Part shown: positions 1 to 64,000 of the stretch, piece after piece
Numbering within the stretch: the first letter of the stretch is position 1
Layout of the letters: each line of letters begins with the position of its first letter
Source of the DNA: a virus
DNA: 64,000 bases
IMG/VR virus record: IMGVR_UViG_3300043398_000057
Direction: 5' to 3' (one strand)
The notes under the pieces: generated by a model
Database searches by the model: none
What the model was told of the DNA's origin: nothing
What the model saw: only the letters and a program-made list of their open reading frames with translations
Made by a program: the position numbers and the translations under genes

Positions 1-11295: not shown

Positions 11296-11636
11296 ACATT
11301 ACCACAATGAAATACATCGGTGCGTTTTTGGTGATTTGTGGAATCATCTATATGTCACTGTCATGGTTTAACGGTGTCAAAGAAGCCAGCTACAACGCCG
11401 GGTTTCAGAAAGCCGAAGAAGCACACCAAATTCAGGCAGAAGAAAACCGCAAAAAGACCGATGAACTTTTGAAAGAGATTGAAGAACTTCGTAAAACAAC
11501 TCGAACGGTAACTGAGACAAAAATCAAAACTGTCACTGAAGTTATCGAGCGCGAGAAATTTGTTGTTCCTCAATTGAAAACCGATCAAGAACTGACTGAC
11601 GCTGTTAAGAAACAATTTGAGGACATTGCAAAATGA
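11292..11636 (+). CDS. Putative inner-membrane spanin (Rz-like)
   Basis: Single N-terminal TM helix plus coiled coil, directly upstream of a lipoprotein gene. Confidence 0.7.
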   Translation: MNITTMKYIGAFLVICGIIYMSLSWFNGVKEASYNAGFQKAEEAHQIQAEENRKKTDELLKEIEELRKTTRTVTETKIKTVTEVIEREKFVVPQLKTDQELTDAVKKQFEDIAK

Positions 11637-11947
11637 AATCTCTAATCTCACTCATTTTTGTTGTCATGCTGGCTGGCTGTCAAACTCAACAAATTACGCG
11701 AGAAGTTCCGGTTTACATCGAAAAGCCCGCACTGGAAGTTACAACTCCTGCAAAGCCAGTTTTCAAAAATACAACCACATGGAAAATCGATAAAGATGGA
11801 AACGTGGTTTCTACAACTCGTCAAGAATTTGACGATTTTGTGGTTGACTTGATCGAAATCAAAAAGTATGTGAAGTCTCTGGAAATTACCTTGAAGTCTT
11901 ACAAAGACTATTACGAATCCGGGTTGCCCAAGGATTCTGGTAAGTAA
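11633..11947 (+). CDS. Putative outer-membrane spanin lipoprotein (Rz1-like)
   Basis: Signal peptide with lipobox LAG-C, Pro-rich segment. Confidence 0.72.
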   Translation: MKSLISLIFVVMLAGCQTQQITREVPVYIEKPALEVTTPAKPVFKNTTTWKIDKDGNVVSTTRQEFDDFVVDLIEIKKYVKSLEITLKSYKDYYESGLPKDSGK

Positions 11948-12003
11948 CAACATGGATTTTGTTGAGGCAACTCTTTCAAACTGTTTTTAATAAGGATTCT
12001 CTA

Positions 12004-14634
12004 ATGAGCAAATACACTTCTGTTGGCGTTTACAGTCGAGAAAAAGACGCCTCGCTGGTGGTTCCCGGCGCTGCTACTTCCGGTGCTGCAACTGTCATTT
12101 CTTCGATTTGGGGGCCAATGAGTTTGCCCCAATTGGTTGGTAATGAGGCTGATATTGTTGCCCTGTATGGTAAGCCTGTTGATGAAACCGCTTCGAGTTT
12201 CTTCACTGCTGCTGACTTTTTGGCATACTCGAATCAAATGTTTATCAACCGTATCGAAACCGATTCAACAAACGCTGTTTCCAAGCCTGTTGAATACAAG
12301 CTGAATCGTGTTGATGTTACCGCTGGTGGTCGTGGTTATACCCAACTGACCAACGTGACATTTTCGGCACCTTCGGTTGGTGGCGTGACCGCAACCGGCG
12401 TTGCTAACGTGGTTGCTGGTAAGGTTGAATCTGTGGTTGTCGGCAATACCGGTGCTGGATATGACTCGGACACTACCATCACTTTTAGTGCACCTCCTAC
12501 CGGTGGCGTGACTGCAACGGGTGTCGTGGTTCTGAGTGATAGCCCTGTTACCAATGTGGTTTTGAACTCTGGTGGTTCTGGTTACGATCCTCTGACAACT
12601 ACTGTTACGTTCTCAGCGCCAGAAAAGCCTAACGGTGTTCGCGCAACTGCTACTGCCGTTGTGTCACAGTCTGGTGTTGTCACGAACATCATTTTGACCA
12701 ATCCCGGTTCTGGGTATGAATATCCTCCCACCATTCAAATTACTGATGGTGCTGATGGTACCGGCGCTTCAGCAACCGCTTTTGTTGAGGCGAACGGTGG
12801 CATCGTTCGCGTGATTATCACCAATCCCGGTTCCGGTTATTTTGCAACTCCCACATACACGCTGGCTAATATCGGTGGTGGCACTGGTTTTGTTGGTCAG
12901 GTTGTTGGTGGTGGTAAGGTTGAATCGGTGACGATCACTAACCCCGGTTCCGGTTACAAGTCTGCACCAACTGTTTCACTGGCTGGTACGGGTTCTGGCG
13001 CTACGGTGAAGGCTGTTTCTACCGCTGTTGGTGTGAAGATTGCTAACGCTGTCAAGTATGACGAACTGTTTAGCAACGGTATTTCCACCTATGGTGAATT
13101 TGCGGCTCGTTACGCCGGTAAACTTGGTAATAGCATTCGCGTTTCGATGGTTGACAGTGCAACTTGGGAATTTCAAATCTCTGGCGTGATCAGTTCTTCG
13201 GTGTCTTCTGATATTGTTTCGGGTATTGGCACTCAATTCACCCAAGAACTTGAAGCCGGTACAACTTTGGTTGATACACAAGGTCGCAAGATTGGTGTTG
13301 TGAAGACTGTGGTTTCGGATGTTTCTCTGCGTCTGGAATCGATTGCATCGCGCGACACATTCCAAGAAAATGCTGTTGCCAAGTGGGCTTTCCAAGGTCT
13401 GTTCAATGGTGCCCCCGGTACTTCGGAATATGCTCGCGCTAACGGTTCAGTGAATGACGAACTGCATATTGCTGTGGTTGACGTTGATGGTAAGATTACT
13501 GGCATCCCCGGTGGTTTGATCCAAAAAATTGAATATGCATCGAAGGCTGCTGATGCGATTGACTTCCAAGGTCAATCGAGCTATTACGCTCAAGTTATCC
13601 GTAGCAAGTCGGCATACATTTATCAACTGTCACACCCAACGGAAACTTCGAATTGGGGTCAGGCGACTTCTTCGATTTCGTCTTACGATCTGTTGAGCAA
13701 GCCTGTTACCGCAACTTTGGTTGGTGGTACTGACGATTTCATTGTTACTTCTGGCAACTACCGTGCTGCATGGGATACTTTCTTGGATACCGTGTCTTAC
13801 GATATTGGTCTGCTGCCTGTTGGTGCTGCTAAGGCATCCGAAGCTCAGTATGTGATTGACAACATTGCTACCAAGCGTGGTGATGCCGTTGCTTTCCATT
13901 CGATTTCGGTTCCTGCCAGTGGCGCTCCCATCCTGGGCACATCAGAAACTCGTTTGAACGATGCACAAGCCTATCGCACTGCCGTGGGTGATTCTTCGTA
14001 TGCATTCCTTGATTCTGGCTACTACAACCGCTATGACAAGTACAACGACAAGATTCGTCTGGTTCCCCTGAACGGTCAAATCGCTGGCCTTGCCGCCCGC
14101 ACTGATAAGACTGATGACGCATGGTACTCGTTCGGTGGTCTGACTCGCGGTCAAATTAAGAATATCGTCAAGCTGTGCTGGAACCCCACACAAGCTGAAC
14201 GTGATGTTCTGTATCCCGCTTCGATCAACCCTGTGGTTACTTTGCCAAACCAAGGCACTGTTCTGTACGGTGACAAGACCATGACCGCAAAGCCATCGGC
14301 CTTTGACCGTATCAACGTTCGTCGCTTGTTTATTGCACTGCGCAAGAGTATTTCCCGCAGCGCACAATACCAATTGTTCGAATTCAACGATGCTATCACT
14401 CGTCAACAATTTGTTGGTGCTGTTGAGCCTTTCCTGAGAAACGTTCAAGGTCGTCGTGGTATTGAAGCATTCAAGGTGGTTTGTGACGAAACCAATAACG
14501 GTCCCGAAGTTCGTGCAAATAACGAATTCCGTGGCACTATTTTGGTCAAGCCAAACTATTCGATTAACTTCATTGAATTGACTTTCACGGCTGTTGGCCC
14601 GCAAGTTGATTTCACTATCGCCGCAAACGTGTAA
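12004..14634 (+). CDS. gp18: Tail sheath protein with repeat insertion
   Basis: GVYSREKD..WGP, YDKYND, WYSFGGLTRG, SAFDRINVRRLF, KPNYSINFIELTF; AAGGA RBS favours ATG 12004. Confidence 0.96.
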   Translation: MSKYTSVGVYSREKDASLVVPGAATSGAATVISSIWGPMSLPQLVGNEADIVALYGKPVDETASSFFTAADFLAYSNQMFINRIETDSTNAVSKPVEYKLNRVDVTAGGRGYTQLTNVTFSAPSVGGVTATGVANVVAGKVESVVVGNTGAGYDSDTTITFSAPPTGGVTATGVVVLSDSPVTNVVLNSGGSGYDPLTTTVTFSAPEKPNGVRATATAVVSQSGVVTNIILTNPGSGYEYPPTIQITDGADGTGASATAFVEANGGIVRVIITNPGSGYFATPTYTLANIGGGTGFVGQVVGGGKVESVTITNPGSGYKSAPTVSLAGTGSGATVKAVSTAVGVKIANAVKYDELFSNGISTYGEFAARYAGKLGNSIRVSMVDSATWEFQISGVISSSVSSDIVSGIGTQFTQELEAGTTLVDTQGRKIGVVKTVVSDVSLRLESIASRDTFQENAVAKWAFQGLFNGAPGTSEYARANGSVNDELHIAVVDVDGKITGIPGGLIQKIEYASKAADAIDFQGQSSYYAQVIRSKSAYIYQLSHPTETSNWGQATSSISSYDLLSKPVTATLVGGTDDFIVTSGNYRAAWDTFLDTVSYDIGLLPVGAAKASEAQYVIDNIATKRGDAVAFHSISVPASGAPILGTSETRLNDAQAYRTAVGDSSYAFLDSGYYNRYDKYNDKIRLVPLNGQIAGLAARTDKTDDAWYSFGGLTRGQIKNIVKLCWNPTQAERDVLYPASINPVVTLPNQGTVLYGDKTMTAKPSAFDRINVRRLFIALRKSISRSAQYQLFEFNDAITRQQFVGAVEPFLRNVQGRRGIEAFKVVCDETNNGPEVRANNEFRGTILVKPNYSINFIELTFTAVGPQVDFTIAANV

Positions 14635-14681
14635 TAAAAAGTGGGGGTTAAATACCCCCACATAGTTAAAGGAAAAATCGA

Positions 14682-15215
14682 ATGTCAACAATTACTGATT
14701 TTCGTTCTCGTCTTGCCGGTGGTGGCGCACGCCCATCGCTGTTCAAGGTGATTCTGAACTTCCCCGCATTTGTGCCGCTTGGCCCGGGTGCATCGCGTTC
14801 CGCTGAACTGTTGGTCAAGGCCGCATCGCTGCCAGCAACAACCATGGAAAAGGTGCCTGTGGATTTCCAAGGTCGCAAGGTCAATCTGACCGGTGAAAAG
14901 AATTTTGAAGACTGGACAATCACCGCTTATAACGATACGGATTTCTTGATCCGTGATGCGTTTGAGCAATGGATGGAAGGTATGAACGGTTCGGAAACCA
15001 ATGCCGGTCTGCAAAATCCTTCTGAATATGTTGTGGACATGGTTGTGATTCAACTGGACCGCAACCAACAACCAATCAAGACATACAGCATCAAGAATGC
15101 TTTCCCGACAAGCGTTGGTGCAATTGAACTTGATTATTCGTCTACCGGTCAGATTGAAACTTTCCAAGTTACTCTCGCCATGGACTACTTCACTTCTGTT
15201 GGCGTCAACGCCTAA
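14682..15215 (+). CDS. gp19: Tail tube protein
   Basis: GGGARPSLFKV, KAASLPA, GRKVNLTGEKNFEDWTIT, QLDR, FPTSVGAIELDY. Confidence 0.96.
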   Translation: MSTITDFRSRLAGGGARPSLFKVILNFPAFVPLGPGASRSAELLVKAASLPATTMEKVPVDFQGRKVNLTGEKNFEDWTITAYNDTDFLIRDAFEQWMEGMNGSETNAGLQNPSEYVVDMVVIQLDRNQQPIKTYSIKNAFPTSVGAIELDYSSTGQIETFQVTLAMDYFTSVGVNA

Positions 15216-15245
15216 GTAGTGAACTGAAAACAACAGACTATACTC

Positions 15246-16757
15246 ATGGCGCAATTTTTTGGTTACGAATTCAAGCGTAAGGCGGATAAGGAGCAAAATG
15301 CTTCTTTCGCACCGCCCGCTGTCACCGATGGTGAAATTATCAATGATCAAGGTGTCTATGGTGCATTCAATGCATTCTCGATGCAACTTGGTCTTGATGA
15401 TATTACGGATGAAAACGCAATCATCAAAAAGTGCCGTGATATTTCTACAACGTCTGATGTTGATCAAGCTATTTCTGAGATTGTGAGTGAAGCAATCGTG
15501 TTCGATCCGGGCAAAAAGGTTGCACAACTCGCTTTCTCAGAAAATTTTGATGAATTGTATAACGAGAAGCTGAAGAAAATTCTCACCGAAGAATTTGAAG
15601 TTGTTTATCGTTTGTTTGATATGAACAACAAGGCACAAGATCATTTCAAGACATGGTATGTCGATGGTCGTCTTTGTTTTCACGCTATTGTTGATGCTGC
15701 TAGCCCTAAGGATGGCATCAAGGAAATTCGTTAGATCGATAGTCTGAATATCAAAAAGATTGTCGAAGTCAAGAAAGAAAAGTCTAACGAATCCGGCAGT
15801 ATTGGTGTTGTTCTGTATAAAGACAAAGAGGAATACTTTGTCTATTCGGCTAAGGGGTTTGCGGGTAAAGATAATGTTGAGGGACTGAAGATTAGCAAGG
15901 ATGCTATTATCTGGTCAACATCTGGCATCAGAGAAGGCGTAACTCACAAACCCCTTTCTTTCCTGTACAAAGCTATTCGACCCGCAAACCAATTGCGCAT
16001 GATCGAAGAAGCGTTTTTGATTTATACGGTTACCCGTGCACCAGAACGTCGAGTCTTCTATATCGACACAAATGGTATGTCGCGCACCCGTGGTGAACAG
16101 TATATCCGCGAAATCATGAATCGTTATCGCAACAAGCCGGTGTACGATTCAAAAACTGGCGCTCTGAAAGAGGAAAGCCGCCATAACACAATGCTTGAAG
16201 ATTTTTGGTTGCCTAGAAATGGCACCAAGGGTACCGAAGTTCAAACTTTGCCGGGTGGTACTGGTTTGAGCAATACCGATCTTTTGGACTATTTCAAGAA
16301 CAAGATGTACAACGCTTTGAACGTTCCGCTTGGACGTTTGCAACCCAATCAGGCATTCTCATTGGGTCGAAGCAATGAAATTAGCCGTGATGAAGTCAGG
16401 TTCAGTCACTTTGTTACCAAGTTGCGTGCACGTTTCTCTAAGGTCTATATTGAGGCACTTGGTAAGAATCTGATTCTCAAAGGTCTTATTTCCGCTGATG
16501 AATGGGAACAACTTTCACAAGCAATCACCATTGATTTCAACAAGGACAATTTCTTTGCTGAAATTAAGGAAGCAGAAGTTCTGCGCGAACGTCTTACCAC
16601 ATTGCAACAGGCTGAACCATTTATCGGTAAGTATTTCAGCGATGAATATGTTTTCAAGAACATTCTGAGAATGAATCAGGATGAAATTGATTCAATCGTC
16701 AAACAAATTCCGACACAAGTAGAACCCGCTGGTGATCCAAATCAGCAACCCGCATAA
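15246..16757 (+). CDS. gp20: Portal vertex protein; internal TAG 15732-15734
   Basis: WYVDGR, KAIRPANQLRMIEEA, RAPERRVFYID, EDFWLPR, EISRDE; single frame across the TAG. Confidence 0.96.
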
Positions 16758-16776
16758 ACAGTAAGGTTGAACACAA

Positions 16777-18423
16777 ATGAGCAAATTGATTGATTCCATT
16801 CTCGATGGCGACTTTGAATCAGTTGTCGAATCAGTTACTGAACTGATGGACTTTAAGACTGATGATGCTGTTCTTGATTTGGCTGAAGGCTATGACAGTA
16901 TCAATGAAGAATTGTCTTTGGGTGCAAATGACCATAAGGTTCTCGCAGCATTTGCCAAGGGCGAAAAGGCCGAATCGAAGAAGCTATCAACCGATGGTAA
17001 AACCCTTCATGGAAATTGGATGGGTGGCGGTTCGATTGCCAAGCATATCGATGGTAAGGTTCATCTGCGCCAGATGACTTCGCGTTCTGAACAAACTGTT
17101 CATCGTGCACTGAAAAAGAAGCACCTCGCTAAGAACGATATTGCCGAATGTGTTGATACTGAATTTGATGAATCGACACAACAAATCGAAGAAGGTCGTC
17201 GTATTGTTTCGACCCATGAATATCGCAACCATTCCGCCAAGGTTTACAAGAATTCTGAAACCGGTGAACATGAAGTCGAGTTTTACAAAGATGGTAAACA
17301 CCTGAAGGATGCAACTTATCACACCGATGATAAGGCTGACGCTCAAGGCACCGCCAAGCATTTCATCTCTAAGGCAACCGTTTCTGAAGATTTTCAACTC
17401 GATGAACTGAGTCAAGAAACATTGAAGTCTTACATCAACAAGAATGTTGAAGATGGTTATGTTGTCGCCCGCCAAAAGGGTGTCGCTAAGGCCGCTTTGA
17501 GAACCCAAGGTTTGTCACATAAGCCCGGTTCGGTCGGTCTGCACAAGATTTACAAGACCGACGAAAAGAAAAAGATTACCGAAGGTGAAGAACAACTTGA
17601 TGAACTGAGCAAGGAAACTCTGTCAAATTACATCAAGGGTGCAAGCGTTGACATGGGTGAGTATATTGGTATGGCCGCTAAACGTCGCAAGAATGCCGAG
17701 AAGGAAACCAGTCAAGTTGGCAAAGATCACAATCATGCTATTGCCAATGCATATTCTAAAAAGGCTGATAGTCGTTTGAACAACATTAAGAAAGCTGCAA
17801 CGAAACTGGCTGAAGAAGCTATCAATGAACTGAGTAAAAATACTCTGGCAAGCTATATCAAGGGAGCAAGCAATTCTGCCGCTGGTTTTGCAGGTATGTC
17901 CGCAATGCGAGATGCTAAGGCCGCTGTCGCTACTAGCGATGCTGCCAAAAAGCGTCACACAGACATTGCCGACGAATATGCTGAGAGGTCATATAAACGT
18001 TTGCAAGGTATCAAAAAGGCTGCTTCGAAGCTGGCTGAAGAAACTGAAGAAATCGGTTATGGCGATTTGATGGAACTGTCGGAAGGCATTTACGTCAAGG
18101 CCGATGAAGCCAGCAAAATGGGCGATGCGGCAAGCGCACCCCGCGAACCCTACATGAATTTTGAGAAAGTTGACGAAAAGGGCAACTACGCTGGTAACAA
18201 TGGCACACATTTCTCTCATGGTATCAGGGTTTTCAAGTTTGCCAATAAGAAGGCTTACGAATACGCCAAGAAACTTGACCGTCCTTTGTCTGAAATGGGT
18301 GAACATGAGTTCCATGCCGTTGTGCACAACCATGAATCCGAACCAAAGTATTTTGTCAATGGTAAGGAAGTTTCGAAACCTTCTGAACATCACGAATATA
18401 TCAAGAATCGTCTGAAAATCTAA
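16777..18423 (+). CDS. Prohead core protein (gp67/gp68 position) with repeated internal modules
   Basis: Between gp20 and gp21; acidic N-terminus; three ELSxxTLxxYI repeats. Confidence 0.7.
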   Translation: MSKLIDSILDGDFESVVESVTELMDFKTDDAVLDLAEGYDSINEELSLGANDHKVLAAFAKGEKAESKKLSTDGKTLHGNWMGGGSIAKHIDGKVHLRQMTSRSEQTVHRALKKKHLAKNDIAECVDTEFDESTQQIEEGRRIVSTHEYRNHSAKVYKNSETGEHEVEFYKDGKHLKDATYHTDDKADAQGTAKHFISKATVSEDFQLDELSQETLKSYINKNVEDGYVVARQKGVAKAALRTQGLSHKPGSVGLHKIYKTDEKKKITEGEEQLDELSKETLSNYIKGASVDMGEYIGMAAKRRKNAEKETSQVGKDHNHAIANAYSKKADSRLNNIKKAATKLAEEAINELSKNTLASYIKGASNSAAGFAGMSAMRDAKAAVATSDAAKKRHTDIADEYAERSYKRLQGIKKAASKLAEETEEIGYGDLMELSEGIYVKADEASKMGDAASAPREPYMNFEKVDEKGNYAGNNGTHFSHGIRVFKFANKKAYEYAKKLDRPLSEMGEHEFHAVVHNHESEPKYFVNGKEVSKPSEHHEYIKNRLKI

Positions 18424-18434
18424 GGAACTGAACT

Positions 18435-18821
18435 ATGCCATTGCTCAGAAAAATTGTTTACAACAACCCCCTGAAAACGGTTGTTAAATGGACTGGTTCA
18501 GGGACCGATACCCTGAACATTTCTACCGACATTCTTGACGCTGACCGTTCACAAACAGTGATTGGTGGTGAAACACCAAAGGTCAACATCATGTCAGTGT
18601 TTTCAAGCACTAACACAACGGGTGAAGTCAAAGTTACCCGAAACGCTCAAGACGTTGTTGACCTGTTTGGTGTGTGTTCTTTACCTAACCAGTCTTCTAC
18701 ATATGTTTTTGATGAAAACAACACTAGCAACATTGCTGTGTCTCTTTCTCAAAATGGTACGTTGATTCTGGAACTGCGTAAGCTGTCTGGTTATCAGGTG
18801 CCTAACGTCAACGGATACTGA
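18435..18821 (+). CDS. Hypothetical virion protein
   Basis: AAGGA RBS; beta-rich with terminal LILELRKLSGY. Confidence 0.7.
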   Translation: MPLLRKIVYNNPLKTVVKWTGSGTDTLNISTDILDADRSQTVIGGETPKVNIMSVFSSTNTTGEVKVTRNAQDVVDLFGVCSLPNQSSTYVFDENNTSNIAVSLSQNGTLILELRKLSGYQVPNVNGY

Positions 18822-18822
18822 T

Positions 18823-19464
18823 ATGCAACTGATTACTGAACAATCTCATGAAATCGAGATTTAGAGTGAGGGTACCGGCGATAAGAAGCAATTCTACATC
18901 GAGGGTATCTTTGCTCAAGCCGAAAAGAAGAACAGAAACGGTCGAATCTATCGTAAGAATGTTCTGGAAGAGTCGGTCAACAAATATGTTGAAAACTATG
19001 TGAAGACCCGTAAGGCTGTTGGTGAAATGAGTCACCCACAACGCCTGAACGTTGATTTTGAGCGTGCTACACACCTTGTTACCAATCTGATGTTTGAAGG
19101 TAATGATGTGATTGGTAAGGCTCGCGTTCTGACAACGCCTTTGGGTCAAGTGGTTCGAGGTCTTTTGGAATCTGGCGTTGCCGTGGGTGTTTCAACCCGT
19201 GGTGCCGGTGAAATCCAAATGGTTGAAGATGTGAAATATGTCAAGCCCGGGTTTCAAATGACTGCTATTGACGTTGTTTCTGATCCTTCTGCCCATGATG
19301 CATGGGTTGATGGGATTATGGAAGGTGTGCAATGGGTTCAAACCGCTGACGGCGAATTTGTTGAATCTCTGAAAAGTGAAATTCGTAAGGCATCTTCGAG
19401 TCAATTGAATGAAGCCAAAATGAAGGCATTCAGTGATTTTCTCAATCACATCAAACAAATCTGA
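18823..19464 (+). CDS. gp21: Prohead protease; internal TAG 18862-18864
   Basis: MQLITE..YIEGIFAQAEKKNRNGRIY, GEMSHP, GVSTRGAG, DVVSDPSAHDA. Confidence 0.95.
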
Positions 19465-19572
19465 CCGTAAGTAAACCCATGAATGGTTCCCATATGAAAT
19501 TTTTGTCGATAGATGAATTGGGAACACCATTTCGGAAACGAAAAAGTTCCCAAACAATCTAAAGGAAACTAA

Positions 19573-20826
19573 ATGTCACTGAAACAAATCATTGAATCGA
19601 AGCTGGCCGATGCTGCCAAGTCTATCGAAAAGCCCGAAGTTAAGACCATTGGTATTGACGAAGAAATTGAATCAACTCTGGAAGCTGAAATTCTTGAGCA
19701 TACTTGCAACTTGGATGAATCGGAAATCAATGAATCCGAGAAAATGTCTGACGCTGCTCATGAACTGGTTCTCCATGCTGACAATACTAGTCAACTGTAC
19801 AAGTCGAGTCATCAACCCATTGTTGCCAATCTGAAGAAGAAGGCCGCTAAGGGCCAATACGACAAGGAAAAAGCTAAGAAGCTGTGGGGCTACCACGCTG
19901 ACCGTGCTGCTCAATCGTATGCCAAGGAACACGGTGACGGTAAGACCCCATGGCACAAGATGTTCACCACTGCTGACCGTAAGCAAGCCGCCGCCAAGTT
20001 TGAGGCTGACAACCATGATGAAATTCATTCGAAGAATGAATCGGTTGAGGCTAAGGAAACCAAGAAAAAGGAACGTGAAGAAAATATCATCATGTCCAAG
20101 AAGAAGGTTTCTGAACAAGTGCAAGGTCTTTTGGCCGCTGAAGGTTTGTCAGAAGAATTCCGCGAACAAGCCGCTACTTTGTTTGAAGCCGCTATCGCTG
20201 ATCGAATGATTGAAATCACTAAGGAACTTCAGGAACAGTATACCACTGAACTGGAAGAAGTTAAGGAATCTCTGTCTGAAAAGACTGAAAAGTATTTGGA
20301 AGCTGCTACTGCTGCTTGGATTGCCGAAAACCAAGTTGCAATTAAGGCATCTTACAAGTCGCTCATTGCGGAAAAATTTATTGATGGTGTTAAGCAATTG
20401 ATGGAAGATTGCGGAATTGAAATTCCCCATGAGGATGAATCGGCACTCGAAGCTGCTATGACTAAGGTTTCAGCGTTGGAAGAAAAGCTGTCTGAAAAGC
20501 ATACCAAGGAATGTGAATTGATGGAAGAAATCGCAAATCTGAAGAAGGTTGTGATTAAGGGTGATGTTTCCGAAGGTCTGACAGTTATTCAAACCGAACG
20601 TTTTGAAGCTCTGGTCGAACATATCGAGTTCAAGAATGATGACCAATATCGTCGTCAACTCGAAATGGTCAAGGAAAGTTTCTTGTCCGGTAAAACTCAG
20701 GAACCTACCAAGGCTGTTGTGACTGAAAGCAAGACCAATCAAAAGGTCATTGTTGAAAGCACCAAGACCAAGACTGGTTCAACCGTCGAATCTTACCTCT
20801 CACACCTGCAAAACGTTAAGTTTTAA
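19573..20826 (+). CDS. gp22: Prohead scaffold/core protein with N-terminal extension
   Basis: LSEEFREQAATLFEAAI, WIAENQVAI, KESF; immediately upstream of gp23. Confidence 0.88.
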   Translation: MSLKQIIESKLADAAKSIEKPEVKTIGIDEEIESTLEAEILEHTCNLDESEINESEKMSDAAHELVLHADNTSQLYKSSHQPIVANLKKKAAKGQYDKEKAKKLWGYHADRAAQSYAKEHGDGKTPWHKMFTTADRKQAAAKFEADNHDEIHSKNESVEAKETKKKEREENIIMSKKKVSEQVQGLLAAEGLSEEFREQAATLFEAAIADRMIEITKELQEQYTTELEEVKESLSEKTEKYLEAATAAWIAENQVAIKASYKSLIAEKFIDGVKQLMEDCGIEIPHEDESALEAAMTKVSALEEKLSEKHTKECELMEEIANLKKVVIKGDVSEGLTVIQTERFEALVEHIEFKNDDQYRRQLEMVKESFLSGKTQEPTKAVVTESKTNQKVIVESTKTKTGSTVESYLSHLQNVKF

Positions 20827-20832
20827 TAGTTT

Positions 20833-20876
20833 GGATTGTGGAATTTGAAAGAGTTCCACAATCCGCAAGGTAAGTA
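20833..20876 (+). promoter_or_regulatory. Hairpin plus TAAGTA late-promoter motif upstream of gp23
   Basis: GGATTGTGGAA..TTCCACAATCC inverted repeat; TAAGTA 20871-20876. Confidence 0.6.
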
Positions 20877-20912
20877 CCACTATCAAAGATTGTTAATAGA
20901 AAGGTTCATAAA

Positions 20913-22166
20913 ATGGACGCAAATCAACTGAAAGCCCTGATGGAAAAGTGGGCACCCGTTCTGGACACTACCGATGCTCCCGCTATCGTTGGTCAAGAAA
21001 AGCGTATTGCTACCGCTGTGATGCTGGAAAACACCGAAAAGGATGCCCAAGCCACGCAACAAGTGCTGGCCGAAGATGCCACCAACAACACTTCGGGTAT
21101 TGCCGATCACACCCCCGTGCTGATCAGCATGATTCGTCGTGCCGCCCCTCAACTGCTGCCCTTCGACCTGATGGGCGTGCAACCTCTGGCTCAACCTTCG
21201 GGTCTGATCTTCGCTATGCGTTCGCGTTACACCGACAAGAACGGTCCCGAAGCTCTGTTTAACGAAGCTGATTCAGACTTCTCTGGCGCTGCTACTCCCC
21301 AACAAGCCGGTACTAACCCTGCCGTGCTGGCCGATTCGACCCCTGGTTCGTACACCGCTGGTACTGGTCTGGAAAAGTCGATTGGTGAAACCCTGGGTGG
21401 TTCTGGTCCCGCTTTCGGTACCATGGCTCTGACTGTGGAAAAGGTTACCGCAACTGCTGTGACCCGTGCACTGAAGACCGGTTACACCGCTGAATTCGCT
21501 CAAGACCTGAAGTCGCTTCATGGTCTGGACGCTGATTCGGAAATGTCGCGTATGCTGTCTTCGGAAATCATCGCTGAAACCAATCGTGAATGCGTGCGTA
21601 CCCTGTACCGTGCTGCCAAGATTGGCGCTCAAGATGCTACCGTGGCTGGTACCTTTGACTTGGATCAAGACGCTAACGGTCGTTGGTTGGCTGAACGTCA
21701 CAAGGGTCTGATGTTCCAAATCATGCGTGAATCGAATGCTGTGGCTCAACAAACTCGTTTGGGTAACGCAACTTTCGTGCTGGCTTCGGCTGACGTTGTG
21801 GCTGCTCTGGCTATGATTGGTCAACTGGACTATTCGCAAGCTGGTGCCTCGCTGACCGTTGACCAAGCTAACGTGACCTTCGCCGGTACTCTGAAGAATG
21901 GTCTGAAGGTGTATGTCGATCCGTTCTCTGGCGTGTCGGCTGGTAATGAACAGTTCGCGATGGTTGGCTATAAGGGTCAATCGCCTTTCGCCGCTGGTTA
22001 CTTCTACAGCCCATATGTGCCTCTGACCATGGTTCGTACCATCGATCCTACTACCATGACCCCAATCATGGCTTACCGTACTCGTTACGCTCTGACGGCT
22101 CACCCCTTCTTCGGCGCTTCGAACAACCCCTGCTATCGTCTGTTCCGCGTGCGCAACGTGCAGTAA
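20913..22166 (+). CDS. gp23: Major capsid protein
   Basis: KWAPVL, PVLISMIRR, GVQP..GLIFAMRSRY, EALFNEAD, AQDLKSLHGLDA, FYSPYVPL; strong codon bias, no TAG. Confidence 0.97.
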   Translation: MDANQLKALMEKWAPVLDTTDAPAIVGQEKRIATAVMLENTEKDAQATQQVLAEDATNNTSGIADHTPVLISMIRRAAPQLLPFDLMGVQPLAQPSGLIFAMRSRYTDKNGPEALFNEADSDFSGAATPQQAGTNPAVLADSTPGSYTAGTGLEKSIGETLGGSGPAFGTMALTVEKVTATAVTRALKTGYTAEFAQDLKSLHGLDADSEMSRMLSSEIIAETNRECVRTLYRAAKIGAQDATVAGTFDLDQDANGRWLAERHKGLMFQIMRESNAVAQQTRLGNATFVLASADVVAALAMIGQLDYSQAGASLTVDQANVTFAGTLKNGLKVYVDPFSGVSAGNEQFAMVGYKGQSPFAAGYFYSPYVPLTMVRTIDPTTMTPIMAYRTRYALTAHPFFGASNNPCYRLFRVRNVQ

Positions 22167-22185
22167 TTGTTGTAAGACTCAACAC

Positions 22186-22212
22186 AAAGGCCCTTCGGGG
22201 CCTTTTTCTTTT
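22186..22212 (+). terminator. Rho-independent terminator after gp23
   Basis: AAAGGCCC-TTCG-GGGCCTTT followed by a T-rich run. Confidence 0.9.
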
Positions 22213-22242
22213 GCTATGCGGTAAAACTAGGGTAGAACTCGA

Positions 22243-22271
22243 TTGAAAAACACGAAAAAGTGTGATACAAT
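22243..22271 (+). promoter_or_regulatory. Sigma70-like promoter reading into a non-coding region
   Basis: TTGAAA-17 nt-TACAAT with extended -10 TG. Confidence 0.65.
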
Positions 22272-22277
22272 AAAAGT

Positions 22278-22600
22278 GATGTTTACCTGCACTAAACATT
22301 ACAATGATAACACACAGATTGAACGAAGTTCAAGCTGTCGCTTGAAGGAAGTTGCTAGCAACTTCATGAAAGCTGAACATTATGAACATCTTGTTAGAAA
22401 ATTTTTCAACAAGATTTCTAACAAGATGTAAATGATGTGTATAAGTTATGAACGTTACGATGTGATGCAAATGGGAGAACCTATGTCTGAGTGGTTCAGA
22501 CCATGCTTTACCGTTTACAACAAGTTCACATCATTCAGTCGCATACTGCGTATGCTTTGTGAATGATCGGCTTCGCCGGTATCATGTAAATATGATATTC
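22278..22600. other. Palindrome-rich intergenic region: candidate replication origin or structured ncRNA
   Basis: About eight inverted repeats, including perfect GAAGTTGCTAGCAACTTC (22348-22365) and a 15-bp stem (22386-22400/22415-22429); no convincing ORF. Confidence 0.5.
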
Positions 22601-22625
22601 GACACCAAAGATCACAATCACTAAA

Positions 22626-23030
22626 ATGTCAGAAACTTTCAAAATTGTCTCTAGGAACTATAGAGACATTTCATTTTCATTTCAACCTCACCCCGAAACT
22701 GGTGCACTAGCATCTAAAAAGGATATTGAGGCTGTTAAGCAATCTGTTAGAAACCTGATCTTTCTGAACAAGGGAGATAAACCGTTTCATCCTGAAATTG
22801 GTACGGATATTCAAAAACTTCTGTTTGAAAACTCGTCAATCCTTGTTCTTGGTCTTATTGAGGAAGACTGTCGAAGAGTCATTCAAAACTATGAACCCCG
22901 CGCAAATCTAATTTCGGTTAGTGCTAAGTATGGCGATGATCTTCACACTGTTTAGATTTCAGTTGTTTTTGAAGTCGTTGGTATCGAAGAAGAAGTCACC
23001 CTTGATGTAATTGTAAGGCGAACACGATAA
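22626..23030 (+). CDS. gp25: Baseplate wedge subunit gp25; internal TAG 22953-22955
   Basis: YRDISFSF..HP, AVKQSVRNL, KPFHPEIG, IQNYEPR; TAA overlaps gp6 ATG. Confidence 0.93.
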
Positions 23031-24835
23031 TGTCACTCATTCAAGACCCAAGTTTTGACGGTATCAAATCTTCACTGATCGAATACCTGAAGTCTCAAGA
23101 TACCTTTACCAATTACGATCTGGAAGGTACGGCTTTCAACATTCTGTTGGATGTTCTGGCTCAAAACACTCACTATTTGAGTTTGCTTGCAAACATGGTG
23201 GGCAATGAAGCGTTTCTCGATACCGCACAAAAGCGTTCTTCTGTTGTAAGTCATGCCAAAGTTTTGGGTTACACCCCAACAAGTGCCAAGTGCTCTACCA
23301 CAACTTTGAATGTTAACCTTCTGAATGTCGTCAGTGGTTCTGATGTTGGCAATCTCGAAACTTTCACAAAGTTCCAAAGCACATATCTCGGCAACACTTA
23401 CGATTTCTACACGATCAATCAATACCAAGTTTCGAGTGTTGAAGATGAATTCATCTTTGAGAATGTTTCGGTGTTTGCCGGTAAACCTTTCACTGATCGT
23501 TACACATTCGATGCATCAACCAATGAACTTCAGAAGTTCAAAATTGTTTCAAAGTTGGTCGATACAAACACGGTTCGGGTTTACGTTCGTCAGGCATCGG
23601 ATACCAATTTTGTTCTGTTTTCTCCCGCACAAGACATTACGGAAATCACTGCCGATTCCGATGTTTACTTTTTGCAAGAATCGTTTGATGGGTTCTTTGA
23701 AATCTACTTCGGTCAAGGCATCTTGGGCAAGGCACTTCAGAATGGTTCCGAGGTTCGTATTGAATACTTGTCGGCTGAATACACAACGCAAACCAACGGA
23801 TGCAATAACTTTTCATTGGTTACCGACATTGGTTACAACACAACCTGTTTGACCTTTGATTCGGCGTTTGGCGGCGCGGGTGTGGAAAGCATTGAAAGCA
23901 TCAAGGAAACGGCCCCAAAGGCGTTTGCAGCGCAAAATCGTGCTGTGACCGCATCTGACTATGACTACATCATCAAAAAGAGTTTCCCGTATGTTACCGG
24001 CATCTCTGTTTGGGGTGGCGAAGACAACTCACCTCCCGTTTACGGTAAGGTGTTCATCTCGCTGAGTCCTGAACCGGGCAAGTACATCTCTTAGGAAACC
24101 AAGAACAACGTTATCGCGGAGTTGATTCGTAAAAAGAGTGTTCTTACTGTGATTCCCGAATTTGTTGACCCTGATTACATCTATGTTTTGGTCAACAGTG
24201 ATGTTAAGTATCGTCCTCAAGGTTCCGTCACCAATAAAAGTGATATTGTGAGTGTTGTTTCTGCCGGTATCAAGTCATATTTGGATTCAAACATTGGCGT
24301 TTTCTTGTCTGGTATCGATTACTCGAATCTTGTTGCATTCATTGACAAACTTGACGGAAACATTGTTTCAAATCAAACTCGTCTGCGTCTGAAAAGAAAG
24401 CTGCAACCTGTTTTCAACACAATCACAACATATTCTGTTCCATTCAGAAACCCGATTCAGCAAGGTTCTGTTTACAGTGATGCTTTCTTGATTTCTGTTG
24501 ACGGTCAAATCAAAACCTGTTATCTCCGCGATGGTGAATCTATCACCGTTTCGAGAGATTCGAAGGGTTTGGTAAACACTGTTGGTGTTATTCAGTTGGT
24601 CGATTACGAGACTGGTGAAATCTACAAAGATGTTGGCTCGATTGTTTACACCGCTTCAGATTCTGGTCAAGCTGGGTTCATTTCATTTGGTTTGAACATT
24701 GGTTCTCTGCAAGCACAAAAGTTCGACCTTGAACTTTATGCAACACCTCAAGACCTCAACATTGCAGGATATTTCAACACCATTTTGACAGTAGATAACG
24801 AAAGTGTTGACTCTATCAAGGTGGCGGTTAAGTGA
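23030..24835 (+). CDS. gp6: Baseplate wedge subunit gp6; internal TAG 24092-24094
   Basis: FDGIKSSL, NEAFLDTAQKRSSVVSHAKVLGYTP, AQNRAVTASDY, WGGEDNSPPVYGKVFIS. Confidence 0.94.
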
Positions 24836-26277
24836 TGACGGATATTTCAATTTTCATCAAGTCGCAGATTCCGGCGCACCTGAGAAGCAATGAACTGTTT
24901 GTTCAGTTTCTTGTTTCTTACTATACATGGTTGAGTAAATTTCAGCGCAGAATTCCAGAAGTCACACGGCTAGAAACAAACGTTATTCTGTACGTTGATA
25001 TCGGTTACGTTGAGTCTGGTTACATCAAGGGTTTCACCGAAGAACGGGTTGTGACTGATGTTGCTGAAGTTCCTCAAGAATTCAACCCCGCTGGTCTGTT
25101 CACAAATTTGTCAACTATTCTGGATATTGACAGAACGTTTGACATTTTCCTTGATATGTTCTCCAAGACATATGCAAGTGCTGTTTACGCAAGTAATGAA
25201 TCTGCTGCCAAGCTGCTGGTAAAGAACATTCGTTCAATCTATGAGGCTAAGGGTACGCCCGGCGCGATCAAGAGTTTGTTCAGAATTCTCTATCAGGAAG
25301 AAATCAACATCACGACACCGTATGACAGTACCATGCTTGTTTCCGGTGGTGTTTGGAAAGTTCCAAAGAAGATTCGAGTCAACGTTGCTTACGGTGATGC
25401 GAGTGACATTGAAAATTCATGGGTCGCTGTTGACTTTGGCGGAACGAAAAGACGCTTGCCCGTTGTTCGAGCCATTCCAGTTTTCAATCCATTGGATGCC
25501 GGTGGTGTTTATCTTGATTTGGAATTTGAAAACCTTGGCGATTTGAACATTCCACCATCCACACTGATCACACTGACCGATAGATTCCGTGGATCGGTTG
25601 TCCATGTTCCAACAAAATACAAAATTCTGAGCCCCGGTACAGGGTTTCAAATTGGTCAGAAGTTTGAACTCATTGACAATAACGGCTACGGTTCAGTTGT
25701 TCGAGTAACTAAGATCACACCGGAAGGTGGCATTTCTGCGCTTGCATTTGATGAACGTGGTTTTGGATACACTAAGAAGTTTTCTGCAACTCTGACAAGT
25801 AGCGGAAAAGAATTCTCAAAGTCTGATACCCCGGGTCGTTATACCGATAGCGTCAATTTTGGCGATTCGGGAACAGTTTTGGTTAATGGTGTAGAATGGG
25901 CAAAGTTTGGTAAGGGCGCGTCTATCGTAAAGAAAAACGAAAGTGCGATTATTGAGTTTGATGTTTATGGGAATTACGATGAAGAAGGCTATTTTCTTTC
26001 TGGCACTTTTATTTCTGACAGTAGTTTGTATGACGGATTCTACTTCCAACAATACTCATATGAAATTTCAACAACCGCAGAACTATCAGACTATGAGGAC
26101 ATTCTGAAAAGAACTGTTCACCCTGCCGGTACAAAGAATTTTTCCAAGCGCAGAATTGAGAATACTTTGAGTCCGCAATTCTTCGCCGGTATCGAAAATG
26201 TTCCAATTGTCGCATTGATTAACGATAGTTTCGATTTTGATGACGATACTACCGTTCAAAAATTTCTTTCTCTGTGA
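24832..26277 (+). CDS. Baseplate wedge subunit (gp7-like)
   Basis: FVQFLVSYYTWL, KNIRSIYEAKGT..LFRILY, FQQYSYEI, VHPAG; between gp6 and gp8. Confidence 0.75.
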   Translation: MMTDISIFIKSQIPAHLRSNELFVQFLVSYYTWLSKFQRRIPEVTRLETNVILYVDIGYVESGYIKGFTEERVVTDVAEVPQEFNPAGLFTNLSTILDIDRTFDIFLDMFSKTYASAVYASNESAAKLLVKNIRSIYEAKGTPGAIKSLFRILYQEEINITTPYDSTMLVSGGVWKVPKKIRVNVAYGDASDIENSWVAVDFGGTKRRLPVVRAIPVFNPLDAGGVYLDLEFENLGDLNIPPSTLITLTDRFRGSVVHVPTKYKILSPGTGFQIGQKFELIDNNGYGSVVRVTKITPEGGISALAFDERGFGYTKKFSATLTSSGKEFSKSDTPGRYTDSVNFGDSGTVLVNGVEWAKFGKGASIVKKNESAIIEFDVYGNYDEEGYFLSGTFISDSSLYDGFYFQQYSYEISTTAELSDYEDILKRTVHPAGTKNFSKRRIENTLSPQFFAGIENVPIVALINDSFDFDDDTTVQKFLSL

Positions 26278-26310
26278 CGATAAATAAACCGCAACACATT
26301 AGGAAAAGAC

Positions 26311-26760
26311 ATGCAAGACAATATCAAATATACCGGTGAACTGACAGTGATGATTCATGATGGTATTACGGGTGAGTTGAAATCTACGGAAGTCCATAAA
26401 AACCTTGTTGTGAAGGTTGGTCGAGACTTTGCCGCCCGAAGACTTCATAGCAATGCCGATTCCCCAATGTCTCACATGGCAATTGGTACGAACAACGTTA
26501 CACAAACACCAAGTAATCAAATCTTGGGCGCGGAGATTGCCCGTGTTGCATTTGCTAGTGTGCCGACCACAACGGATTCAACAACAACCTTTGTCGGCAC
26601 TTTTAACGCTGGTGTTGGTACGGGTACGATTACCGAAGCTGGCATTTTTAATGATGCTGGTTCAAATACCGGTGTGATGTTGGCTCGAACCACATTCAAT
26701 GCCAAACCAAAGTTGTCCACTGATATTTTCACTATCATCTGGAACATCACCGCAAACTGA
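26311..26760 (+). CDS. Baseplate/tail-fibre-associated structural protein
   Basis: KNLVV..MSHMAIG..ITEAGIFN..MLARTTF. Confidence 0.75.
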   Translation: MQDNIKYTGELTVMIHDGITGELKSTEVHKNLVVKVGRDFAARRLHSNADSPMSHMAIGTNNVTQTPSNQILGAEIARVAFASVPTTTDSTTTFVGTFNAGVGTGTITEAGIFNDAGSNTGVMLARTTFNAKPKLSTDIFTIIWNITAN

Positions 26761-26772
26761 TAGAGGTTTATT

Positions 26773-28503
26773 TTGGCAATCATCAAACACGGTCTTAGAA
26801 GATCACTGGCTGAAGTTTTCTACAATGAAGTGGTGACGAACCAAACACGGTTCTACTACTTCATTGGTGATACTTTGCAAGCCTCAAGCACAAATGTCAT
26901 ACAAGAACCAGATGATTCATATTCGTATGAACTTTCAACTCGTCGCAATATCATTGCAGCGAAGAAGATTCGTGCATCCGATTTGAGTTTTGTTATCAGA
27001 AAAATCGAATGGGTTTCGGGTGCTGTTTATGACGATTATGACGAATATGCTGATGGCTATTTGTCGGCCACTGGCGCGAATACTTTGCGAGAGTCGAATT
27101 TCTATGTTGTGACTGATGAAAATCAGGTTTACAAGTGTATTTCAAATTCTGGTGGTCAACCATCAACGGTTAAACCTACCGGAATGACTACAACAGTTTT
27201 CAGAACTTCTGACGGTTATAAGTGGAAGTTCATGTATAAGATTCCTCAAACTCTTATCAATCGTTTTGGTAGCACATCATACATCCCCGTAACAAACCCT
27301 GCAACCCGCCTTTCTTTGTCTTCTGGTGGCATTGACCGGGTTATCGTTAGTGCGTTGGGTAGCGGATATATCTCGGCAACGATTACTGTTGAAGGTGATG
27401 GCACTGATGCAGTTTTGACTCCCGTTATCGAGAATGGTCAAATTGTTCGAGTGGTTATCACTGACGCTGGTGTTGGCTACAGCTATGCGAAACTTGTTGT
27501 TTCCGGTATCGGTGAAGATGGTAACCCGATCACAATCGAAAATCAAGCAAAATTGAATGCTGTTTTGGCTGTTGAAGCTGTTGACACTAAGCAAGAATCT
27601 GTTGAACTCAATTCAGTCCCCGGGGCAATCGAAAACATCAAGATTTTGGATGGTGGTACAAACTACAGTGAAGGTACAACGACTTTCAACGTTGTTGGTG
27701 ACGGTACTGGTTTGGTGTTCACACCAGTTTTCAACAACGGTGTTATCACAGAACTCAAAATTGAGAGTGCTGGTCGAAACTATTCATATTTGACCATCAC
27801 CGCACAAGACTAGGTTAACAACGAGTTTGGCGCAGTTTTCCGACCAATTATCAGCCCTCCCGGTGGTCACGGTTCAAATGCTGTTGATGAACTGTTTTCT
27901 TCCGTTGTCGCTGTTAGCACAAAGATTCGGTCAGAACTGAATAACGGGGTCAACGTTACAAACAATTACATTCAAAACGGTATCATTCGTTCTATCCGTG
28001 GGTATAGAACGGGTCGTTTGATCGATAAGGATTACGCTAGTGCATGTTTTGTCGTCTATGGCGCAATTCGTGCGATTGATTTCCCCGTCGATTCAAAACT
28101 TGTTTCGCCCGAAGCCGGAAACACATTCACTGTTGTTGACTCCAAAGATGGTCAACTTTTGATTGCATCTGATTCGACTAGAGGTCTTGAGATTGATCAG
28201 ATTTTGTATTCTGTAAGTAACAACGTTTCTTTCAGTGTAACCGATTTGATTGAGCCGGATTTCGATGTTTTTAGTGGAACCGTTTGTTCGATCAACAATC
28301 AGTCGCCATTCACACATTCTGATAATCAGACTTTGGAACTCGTTACATATTTGGTGTTTGAAGATGTGGCAAGTTTGTCACGCACAAAGATGCCAGAATC
28401 TGAAATTTTGCCGCCTACACCAGTTTCATCGAGTAATGTTGTTTTTGGTGGTAATGATGTTGTTTTGAATGGCAACTCTATCATTTTTAGAATGCCGACT
28501 TGA
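26773..28503 (+). CDS. gp8: Baseplate wedge subunit gp8-like; internal TAG 27811-27813
   Basis: FYVVTDENQVYKCISN, DGYKWKFMY; IISPPGGHGSNAVDEL lies downstream of the TAG. Confidence 0.88.
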
Positions 28504-28548
28504 GTTCATCCATAAATAGATCAGCTAAACCGTATAGGATACCGTCTA

Positions 28549-31500
28549 ATGTCTCTCCAAACTTCACAAGCACCTTATTTTGACGATTTCTCCGAAGACA
28601 ATGGTTTCTATAAGATTCTGTTTCGTCCCGGTTTTCCTGTTCAGGCGCGTGAACTGACGCAACTTCAGACAATCATTCAAAACCAAGTTTCAAAGTTTGG
28701 TGAACACATTTTCAAGAATGGTTCGATGGTTGTCCCCGGTCAAGTTTCGTTTAGCACTGAAGCTCAGTATGTCAAGCTGGCAATCACAACCACATCCGGT
28801 ATTCCAACAAATACTGTGATCGATTCGTTTATTGGTAAGAAGGTTGTTGGTCGCACTTCTGGTATTGTTGGTGAAGTTCTGGCTGTTGCTGGTAACACTT
28901 TGGATGGTGTTGACCCCAATACGATCTATGTTCGTTATGAAACGTCTAGCCTTGACGGTAATGGTAAGGTGTTTCTTGACAATGAAGCTGTGAACGTTGA
29001 AGGTTTCGCCTTTGATGTGAATGTTACGGGTACCGGGTTTGGTTCTACGGCTTTCATCGGTCGTGGCATTTACTTTGTCAATGGTTATTTTGTTCTGGTC
29101 GAAGAACAAACGATCATTTTGGACAAGTACACCCGCACTCCAAGCTATCGAGTCGGTCTGAAGGTTTTTGAGAAAGTTGTGACTTCGGATGAAGATAGTT
29201 CGCTGCTTGATCCTTCGCTTGGTTCACCAAACTTTGCCGCGCCCGGCGCACATCGTCAGTTCATTGCATTGAATTTGACTAAGATTCCGCTTAACTCTGT
29301 TGATGACAGTGATTTCATCGAATTGCTGGCTCTGGAAAATGGTCTGCTGCAAAGAATTGTTAATAAGACTGCTTACGGTGCAATTGAAGACACTCTCGCC
29401 CGTAGAACTTATGACGAATCTGGTGATTACGTTGTCACCAATTTTGACGTTGCTATCAAGGAAGAACGAAACAACAATCAAGGCGAGTGGCAACCCGGGC
29501 GTCAATACTACCGTGGCGACTATTCTGTTTCCAACTCTAAGTTGTATCTGGCTACCAATAATGCAGTGTCTGGTACAAATGCGCCAAGTCACGCAACCGG
29601 TATCGTTTCCGATGCAGTGACCGGTGGCGTTCTGTGGGAACAAGTTGATTCGGCTGTTTACAATTTGGGTCAGAATATCAATGGTAACCCCGAAAACTTT
29701 GCCATGGTTATCGATCCGGGTAAGGCATACGTTCGTGGTTACGAAATTGAAAAGACCGGTCAGGAAGTTTTGAGTGTTCCAAAGTCTCGCGATTTCAAGC
29801 AAACCGGTTCGACTTATATTGATCCTCTGTATGGGAACTATGTTCAAATCACTAACGCTTCCGGTGTTGTGCCTATTGCAAACTATGCAAAAATTGAACT
29901 GCATTCACATTTCACAACTGCTCATGGAACATCGCCCGCTGCCAAGATTGGTACTGCGCGTGTTCGTCACGTTGAAAAGATTTCCGGCACCCCCGGTTCA
30001 ACAACCGAAGTCTTTAACCTGTATTTGTTCGATGTTGTTCTGAACACTGGATTCACATTCTCTCGCGATGTTAAGGGTCTTTTCTACGATAACCCTGCTG
30101 GTGGCGCGACAAAGGATTTCTCTGCTGATGTTGTTCCCGATTTGGTTCAATTGACTGGTTCGATTTCCGTTTCTAACACTTCGGTCACTGGCAACGGTAC
30201 ATCGTTCACCACACAATTGAAAATTGGTGACTACATCAAGTTTGACGGTGTGACAACTCGCGTGACTGCAATTGCAAGCGATAACGCTTTGACGATTTCG
30301 AGTAACGCAAACGTTACGAACCTCGCGTTTTACCGTGTTGAAGTGATCAACTATGAAAGCGCACTGACTGACGCACTGTTTGAACTGAACACTCCATACG
30401 TTCGTTCTGTGCGCAATTCAAGTAACCAGAATGCTACCGCATACACCGCTGTCGGAACGTTCACTGGAACGGCTTCTGCTGCTTCTGGTGGCACTTGTAC
30501 ACTGTCTATCACCTCTACGTCTGGTTCGTTCGCTTCAGGTGCTGATAGCGACAACTACATCATTTACAACAACGAAACCGGCCACACAGTTCCGTTCATT
30601 TCTGTCTCTGTTGCCGGTAACAATGCAACTATCACACTTTCGTCAACTTACGCAAACGTTTCGTTTGTGGTGATTGCTGCTATCAACAAAACCGGAACTT
30701 TGCTGACTGAAAAAATTAAGACTCTTAGCACTCAAACTCTGACGATTTCTACATCTGATTTGGCAACCGCTAAGAAGATTTCTTTGGGTAAGGCTGACGG
30801 TTTCAGAATCAAGTCTATCAAGCAAGATTCCGGCACGTTTGATGACCCTACCGGTCTGTTCACCAAGAATATCACCAACAACTATAGTTTTGATAATGGT
30901 CAACGAGATTCGTTCTATGACCTTGCATCAATTTCTTTGAAGTCTGGTGCTTCGGTTCCTAGTGCACCGATTCAAATTGTGTTCGAGTATTTCCAACATT
31001 CGAACGGTGACTATTTCACTGTGAATTCCTATAACAGTATCGACTATTCACAAATTCCTAGCATCAATGGTGTGTATCTGGCTGATGTTATCGATTTCCG
31101 CCCACGGATTTCTGATGATGGTCTGAACTTTGTTGGTGCTGGTTCAAATGCTGGTTTGTTTATCAAGCCCGGCACTTCCATTCTTACAGATTATTCGTAC
31201 TACCTCCCCCGTATTGATTCTGTTAGTTTGGCATCGGATGGTAAGTTTATTCGAGTTGCCGGTATTCCTAGCGAACTGCCAACTGTTCCTAGCAAGCCCG
31301 ATAACGCCATGGCGTTGTACAATGTCAACATTCCGGCATATACCGGTGATGTTCGCGAAATTTTCCTGAATCCATTTGACAACAAGCGATACACCATGCG
31401 CGACATTGGTAAGATCGAAAAGCGTGTTGCAAATTTGGAAGAATATGCCATTTTGAACACCCTTGAACAAAATACCGCTAACACATCGATTTACGATAGC

Positions 31501-34500
31501 AAGCGAGAAGAAAAGTTCAAGACTGGTTTCATTGTTGACAACTTCAGCGACACCAAGACCGCCAATACAGAATCGCCGGAATTCTCAGTTTCGATTGATC
31601 CTAGTTTGAATGAATGTCAACCATCGTTCACGGTTGAAAACGTTGACTTGGTTGAGTCTGCAACTTCCGCTGCTGCGCGTGCCGCATCGAATTATGCATT
31701 GACCGGTGATCTGATCACGTTGCCTTTCACCGAAGTCAAGTATATCGAGAACCCATTTGCTTCGCGCATCATCAATGTCAACCCATATGCAGTGTTCACT
31801 TTCATCGGCAATATGGATTTGACACCAAGTTCCGACACTTGGTTCGAAACTCGTTACCTGCCACAAATTGTTATTCGTCGCGAAGGCAATTTCAATTTGT
31901 TCAAGAATCTCTATGATGGTAAAACTCAATGGAATAGCTGGCAAACCAACTGGTCTGGTGTGTTGGCGACTCGCACTGAGCAAGTTATGGATTGGGTCAA
32001 TGGTAGATTCGGCTTTGAAACTAACACAACTGTTCAGTCAAATCAGACTAGAACCGGTGTGACAACATCTGTCACCGAACGTTTTGACAACAAGCTGATT
32101 GGTGACAGAATTGTTTCGACAACTTCTGTGCCATTCATCCGTGCCCGTAGAATTTTGGTGCAAACCAAGGCTCTCAAGCCTAGCACAAAGTTCTTCCCAT
32201 TCTTTGACAATGTTGATGTTTCTCCTTACATTGATTATCCAACTCGAATTGCTTACAGTACAACATCTCCATTGAATTTCGACGATTCGACGAACGTTGG
32301 TGGCGACATTTTTGAAAACGCCCGTAAGATTTCTGGTGATACGACAAGTTCTCTGTCTCGCGGGGATGTTATCAGAAACTCGAACGGTGCAACCGCTGTT
32401 GTGATTGGCACCTTCACCGAAAACAACATTCGATATTTGGATGTTATCAACGTCAAGGGTACTTTCTCAACTGGTAATGTGATCACGGGTAGCATTTCAA
32501 ACGCCACTGGCACCATCATCACAACGCCAACTGTTCTGAACAATTTGATCAGTAACAAGTCGGGTGAGTTGAACTTCATTTTCCGTTTGCCATGTGATGA
32601 TATCCAACGTTTCAACACTGGTACACGACAGTTCAAGTTGATTGATTCTTCTACAAACAATCAAACTTCTGGTAACTATACCTCTGTTGCGTTCGGGTCA
32701 TATGAAGCAACTGGCGTTCTGAATACTCGTCAACAGACTATCGAATCGACTCGCAACGCCAACGTTGCAAGTCAGTATGTCAGTGAAACTAGAACCACGA
32801 TTACCAATCAGACAACCTTTGTCGCACAAGATTTTTGGGTTGATCCTTTGGCACAATCTTTCTTTGTTGACAACTCTGGTGGCTGTTTCATCACATCGGT
32901 TGACATTTATTTTGCTTCCAAGGATGCATCAATTCCTGTTTCTCTCGAAATTCGAGAAATGGTGAATGGCTACCCTGGCAAGAAAATTGTGCCATTCTCC
33001 AAGGTTGTTTTGAAGCCTTCTGATGTTAAGATTTCGGGTTCGACCGTTACTGTTGATGGGGCGAATGTTGCATCGTTCAACACTCCAACACGTTTCACGT
33101 TCAAGTCTCCCGTGTATCTGATGGAAAACACCGAATACTGCTTTGTGCTGTTGTCGGATTCCAACAAGTACAACGTGTGGATTTCGCATCTTGGCGACAA
33201 GATTCCCGGCACAACTCGTTACATTTCGGAACAACCTTACGCGGGTTCTATGTTCAAGTCGCAAAATGCTTCTACTTGGACTGCCGAACAAATGGAAGAC
33301 ATTAAGTTCACCATCAACCGCGCCAAGTTCAACACCAATGTAAACGCTGTTGTTGATTTTGTCAACGGTGAACTGCCTCAGGTGAACTTGACAACCGACC
33401 CAATTGCAACGACCAACGGTGTTTCAAAGGTTCGAGTCAACTTCCCCAACAACTGTTTGAGCGTTGGTGATAAGGTTAATCTGGTCAACACCGATGAAAC
33501 CATTACTTCTATCAATGGTATTCCATCTTCTGAAATTTTTGGTGAGCATATTGTTCTTAGCACTGATCCGGACAGCATTGTGATTGATGTTGCTACGAAT
33601 GCAACTGCTACAGGTTTCGGTGGTGGCGATAGCGTGTTTGTTGTTCCTAACATCACGTTTAACAACATTCATCCAAACATTCAGCACACAAAGTTGGTCG
33701 ATACATCAATTGATTTCCAAGCTGCATTCACTACAGGCAAGTCATATGATGGTACGGAAATTGCCTATAGCCAAACCGGTTACACAAATGTTCAAGTTGG
33801 CGATAACACGGAACTTCCGGTGACATATGGTGTTTACAGTAAGTTGAATGAAACGACTTATCTGGCAAGCAACAAGTCTTTGAAGGTTCGAGCATTTTTG
33901 AGTTCCAAGCGTGACAACCTTTCGCCGGTCATTGACGTACACCGCACCGATGTTACTTTGATTCGACATGAGTTGAATGCGCCAACATTTGAAAACTCGG
34001 TTGTCAGTGATATTGATCGTAGATTGATTATTTCTGATGCTACCGATATTTCATCGTCAACAACAGGTTTCTCAAGTTCTAACGCATCTCGTCAACAACT
34101 CAATACAATTGAAGTTGGTCAGTATATTCGTGTTGATTCAACCTCGAATTCTGGTGACTATCTGGTTACCGATGTTTCGATTGGTGATACTTCGACAACG
34201 ATTACTGTTAATACACCACTGACAGCATCAACAACGGGGCAACTTGTCAACGTTTCCGTGTATGACAGATTCTTTGAAGAAACCAATCCCAATAGTGGTT
34301 CGGCAAGGTCTAAGTACGTTACCAAGTCTATGGTGTTGAACAACTCTTCGGATTACCTGAGTGTTGCATTTGACGCGAATTTGGTTGCTGGTAGCGATGT
34401 GAGAGTTTTCTACAAGATTTCTCCTGTTGGTTCAACTCTGAATTTTGAAAACCAAAAGTGGGTTGAAATGACTTTGGAAAATCGTAAGCAGTTCGTATCG

Positions 34501-34647
34501 TTTGGTACCAAGTCTTTTACCGAACTTCGCTATCGCGCTGAAAACTTGCCAAACTATGACACTGTTGCTGTTAAGGTTGTTGAGTATTCTTCTAACCAAT
34601 CGGCAAAACCGATTATCCGTAGATTCAGAATGATTGCTGGTGTATGA
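28549..34647 (+). CDS. Large virion structural protein (VrlC/DUF4815-like), 2032 aa
   Basis: PYFDDF..ILFRPGFPVQARELTQLQTI, LARRTYDESGDY, RYTMRDIG, DPLAQSF, FKSQNASTWT. Confidence 0.88.
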   Translation: MSLQTSQAPYFDDFSEDNGFYKILFRPGFPVQARELTQLQTIIQNQVSKFGEHIFKNGSMVVPGQVSFSTEAQYVKLAITTTSGIPTNTVIDSFIGKKVVGRTSGIVGEVLAVAGNTLDGVDPNTIYVRYETSSLDGNGKVFLDNEAVNVEGFAFDVNVTGTGFGSTAFIGRGIYFVNGYFVLVEEQTIILDKYTRTPSYRVGLKVFEKVVTSDEDSSLLDPSLGSPNFAAPGAHRQFIALNLTKIPLNSVDDSDFIELLALENGLLQRIVNKTAYGAIEDTLARRTYDESGDYVVTNFDVAIKEERNNNQGEWQPGRQYYRGDYSVSNSKLYLATNNAVSGTNAPSHATGIVSDAVTGGVLWEQVDSAVYNLGQNINGNPENFAMVIDPGKAYVRGYEIEKTGQEVLSVPKSRDFKQTGSTYIDPLYGNYVQITNASGVVPIANYAKIELHSHFTTAHGTSPAAKIGTARVRHVEKISGTPGSTTEVFNLYLFDVVLNTGFTFSRDVKGLFYDNPAGGATKDFSADVVPDLVQLTGSISVSNTSVTGNGTSFTTQLKIGDYIKFDGVTTRVTAIASDNALTISSNANVTNLAFYRVEVINYESALTDALFELNTPYVRSVRNSSNQNATAYTAVGTFTGTASAASGGTCTLSITSTSGSFASGADSDNYIIYNNETGHTVPFISVSVAGNNATITLSSTYANVSFVVIAAINKTGTLLTEKIKTLSTQTLTISTSDLATAKKISLGKADGFRIKSIKQDSGTFDDPTGLFTKNITNNYSFDNGQRDSFYDLASISLKSGASVPSAPIQIVFEYFQHSNGDYFTVNSYNSIDYSQIPSINGVYLADVIDFRPRISDDGLNFVGAGSNAGLFIKPGTSILTDYSYYLPRIDSVSLASDGKFIRVAGIPSELPTVPSKPDNAMALYNVNIPAYTGDVREIFLNPFDNKRYTMRDIGKIEKRVANLEEYAILNTLEQNTANTSIYDSKREEKFKTGFIVDNFSDTKTANTESPEFSVSIDPSLNECQPSFTVENVDLVESATSAAARAASNYALTGDLITLPFTEVKYIENPFASRIINVNPYAVFTFIGNMDLTPSSDTWFETRYLPQIVIRREGNFNLFKNLYDGKTQWNSWQTNWSGVLATRTEQVMDWVNGRFGFETNTTVQSNQTRTGVTTSVTERFDNKLIGDRIVSTTSVPFIRARRILVQTKALKPSTKFFPFFDNVDVSPYIDYPTRIAYSTTSPLNFDDSTNVGGDIFENARKISGDTTSSLSRGDVIRNSNGATAVVIGTFTENNIRYLDVINVKGTFSTGNVITGSISNATGTIITTPTVLNNLISNKSGELNFIFRLPCDDIQRFNTGTRQFKLIDSSTNNQTSGNYTSVAFGSYEATGVLNTRQQTIESTRNANVASQYVSETRTTITNQTTFVAQDFWVDPLAQSFFVDNSGGCFITSVDIYFASKDASIPVSLEIREMVNGYPGKKIVPFSKVVLKPSDVKISGSTVTVDGANVASFNTPTRFTFKSPVYLMENTEYCFVLLSDSNKYNVWISHLGDKIPGTTRYISEQPYAGSMFKSQNASTWTAEQMEDIKFTINRAKFNTNVNAVVDFVNGELPQVNLTTDPIATTNGVSKVRVNFPNNCLSVGDKVNLVNTDETITSINGIPSSEIFGEHIVLSTDPDSIVIDVATNATATGFGGGDSVFVVPNITFNNIHPNIQHTKLVDTSIDFQAAFTTGKSYDGTEIAYSQTGYTNVQVGDNTELPVTYGVYSKLNETTYLASNKSLKVRAFLSSKRDNLSPVIDVHRTDVTLIRHELNAPTFENSVVSDIDRRLIISDATDISSSTTGFSSSNASRQQLNTIEVGQYIRVDSTSNSGDYLVTDVSIGDTSTTITVNTPLTASTTGQLVNVSVYDRFFEETNPNSGSARSKYVTKSMVLNNSSDYLSVAFDANLVAGSDVRVFYKISPVGSTLNFENQKWVEMTLENRKQFVSFGTKSFTELRYRAENLPNYDTVAVKVVEYSSNQSAKPIIRRFRMIAGV

Positions 34648-34847
34648 CAAATAAGGTAGGCATTGAAACAGATGCCTCCCTTGAGCGAGATATTCACTCA
34701 GGGGCGGTGCTAAATAAAGACACAGATGCATTGCAAAAACATATTGCTTCGCGTCAACGTATCAAAATTCTTGAACAAGATATTCAGGAACTCAAAACGG
34801 GTATGTCTCAAATTTTGATGTTGCTGCAAGAACTCAAAGGAAAATAA
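34644..34847 (+). CDS. Small conserved coiled-coil protein
   Basis: LERDIHSGAVLNKD plus heptad C-terminus; coupled to the upstream gene. Confidence 0.75.
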   Translation: MTNKVGIETDASLERDIHSGAVLNKDTDALQKHIASRQRIKILEQDIQELKTGMSQILMLLQELKGK

Positions 34848-34850
34848 CCG

Positions 34851-36431
34851 ATGGCAATCATTACACTTCGCAATGAAAAGGGTTCGGCCCTTACCATTGC
34901 TGAAATGGACGCGAACTTTGTCAACTTGAACACCGACATTCAGACCCGTCTTCCAATCGAATCTTTCAGTGGCGAGGAAATTCTTTCTCGTTTGTTGAAT
35001 GTTGACGGTTCCGGTTCTGGTCTTGATGCTGACACGATTGATGGGTTCTCCACCTCGATTGTTTCAACAGGTTCAACCGTTGTTGTTCGAGATTCTACCG
35101 GCGCTATCAATGCTGGCGCGGGGTCGTTTACAACACTTTCTGGCACAACGTTGACGCTTGCGAACAATTTGATTGTTGGTGGACAAGCATCAATTGTTTC
35201 AAACCTGATTGTCAACGGAAACTTGACCGTCAACGGTACATCAACGTCTGTCAATACTTCGGTTGTCACAATTGAAGACCCGATCATTGAAATTGGTGGT
35301 GGTGAAGGTGGCTCGGCCCCTGCTACTAACGATGGTAAAGACCGTGGTATTGTTTTCCGTTATCATGATGGCAACACCGCAAAAACTGGCTTCTTTGGTT
35401 ATGATGCCCGCATGGCTAGGTTTGTGCATATTCCTGATGCTACTGTTACAGGTGAAGTTGCCACAGGCGTTTCTGTACCTTTGGTTTACCCCGAAGAAAC
35501 TATTCAAATCAACCGTCTTGGTGTTGGTATGTCTGCTAGTACCAACTACAGTATTAACGCAATTGGTGGTATTTCCGGTGCATCATAGAGTCTGAGTCAG
35601 TCGAACCCAACGGAAAAGTTGGAAGTCGGTTCCGGCTCTGTTAGAACTACTGGCGACAACCATGGTCTGAAAATTTCAAACGCTGCTGGGAACGGTGGTG
35701 GTAACATTATCGCGTTGAATGGTGCGAATAGTGGTTTGTCGATTTCATCGGGTAATGGCCCGATTAACGTTTCACATTCACTTTATCTCAAGTCTCAGTC
35801 AAACACCAATCAGTCATACATTCACATTGTCAATACTGCAACCGGTACAAACTTGACAGATGGGTTGATGATTGGTAATGATTCAAGTGGCAAGACTTTT
35901 ATCCGCAACTTGGAAAATGCCGGTGTTAGCATTCTGACGAATAACACAGAAGCTGTTGCAGTTGATCAAAACCAAAATGTTGGTATTGGTATCACACCGA
36001 CACGAAAACTTCATGTCAACGGTATTATCAAATCTGAAGTTGGTGGTATCGAGTTTCCTGATGGGTCGGTTCAAACAACTTCTGCGTCAGGTGTGCAACC
36101 AAACTTTGAACTACAGCACGCTCAAATCGCATCAACGACATTTACAACAAGTGTGATTGGTCAACAAGTTATTGACACAATTTCGGCAGTCAATTTCACA
36201 ACGATCAACTACACTGTCCAAATTTTTGCCAATGGTTCATATCATAGCACGAACTTGACCGTTGTTCATGATGGTGTGAATGCATATATGTCCGAGTATG
36301 GTGCGATCACAACGGTTTCTACGTTGGGCACATTCACAGTAGATATCAGCGGTGGATTGGTCAGATTGTTGTTCGATCCTATTTTTGCAAATAGCACAAT
36401 CAAGGCTGTTCGCACTTCGATTAAGGCATAA
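34851..36431 (+). CDS. Tail fibre/structural protein; internal TAG 35586-35588
   Basis: ITLRNEKGSALTIAEMDANF, DGSGSGLDAD, GNLTVNGT; one frame across the TAG. Confidence 0.8.
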
Positions 36432-36433
36432 TT

Positions 36434-37732
36434 ATGGCGACAACGAATGTTAATTTTCAGGTCAAGAATGGCCTTGAGGTTCCAACTGCAAACGACATTT
36501 ACGTTTTCGGGAAGACCCCCGCATTGGTAAGTCCGTTCGCTACATTCGATTTCTCCCGTTCAAAGGTTCTTGACCCTAGAATTACACTGACTAGAAATAG
36601 TGTCGCAACCGGATACAACGAATTTGGTAAGCTGATCACTTATGCAAATGATACACCAGTTTTCGAATGTGATTCCTTTACGGGCGAAAGTCTCGGGCTT
36701 TTGATTGAAGACTCCGCGATCAATTACGCTTTGTATTCTGAGCAAGCTGATAATGCAGTTTGGACAAAAACAGAAACTACAGTTTCCGCGACTACTTCTG
36801 TAGCTCCCGATGGAACATTGACTGCCGATAACTTCATCCCAAGCACAAATTCAACTGCGCACTCGATTGAACAAATTGTTACATCAACAACTAGTGCAGT
36901 GACTATTTCTGTTTTCGTTAAAGTCAACTCACTGGTTAACAAGGTTTCGATTTCACCGGGTGGCGCAAACAGACTTGCACATTTTGATTTCACCAATTTG
37001 ACTGTTGCAACTGAATCTGCGGTTCGTTCAGCAAAGATCAAAAAATTGAGAAACGGTTGGTACCGAATTTCAGCCAGTTATGCCGCTAGCGCAACCGCGT
37101 ATGACCGTTTCCGTTTCTTCGCTTCCAGTGGTTCACTAGGAAACTCTGCAACGGCTTCGAATGGTACCAATGGTATCTTGGTATGGGGCTTTCAGTTTGA
37201 ACGCAATACGCTGGCTACATCTTACATCCAAACGGTTGCGTCAACTGCGACTCGCGCAGCAACCCAAGTTTCTATCACCGGCACAACTTTTACAGATTTG
37301 TTCAAGGCTGTTGATGAAGGAACGCTCGAAGTGTTTTACAGGGTGTCCGAAGACGTTGACGGTTCGAGAGTTTTTGTGAGTCTGAATAATGGTACAGCAA
37401 ATAATGCATTGAGCATTTTGTCAAGTGCCGAAAACCAAGTTTCATCGTCTGTTGTCAGTGGTGGTACAACAGTTGCCTCTCTTACTGCTACCGACAACGC
37501 TATTGGCGAAACGTCAAACGTTGTTGCAGCGTACAACACAAACTTTTTCACCTTGAGTGCTAACGGTGGCAATGTTGTTACTGACGTTACTGGTACTGTT
37601 CCATCATTCAACAGAATTGATATTGGTAGTTTGTCGTTTCAGTCTCAAACATATTGCAACACGACAATTCGTAGAATTTGTTTTTATCCAATTGCTTTGA
37701 CAATTGACGAGACTAAGATTCTCTCAGTCTAA
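36434..37732 (+). CDS. Fibre/spike protein with carbohydrate-binding-like domains
   Basis: NFQVKNGL, LGLLIE..N, NGWYRIS, TSYIQT..TRAA. Confidence 0.75.
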   Translation: MATTNVNFQVKNGLEVPTANDIYVFGKTPALVSPFATFDFSRSKVLDPRITLTRNSVATGYNEFGKLITYANDTPVFECDSFTGESLGLLIEDSAINYALYSEQADNAVWTKTETTVSATTSVAPDGTLTADNFIPSTNSTAHSIEQIVTSTTSAVTISVFVKVNSLVNKVSISPGGANRLAHFDFTNLTVATESAVRSAKIKKLRNGWYRISASYAASATAYDRFRFFASSGSLGNSATASNGTNGILVWGFQFERNTLATSYIQTVASTATRAATQVSITGTTFTDLFKAVDEGTLEVFYRVSEDVDGSRVFVSLNNGTANNALSILSSAENQVSSSVVSGGTTVASLTATDNAIGETSNVVAAYNTNFFTLSANGGNVVTDVTGTVPSFNRIDIGSLSFQSQTYCNTTIRRICFYPIALTIDETKILSV

Positions 37733-37771
37733 ATATAGTTTTAACGACCTTTTGGGGATAGGGAACCAATA

Positions 37772-40093
37772 ATGGCGTCACAAAGTTTGTTTGGTAAGGG
37801 TCCAAACCAAATTCCAAGAAATTCTGATCTTGGAAATATCGCGTTTCAAAACTCTGATTTCTTGAGAGTTACAAAACTTTCTTCTGATTTTTCACTGGCT
37901 GTTGGTAAAACTGTCGCGTCACATGCTGTTGATGTTGTTGGTGATGTGAATAGTACGGGCGTTCTAAGAATTAACGGTTCACAAATTCTTTCGAGTACAT
38001 CACTTGCAGAAAGTGTTGTCAATTCTTCTTTGACAAGTGTTGGTAACATCACTACCGGTACATGGTCGGCATCAATTGGTGCGGTTTCTGGTGCAAACCT
38101 CACAAACCTTACCGCTGGCAATCTTACCGGCACGATTACACCATCAGTTCTTGGTAATTCAACATTGTTTGTTGGAACCACACCAATTTCGCTTAACAGG
38201 TCGTCGTCAAATCTGACGCTCGCCGGTATCACATCGATTCAATAGCCCGGTTCTACATCGGGTACTGTAACGTTGGTTCCTAACGCTGTTGCTGGTACAA
38301 CTACACTGACTCTTCCCGCAAATTCTGGAAATATTGCTCGACTTGAAAACAACCTTGGTAGCTTTGCTCAAACAACATCGGCTCAGTTGTCAAACATTAT
38401 CAGTGATAAAACTGGTTCAGGTTTGTTGGTTTTCGCAAATTCTCCATCACTTCAAACCCCATCAGTTTCAACGTCAATCAAATCAAATTCTTCAACTTTT
38501 AGCATTTTTCCGGATACAGTTACATCTTTGTCTATTGGAGGAACTGAAACAACATCACTGAGTATCGCTGATGGTGTAGTCAACTCACAAGTCGTCAGAA
38601 TCTTTTCTGGTGATGTTCCTTCTACAGTTACAAGAAATTTTTTTATTGGTACTGGCGCGGAGTTGGGGTCTACAACCAATGTTACCGTAGGGAGTTCGGC
38701 AAATGGTCTGACAACCTTTTCATTCTCAAATACATTGCTGAAAAATATCTCTAGTGGTAGTTTTACATCAGCAAGTGGCAGTTTTAGTGGCGCGGTTACC
38801 GCTTCTCAATTTGTTTCAACTGTCGAAAACGGTACATCACCATTTGTTGTTAATTCTTCAACAAAAGTCGAAAACTAGAATGTTCATTCAACCGAAACAA
38901 CTTAGCAGTTTTCGATCCCGATACAGATTGATGTATCGGGAGATGTTACTAACACACAGATTCGAACTTTCGATGGTACAGCAAACGTTTCTATTCCAAC
39001 TCAAATTTTGACTGATATCACACCAACAAGTGTTTCTACAACGTCGCAGGGCGCCTTGAGTGGTTTCCGAAACCGTGTTATAAACGGTTGTATGAGAATT
39101 AGTAATAGATCGAATCAATCTTATATTAACACAACAGATGGTTCGATTCGTAAAACATTTTCAGCAATCGATAGATGGTATATGCGTGGTAGTGGTGGTT
39201 CCGGGGATGCTTTTAACGTATCGCAAGGTTTGAATTCTATTGTTTTCAACAATATCGTATATCCAGCCTGCCGACAAACCGTTACATCAGCGGCAAATCC
39301 AACAACTTTGTCAGGTTTTTTCTTTTACAGTGGAATTTCTCAACTTATCGAGTCAAGTAATGTCTATGATATGTTTAACGGTTCATCGAAAACTTCATTG
39401 TCTTTTATTTTTCTCACAAATGTTACGGGGACATACCCAGCGGTTCTAACGACTATCAGTTCAAATGGTAATGAGGCTAATACTTATTCGTTCACCTTTT
39501 CTGCAACTGCAAATACACCAATCAAAGTATCATATCTTATCCCATCTGTCACTCTTACAAATAATTCTCCTACGACTTCTAGCGGTTTGCGGTTATCTAT
39601 AGGCTCTATAGCATCAACGAATTATCAAACACCTTCGGCAAACGGGAGTATTTGGTCTGGTATTACCGGTGAAGCCCCTCCCAATGTTACTAATTGGTAG
39701 ACAACTTCTGGAAACTATATTTCTGTGGCACAAGTTCAATTTGAGCTTGGTCATGCAACATCTTTTGAACACAGACCTATTCAAATCGAACAAATGTTGT
39801 GCCATAGGTATTTTTGGAAAATTCGTAGAACTATTCAAACTCGCGTTTACAATCCAAGTACAGCAAGTCAAACAAATTACATTCATGTACAATTGCCGAC
39901 TCAAATGAGAATTGTTCCTACTGTGACATTTTCAACAAACACACAAACTGCCGGGACTACAGTGGCGTCAACAAATGTTAGTATTGATGGTTTTGAGATT
40001 TCACAAACTTCAACCGCTGTTGGTGACTATAGTGTAAGCATTGCGGGTCCAACTGGAACCAGTGTAAATCTATCCGCTAGCGCAGAACTATAA
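37772..40093 (+). CDS. Tail fibre protein A, 773 aa; internal TAG 38243, 38876, 38903, 39698
   Basis: Four ORF-track fragments share one frame; paralog of the next gene; GFRNRVING..QFELG..FEHRP..CHRYF head module. Confidence 0.85.
38225..38316 (+). repeat. 92-bp perfect direct repeat, copy 1
   Basis: Identical to 40585-40676; includes the in-frame TAG. Confidence 0.9.
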
Positions 40094-40131
40094 GTAAGTA
40101 AATTTATCAACCGTTTGTGTAGGAACCAATA

Positions 40132-42426
40132 ATGGGTACAAAAAGACTGATTGGCATTCTGCCCGATCAAATTCCAAGAAATTCTGATTTGGGGACACTT
40201 GCTTTCCAAAGTTCGGAATATGTCCGTGTTACCAGACTCGCATCAGATTCTTTTGTTGCTGTTGGTAAGGCTATCGCTTCACACCCATTGGATGTTGTTG
40301 GTGATCTAAACAACACTGGTTCATATCGAATCGGTGGAAACGTTATTCTGTCCACAACTACATTGGGTAACAGTGTAGTCAATTCATCGCTTACAAGTGT
40401 TGGAACAATCACAAGTGGTACATGGTCAGGTTTGTTCGGAAACATTTCTGGTGCAAATCTGACGAACCTTACTGCCGGAAACTTGACCGGTACAATTCCT
40501 TCTGTTGTTCTCGGCAATTCCTCACTTTATGTTGGTACAACTCAGGTTGCGTTGAATAGACCTTCAGGCAATCTCGCACTTTCTGGTATCACATCGATTC
40601 AATAGCCCGGTTCTACATCGGGTACTGTAACGTTGGTTCCTAACGCTGTTGCTGGTACAACTACACTGACTCTTCCAACATCGAGTGGCACCATTGCACT
40701 GTTGGCAAACAACCTTGGTAGCTTTGCTCCAACAACATCGGAGGAATTGCTAAGTGTTATCAGTGATGAAAGTGGTTCCGGCCAATTGGTGTTTTCAAAC
40801 TCGCCAACATTGACAACCCCAACAATTTCAACGTCGATCAAATCAAATTCTTCAACGTTCTCTATTGTGCCGGAAACCGTGACAACATTGAATGTCGGTG
40901 GTTCCGATTTGACCGACTTAACTATTGGTGCAAACACAACTACATCTCAAACTGTAAACATTGCAACAGGCGCGACAACAACTGGAAACACCAAGTCAAT
41001 TTTTATTGGTACCGGTGGTCTGAGTGGTTCAACCACTAATGTTACTATTGGTAGTAACACAGGCGCAGGAACTTTGCAAATTAACAGTCCATCAGTATCT
41101 TTCTCTGGCAATATGAATGTTGATGGTAGTGTTACTGGCAACACAGCAACATTTGTTTCGTCCGCAACTTCGAGGACATTTAATTCAACAGTCGCTACTG
41201 GTACTGCGCCATTTGTCGTGAACTCGACAACCCGTGTCGCGAATTTGAATGTTGCTGCTGCTGATGTTGCTGACAGGCTTACAACTCCTAGAACTATCAG
41301 TCTCAGCGGCGCTGTGACGGGCAGCGTGTCATTTAATGGTAGCTCAAATGTTAATATCGTAACATCGGTTACAGGCTCAATTACGCCATCTAGTATTGTT
41401 ACCACACAGCAGGGTGCGCTGAGTGGTTTCAGAAATCGAATTACTAACGGTGACGCAGTTTCATCTATTGTATATCCAACATCCACTATTACCGCTGGCA
41501 ATTCGGGGTTTTCCGGTCCCGCGAGATGGAAAATTGTACTGAACAATATAACCGGGCTGGCAATTACACAAACTTCTATTATCAACACCAACGCTACAAC
41601 AACACCTGTTGGCGGCATTAAACAAGCCGTAAGTTCTGCTGGTCCAGCCTCAATTGGCGCAACTCAATACTACCCTGGTATTCATCAAGTTATTGAGAGT
41701 GTAAACTGTGTTGATCTTTCTCAAAAAACTATTACAGTTTCTTTCTATTTTAGGTCTTCTGTGTCTGGAACATATGCGCTTGCTATTGGACAACATTCGG
41801 ATGCATCAAACGCTAACCCATCGTTTAGTTATGTGACAACTTTTACTATAGCTGTTGGTCAGGGCACTACGTTCCCTACCAGAATTGTTAAAACTATCCC
41901 CGCTGGTGGTATTACTCAAATTGCTTCGGCTAATGGTAATAAGGGAATTTCAATTTACATTGGTGCTATTGCAGGTTCAAATTTTGTTGCTGCTGCTGAT
42001 ACATGGACAAATACTTTTGCTGTTTCTACTGCGAATGCAACAAATTGGGCGGCAACCGCAAGTGCGGTAATTGAAGCATATAACATTCAATTGGAAGAAG
42101 GGCCAGTCGCAACACCATTTGAAAAAAGAACAGTCAGTGCTGAAAACCTACTGGTTAACAGGTATGTAGTTATTACAACTCGTCCCGTGTCATTTCTTGG
42201 ATACAGCCCAAATGCGAATGGTATCGCATACATGAATTATCATTTCCCCACGCCTATGAGAATTGCTCCAACACCAACATCAAATTTTACGGTTAGTGCA
42301 AATACTACGGGGTCATTTCTTGATGTTGGTGTTGATGGTATGACACTATCCGCTGTGAGGACTGATGCGGCAGCATCAATCTCGGCAACATACAACACAG
42401 GCAACATCATTTCAGCGGAGTTCTAA
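40132..42426 (+). CDS. Tail fibre protein B, 764 aa; internal TAG 40603-40605
   Basis: Paralog of fibre A (QIPRNSDLG N-terminus; GFRNRITNG..QLEEG..TPFE; terminal SAEF). Confidence 0.85.
40585..40676 (+). repeat. 92-bp perfect direct repeat, copy 2
   Basis: Identical to 38225-38316. Confidence 0.9.
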
Positions 42427-42471
42427 GTAATTCAAAACTATAAGTCAGGGACAAAAAGTAAGGAAGGATTT

Positions 42472-42497
42472 GAGAGGGCTTCGGCCCTCTTTTCTTT
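42472..42497 (+). terminator. Rho-independent terminator after the fibre genes
   Basis: AGAGGGC-TTCG-GCCCTCT followed by TTTCTTT. Confidence 0.88.
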
Positions 42498-42529
42498 GGT
42501 AAGTAGGAAATCGCATATTGAGGTAAAAC

Positions 42530-42802
42530 ATGTCACCCGCAAGAAACAGACTTTAGGAAATCATCACTGACAGTAAAGACAAAAGATTGTCGCTGACCAA
42601 AATTGGTTCGTTCATGTCTTACATCATCATGAGTGTTGGTTTCGTTTACATCACCATGAAAATTGGTTTTGTTGCTGAAATGTGGATGATCTATGCCGCT
42701 GTTATGTCGGGTCATCAAACACTCAATAAGTTCTTGTCCCTGAAGTATGGCGCAGACAAGAATACCTCTAACGAAAGTTCAAACGATGGCACTCCCAAGT
42801 GA
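42530..42802 (+). CDS. Small 2-TM membrane protein, holin-like candidate; internal TAG 42554-42556
   Basis: GAGGT RBS before ATG 42530; EIITD..RLSLTK then two hydrophobic helices. Confidence 0.7.
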
Positions 42803-44606
42803 TTTGAAATCAAGTCTCAAGAATCAGTCAAAATCATCTGATATTGAAAAGAGTCTTGAGAAACAAAACCAAAATATTGGCGAAACGCTCAAGGAATCAA
42901 TCAAGGATGGTTTCACTGAAGCTAAGAGTAGTGCTTCGGAATTCCGTACCAAATACTTTTCTCGTAGAGGTATTGGTAGAGAAACCATTCGAGGTGGTTT
43001 GTCAATTGCGGAAGAAATCATCCCGTTCGCAAAGAGTATCACAACGCCTATCAAGATGACGCTTGAGCGTGATTTGCAGGCTGAAATCAAGACTAAACGC
43101 GCACTGAACAATACTGAACTCAAGCGTGATGAAAAGGCTCAAAACGTCTTGCTTGAAAAGTTTGGCGAGTCTGTCAAAGACCAAGAACAAGGTCTGAGGG
43201 ACAAGTTCAAACAAATCATGAAACTCAAGGAAGAGGGTTTCAATGAACGTGACATTTTCGCTCAAGAAGGTTTCAAAGACTTCGAGAAGTTCTTTTACAA
43301 CAGTTTCAAGAAAACTGAAATCTCGCAAGATTCAAACCAAGAAAGTGGTTTGGGTGGTGAAACCACAACCGCAATCAAAGAACAGACAAAGATCATCACC
43401 GATCAAACTCAGGCGTTGCGTGATCAAACGCCCATTCTGAGCGCACAGGAAGAATCTCTAAAGAATATCAACACTTTGGTTGAACAGGTTGCAAATAGCC
43501 CACTGGCTAAAGAAATTCTGAACGATTACCAAACCAAACTCGAACAAATCATTAAGACTCGCGCAGAACAACAACCAAAAACTCTCAGTGATGAAGAAAA
43601 GGTTGCAAAGACTGTCACGGAGTTGGACGCTTTTACAGAATATCGAAAACTCAACAAAGACCTTGAAAATAAGTTGAAGCCTATTGTTGAGAAAGAGACT
43701 GTCAAAAAGAAAGTTTCCGAAAATCCCGGTTTGCCACTGATTACGAAACTTGAGAAACAGAAAGATCAGCTACCATTTAAGAAAACGGGTGTTGCAACTG
43801 GTTCTGCACTGTTGATGCAATTGCTTGAACGCGCGGGTTCAAACCCTAGTGATTCTATTGCTCAAAAACGTGCACAAGAAACACAAAAGGAAAACGAACT
43901 GGTTCACAATGAACTGCAATCCGAACAAAACAAAAAAATTGATACTGTAGCACAAAACACCGATGAAACCGTCACGGTTTTGAAATCAATTGAGGCAAAA
44001 CTTGATAAGGGTGGTGACGACACTGGTTCTTTCTATGATCGTCTGAAAGACCGATTTGGTGGTGTTATTGGCGGTGGCGGTGGAAAGGGTGGCAAGGTAA
44101 CGCCTCCGAAACCATCCCCGGGCGATGCTGGAAAAGCTAGCAAACTTGGAAAAATTGGTAAAGCTGGAAAAATGGGTTCGAGTCTTTTGAAGAAGATTCC
44201 GGGCGTTGGTCTTGCCGCTGGCATCGGTCTTGCGGGTAGTGCATTGCTTGATGGTGACTTTGTTGGTGCCGGGCTGAACCTTGCTTCCGGTGTTGCATCA
44301 ACGGTTCCGGGTATTGGAACCGCAATTTCTTTGGGTCTTGATGGTATCGATATGGCGAGAGATTTGACCGCTGTGACAGATAATATTTCCGCTGGTGTGG
44401 ATATGTTGCCCGATGTTTTGGAGAAAGCCGCAGATTCGAATCAATCGTTCATGGATGTTATCAAACAATCTCAAACACCATCAATTGTTGATGCATCAAC
44501 AGTGAACAACAATACATCGATTCAATATGTTGCGCCAAGGGTAAGAAATCCTGAACCAACATTTGAGCGTCTTAGTAATTCCAGATATGACACAAGGGTG
44601 AACTGA
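42786..44606 (+). CDS. Putative tape measure/baseplate hub (gp29-like)
   Basis: Helical K/E/Q-rich N-terminus, Gly-rich KKIPGVGL..GDFVGAGL..STVPGIGTAIS segment, terminal VNNN. Confidence 0.65.
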   Translation: MALPSDLKSSLKNQSKSSDIEKSLEKQNQNIGETLKESIKDGFTEAKSSASEFRTKYFSRRGIGRETIRGGLSIAEEIIPFAKSITTPIKMTLERDLQAEIKTKRALNNTELKRDEKAQNVLLEKFGESVKDQEQGLRDKFKQIMKLKEEGFNERDIFAQEGFKDFEKFFYNSFKKTEISQDSNQESGLGGETTTAIKEQTKIITDQTQALRDQTPILSAQEESLKNINTLVEQVANSPLAKEILNDYQTKLEQIIKTRAEQQPKTLSDEEKVAKTVTELDAFTEYRKLNKDLENKLKPIVEKETVKKKVSENPGLPLITKLEKQKDQLPFKKTGVATGSALLMQLLERAGSNPSDSIAQKRAQETQKENELVHNELQSEQNKKIDTVAQNTDETVTVLKSIEAKLDKGGDDTGSFYDRLKDRFGGVIGGGGGKGGKVTPPKPSPGDAGKASKLGKIGKAGKMGSSLLKKIPGVGLAAGIGLAGSALLDGDFVGAGLNLASGVASTVPGIGTAISLGLDGIDMARDLTAVTDNISAGVDMLPDVLEKAADSNQSFMDVIKQSQTPSIVDASTVNNNTSIQYVAPRVRNPEPTFERLSNSRYDTRVN

Positions 44607-45019
44607 TGAACTATCCAGTTAATCACAATTTGCATCCATTTAACGTTTACAATCAAAACAGGTTTGATATGACATACCTTGACATTTATGTTTCGACTGG
44701 TACAGACTTTGAGTTTACTTTTGATGTGAGCGAATTCATCGAGCCGGAAGACGATTAGCTTGATGGTTCGTGGACAATTGAAACCGTTTACTCTCAAAGC
44801 CGATATTCAAAAGTTAAACAGAATTTCTCGACGGAGATTTTGAATTCAAGAGAAATCAAAATCAGTTTGCAAGATTCGCAGACCGTAAATCTCAAATACA
44901 ATAAATATGTGTATTCGGTTTTTCTTGTAAAAGATTCTGCGAAGCGAACCCTTATTTCTGAAGGCGTGATGCAAGTAAATCAGATTGTGACTCCTAACAG
45001 ACAGAATGGGGGAATTTAA
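44606..45019 (+). CDS. Hypothetical virion protein, 137 aa; internal TAG 44756-44758
   Basis: Fills the gap exactly (TGATG start overlap, TAATG end overlap); absent from the ORF track; KYVYSV..ISEG motif. Confidence 0.8.
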
Positions 45020-45984
45020 TGCCTATCATTTCGACTAGAGAAGAATTCATTGACAATGTGAAACGCCGCCTTGGATGGCCCGTTATCAGTTTGGAACTTG
45101 AAGAAAACCAGATTGACGACCGTGTTGATGAAGCAATCGATTTTTTCTTTGATTTCCACTATGACGGTACTGTTAGAACCTACTTGAAGCACCAACTGAG
45201 TGCAACAGAGGTATCATTCGTGAGTCCTGCTTAGGGAATCATTCCGGGTGAGCGTTTGGAACGCTCAGATGGCTCAGGGTTCACCGTTTTGAGTGTTGCC
45301 AATGGCTCAGGTAGTGTCCTCACAAAAAACTCGTCTGGTGTCCAAATTGGCGAAACGCTGACCGGTAACATGTCCGGTGTCACTGTTGTGATTGACGCTG
45401 TTGATATCGGAGACATTGAAAACCGGTTCATCGACCTTCGTGACATTAACGGTAACCATGTGATTCGAGGCGTTTCAAGAATTGTTCCGATTGAGAGTGC
45501 ATCCGGTACGTCAAATGGTCATGTGTTTGATGCGCGTTATCACGCAACAATTGACGCTTTGTATACCATCAATCATGGCGGAATGCTTGACTACAGCATT
45601 GCAATGTCAAACTTGACTTTGTTGGATCAAGTTTTGCGCCCACGCCAATCAGTTCGGTTCAACAAGGCTCAAGGGTTGCTGTATGTTGATATGGATTGGG
45701 AAAAATACACCCCGGGCGACTAGATCATTGTTGATTGCTTCCGTGTTGTTGATCCTGAAATTTTCAGCGACATTTACAATGATCGAAACTTGCAAAAACT
45801 TGCCGCAGCATACCTGAAAAAGCAATGGGGTACAAACATCAAGAAATATGCAAACGTTTCTCTGATTGCTGGTGTCACGATTGACGGTAACACGATTTAT
45901 CAGGAAGGTGTTGCGGAGTCTGCCGAAGCTGAAACTTCTATCAGGGATAACTATGAAATCCCACCTATCGGATTCTTTGAGTAA
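45019..45984 (+). CDS. gp13: Neck protein gp13; internal TAG 45232 and 45721
   Basis: RRLGWPVI..QIDDRVDEAI..HYDG; KKQWGTNIKKY..GVTIDG; YEIPP. Confidence 0.93.
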
Positions 45985-46778
45985 TGGCAACAATCAACCC
46001 ATTTTTTAACCGTTCGGCCAAACAAGTCGAGGCCGAATATGTTCAGGACATGATTGAAGAATCTATCAAGATTCAGGGTCTTGAGGTTTACTACATTCCT
46101 AGAATCCTGAACAATTTTGACAAGATTTTCGGCGAGTCAACTGACGTTTCTTTCAACGTTGCTATTCCAATGGCAATGTATCCCGAAACTCGTCAATTCA
46201 TCGGTCAAGACACGTTGACACGTTTCGGTTTGCAGTCTTTCCAAACATGTGATTTTTCTGTTGGTAGAAGACACTTCGAAGAACAATATCGAGATAATAT
46301 CCCACCATCGCGTGACCCAAAACTAACTTGGCGACCATGTGAAGGTGACTTGATTTTCATTTCGTCTAATGTTATTCAGGGCAACCCATCAATTTTTGAA
46401 ATCAAGTTTGTTGATGATGATTCACCTGTTTGGCACCAATTGGGTAAGAATTTCACATGGAAACTCAATTGTGAATTGTTCCAATACAGCAAAGAAGAGT
46501 TCTCTACCGGTAACACCGAAATTGACAATGATGTGTTCGGAAAGTACAACACAACAAATGAGAAATACATTTTGTTGGAAATCTCTTCGGATGCCATTCA
46601 AACCAGTTTGGCATATGAGCAATCCGGTACACCGATCAATCTTGAGGCATCAGAAAATTCAGAAACTTCTACTGTTGTGACAACGCCATATGGCGACAAC
46701 ATGGAAATCAAACAAGAATTTTGTGAGAAAATCGTAACTAATGAATGGGATGAATCCGATCCCTTTGGAGGTTTCTAA
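45984..46778 (+). CDS. gp14: Neck protein gp14
   Basis: ESIKIQGLEVYYIPR, RPCEGDLIF, FEIKFV, CELFQYS, ESDPFG. Confidence 0.93.
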   Translation: MATINPFFNRSAKQVEAEYVQDMIEESIKIQGLEVYYIPRILNNFDKIFGESTDVSFNVAIPMAMYPETRQFIGQDTLTRFGLQSFQTCDFSVGRRHFEEQYRDNIPPSRDPKLTWRPCEGDLIFISSNVIQGNPSIFEIKFVDDDSPVWHQLGKNFTWKLNCELFQYSKEEFSTGNTEIDNDVFGKYNTTNEKYILLEISSDAIQTSLAYEQSGTPINLEASENSETSTVVTTPYGDNMEIKQEFCEKIVTNEWDESDPFGGF

Positions 46779-47599
46779 TGATTCCGGGTTTCACTGGTCA
46801 TCAAGTAATTCGTAAAACGGTTGTTGCTTTTGGTAGCTTGTTTTCTCGTTTGTACGTTATCACCAGAAATAAGGATGGTGAAATCATTCAATCGAAGAAG
46901 ATTCCGATCACATATTTGCCAAAGGAAAAGTGGGTTCGTCGTACTGGTGAAAACCCTCTGGTCACAAACGAAATTTTGACAACTCTTCCGCGTGCTTCGT
47001 TCGAGTTGACAAACCTTTCATACAACTCTTCGCGTCAGTTGCCAAAGTTCAACCAAACTTCCATCAATGGCGGTGGAACACAGGGTTCACCAACGCCTTA
47101 CGACTTGTCATTTAACCTTTATGTGACCACCAAGACGCTTGATGAAATGTATCAGGTCATGGAGCAAATTCTTCCATTCTTCAGCCCGGAATAGGTTGTC
47201 AGTGTGAAGGTGGACGGTTCATCTGATGGTGTCATGGATGTTCCAATTATTTTGGAAAGCAATACAACTGAAGACTCGTATGATGGTGATTTTGTTGACC
47301 GTAGAGAAATCATCACGACATTCACGTTTACAGCCAAGGTAAATCTGTATCAGGCAACCAAGGGTATTGATTACGCCAAAATTGCCGGTATTGTTGATGA
47401 ATGCTGTAATGATGGTGAAGTGCTTGGTAGAATCAAGAAAGTCATTATCGACATTCCTCAAGGCAACACAAGGTATACGGCACAAGTTGTGCAGGCTTCA
47501 GCCGAAAAGGAAGACTTGCACAAGGTTATCGAATCCGAAAACGAAATGCCTATCGAAGACCTTATCAAAAACGTGAACATTCATCCTGAGTATTTCTGA
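46778..47599 (+). CDS. gp15: Tail sheath stabiliser/terminator gp15; internal TAG 47192-47194
   Basis: IRKTVVAFGSLF, LPRASFE, EQILPFF, YDGDF..RR. Confidence 0.92.
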
Positions 47600-48045
47600 T
47601 GCCAACGAAAAATCAAAATCAAAGTATCGCTGATGCGCTTGACGTTGAACCTTTCTTCCCTGAACAGGAAGAGAGTTTTGATATTGTTGAGCAAATCGAG
47701 AATTAGCCTGATCAGGGTTCGGTTGATGAATATGCTGAGTAGGCAAAATCAAAGGCAATTGCCAAGAAACAAATCATTGGTTTGATGCAAACCGCAAATG
47801 AGGCAATTTCGGAACTTCATGAAATCGCTCGTTCAACAGAAAAATCTTTCGACTACGAACGTGTTTTCAAGGGTATTGAGTCGGTTTCGCATCTTGCCAA
47901 AACTCTAGTCGATATTGACAAGCCTGTTGAGAAAAAGCAACCACAGAGTTCAACTGTGATTGACAACAGTGTTACAAACAACACCATGAGTTTGAACACC
48001 AATGATGTTTTTGATGCTGTTCGTAGAGCACTGAACAAAGATTAA
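47599..48045 (+). CDS. gp16: Terminase small subunit (gp16-like); internal TAG 47704 and 47740
   Basis: TGATG coupling after gp15; helical core AISELHEIARS..YE, VTNN tail; synteny. Confidence 0.75.
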
Positions 48046-48416
48046 ATCTGACAGAAGACCTGTTTACCAAGTCTTTTCTTTTTCTTGCATTCATCTGCCC
48101 AATGTGGGTAAATGTCGGCGCGATAGAAGTGTGTGGCCCCCTTTGTGGGGTCTTTCTTTTTCCCATCGAGAATTTCTTGAGCGAGGTTCATTGATTTGAA
48201 CCATGCTTCCGACTCAGTGACCTTTGGCGAAGTCTTGTTCGGTTTGACCCATGAGAATTGATTTTTCTGTTTCACTGTGTCGCAAACACGTTCTTCATCA
48301 TTTTCCGAACGATTCATGACAACGTGTGCCACAGCGACTTGAGCGACAACCGGTTCTGACCGACTTTCATGGTAGATGGTTGACGCCAAGCAAATTAGTG
48401 CAGTTTGTAGAATCAC
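48042..48416 (-). CDS. Cell-wall hydrolase (SleB/Hydrolase_2 family)
   Basis: CLASTIYHESRSE, AVAHVVMNR, QFSW, DPTKGATHFY. Confidence 0.9.
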   Translation of the reverse strand: MILQTALICLASTIYHESRSEPVVAQVAVAHVVMNRSENDEERVCDTVKQKNQFSWVKPNKTSPKVTESEAWFKSMNLAQEILDGKKKDPTKGATHFYRADIYPHWADECKKKKRLGKQVFCQI

Positions 48417-48604
48417 GATTTTTCCAACACCCCATCAATTTCTTGATCAGTTGCCCATATTTGACCACCCGTGTCCAGAAGTTCAATGTTGTGTGGCATG
48501 GCATAGTCTTCGGGATCGCGACAAATATAAATCGCCTCACGATGTTCACCATATGCGAAGTACCAACAACGTTCACCACGTTCGAAAAATTTCAGTAGCT
48601 TCAT
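48413..48604 (-). CDS. Hypothetical protein
   Basis: Overlap-coupled with both neighbours. Confidence 0.6.
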   Translation of the reverse strand: MKLLKFFERGERCWYFAYGEHREAIYICRDPEDYAMPHNIELLDTGGQIWATDQEIDGVLEKS

Positions 48605-48762
48605 CAGAACCCCACTTCGATCTTGCCATTTTCGCGGGTAACCTTTGCCCATGGCAGTGCCACCATAGCAAAAAGAATTACAATCGGTAAAACAATCATC
48701 GCGACTGCACCGATGATAGGCAGAGTGAAGAAAATGAAAGTCTTGATTGCGAAGTTGGACAT
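48604..48762 (-). CDS. Small membrane protein
   Basis: AAGGA RBS, long hydrophobic segment, downstream of an early promoter. Confidence 0.65.
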   Translation of the reverse strand: MSNFAIKTFIFFTLPIIGAVAMIVLPIVILFAMVALPWAKVTRENGKIEVGF

Positions 48763-48780
48763 GATTTTCCTTAGTTGATT

Positions 48781-48844
48781 TGTTGCGATGTATGAATTAT
48801 GTCCCTTCGGGACCATCTTGTCAATCACAAAGTTGTAACAGTTT
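48781..48844 (-). promoter_or_regulatory. Early promoter repeat, copy 1
   Basis: Minus strand TGTTACAA..TTGACA-17-CATAAT..CATCGCAACA; hairpin in the spacer. Confidence 0.85.
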
Positions 48845-49232
48845 GTGTGGTTTCAGTGTAGGTAAGATTCCAACGTTCGGCAATTCTTTTCATTTCGCGT
48901 TCAAAACTTGGGGCTCCATTGACGCTCCAAATACCATCATGTGCCCGTTGAAGTTCTGTCAGAAGATTCAATTGATGAACAGAAAAGAACTTTTCGTATT
49001 CAGCCTTTCGATAGCGTTCCATCGAAACAATTGAAGTTCCGTGTCCCACAATACTATCCCACGAATTTGCAGTTTCATCATCGATGCAATGACCGACAGC
49101 ACATTTCAAACCACCATTACCACGATATGCACAACCATAGTCACGAGATGATTGTTCGTAACCCTGTTCGCGAATACCGAACAGTGCCTTGTCAAAGATT
49201 TCTTGATTGGTCAGTTGAGTCATGATGTTCAA
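48825..49232 (-). CDS. Hypothetical early protein
   Basis: QEIFDK..CAYRG..KCAVG..LQRAHD motifs seen in phage early genes. Confidence 0.75.
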   Translation of the reverse strand: MNIMTQLTNQEIFDKALFGIREQGYEQSSRDYGCAYRGNGGLKCAVGHCIDDETANSWDSIVGHGTSIVSMERYRKAEYEKFFSVHQLNLLTELQRAHDGIWSVNGAPSFEREMKRIAERWNLTYTETTQTVTTL

Positions 49233-49242
49233 TTGAAAGTTG

Positions 49243-49304
49243 TGTTGCGATGAAATGAATTATGGTTCAGAAATGTTTCAGTGTCAACAACAAAGTTGTA
49301 ACAG
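49243..49304 (-). promoter_or_regulatory. Early promoter repeat, copy 2
   Basis: TGTTACAA..TTGACA-17-CATAAT..CATCGCAACA; no spacer hairpin. Confidence 0.85.
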
Positions 49305-49308
49305 AATG

Positions 49309-49331
49309 AAAAAAGACCCCGAAGGGTCTTT
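49309..49331 (-). terminator. Rho-independent terminator after gp32
   Basis: Minus strand AAAGACCC-TTCG-GGGTCTTTTTT. Confidence 0.88.
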
Positions 49332-49351
49332 CGTGTCAGGTCAATCAGAAA

Positions 49352-50434
49352 TCAATCAACCAGATTCTTGAAGAAATCGTCTTCGTCATCAATCGCAGGG
49401 GTTTGATCCGCGACGGGCTTCTTTGTAGCCTTTGACGACTTCGTTTCCTTCACCGCAACATTTTCCGAGATTTGTTTGGTGGTTTCCTTGATATCAAAGA
49501 ATCCATCATCGTCATCATCAGACCATGGCGCAGTCTTATCAGCCGCAACAGACTTCTTTTCAGCAGTCTGTTGCGGCATCGTGACACTATCGGGAATGTC
49601 AGTGAAACCATCGTCATCATCAAGATTGTTGTCTTGATTGTCGCCACTCTTTTCCGACTGTTGACCCGAATTCTTCTGATCGATGTTCATCACCCAATTG
49701 TACTTGTTCATCAACTCTTCGGGAGTCAGGAACTTTTCAGGCTTGATGAATTCTTGAAGATCATAGCACTGAGCCATGATTTCATCATGATCACCGGGAC
49801 AAGGCTTGATCTTACCAAACTTCGAATCATCGTAGTTGTTCAGATTATTGACTTGCTTGCAAACGTAGGTAAAATTTGCACCGTTGGTCAGGTCGAACGG
49901 GTTCAGAGGTTCGGGAATTTCAACGTCATCATCATCCATGTCAAGCATAGCGGGTTGTTGTGGCTTTGCGGCCTTAACAATCAAATCCATGATTGACTTA
50001 CCGAAACGGAACACCTTAACCTTACCGTTGTTCTCTGGCTTTGCCGGGTCTTTCACAACGAGAATGTTGGCGTAGAAGTATTCATTTCGGCGTTGCTTCG
50101 TGGCTTGCTTTTTCAGTGATTCGTTACCACTGTTGTAAAGATCACCATTCATCGTGTAAATGGGGTCTTCCAGACCAATCGAAGTTGGCGAGTTTTCAGC
50201 GAAATAACGCTTCTTACCGTTGACAGTGTTGAAGAAATAATACTGATAACGACGAACGAACAGATCACCGTCTTCAGCCTTAGGTGGCAGGAATCGAATC
50301 ACAGCAGCGAATTCGCCCTTTTCATCAACAGTGCCTTGCCACAGCAGTTCCTTTTCACCGTCATTGGTCTTTTTGTATGTGGTCTTCTTGGATTGAACAC
50401 CATCGATAGCATTAAGCAGTTTTGAGAAGTCCAT
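49352..50434 (-). CDS. gp32: Single-stranded DNA-binding protein
   Basis: AVIRFLP, ENSPTSIG, YFYANILVVKDPAKPENNGKV..FGKSI, NPFDLTNGANF, NYDDSKF, acidic tail. Confidence 0.95.
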   Translation of the reverse strand: MDFSKLLNAIDGVQSKKTTYKKTNDGEKELLWQGTVDEKGEFAAVIRFLPPKAEDGDLFVRRYQYYFFNTVNGKKRYFAENSPTSIGLEDPIYTMNGDLYNSGNESLKKQATKQRRNEYFYANILVVKDPAKPENNGKVKVFRFGKSIMDLIVKAAKPQQPAMLDMDDDDVEIPEPLNPFDLTNGANFTYVCKQVNNLNNYDDSKFGKIKPCPGDHDEIMAQCYDLQEFIKPEKFLTPEELMNKYNWVMNIDQKNSGQQSEKSGDNQDNNLDDDDGFTDIPDSVTMPQQTAEKKSVAADKTAPWSDDDDDGFFDIKETTKQISENVAVKETKSSKATKKPVADQTPAIDDEDDFFKNLVD

Positions 50435-50470
50435 AAGTTTTACCTTTCAGTTTTGAGTTTAACGTAAGTT

Positions 50471-51007
50471 TTACAAGAATTTTTCAGCATTGAAAAACGC
50501 TTTGTATTTAGTGAGTCGAAAAGCAAGGGGTTTGAAACCAATCAACATAGTGTCATAGTTGGCACTTTTGAGAAATTTCTTCTTTGCTTCGATCACCATT
50601 GCAAACTCTGGTGTGACTTTCTTTGCCGCCACCAGTGAAAGCAATGTTAGCACAGGATGGTTGCTTTTTTGCAACGCCTGTTGAAAAGTCTTGTTGTCTG
50701 CATCAAGGTTGTGCCGAATGGCCCGCATCCTACCAACGTATTGCAAATACAGTTCATACGATGTACCGTTATCGATCCATCGGATATCTTTGTCATCAAG
50801 ATGACATGCAACACAAGACTTTGAGAGTTCGCGCAAATCTCGATACTGATTTGCAATAGACTGAATCTTTCGGTACTCCGCTTCTGTTAGGTTTTGAAAC
50901 CTAGCCTCAAGTCCCGAAAGATGTTCCGTGGAAGTCGCATCAAACTTCACCTGAGTAAAGTGAAGTCTGATAAGTTCCATGTGACGAAATGCGTCAAATT
51001 CATTCAT
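50471..51007 (-). CDS. gp59: Helicase loader (gp59-like)
   Basis: FDAFR..IRLHFT..FD N-terminus, terminal KYKAFF; upstream of gp32 as in T4. Confidence 0.7.
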   Translation of the reverse strand: MNEFDAFRHMELIRLHFTQVKFDATSTEHLSGLEARFQNLTEAEYRKIQSIANQYRDLRELSKSCVACHLDDKDIRWIDNGTSYELYLQYVGRMRAIRHNLDADNKTFQQALQKSNHPVLTLLSLVAAKKVTPEFAMVIEAKKKFLKSANYDTMLIGFKPLAFRLTKYKAFFNAEKFL

Positions 51008-51729
51008 TTGAGTCTTACATGAGAAAGTTTTCCGGTGTAGTAGGCCCCGGTGTCAATGAACGACCATGACCAATCATTTTTCTGCAATTCTACAACATCA
51101 TCAACGATGGTGTGACCCGAAATGATGTTCGGAAATTGAGGATCGTTCAGAGCAGGGTTTTTAAGCAGTTCTGCGCGTTTGTTTGGGTAGATGTAGTGTC
51201 GCTCCCATTGGTGAACTGGACACTCCCAAAACCCTTTATTTCGCGGTTTGGTGACTTGTTCAAACCATTTCTCTGACAGTGCCGGTTCAGTGATGTGGTC
51301 AAGGTTCAATTCAGCATGAACAAGCATTGTCTTGCGATTTGAACCGGTGTCGATAACGATCAGGTTCGGACACTTTTGAGGAATGTCCAACGTGATACCC
51401 TTCAGCACATCACGATCTTCACTGTAAGCCCAAAGCCCACCGTTTTGGATGAACAGGTCGGAATCGAAATTGTCATCAATCCAATCACACAGCATTCTTT
51501 CATGGTTGCCTTCGATTGAAAGGAACCATGGTTCATAGATCAGGTTCAAACACTTCATCGATTCTTCGCCACGGTCAACCAAGTCGCCACAGCAAATGCA
51601 CAAATCGGTGGAAAAGTTGAAGTTCACGTTGTCGAGTAGTTCCATCAGTTCATCATACGAACCGTGAATGTCGCCGACAACAATGACCTTGTTCCAGTCT
51701 TTTACGTTGATGTGTTTAACGTTAATCAT
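51004..51729 (-). CDS. Metallophosphoesterase (lambda NinI-like Ser/Thr phosphatase)
   Basis: GDIHG, GDLVDRG, GNHE, GHT, IDTGA. Confidence 0.92.
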   Translation of the reverse strand: MINVKHINVKDWNKVIVVGDIHGSYDELMELLDNVNFNFSTDLCICCGDLVDRGEESMKCLNLIYEPWFLSIEGNHERMLCDWIDDNFDSDLFIQNGGLWAYSEDRDVLKGITLDIPQKCPNLIVIDTGSNRKTMLVHAELNLDHITEPALSEKWFEQVTKPRNKGFWECPVHQWERHYIYPNKRAELLKNPALNDPQFPNIISGHTIVDDVVELQKNDWSWSFIDTGAYYTGKLSHVRLK

Positions 51730-51875
51730 TTTAGTGTGAAGTAGATTGCGATGTTTGAAATTGTGTAACCAAAATACATGAAACCAACTGCATAGTTTTT
51801 CTTTAGCAGTTGGTCAACACATATGAACAGATATCCTATTGTGCAAAATGCGAGGAAAATCTGTGAGTAGTTCAT
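51726..51875 (-). CDS. Small 2-TM membrane protein, 49 aa
   Basis: ATGA-coupled on both sides; below the ORF-track cutoff. Confidence 0.65.
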   Translation of the reverse strand: MNYSQIFLAFCTIGYLFICVDQLLKKNYAVGFMYFGYTISNIAIYFTLK

Positions 51876-52066
51876 TTTTGATCCGGTGCCAATTCGAGGT
51901 TGTCAACACTGATCAGGTTTGTCCTCAGTTGTCGTTCACGCCGAACAGTGATGAAGTCAACACCTTCCTTTTGAACAATGGTGTTGTCCACAACAATGAA
52001 CTTGTCCACACCATTGATGAACTTCACCTTTTTTCCGATTGTGAACTTTTTGTGCTTAGGTGTCAT
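51872..52066 (-). CDS. Hypothetical small protein
   Basis: AAGGA RBS, coupled to neighbours. Confidence 0.65.
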   Translation of the reverse strand: MTPKHKKFTIGKKVKFINGVDKFIVVDNTIVQKEGVDFITVRRERQLRTNLISVDNLELAPDQK

Positions 52067-52307
52067 TTTTTCTTTCCTTTACATATTTTGTCGCCGCTTC
52101 AGTGCTGGTGAATGCAATCATCTCAAAATTTCCAGTACCACTGTCATTATAGAACAAAAACAGACTGGTTTTGGGTCGGAGTTCACCCTTCATGACATAT
52201 TTGAAATGTGAAATCTTCAGTTGTTCACCGGTTGTTTCATGCACCATTGTGGGTTGAGGAAAGATTTGATAACGTTCAATGTTACGCAGCATAGGGGTCA
52301 TCCTCAC
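52056..52307 (-). CDS. Hypothetical protein
   Basis: Tiles the minus-strand operon; start uncertain. Confidence 0.55.
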   Translation of the reverse strand: MRMTPMLRNIERYQIFPQPTMVHETTGEQLKISHFKYVMKGELRPKTSLFLFYNDSGTGNFEMIAFTSTEAATKYVKERKNDT

Positions 52308-52464
52308 TCAGATTTCCAATCTTGGAATGTGAAATTACACCCTTGACTTTGACGACATTGCTTTCCAGAAAGTCAATGATTTCTTGAGTTGTATTGCCGC
52401 CGAAACCAAAGAACAGAAGAATTGGGGTGGTGTTTTCGGGCAGATTTTCAGGAATGCTGTGCAT
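52282..52464 (-). CDS. Hypothetical protein
   Basis: AAAGGT RBS; tiles the operon. Confidence 0.55.
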   Translation of the reverse strand: MHSIPENLPENTTPILLFFGFGGNTTQEIIDFLESNVVKVKGVISHSKIGNLSEDDPYAA

Positions 52465-52468
52465 GGTA

Positions 52469-53074
52469 TCAACCTTTCAGGAAAGAATTCAGAACATCAC
52501 GAGTCAGTTCGAGTTCGGCAAGACGCTTTTCGCAGTTCTTCGTTTGTTCTTCGAGTTCGACCATTTTAATCGTGAACTTTCGATTCATGGTTGTGGCGCG
52601 AGAAATTTCCAGTTGCATCATCAGGTCAAGACCGTTCAAACGACGCTTCACATGTTTGATCGAATTCTTGATTTGATGGTGTGCAGATTGGATGCCGCTT
52701 CGACGCTTCAGATTTCGCTTTTGTTGAGCACTCATTTGTTTCTTCTTTGGTTCTTCGGTCATTGGTACTTGAATGGGTTGGTTGACGATTGGCGAAGTTT
52801 CCAGTGCTTCATTCGCGAGTTTTTGTGCATACACATTTTGCAAAATCCCCCTAACCGATGGGCGATTTTGTGTATCAACGTAGTAGTTTTTCCCGGGCAT
52901 ATCAAAATACTTTGCGATTTGACCATACCTACGGTATGAACGTCGAGTGCCATTATAAATGGGCCAAAATTCAATTTGTGCGCCACGCTTGGCGGCTTCG
53001 ATCAAAGCCCAACGCGGGTAACATTCAGAAATGCCTTCAATACTCAGCAGTTCATTCATATCGAGTTCTTGCAT
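52469..53074 (-). CDS. Hypothetical protein with basic coiled-coil C-terminus
   Basis: AAAGGT RBS before ATG 53074. Confidence 0.7.
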   Translation of the reverse strand: MQELDMNELLSIEGISECYPRWALIEAAKRGAQIEFWPIYNGTRRSYRRYGQIAKYFDMPGKNYYVDTQNRPSVRGILQNVYAQKLANEALETSPIVNQPIQVPMTEEPKKKQMSAQQKRNLKRRSGIQSAHHQIKNSIKHVKRRLNGLDLMMQLEISRATTMNRKFTIKMVELEEQTKNCEKRLAELELTRDVLNSFLKG

Positions 53075-53091
53075 GATAGACCTTTCAAAAA

Positions 53092-53439
53092 TTAGCAACG
53101 GTTTGCACGTTCGTGACAAGCAGCTTCGGCAACCATCCAAGCAAGATGGTTAGCCAGATATGTGTCGATTTCCTTACCCGACAGGGTGTTGTACACGACC
53201 TTCCGACCATGGGCTTTTTCAAGTGCCGAAGTGCTGACGATACCTTCATCAACCATTTCGTCAATCCATTCAAAAATCAGTTCACGATTGTCTTCGTAGA
53301 ACTTGTTGGTTTCGCTGTAGTAGATGAAACCACTGAAGCCACCAGCAATACCATGATTGCAAACATCTTGGAAGCATTGCTCGAACTCTTCTTCGCCACC
53401 GAATTGTTCAACCACAGCGTTGTACAGATTTTGGTTCAT
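53092..53439 (-). CDS. Acidic early protein
   Basis: DVCNHGIAGGFSGFIYYSETNKFY..LAW..E; acidic composition. Confidence 0.75.
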   Translation of the reverse strand: MNQNLYNAVVEQFGGEEEFEQCFQDVCNHGIAGGFSGFIYYSETNKFYEDNRELIFEWIDEMVDEGIVSTSALEKAHGRKVVYNTLSGKEIDTYLANHLAWMVAEAACHERANRC

Positions 53440-53441
53440 GA

Positions 53442-53687
53442 TCAGATTCCTACTTCGTTGATTTGATGTTTGAGATTATCCAACTCTTCCATCAGTTTGT
53501 CAATACGTTGGATGATTTTTTGTTTTTGCATTCTTCGGTCGGCGTCTTTGTCATATTGAACCCAAATCATCCGATGGCAACCTTGAGCCGAAAGTTTCCG
53601 ACAAAGATCATGTTCATAGATGGCGACACAACCGCCACAACCAAGGCTTTCGCGTTGACGATAGTTGCCACATTCGGAAATTCTCAT
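53442..53687 (-). CDS. Small Cys-rich hypothetical protein
   Basis: CxxC..C..C; first gene after an early promoter. Confidence 0.65.
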   Translation of the reverse strand: MRISECGNYRQRESLGCGGCVAIYEHDLCRKLSAQGCHRMIWVQYDKDADRRMQKQKIIQRIDKLMEELDNLKHQINEVGI

Positions 53688-53710
53688 GATGTTCTTTCTG
53701 TTGAAAACTG

Positions 53711-53774
53711 TGTAGCGATGGAATGAATTATGGCCCCGAAGGCCATGTTGTCAAGCACAAAGTTGTAACAGTTT
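53711..53774 (-). promoter_or_regulatory. Early promoter repeat, copy 3
   Basis: TGTTACAA..TTGACA-16-CATAAT..CATCGCTACA; spacer hairpin. Confidence 0.85.
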
Positions 53775-53787
53775 ACTTTGTTGCGAG

Positions 53788-54345
53788 TTAACCACGGTCT
53801 TCCAGCTTGACAGATTCTTCGATGATTCGAGCGAACTTTGCTTCCAAAACAGGATTTTGTTGGTTGAATTCTTCGGCACTTTGGTAGTATTCGAGTGAAA
53901 CCTTAAACTCACCATCTCTACCTTGGTACAGAATTTTGTACGTCTTCACCGGATCAGGCTTGATACGAAACTCGCAATGTGGGTGCGTCAGACAATCAGT
54001 ATGCGCGGCTTCAACCCAAATATCATCATCTTCGTCTTTGTATTGCAGTTGAATGTTCTTGTTGTTTGCAATAGCAATGAGGATTTCCGCGTGTGGATGG
54101 CGCAAAACATCTTCGGTATGTTCCAGACACTCAAACGGAATACCGAGAAAATCACGATATCCGGAAGAATTGGTGAATTCAACCCTGCAATAGTCACTGT
54201 ACACTTTTGTGACTGTCATGACGCAATCATTGGGGATACTTTTTTCAAATGCGAGACTCCAACCAACCCGACTCTGAAGTTCGTCGAGTGAAAGTGCATT
54301 TCGGATGAAGCGAACAGTGTCGCCAACGTAGAAAGTTTTTTCCAT
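53788..54345 (-). CDS. Hypothetical protein, paralog of the upstream gene
   Basis: Shares PFECLEH, RHPHA, RIKPDPVKxYKILY, FARII. Confidence 0.75.
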   Translation of the reverse strand: MEKTFYVGDTVRFIRNALSLDELQSRVGWSLAFEKSIPNDCVMTVTKVYSDYCRVEFTNSSGYRDFLGIPFECLEHTEDVLRHPHAEILIAIANNKNIQLQYKDEDDDIWVEAAHTDCLTHPHCEFRIKPDPVKTYKILYQGRDGEFKVSLEYYQSAEEFNQQNPVLEAKFARIIEESVKLEDRG

Positions 54346-54347
54346 GA

Positions 54348-54950
54348 TTAGACCTTCGTGTTATGAGATTCAACAAACTTTTCGGTTTCGGGAATGATTC
54401 GAGCGAAATCAAAATTCGAACCGGAATATGATTTCGTGAATTCTTCAGCATCTTTGTACATGCCCTGACTGATTTCGACATTACCACCTAGAGAGTAGAG
54501 AATTTTGTACTTCTTCACCGGATCAGGCTTGATACGATATTCTACACCAACAATGAAGATTGGGCTTGCAGTGTCAACCCAAGCACCATCAGTTTTATCA
54601 TAAGTTTGAAATTTCAGCGTGCAGTCATTTGCATACGCGATCATTAGATCAGCATGAGGATGCCTGTTCGGAGACTGTACAACAGGTTCTTCAACAAAGT
54701 GTTCAAGGCATTCAATTGGAACATTGATACTATTCCAATTCCCATCTTTTGTGGTGTATTCAACACATGCGATGGTTCGACCCTTCATGCCAATTTCAAA
54801 AGAAGAAAATTTGTGTTCCGAACCTGCGAGAATCTTTTCTTGCAGTTCTGATGACCAATAAATGTAGTTGTCCCGAATGTCTCGAATCGAAATACGGGGG
54901 ATGAAAACCACACGGTCACCACTTTTGAACTTTTCATGTTCCATGATCAA
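54348..54950 (-). CDS. Hypothetical protein, paralog of the downstream gene
   Basis: Same motifs as 53788-54345. Confidence 0.75.
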   Translation of the reverse strand: MIMEHEKFKSGDRVVFIPRISIRDIRDNYIYWSSELQEKILAGSEHKFSSFEIGMKGRTIACVEYTTKDGNWNSINVPIECLEHFVEEPVVQSPNRHPHADLMIAYANDCTLKFQTYDKTDGAWVDTASPIFIVGVEYRIKPDPVKKYKILYSLGGNVEISQGMYKDAEEFTKSYSGSNFDFARIIPETEKFVESHNTKV

Positions 54951-54972
54951 AACTCTTTCTTTACGATGTTCC

Positions 54973-55001
54973 TATTGTCACTGTGTACGGATTCTTTGTC
55001 A
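54973..55001 (-). promoter_or_regulatory. Possible sigma70 promoter
   Basis: Minus strand TTGACA-17-GACAAT upstream of the paralog pair. Confidence 0.45.
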
Positions 55002-55355
55002 AATCAGTATAAACCCTTTGTTGTTTTCAACATACAGTTTTGCATACTTTGCTTTGTGAACCGGTTCGTCATTCGACTTCATGAAAAAGTGTCCGGCGAC
55101 ATAGGGATTGTACGAAACTTCTTCTTCACCATGATGTGAAAATGGTTTTGTGATCAGGGTGCCAACAGCGAATGCATGAACATTCTTTTGCTTTTCCTTG
55201 ATCACTCGTTGGCGAGATGCCTCACTTACCTTAAACACAACATCGCGAAGATACACCTCATGGCAATGCGCAATGACAATACCCTTTCTGTCACCTTCAT
55301 TTGCCATGATGCTAAACATCTTTTTCTGAATGTTGAAATAAACCTTAACTCTCAT
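54999..55355 (-). CDS. Conserved phage hypothetical protein
   Basis: VYFNIQKKMFSI, FKVSEASRQRV..KNVHAF, YNPY. Confidence 0.8.
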   Translation of the reverse strand: MRVKVYFNIQKKMFSIMANEGDRKGIVIAHCHEVYLRDVVFKVSEASRQRVIKEKQKNVHAFAVGTLITKPFSHHGEEEVSYNPYVAGHFFMKSNDEPVHKAKYAKLYVENNKGFILI

Positions 55356-55656
55356 TTGGTGTTCGGGTGTTCCACTTTTTCACACATTGATCAATACCGA
55401 CCGCCGAAATTTCGGCACCACAACCAAAATTGTGTTCGGTGCAATGCATAGTGTAAATCAGTTTTCGGGAGATTTCATTGTCCCCCGTTGGAAGATGATA
55501 GTAGTCAGTGACCGATTTGTGTTCATACCGGTCATAATCTTCATGATTACCTTCATAGCGAAACTCTGAACCCGTTGGATAGAGGTAGTCATGAAGGTCA
55601 TCCGAGAAGAATCTTTTACCACAGAACGGGCAAGGCTTTGGTGTAGGAATTTTCAT
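55345..55656 (-). CDS. Lar-like zinc-ribbon protein
   Basis: KPCPFCG..C....GCGA..KWNTR pattern of the Lar restriction-alleviation family. Confidence 0.65.
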   Translation of the reverse strand: MKIPTPKPCPFCGKRFFSDDLHDYLYPTGSEFRYEGNHEDYDRYEHKSVTDYYHLPTGDNEISRKLIYTMHCTEHNFGCGAEISAVGIDQCVKKWNTRTPNES

Positions 55657-55967
55657 TATCCGGGTCCGAAATTTGTCGTTGGTTTGGTTGCTTCATTAAC
55701 AATGAAACGCCAAATCCTTTTGTACCATGGCGCTTTTGGTTCTTCACGTTGTTCGAACCACTTTGCATCATGTCCACAAAGTTCTTCATCATTTCGAGTT
55801 CGGTCACATGAAAAATGCTCAAAAGTTTCACCATTAAAAACATAGTCACGTTTTGTGCATACTTTGGGCGACTTCAAACATTTGACTTCGTAAGGACTAC
55901 CACTTTTATGTGTAAACCCAATGGTCGAATTCTTGCACTGCGAACAAAGTTTGATTGAATCAGTCAT
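55656..55967 (-). CDS. Cys-rich hypothetical protein
   Basis: KLCSQCK..C..C..R..CGHDAKWFE. Confidence 0.7.
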   Translation of the reverse strand: MTDSIKLCSQCKNSTIGFTHKSGSPYEVKCLKSPKVCTKRDYVFNGETFEHFSCDRTRNDEELCGHDAKWFEQREEPKAPWYKRIWRFIVNEATKPTTNFGPG

Positions 55968-56298
55968 TATGACTTTCCGGGTCAGTTTGAGTGTAGTACC
56001 AATGCAGATAATTGATTTCATCATCACCGTCAATGAAAATCTTCTGGTTTGTTTCTTCGGCATATTGAGCGCGAAGCATCATTTCATAGTAGTGATCAAT
56101 ATGGCGTTCGATTGCAGCAGCCTTCAAATGCAGTCTATCAATGTCCGGTTCACCCATGAGAAACTTGTAAATTTTCCCACGCTTAGAGAACTTTTCATAT
56201 TCATCGGCAATCGCCTTTTCGGCGCGAACAAGACGTTGTTGATGAAAGTTCTTTCGATATTCGGCAAACGCCTTGATAGATTTTGGTTCGTAATGCAT
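55960..56298 (-). CDS. Hypothetical protein
   Basis: Tiles the operon. Confidence 0.65.
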   Translation of the reverse strand: MHYEPKSIKAFAEYRKNFHQQRLVRAEKAIADEYEKFSKRGKIYKFLMGEPDIDRLHLKAAAIERHIDHYYEMMLRAQYAEETNQKIFIDGDDEINYLHWYYTQTDPESHND

Positions 56299-56303
56299 AT
56301 GAG

Positions 56304-56509
56304 TTATTCCAATGTTCCGAGATTGAGCACAACATCACCCTTGTGATTCTTTGCAATTTTTGTCGCGGCTTCAATTGTTGAGCTTGTGTTTGTTGAACCG
56401 CTTACACCAATTTGCCTCCAAATAAGAGGAAACCACCAAAACTTTACTTGGCCTCATACCCACAAAAGTTGTCACTGACAATTCGATAACGGTTCTTGAA
56501 AATGTTCAT
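56304..56509 (-). pseudogene. Small ORF with an apparent 1-nt deletion (pseudogene or assembly error)
   Basis: AGGTG RBS and MNIFKNRYRIVSDNFCGYEA; a shifted frame continues QVKFWWFPLIWRQIG to TAA 56304. Confidence 0.55.
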
Positions 56510-56519
56510 AAATTTCACC

Positions 56520-57557
56520 TTATTCGTTTTTGCCAAGCCACTTGTTAGAAACAACCTTGAAAGACCCACGACCATTCAAATGCTTGAAAACCAAACCTTC
56601 GCGGGCAACCTTCGGGTTCAGCGATGAAATGCCATCGGCTTGCTTAATGAAAGTTTCAATGTCCATGTCTTGAGGAATGGTGTATTCACTTTCCACCACT
56701 GGAACATGGTCTTTCCTGAAACCGTGAGTCACACAGAGACTGTAAACAGTTTCCGGTGGGAGATATTCTTGCGTGTCGATGTTGAAAATGTTGTAGATTC
56801 GAATCTCATGCTTCTTCAATTTGTAATGATTCGATTCGATACCGGGACCGATCAGTTCACCTTGAAATGCGAGGTTACCAGGGTACAGTTCCAACCATTC
56901 GACAAACCCAAGTTCTCGCGCAGTTTTCCAATAAGTTCCGCCATTGTCAACAAGTTCAACATTTCGGGCGCAAACACCGATTTGACCTTCATTCTTGTAG
57001 ATTGTGATAGAACCACCATCCAACTTTTCAGTCACTTGAAACTTTGTGCCAATCTCCTTATAGACTTCGAACAGGTTCGCGATGTTTTGAATCCGTTCTT
57101 GATCAGTCTTTGGAATGATCCATGCGGGGAATTCACCCTTGGTATCAGCACCAAGGAATTCGGAAGGACGTTCCCACTTCAGGATGCCCAAAATTTCAGA
57201 AACATCGTAACCTTCATCAAGGCAGTCTGTCATACTACCACGTTCTTCAAGAATCTTCAGAGGCAAAACAAGACCCTGAGAGTATTGGCCCTTGAACTTT
57301 CTGGTGCGCAGGCGTTGACCGATAACGCCATCATATTCCATTGGAGATTCGTCATGTCGAGTCAGAAATGGTGCAATATCATGCGGAATGAATGAATCGA
57401 TTTCACAGTAAACAACCCTGTCACCGATTTGATATCCCATTTCCTTTTGTGTGACAACCTTCCAACCACCGAAGTGCAGAAGATGAATGAAGTCAGCACC
57501 TTCAATCGGTGTGATGTTGTCGATTCGGCGGATAGACGCCAGCTTACGTTCTGCCAT
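56520..57557 (-). CDS. RNA ligase (DRB0094/Rnl5-like)
   Basis: RKLASIRRI..IEGAD, VYCEIDS, PKTDQERIQN, motif I TEKLDG, QGELIGPGI, REGLVFK, SFKVVSNKWL. Confidence 0.92.
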   Translation of the reverse strand: MAERKLASIRRIDNITPIEGADFIHLLHFGGWKVVTQKEMGYQIGDRVVYCEIDSFIPHDIAPFLTRHDESPMEYDGVIGQRLRTRKFKGQYSQGLVLPLKILEERGSMTDCLDEGYDVSEILGILKWERPSEFLGADTKGEFPAWIIPKTDQERIQNIANLFEVYKEIGTKFQVTEKLDGGSITIYKNEGQIGVCARNVELVDNGGTYWKTARELGFVEWLELYPGNLAFQGELIGPGIESNHYKLKKHEIRIYNIFNIDTQEYLPPETVYSLCVTHGFRKDHVPVVESEYTIPQDMDIETFIKQADGISSLNPKVAREGLVFKHLNGRGSFKVVSNKWLGKNE

Positions 57558-57579
57558 TTTTCAATCCTTTGCTTTCCGT

Positions 57580-58116
57580 TTATTTGTCTTCGGGTTCGTC
57601 AATGACCCACGACTTCCCGATCACAACACCATTGTTCACACTTTGAAAACTGAAAACGTCATCCATGATTTCATTGGTTTCGTGACTAATCCATTGAACA
57701 AGGATATCATTTTTTCGGATGGTTGCAACAAATTGAACACCGACATTGTTATGTCTGAAACTGAACTTGAATCCTTGGAACTTGTCAGGGTGTTGAATTG
57801 CCAACAGAACCTGTTCACGGCTAGCGGGAATCTTGGCCAGTGACATAACCTTGGGTTCCCAAAAGAACAGCATCTGGCTTTCTTCTTTAAGACGCATGAA
57901 GTAATTTTCAAACGCTTGTTCATCAAACTTGTGAACGATGTATTCATCACCATCAAAACACATTTCGTTATGATAGATTCTACCTTGTGCGAAACGGCAA
58001 CCCTCAGCTTGAATCGCCAACAGGTTTTTTGGGGTAAAGTATTCCCGAATTTCTTGAGGGAAATTGGTGCCATCGGCACGAAAGACTTGTTTAGGTTCGG
58101 TTTGATTCATTTTCAA
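57580..58116 (-). CDS. Hypothetical protein
   Basis: Tiles the operon. Confidence 0.65.
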   Translation of the reverse strand: MKMNQTEPKQVFRADGTNFPQEIREYFTPKNLLAIQAEGCRFAQGRIYHNEMCFDGDEYIVHKFDEQAFENYFMRLKEESQMLFFWEPKVMSLAKIPASREQVLLAIQHPDKFQGFKFSFRHNNVGVQFVATIRKNDILVQWISHETNEIMDDVFSFQSVNNGVVIGKSWVIDEPEDK

Positions 58117-58370
58117 TCCTTCAGGTTAGATGCAAGTTTTTCTTCCATGTCACGCATCGCGGCATAGGTGATTGCAACGCTGTCATTGTTACCTTTGATG
58201 TAAGCATCGATGTATGGGCGAACATCTTCATCAAAGTTTTCGATGTTGAACGTCTTGCAACCGCCCAAACCACCCATACTGTTTTGAATGGATGCGGTAA
58301 AAATGTTGGATGTGACTTTCTCACCGAAAGCCTTTACTTCTGGACTTGGGTAGTTGTTCATGACAGTCAT
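58113..58370 (-). CDS. Hypothetical early protein
   Basis: First gene after early promoter copy 4. Confidence 0.65.
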   Translation of the reverse strand: MTVMNNYPSPEVKAFGEKVTSNIFTASIQNSMGGLGGCKTFNIENFDEDVRPYIDAYIKGNNDSVAITYAAMRDMEEKLASNLKD

Positions 58371-58377
58371 GATGAAG

Positions 58378-58442
58378 TGTTGCGATGTAATGAATTATGG
58401 CCCCGAAGGGCCATCTTGTCAACACTGATTTTGTAACAGTTT
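58378..58442 (-). promoter_or_regulatory. Early promoter repeat, copy 4
   Basis: TGTTACAA..TTGACA-17-CATAAT..CATCGCAACA; spacer hairpin GGCCC-TTCG-GGGCC. Confidence 0.85.
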
Positions 58443-58447
58443 GTAAC

Positions 58448-58846
58448 TCACTTGCGGTTCGCACCAAGCGAGTATTTTTGCTTGAGTTGCCATTGATCAC
58501 GTTCGGAGTGCTTGACGATCTTGATCATTCGAGGTGAACAAGAAACAAGTTCTTCCGATGTGACTTGCTTGCACATACCCCAATCCATCAACAGCTTTAC
58601 AATCAGATTTCGACGCGCCAAATCTTCTTCATAGATGATTGTCGGCTTACCATCCAAGTAGAACAGTTCCTTGAAATGGACAATGAAATACTTCCCGCGA
58701 CGATGCAAAATATGCGCAGTTTGCCAAAGAGTCTTTTCACCACGAACGGAAATACCAATTCGAGTCTAGGTTTCCCGAATCTTCAGAAAGTCATCAGGGT
58801 TTTCAATTGAAACCTCAACACCTACATCTTTATCAAATTCACTCAT
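58448..58846 (-). CDS. regA: Translational repressor RegA; internal TAG at 58768-58766
   Basis: PDDFLKIRET*TRIGIS..LWQTAHILHRRGKYFIVHFKELF..RRNLIVKLLMDWG. Confidence 0.95.
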
Positions 58847-58884
58847 TTTTCTTGACCTCACAAATATAACTGCACATGAAATAC

Positions 58885-59310
58885 TTACTGTTTAGACCGT
58901 TTTGGCTTACTGGTTTTGGTACTCATTTTACCACCCTTACCCTTGAGGATATCGGACTTCATCTCTTCTGTTAAAATGTTGTCGATATACCATTTTGCGC
59001 GAATGAGATTGATATCATAAATGCTCATGACCATCTCTTCGAGTTCTTCATTGGTCTTTTCAGATTCTTTCTTTGCCCACTTGGAAAATGCCAAATCCTT
59101 TGGCAACCCATGATAGAAAAAGTCATATTGCGCTTTCTTTGGCAGTTCATAGAACTGATTCATGGTATTGGCGAAAAGCGCACCAACCGGTGTTTGTGAG
59201 ATTCCGCGATTAACCATGAAAGCGTTGTAATGACTTTCTTGAAAGTTGTCATCCCAAATGTCGGTCTTTTTCTTGACCGCATTGATAATGTCAAAGAATG
59301 GTGCAGACAT
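58885..59310 (-). CDS. gp62: Clamp loader small subunit
   Basis: YNAFMVNRGIS, ANTMN, QYDFF, FSKWAK; synteny. Confidence 0.9.
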   Translation of the reverse strand: MSAPFFDIINAVKKKTDIWDDNFQESHYNAFMVNRGISQTPVGALFANTMNQFYELPKKAQYDFFYHGLPKDLAFSKWAKKESEKTNEELEEMVMSIYDINLIRAKWYIDNILTEEMKSDILKGKGGKMSTKTSKPKRSKQ

Positions 59311-59312
59311 TG

Positions 59313-59570
59313 TTAAACCTCATTAGGCCATGCGAAAACCGGTAGACCACTCAGAACACCTTCAGCAATGACAAGCCTTCCGGACAAACGTTGCAGATGT
59401 TCAACGCTTCGAATCTGAGACTTTCGCACAGAGCACAAAACAAACTTCCCATCGTTCACTTCAAGGTGATAATGATACAGCGGATCGTATGCTTCATACT
59501 CTTCATCAGTTGCGAAAGACGCTGAAATCGCGGCATCCTGAACCTTGAAATGTTCCAGAAACTTGCTCAT
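59313..59570 (-). CDS. Hypothetical protein inserted between gp44 and gp62
   Basis: ATGA-coupled to gp44. Confidence 0.65.
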   Translation of the reverse strand: MSKFLEHFKVQDAAISASFATDEEYEAYDPLYHYHLEVNDGKFVLCSVRKSQIRSVEHLQRLSGRLVIAEGVLSGLPVFAWPNEV

Positions 59571-60481
59571 TTGAACTTTGCCTTCTTCATGAATTCAACG
59601 CAAAACGCTGCAATGTTGATTTCGGGGTCGGCACCATTGTTTGAACGGTATTGATACTCACCAATGGTCAAAATGATTTCAGGAATGCAAGACGGTTCAA
59701 GAACACCATCCAAAGCCTTGTAAAGATCACGGAAAACAAGTTCAGAGGCATTGTTAGCTGCCCACTTGCGACATTCACCAAAGTTCTTTTCCTTCATTGC
59801 ACTGACCAGAGATTCAATGCTACTGGTTTGCAAATTGGTCAGAATCGATTCATCAATTTCACCACTCATTGCGAACCGTTGCAGTTCATCAATGGACTTG
59901 CGGAAGTCGGGGAAGTTCTTGTTGATCAGTGACGCGACGGCTTGCTTGTCGAACTTGATTTCTTCATTTTCAAGAATCGAGAATGCACGCTTGCTCATAC
60001 CAATCACAAGTGCCTTACGTTCATCCTGAGGAACAGTGAACGAATAGGTTCGCAGGCGAGATTGCAGGGCAGGAATGACCTTGTAGAGATTGTTTGCTGT
60101 GAAGATGAAGCTACAGGTCTTGGCGAATTGTTCAATCACACCCTTGAGCGAATCTTGAGCCTGAGATGACAGACCATCCGATTCGTCAAAGATGACAACC
60201 TTTTTGCCACCGGTCAGAGAAACCGTTGATGCAAATTGTTCAACACGGCTTCGAACCATGTCGATACCATTGTCTTTGGATGCGTTGATAAACAGCACAT
60301 CCGTTTCCAATTGGTCACAAAGAGCCATAGCAACCGTTGTCTTGCCAATACCCGGTCGGCCAACAAAAAGCATGTTAGGAATCTCGCCACTGGCGACGAT
60401 TTCATTCATTTGCTTCTTTGTTTCCTTTGGAATGATGCATTCATCAATGGTTTTTGGTCGATAATCAAATGTCCACAACAT
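59567..60481 (-). CDS. gp44: Clamp loader large subunit (AAA+)
   Basis: YRPKTIDECI, GRPGIGKTT, INAS, FDESD, LQSR, FPDFRK. Confidence 0.95.
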   Translation of the reverse strand: MLWTFDYRPKTIDECIIPKETKKQMNEIVASGEIPNMLFVGRPGIGKTTVAMALCDQLETDVLFINASKDNGIDMVRSRVEQFASTVSLTGGKKVVIFDESDGLSSQAQDSLKGVIEQFAKTCSFIFTANNLYKVIPALQSRLRTYSFTVPQDERKALVIGMSKRAFSILENEEIKFDKQAVASLINKNFPDFRKSIDELQRFAMSGEIDESILTNLQTSSIESLVSAMKEKNFGECRKWAANNASELVFRDLYKALDGVLEPSCIPEIILTIGEYQYRSNNGADPEINIAAFCVEFMKKAKFK

Positions 60482-60495
60482 GATGTAGTTTCTCC

Positions 60496-60672
60496 TTAAT
60501 AGACTTGGATGTAACCGGTTCGCTGATAGATTTCAGCAACCATTTCAACATTTGCCCAATCGGGAATTGTTGCAACCGAATAGTCGTCACTCATGTGAGA
60601 GTAGTATTCGACTTGATCGATTGTGCAATATGTCCCATCGGGCCAGAATGCGTATTCTACACCATGACTCAT
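60496..60672 (-). CDS. Small acidic protein, 58 aa, between gp45 and gp44
   Basis: ATGA-coupled to gp45; MSHGVEYAFWPDGTYC..HMSDDY; below the ORF-track cutoff. Confidence 0.65.
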   Translation of the reverse strand: MSHGVEYAFWPDGTYCTIDQVEYYSHMSDDYSVATIPDWANVEMVAEIYQRTGYIQVY

Positions 60673-61334
60673 TGCGAGAACTCCGAACTAGGTTCAATAC
60701 CAAGGAACATCACATACGAACCGTTATTGTTCACCCACTTGGTGATTTTCTTCTTCGACACTTCGACGCTGTAATCACCATCAATCATCTTCATGTTGTC
60801 CAGATTGAACACAACCGAGAAGTCTTCTTCAAACTTGTCTGACAGTTCAACCGTGAAAATGTTGCTCGAAGGTGTGGTCTTGTCATAGACATTGGCAACA
60901 AACTTGCCATCCTTGGAAACAAAGGCAACTTCGTTCAAACCAAGCGTCTTCGCCGCCTTGTCAATCGAATTCTTCAGAGTTTGGGTCACATTGAATGTGA
61001 AGTCGGTTTGAGGGAACTTGACCGTATTGGGGTAATCACTCAGAAGTGCCTTGTCAGTGGTTCGGTACTTGACGTTGACCGAATTTTCGCTGATCGAAAG
61101 AACACCGTTCGAGAACGTCAGTTCAGGCGATGCAAACATACCAAGAACATTCAGGAATTCTCGCATGTCATAAATTCCGAACTCGTCATCAAAAGCATCC
61201 GGCAGTGTTGCCACCACAACCGAAGTTTTTGCTGGTGCCATGGTCTTTTGAGTGTTGCCAGCAATGAACCATGCATTGCTATTGATTTGACCGAAGTTCT
61301 TCAGGATTTCGATAGATTCTTTGCTCAGTTTCAT
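60669..61334 (-). CDS. gp45: Sliding clamp
   Basis: MKLSKESIEILKNFGQIN, FGIYDMREFL, NMKMIDGDYSV. Confidence 0.95.
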   Translation of the reverse strand: MKLSKESIEILKNFGQINSNAWFIAGNTQKTMAPAKTSVVVATLPDAFDDEFGIYDMREFLNVLGMFASPELTFSNGVLSISENSVNVKYRTTDKALLSDYPNTVKFPQTDFTFNVTQTLKNSIDKAAKTLGLNEVAFVSKDGKFVANVYDKTTPSSNIFTVELSDKFEEDFSVVFNLDNMKMIDGDYSVEVSKKKITKWVNNNGSYVMFLGIEPSSEFSQ

Positions 61335-61346
61335 GATTAACCTTTC

Positions 61347-62717
61347 TTACATTGTCCAACCGGAAAAGTCTGTTGTTCCGGTACTTTCACCACCATTGTT
61401 GATAACATCCGACATTTGGGCTTGCGCCTTTTGGGTCTGAGTGTTGTCAACATCATACCACATCATCTTGTCTGTATCGACGCCAATCGCGAAGCAATTG
61501 TAGTAGTCGATTGATCCAAAACGATTCTTCAATTGCTTGATAATACGTTGCTTCATAGCCTTCAGGTCATCTGAAGTGATCATGACGAACATGCTGTCAA
61601 GCGTCATTGGGATACCCCAAGATTCCGAAACATCATTCATTCCCGGGTCAGAGCTTCCGCCACCACCACGGGTTGTTTGCACGGCAGTCCATACAACAGT
61701 GTTTGTCTAAATTGCCATAGACCGCAACTCTTCAGCAACCGATTTTTGTAGCGTGAATGAGTTTGCTTGAGTGTTCTTAACTCTAGCCGAACCAACGATA
61801 CCCATATAGTCAACCACGATCTAATCGGGTACGAAATTCTTAACTCTTTTCAGTTCATCGATCAGGGCTAGAAAATGGTTAGCGTTTGCGCCACCGGTAG
61901 GAAACTCTCTAACGATCAGTTTACCGAAACCCTTGTCTTTCAGACTGTTGATGCGTGAAATAAAATCACTCTTTGTCATACGCATCAATTGATCTTGGTC
62001 AACTTCAAAACGGCATTGGTCGAAACGTTTTGAGATTTCTTCCTGAGCCATTTCAGCGGTAATGTACAAAACATTGTATCCAGCATTCAATGCGCCACGC
62101 GCAATGTTTACCAGACCAAGGGTTTTACCCGCATGGGGCGGCGCCATCAAAGCATTCAGGGTTTTTCTTGTTGGCCCACCACGCATCACCTTATCGAAAA
62201 ATGGATGCCCCGTGGGAATCTTCAAATCCTTCTTGTGGTAATACTCGAAACGGTTTTCAGCATCATCCTCATAATCATGCCCAACTCGCGTGTCGAATTT
62301 AACGCTTAGTGCATCCTGAAGAATTGATGGGATAGCATCAGAAGAACGTTTTTCATCATCACCATTGGCAATGGTGATACTTTCCATGAGTGCATTGAAA
62401 AGTGCATTATCCTTACAGAAAGTCTCAGTTTCATCAATCAGCCAAGAAACCTCATACTCTTTCGAGAAGTCGATTGATTCTAGCTTTTCTGTAATACCAT
62501 CAAGAACACTTTCGGTCTAGTTCTTCGCCTTTGACAACGAGATTTCAACTTGTTCCTTTGTGGGGCAACGCTTGTACTTGTCAAACAGATGAACGATGAT
62601 TTTCAGAAGAACCTTATCAGACTTTTCCTTAAAGTATTCTTCCTTCAGATGTGGAATGACTTGCTTTGCGTAAGCCTCATACTTCATCAAACCGGTAAAA
62701 ATTAGTGTTTCAATCAA
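61347..62717 (-). CDS. gp41: Replicative DNA helicase; internal TAG at 62519, 61823, 61709
   Basis: Three ORF-track fragments in one frame; Walker A APPHAGKT, YITAEM, REFPTG, VDY, SESWG, KQLKNR. Confidence 0.95.
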
Positions 62718-62738
62718 TGTGTGAACCCCTTATAGTTC

Positions 62739-62778
62739 TGTGCCTCAACTGCTACTATTGTAACACAGTTGAGGCACA
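62739..62778. promoter_or_regulatory. 13-bp inverted repeat between uvsX and gp41
   Basis: TGTGCCTCAACTG..CAGTTGAGGCACA; loop reads TGTTACAAT on the minus strand. Confidence 0.55.
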
Positions 62779-62804
62779 TTCAGTTACGCGCGAAAAGGGT
62801 TTAC

Positions 62805-63878
62805 TTAATCGTCACTATCCAGTGCATCGATTTCAGCCTCTCGATTGCGGGACTCTTCCAGCTTGTGACCAAGTTTGTACTTGCCCATGATGAAATTGTC
62901 GAACTTGTCACACTTGAGAATATCGGACCAGAATTCTTCGGTTTCGGTATCCTTCAGGCGCAGCTTACCACCAATCAGTTCACCGGTAGAGATATCAACC
63001 TTTTGATACCAACCTTGATTGGGCTTGACAACGTGACCGGATTCAAGTGCAATATCCATCAGACCGGAATAGGTCTTGATACCACCATCAAAGGTAACGG
63101 TAAATTCCAGCTTTGACTTTTCCTTGACGTAACGCGACTTTTCAACAGTCAGCTTAAAGTTGTATCCGATCAGGTCGGTTCCTTCTTTTTCTTGACTCTT
63201 TGTGATGATGAAGCCAGTGTTTGCACTGTACATCAGACCGGTACCACCGCTGATGATGGCCTTAGAGTACATTTCCATGGTGTTGTAGGTGTGGCAGATT
63301 GCCAAACATGGAATGTCTTTTGCTACCAGCGAAGGTGTCACCATACGGAACAACGACTTGATGGACTTTGCACGTTGCATGTCGGCAACAGACTTTTCAT
63401 CAAGTGCGTCTTCAAGTTCCTTCAACGATGCAGTGTTACCAATCGAGTCAATCGCAATGATGACCTTATCGCCACGTTCGATTTCCTTGAGTTGACGAAC
63501 AATGTCAAACTTCAACATTTCGATATGTTCGATAGGAATGTGAATAACTCGCGACGGATCGATACCATGGGTCTTCAGGTACGCGGGGGTAATACCACCT
63601 TCCGAATCGTACAGAATGCAAACAGCTTCGGCATACTTGTCGAGATATGCCTTGACACACAGAAGCGTCAGAAGAGTTTTGTAGGACTTTGATTCACCGG
63701 CAATAAGGGTCTAACCACTTGACATACCACCACGAGTAGAACCAGAATACGCCACGTTGATGATAGGAATGTCAACCTGAATCACATCCTTGTCATGAAA
63801 CATCACCGATTCACTCAGAACAGAGGCATTCTTGGTGGGTGATGCCTTCAGAAGTTTTTCCATCAGTTTACTAGCCAT
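62805..63878 (-). CDS. uvsX: RecA-like recombinase; internal TAG at 63713-63711
   Basis: INVAYSG..GG..G*TLIAGESKSYKT, YDSE, IDSIGN, SVADMQRAK, KSRYVKEKS. Confidence 0.95.
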
Positions 63879-63952
63879 GTTTTTCCTTTACGTTAAATGG
63901 GCCTTATCGTATTTTCCGTGAGTGCCCAACCTCACGAATCTTAGTTAGGGTG

Positions 63953-64000: not shown

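Follow-up and report, generated by a model that had tools for sequence, protein, structure and literature searches.

In-frame TAG codons in the tandem tail-fibre genes of a T4-like phage are very probably read as leucine

What does a TAG codon mean when it lies inside an otherwise open reading frame of a phage structural gene? The question is raised by two adjacent genes in a stretch of virus DNA of 64,000 nucleotides (IMG/VR record IMGVR_UViG_3300043398_000057), hereafter called the window. In a preliminary description, made from the sequence alone, a TAG in the first gene, fibre A, was seen to lie opposite a TTG leucine codon in its paralog, fibre B, and was taken to encode Leu. The genes and the codon pair concerned are, in window coordinates:

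37772..40093, plus strand: fibre A, a tail-fibre gene of 773 codons with four in-frame TAGs, ending in TAA
38876..38878, plus strand: in-frame TAG, codon 369 of fibre A, in the almost invariant Leu column of an APFxVxSTTxVxN-L-NV motif
40132..42426, plus strand: fibre B, the tandem paralog of fibre A, 764 codons with a single TAG, ending in TAA
41245..41247, plus strand: TTG codon for Leu 372 of fibre B, opposite TAG 38876

The complete phage genome is 144.8 kb in length and T4-like, with Pfam matches to T4-type portal, gp23, gp21, sheath, TerL, RNR, UvsW, gp41, UvsX and PolB. Its MCP is 48-56% identical to those of the nearest cultured relatives, which infect Synechococcus, Methylophilales and Pelagibacter, and the IMG/VR loci related to it via the portal are only 34-39% identical. 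Both genes of the pair match the tail-fibre family phrog_4492 ('tail fiber protein'; E 1.4e-13 for fibre A and 6e-21 for fibre B), and they lie in the tail/baseplate module, where the gene upstream of them matches phrog_5939 ('tail protein'). The family match and the location identify both as tail-fibre genes. The two proteins are 46% identical (BLASTP, E 2e-170). The only in-frame stops of fibre A are the four TAGs, at amino acids 158, 369, 378 and 643, and that of fibre B is the TAG at amino acid 158; neither TAA, TGA nor a frameshift was found within the 773 and 764 codons.

The motif GITSI-x-(L/M/F)-PGSTSGTV, and likewise APFxVxSTTxVxNLNV, is common to fibres A and B and to hundreds of fibre-like proteins, and 414 homologs were obtained for the N-terminal part of fibre A. 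The N-terminal shaft motifs also occur in proteins bearing Peptidase_S74 and Phage_fiber_2 domains. Unlike other phage tail-fibre proteins, the pair has very few homologs of the C-terminal half, namely three proteins and a match in the Methylophilales phage Melnitz, and two of the motif leucines or hydrophobic residues are written as TAG. No match to the fibre module was found by megablast among 50,697 phage genomes, and a search of IMG/VR for loci related to fibre A found none.

Around TAG 38876 the two proteins align without gaps, fibre A reading PFVVNSSTKVEN-X-NV and fibre B PFVVNSTTRVAN-L-NV, which bears out the sequences and coordinates first given for the pair. The column of X369 was occupied by Leu in all 73 aligned homologs when fibre A with X was the query, and in all 96 with fibre B as the query. 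The central residue of the motif was Leu in 205 of 206 regular-expression instances, whereas the adjacent columns varied. Retrieval with fibre B, which itself has Leu at the site, was somewhat biased; this bias is mitigated by the spread of the 206 instances over at most 119 proteins, many of them as second copies, and by the variation in the adjacent columns. Leu was also present in one homolog found with the X-containing query. MAFFT, applied to six fibres, put the motif of P0022 in the wrong place, and the motif columns were therefore scored by local alignment and regular expression. In IMG/VR nothing matched a degenerate pattern in which the motif carries its TAG.

The claim that the paralog pair supports Leu without any database pointed in the right direction, but the pair by itself is weak, being one of three sites. 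At the columns where fibre B has Leu, fibre A has Leu in 25 of 41, and at columns of comparable local conservation in 7 of 15, so that the match at 38876 alone is only modestly predictive (roughly 50-60%). Summed over the three columns of the pair, plain BLOSUM scores did not single out Leu. It takes the family-wide motif data to make the match decisive. The suggested interchange of TTG and TAG is not shown by one TTG either, since TTG is the commonest Leu codon (33% genome-wide, 16 of 48 in fibre B). The interchange is nevertheless plausible, resting on the paralogy, described below, between a tRNA with anticodon CUA and the tRNA-Leu(CAA) that reads TTG.

The remaining fibre TAGs are located as follows:

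38225..38316, plus strand: 92-nt stretch in fibre A that contains the TAG common to both genes and is exactly identical to 40585-40676
38243..38245, plus strand: TAG codon 158 of fibre A, in the same column as the fibre B TAG, an L/M/F column in homologs
38903..38905, plus strand: TAG codon 378 of fibre A, facing Asp (GAC) in fibre B where fibre A is divergent, with 1/12 flanking identities
39698..39700, plus strand: TAG codon 643 of fibre A, facing Ala (GCG) in fibre B in a variable column
40585..40676, plus strand: the fibre B copy of the 92-nt stretch
40603..40605, plus strand: TAG codon 158 of fibre B, with L43 M28 F24 in homologs

At X158 of fibre A, a site that the preliminary description had not mentioned, the 101 homologs showed L48 M29 F22 Y1 G1. 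The third codon positions of the two genes are 100% identical within the 92-nt stretch, as compared to about 0.3-0.6 elsewhere, and the stretch has only two copies in the genome; it is probably a gene-conversion patch. Since they lie in this stretch, TAG 38243 and TAG 40603 count as one event. The two TAGs that face Asp and Ala had been set aside as uninformative, which is a fair assessment. With fibre B as the reference, the X378 column is Asp in 72 of 83 homologs, and around X378 the motif is otherwise lost in fibre A. The few C-terminal homologs have A, V, S, S and M at X643. Gln was absent from every informative fibre column.

Beyond the fibres, a greedy set of open reading frames with TAA and TGA as the sole stops contained 111 in-frame TAGs, corresponding to about 3% of Leu-plus-TAG codons. 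TAGs are present inside the essential single-copy genes for portal, terminase, gp41, UvsX and RNR. A total of 37 TAG sites fell inside tblastn alignments to relatives, and the homology runs on across them; no in-frame stops were found in the relatives at these sites in genuine alignments, and no in-frame TAG was seen in the genuine alignments of five relatives. At 14 well-aligned sites, the closest cultured relative had L6 M3 F2 Q1 Y1 E1, a profile no different from that of ordinary Leu codons under the same filter (51% Leu; P=0.36). The log2-likelihoods for the TAG sites were -45.1 for L, -43.3 for M, -63.8 for Y, -72.3 for Q and -84.1 for S, and at these sites Gln, Tyr and Ser were worse than Leu by 19-39 bits. 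Leu had the best likelihood when all relatives were used, and it ranked first by BLOSUM at every threshold. The alignments could not tell Leu from Met, which is excluded solely by the long variable arm of the tRNA described below. Individual sites deviate: X163 of the portal faces Tyr in 69 of 150 representatives and Leu in 9, and X337 of gp41 faces Glu in 4/4 relatives and in T4. An excess of mutational neighbours (Tyr, Gln, Glu, Lys) at the TAG sites was not significant (3/14 vs 7.9% expected, P=0.09). The occurrence of Leu opposite TAG at conserved columns, in 205 of 206 instances at X369 and at 6 of 14 sites genome-wide against 51% for Leu codons, supports a code in which TAG is Leu. The preliminary description had named ortholog alignments with TAG mainly opposite Gln or other non-Leu codons as evidence against Leu; run as far as homologs exist, this comparison did not refute it.

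A tRNA that could read TAG is encoded elsewhere in the genome, outside the window, in a cluster of six tRNA genes:

26609-26693 of the genome, minus strand: tRNA(CUA), 85 nt, predicted by ARAGORN

Aligned without gaps, this tRNA and the phage's own tRNA-Leu(CAA) are identical at 69 of 85 positions (81%), as compared to 61% identity to a tRNA-Tyr and 51-55% to tRNA-Ser. Its long variable arm forms a stem of its own, its discriminator is A73, and its D arm is that of tRNA-Leu(CAA) except for one stem base. It fits the consensus cloverleaf of tRNA-Leu, and the differences from other tRNA-Leu genes keep the pairs. Among 40 listed of 79 matches in the phage database, every annotated one was a tRNA-Leu. 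By sequence, the body of tRNA(CUA) thus appears to be that of a tRNA-Leu, closer to tRNA-Leu than to tRNA-Tyr or tRNA-Ser. No match to it was found in E. coli genomes by blastn or in IMG/VR with exact and degenerate patterns, and among metagenome contigs the patterns hit only one unrelated high-GC bacterial contig; in these IMG/VR and metagenome pattern searches, neither the tRNA nor the fibre TAG turned up in a close relative.

Based on the motif column, the genome tally and the tRNA, which support the proposed TAG = Leu more strongly than the paralog pair did, we consider it very probable that fibres A and B are tandem paralogous tail-fibre genes of a T4-like phage in which TAG is a rare sense codon for Leu. 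A scheme for its origin would start with a duplication of tRNA-Leu(CAA), followed by one anticodon change, A35 to U, in the copy that became tRNA(CUA); on the side of the tRNA, this would mirror a codon change from TTG to TAG. The tRNA would then be charged by the leucyl-tRNA synthetase (LeuRS) of the host and compete at UAG with host release factor 1 (RF1). E. coli LeuRS does not read the anticodon, and classical amber suppressors can insert Leu for this reason. In the Leu-inserting E. coli amber suppressors of the supP/Su6 type, the anticodon of a tRNA-Leu has been changed to CUA, yet charging with Leu continues, since the anticodon is not an identity element for LeuRS. As LeuRS ignores the anticodon, a code change would need no more than one anticodon mutation in a duplicate of tRNA-Leu. 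We lean, by a small measure, towards a natural phage code with TAG as Leu that arose in this way and in which TTG and TAG are interchangeable.

Several other readings were considered. The one least credible to us treats the TAGs as real stops, in which case fibre A would be a pseudogene in decay, or several small separate genes, and the match at 38876 would be due to chance. Translation table 11 does split the region into ORFs of 157, 201, 230 and 122 codons, and fibre B is present in public gene calls as a 597-aa fragment (P0005). However, homology with fibre B and with fibres written in the standard code continues past each TAG without a change of frame, both fibre ORFs are free of TAA, TGA and frameshifts, and the same pattern recurs in essential genes genome-wide; the continuity of the frame refutes this reading. 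A more serious alternative, which we still regard as unlikely, is that TAG is a leaky stop, where host RF1 competes and only some passages insert Leu. The amount of phage tRNA available would then limit or time fibre synthesis at the fibre TAGs, and TAG may still terminate some genes. Consistent with this, the phage genome was found to contain no release-factor gene (including RF2) and no class-I synthetase gene able to alter host termination, and in 13 ORFs the last TAG lies at most 25 codons before a TAA or TGA stop, in one case directly as TAG-TGA. On the other hand, TAG is carried by the essential single-copy genes listed above, and across the four TAGs of fibre A a low read-through would multiply to leave very little full-length protein. 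The leaky stop also differs from the sense-codon reading in efficiency only; the inserted residue would still be Leu.

The identity of the residue is at stake in two further readings, both of which we judge highly improbable. Gln, as in NCBI table 15 and in the crAss-like, Lak and other recoded gut phages, is the sole TAG reassignment reported for phages in the literature searched; the closest relative has Gln opposite one TAG site, and the Glu facing X337 of gp41 is conserved. Yet Gln occurred in 0 of 101 homologs at X158 and in none among the 73-96 at X369, and it fell 27 bits below Leu genome-wide. The TAG columns were not dominated by Gln, and a suppressor tRNA of the Gln type was not found. 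The single tRNA(CUA) combines the body of a tRNA-Leu with a long variable arm, a feature that tRNA-Gln, to our knowledge, never has. Bacterial tRNA-Tyr likewise has a long variable arm together with A73, and a single substitution would turn its GUA anticodon into CUA, so a supF-like tRNA inserting Tyr has to be weighed as well; the relatives have Tyr or Phe opposite three TAG sites (X163 of the portal and those in the genes at 45019-45984 and 46778-47599). Against Tyr stand the 81% identity of tRNA(CUA) to tRNA-Leu genes versus 61% to a tRNA-Tyr, the restriction of the annotated database matches to tRNA-Leu among the 40 listed of 79, the deficit of 15-19 bits relative to Leu in the tally, and the presence of at most one Tyr at the X369 (Leu) and X158 (L/M/F) columns. 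Ser was rejected on its log2-likelihood of -84.1 as compared to -45.1 for Leu and on the 51-55% identity of the tRNA to tRNA-Ser.

Stop-recoded phages with a suppressor tRNA include crAss-like phages, Lak, Garnet, Topaz, Agate, Jade and phAss-1 (10.1101/2021.08.26.457843; PMC10607447; PMC12386605), and the phage stop-codon recoding described so far is TAG=Gln or TGA=Trp. The phage studied here resembles these in having in-frame TAGs in conserved essential and structural genes and its own cognate tRNA(CUA). It differs from them in the proposed residue, Leu, and in the long variable arm of the tRNA; it is a T4-like myovirus without an RF2 or synthetase gene, and TAG is rare (about 111 codons), whereas it is abundant in the known cases. 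The lineage would also be new for recoding, comprising T4-like phages with nearest cultured relatives on aquatic bacteria rather than gut phages. If true, the assignment of TAG to Leu would be one not yet described for any virus of bacteria, and any synthetase that ignores the anticodon, beyond GlnRS and TrpRS, could be co-opted for a phage code change. The supP/Su6 type suppressors share the mechanism proposed here, but they are laboratory mutants of a host gene with partial suppression. In this phage the gene is a natural, phage-borne extra copy, which has diverged at 16 of 85 positions with the cloverleaf kept, and on which the phage's own genes would depend. The same assignment of TAG to Leu is known from NCBI codes 16 and 22 (chlorophycean and Scenedesmus obliquus mitochondria), which are organellar codes of green algae and of independent origin, as compared to a phage and its tRNA here.

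Pipelines that detect TAG recoding translate TAG as Gln (code 15). If TAG is Leu, they would mistranslate roughly a hundred positions of this phage, among them those in the receptor-binding fibre proteins. The fibre motif offers a clean, testable site, with TAG in the place of an invariant Leu in an abundant virion protein; under table 16 the fibre A site reads ...KVENLNV.

The region 37772-42426 is fragmented under table 11, and resolves into two adjacent genes on the + strand once TAG is read through. The features of the two genes and of the tRNA cluster discussed below are as follows:

37772-40093, + strand: fibre A, 773 codons, with TAG at codons 158, 369, 378 and 643
38243 (codon 158), 38876 (codon 369), 38903 (codon 378) and 39698 (codon 643), + strand: TAG positions of fibre A
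40132-42426, + strand: fibre B, 764 codons, with a single TAG at codon 158 (window 40603)
38225-38316 = 40585-40676, + strand: 92-nt run identical in both fibre genes, containing the codon-158 TAG
genome 26514-27889, - strand: six tRNA genes, outside the window

Over their full length, the two fibre proteins share 46% identity (E 2e-170). The block around TAG 38876 aligns without gaps, and reads PFVVNSSTKVEN-TAG-NV in fibre A and PFVVNSTTRVAN-TTG-NV in fibre B, with the TTG located at 41245-41247. This observation, which the preliminary description took as support for TAG encoding Leu, is thus confirmed, as is the statement that the remaining two downstream TAG codons of fibre A are located opposite Asp (GAC, codon 378) and Ala (GCG, codon 643). 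Not included in that description is codon 158, where a TAG in fibre A is aligned with a TAG in fibre B.

The description had further claimed that the paralogs support Leu without any database. The Leu reading is supported, but the pair alone is weak evidence. Fibre A also has Leu at 25 of the 41 Leu columns of fibre B, and at 7/15 of those with similar local conservation. The flank identity of codon 643 is 5/12, equal to that of codon 369, yet codon 643 is opposite Ala. Moreover, the BLOSUM62 sum over the three paralog columns (Leu, Asp and Ala), which is our own arithmetic from the standard matrix, does not place Leu ahead of Ala, Asp or Ser. Thus, the paralog control without databases is a hint, at roughly even odds.

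Homologs of the fibre proteins were more informative. A search with fibre B segment 335-440 yielded 175 proteins (E <= 0.01). The 119 that were listed, fibre B's own fragment left out, were analyzed, and Pfam assigns many of them to Peptidase_S74 or to further fibre families. The residue opposite codon 369 was Leu in 73/73 homologs when fibre A, with X in place of the TAG, was the reference, and in 96/96 with fibre B in that role, although the retrieval was partly biased, since the query consisted of fibre B words with the Leu included. A regular expression with this position left free recovered 206 motif instances, located in at most 119 proteins, 205 with Leu and one with Phe; as there are more instances than proteins, many must be second copies that were not required for retrieval. 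The homolog P0022, which was retrieved by a query containing X, likewise has Leu in this column. Nearby columns vary, with F/L/M/I at one, R/Q/L/K/N at another and A/S/T/N/D at a third. For codon 158, the query was fibre A 1-430 with X at the TAGs, and homologs were kept if at least 8/16 flanking residues around GITSIQ-X-PGSTSGTV were identical. The 101 homologs displayed L 48, M 29, F 22, Y 1 and G 1, and none had Gln. The comparison that the preliminary description had proposed, carried out as far as homologs exist, did not refute Leu. The column of codon 378 is Asp in 72/83 homologs; fibre A lacks the motif at this position, and its flank identity to fibre B is 1/12. At codon 643, the small number of homologs that cover the C-terminal part have A, V, S, S and M.

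The window corresponds to bases 52040-116039 of a virus record of 144,840 bp with direct terminal repeats and a completeness rating of 100%. Pfam matches include the T4-type portal, gp23, gp21 protease, scaffold, sheath, gp6, TerL, RNR, UvsW, gp41, UvsX and PolB. Judged by the major capsid protein, the nearest cultured relatives are Synechococcus phage BUCT-ZZ01 (56%), Methylophilales phage Melnitz (49%) and Pelagibacter phage HTVC008M (49%). A greedy ORF set with only TAA and TGA as stops contained 111 in-frame TAGs, and the ORFs ended in TGA (110) or TAA (82).

We compared all TAG sites, translated as X, with five whole relative genomes by tblastn. No in-frame stops were observed in genuine alignments to these five. 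The alignments covered 38 TAG sites, or 37 after removal of one spurious ORF. With a local filter of at least 5/12 identical flanks and no gaps, 14 sites remained in the closest relative, opposite L 6, M 3, F 2, Q 1, Y 1 and E 1. According to conditional distributions taken from these alignments under the same filter, true Leu codons are opposite Leu in 51% of cases, and the TAG profile is not different (P=0.36). The log2-likelihoods for the closest relative were M -43.3, L -45.1, F -57.7, Y -63.8, Q -72.3 and S -84.1, whereas Leu was best when all relatives were included with per-site weights (-52.0 versus -55.8 for Met). Leu also ranked first in the BLOSUM sums at every threshold. Two sites are less Leu-like. 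The portal TAG is opposite Tyr in the relatives, in a column with Y 69, P 17, Q 13, F 13 and L 9 among 150 representatives. Codon 337 of gp41 (61707-61709; gene 61347-62717, - strand) is opposite Glu in T4 and in each of the four relatives that match gp41, and its flanks are 9/12 identical to the closest relative. In these alignments it is the clearest outlier to a Leu reading, under which a conserved Glu of the helicase would have been replaced by Leu. Columns of this kind are not significantly in excess (3/14 versus 7.9%, P=0.09).

The alignments alone are insufficient to dismiss Met or Phe; both are ruled out by the long variable arm of the phage's own TAG-reading tRNA, tRNA(CUA). This 85-nt tRNA belongs to the six-tRNA cluster identified by ARAGORN, which labels it 'Pyl' because of the anticodon alone. 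It has A73, is consistent with the tRNA-Leu consensus cloverleaf and equals the 85-nt tRNA-Leu(CAA) of the same cluster at 69/85 positions without gaps; by inspection of the cloverleaf alignment, the differences from tRNA-Leu(CAA) in the anticodon and variable stems preserve the pairs. Identity is 81% to a second phage tRNA-Leu, 61% to a tRNA-Tyr and 51-55% to tRNA-Ser, and all annotated sequences among the 40 listed of 79 phage-database matches are tRNA-Leu. Neither a release-factor gene nor a class-I synthetase gene was found in the genome, from which we infer that the tRNA would be charged by the host LeuRS and would compete with host RF1.

The TTG-TAG interchange suggested in the preliminary description gains little from the fibre pair. 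Leu is encoded most often by TTG (33% genome-wide, 19/49 in fibre A, 16/48 in fibre B), so a lone pairing of TTG with TAG would be expected in a third of cases. The interchange appears better supported by the tRNA pair, as the anticodons CAA and CUA are one base apart, just like TTG and TAG. No close recoded relative for a codon-level comparison of TAG and TTG was found in the phage genomes, IMG/VR and metagenome contigs searched.

Taken together, the interpretation of TAG as Leu is supported, and the fibre finding is a sound, site-specific corroboration of such a phage code, of small statistical weight on its own. Because Leu is invariant there across the family, 38876 is among the cleanest individual sites at which the reading could be tested by experiment. 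TAG is already known to encode Leu in green-algal mitochondria (NCBI tables 16 and 22). A 2026 survey of jumbo phages took TAG recoding as Gln, and no paper pairing 'reassigned to leucine' with phage was found in the literature searched, which included few subscription journals.

Two other tRNAs with anticodon CUA were observed. BUCT-ZZ01 (ON615601.1) encodes one of 76 nt (18326-18401, - strand), whose short variable arm indicates that it is not of the Leu type. None of the BUCT-ZZ01 genes aligned to this phage has an in-frame TAG, which parallels the 'inactive' suppressor tRNAs reported in some Zeta crAss-like phages (PMC12386605). Metagenome contig JAAUYK010057417.1 carries an 88-nt Leu-like tRNA (64-151, - strand) with A73 and the same D arm as tRNA(CUA). 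The contig has high GC and looks bacterial, with what by eye look like purine-biosynthesis- and Sua5-like genes; its tRNA is possibly a Leu-type amber suppressor of natural cellular origin.

The 92-nt run spans the conserved motif GITSIQ-TAG-PGSTSGTVTLVPNAVAGTTTLTLP and occurs only twice in the whole genome. Its flanks are about 60-70% identical between the fibre genes, and outside the run the third positions of identical residues agree only at about 0.3-0.6. The common codon-158 TAG counts as one event and not two. The run, which lies in the fibre motif of highest conservation, is probably a recent gene-conversion or recombination patch, and might act as a junction between modules when fibres are shuffled. 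Among the five fetched relatives, the C-terminal domain of the fibres has a homolog only in Melnitz (MZ577097.1, 102394-103248), with 33% identity to fibre A 429-725. The domain is also present in P0124, a protein of a Pseudomonas podophage that bears the name 'tail fiber assembly', and it thus appears that the receptor-binding domain is exchanged between distant phages.

The terminase large subunit is present as two ORFs (window 4296-4676 and 5674-7446), the first of which stops just past the PRQCGK Walker A region, while the second has a weak N-terminal Intein_splicing match; both align to one unbroken stretch of a relative's locus (L005, 3868-6100). In IMG/VR relatives, some 0.7-1.1 kb of extra, in-frame-looking DNA breaks the alignment of the portal gene past query residue 312 (L001 3347-4284, L002 4570-5507, L003 3974-5109, L005 10972-11642). 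This DNA could be an intein or other insertion and is absent from the window's own portal. Just past the window end, the family B DNA polymerase appears as two adjacent ORFs (genome 117322-120014, - strand). One, of 540 aa, matches the Pfam exonuclease and the N-part of the polymerase; the other, of 357 aa, has four TAGs and no Pfam matches, and the arrangement could reflect a polymerase split in two or a C-terminal half that escapes recognition.
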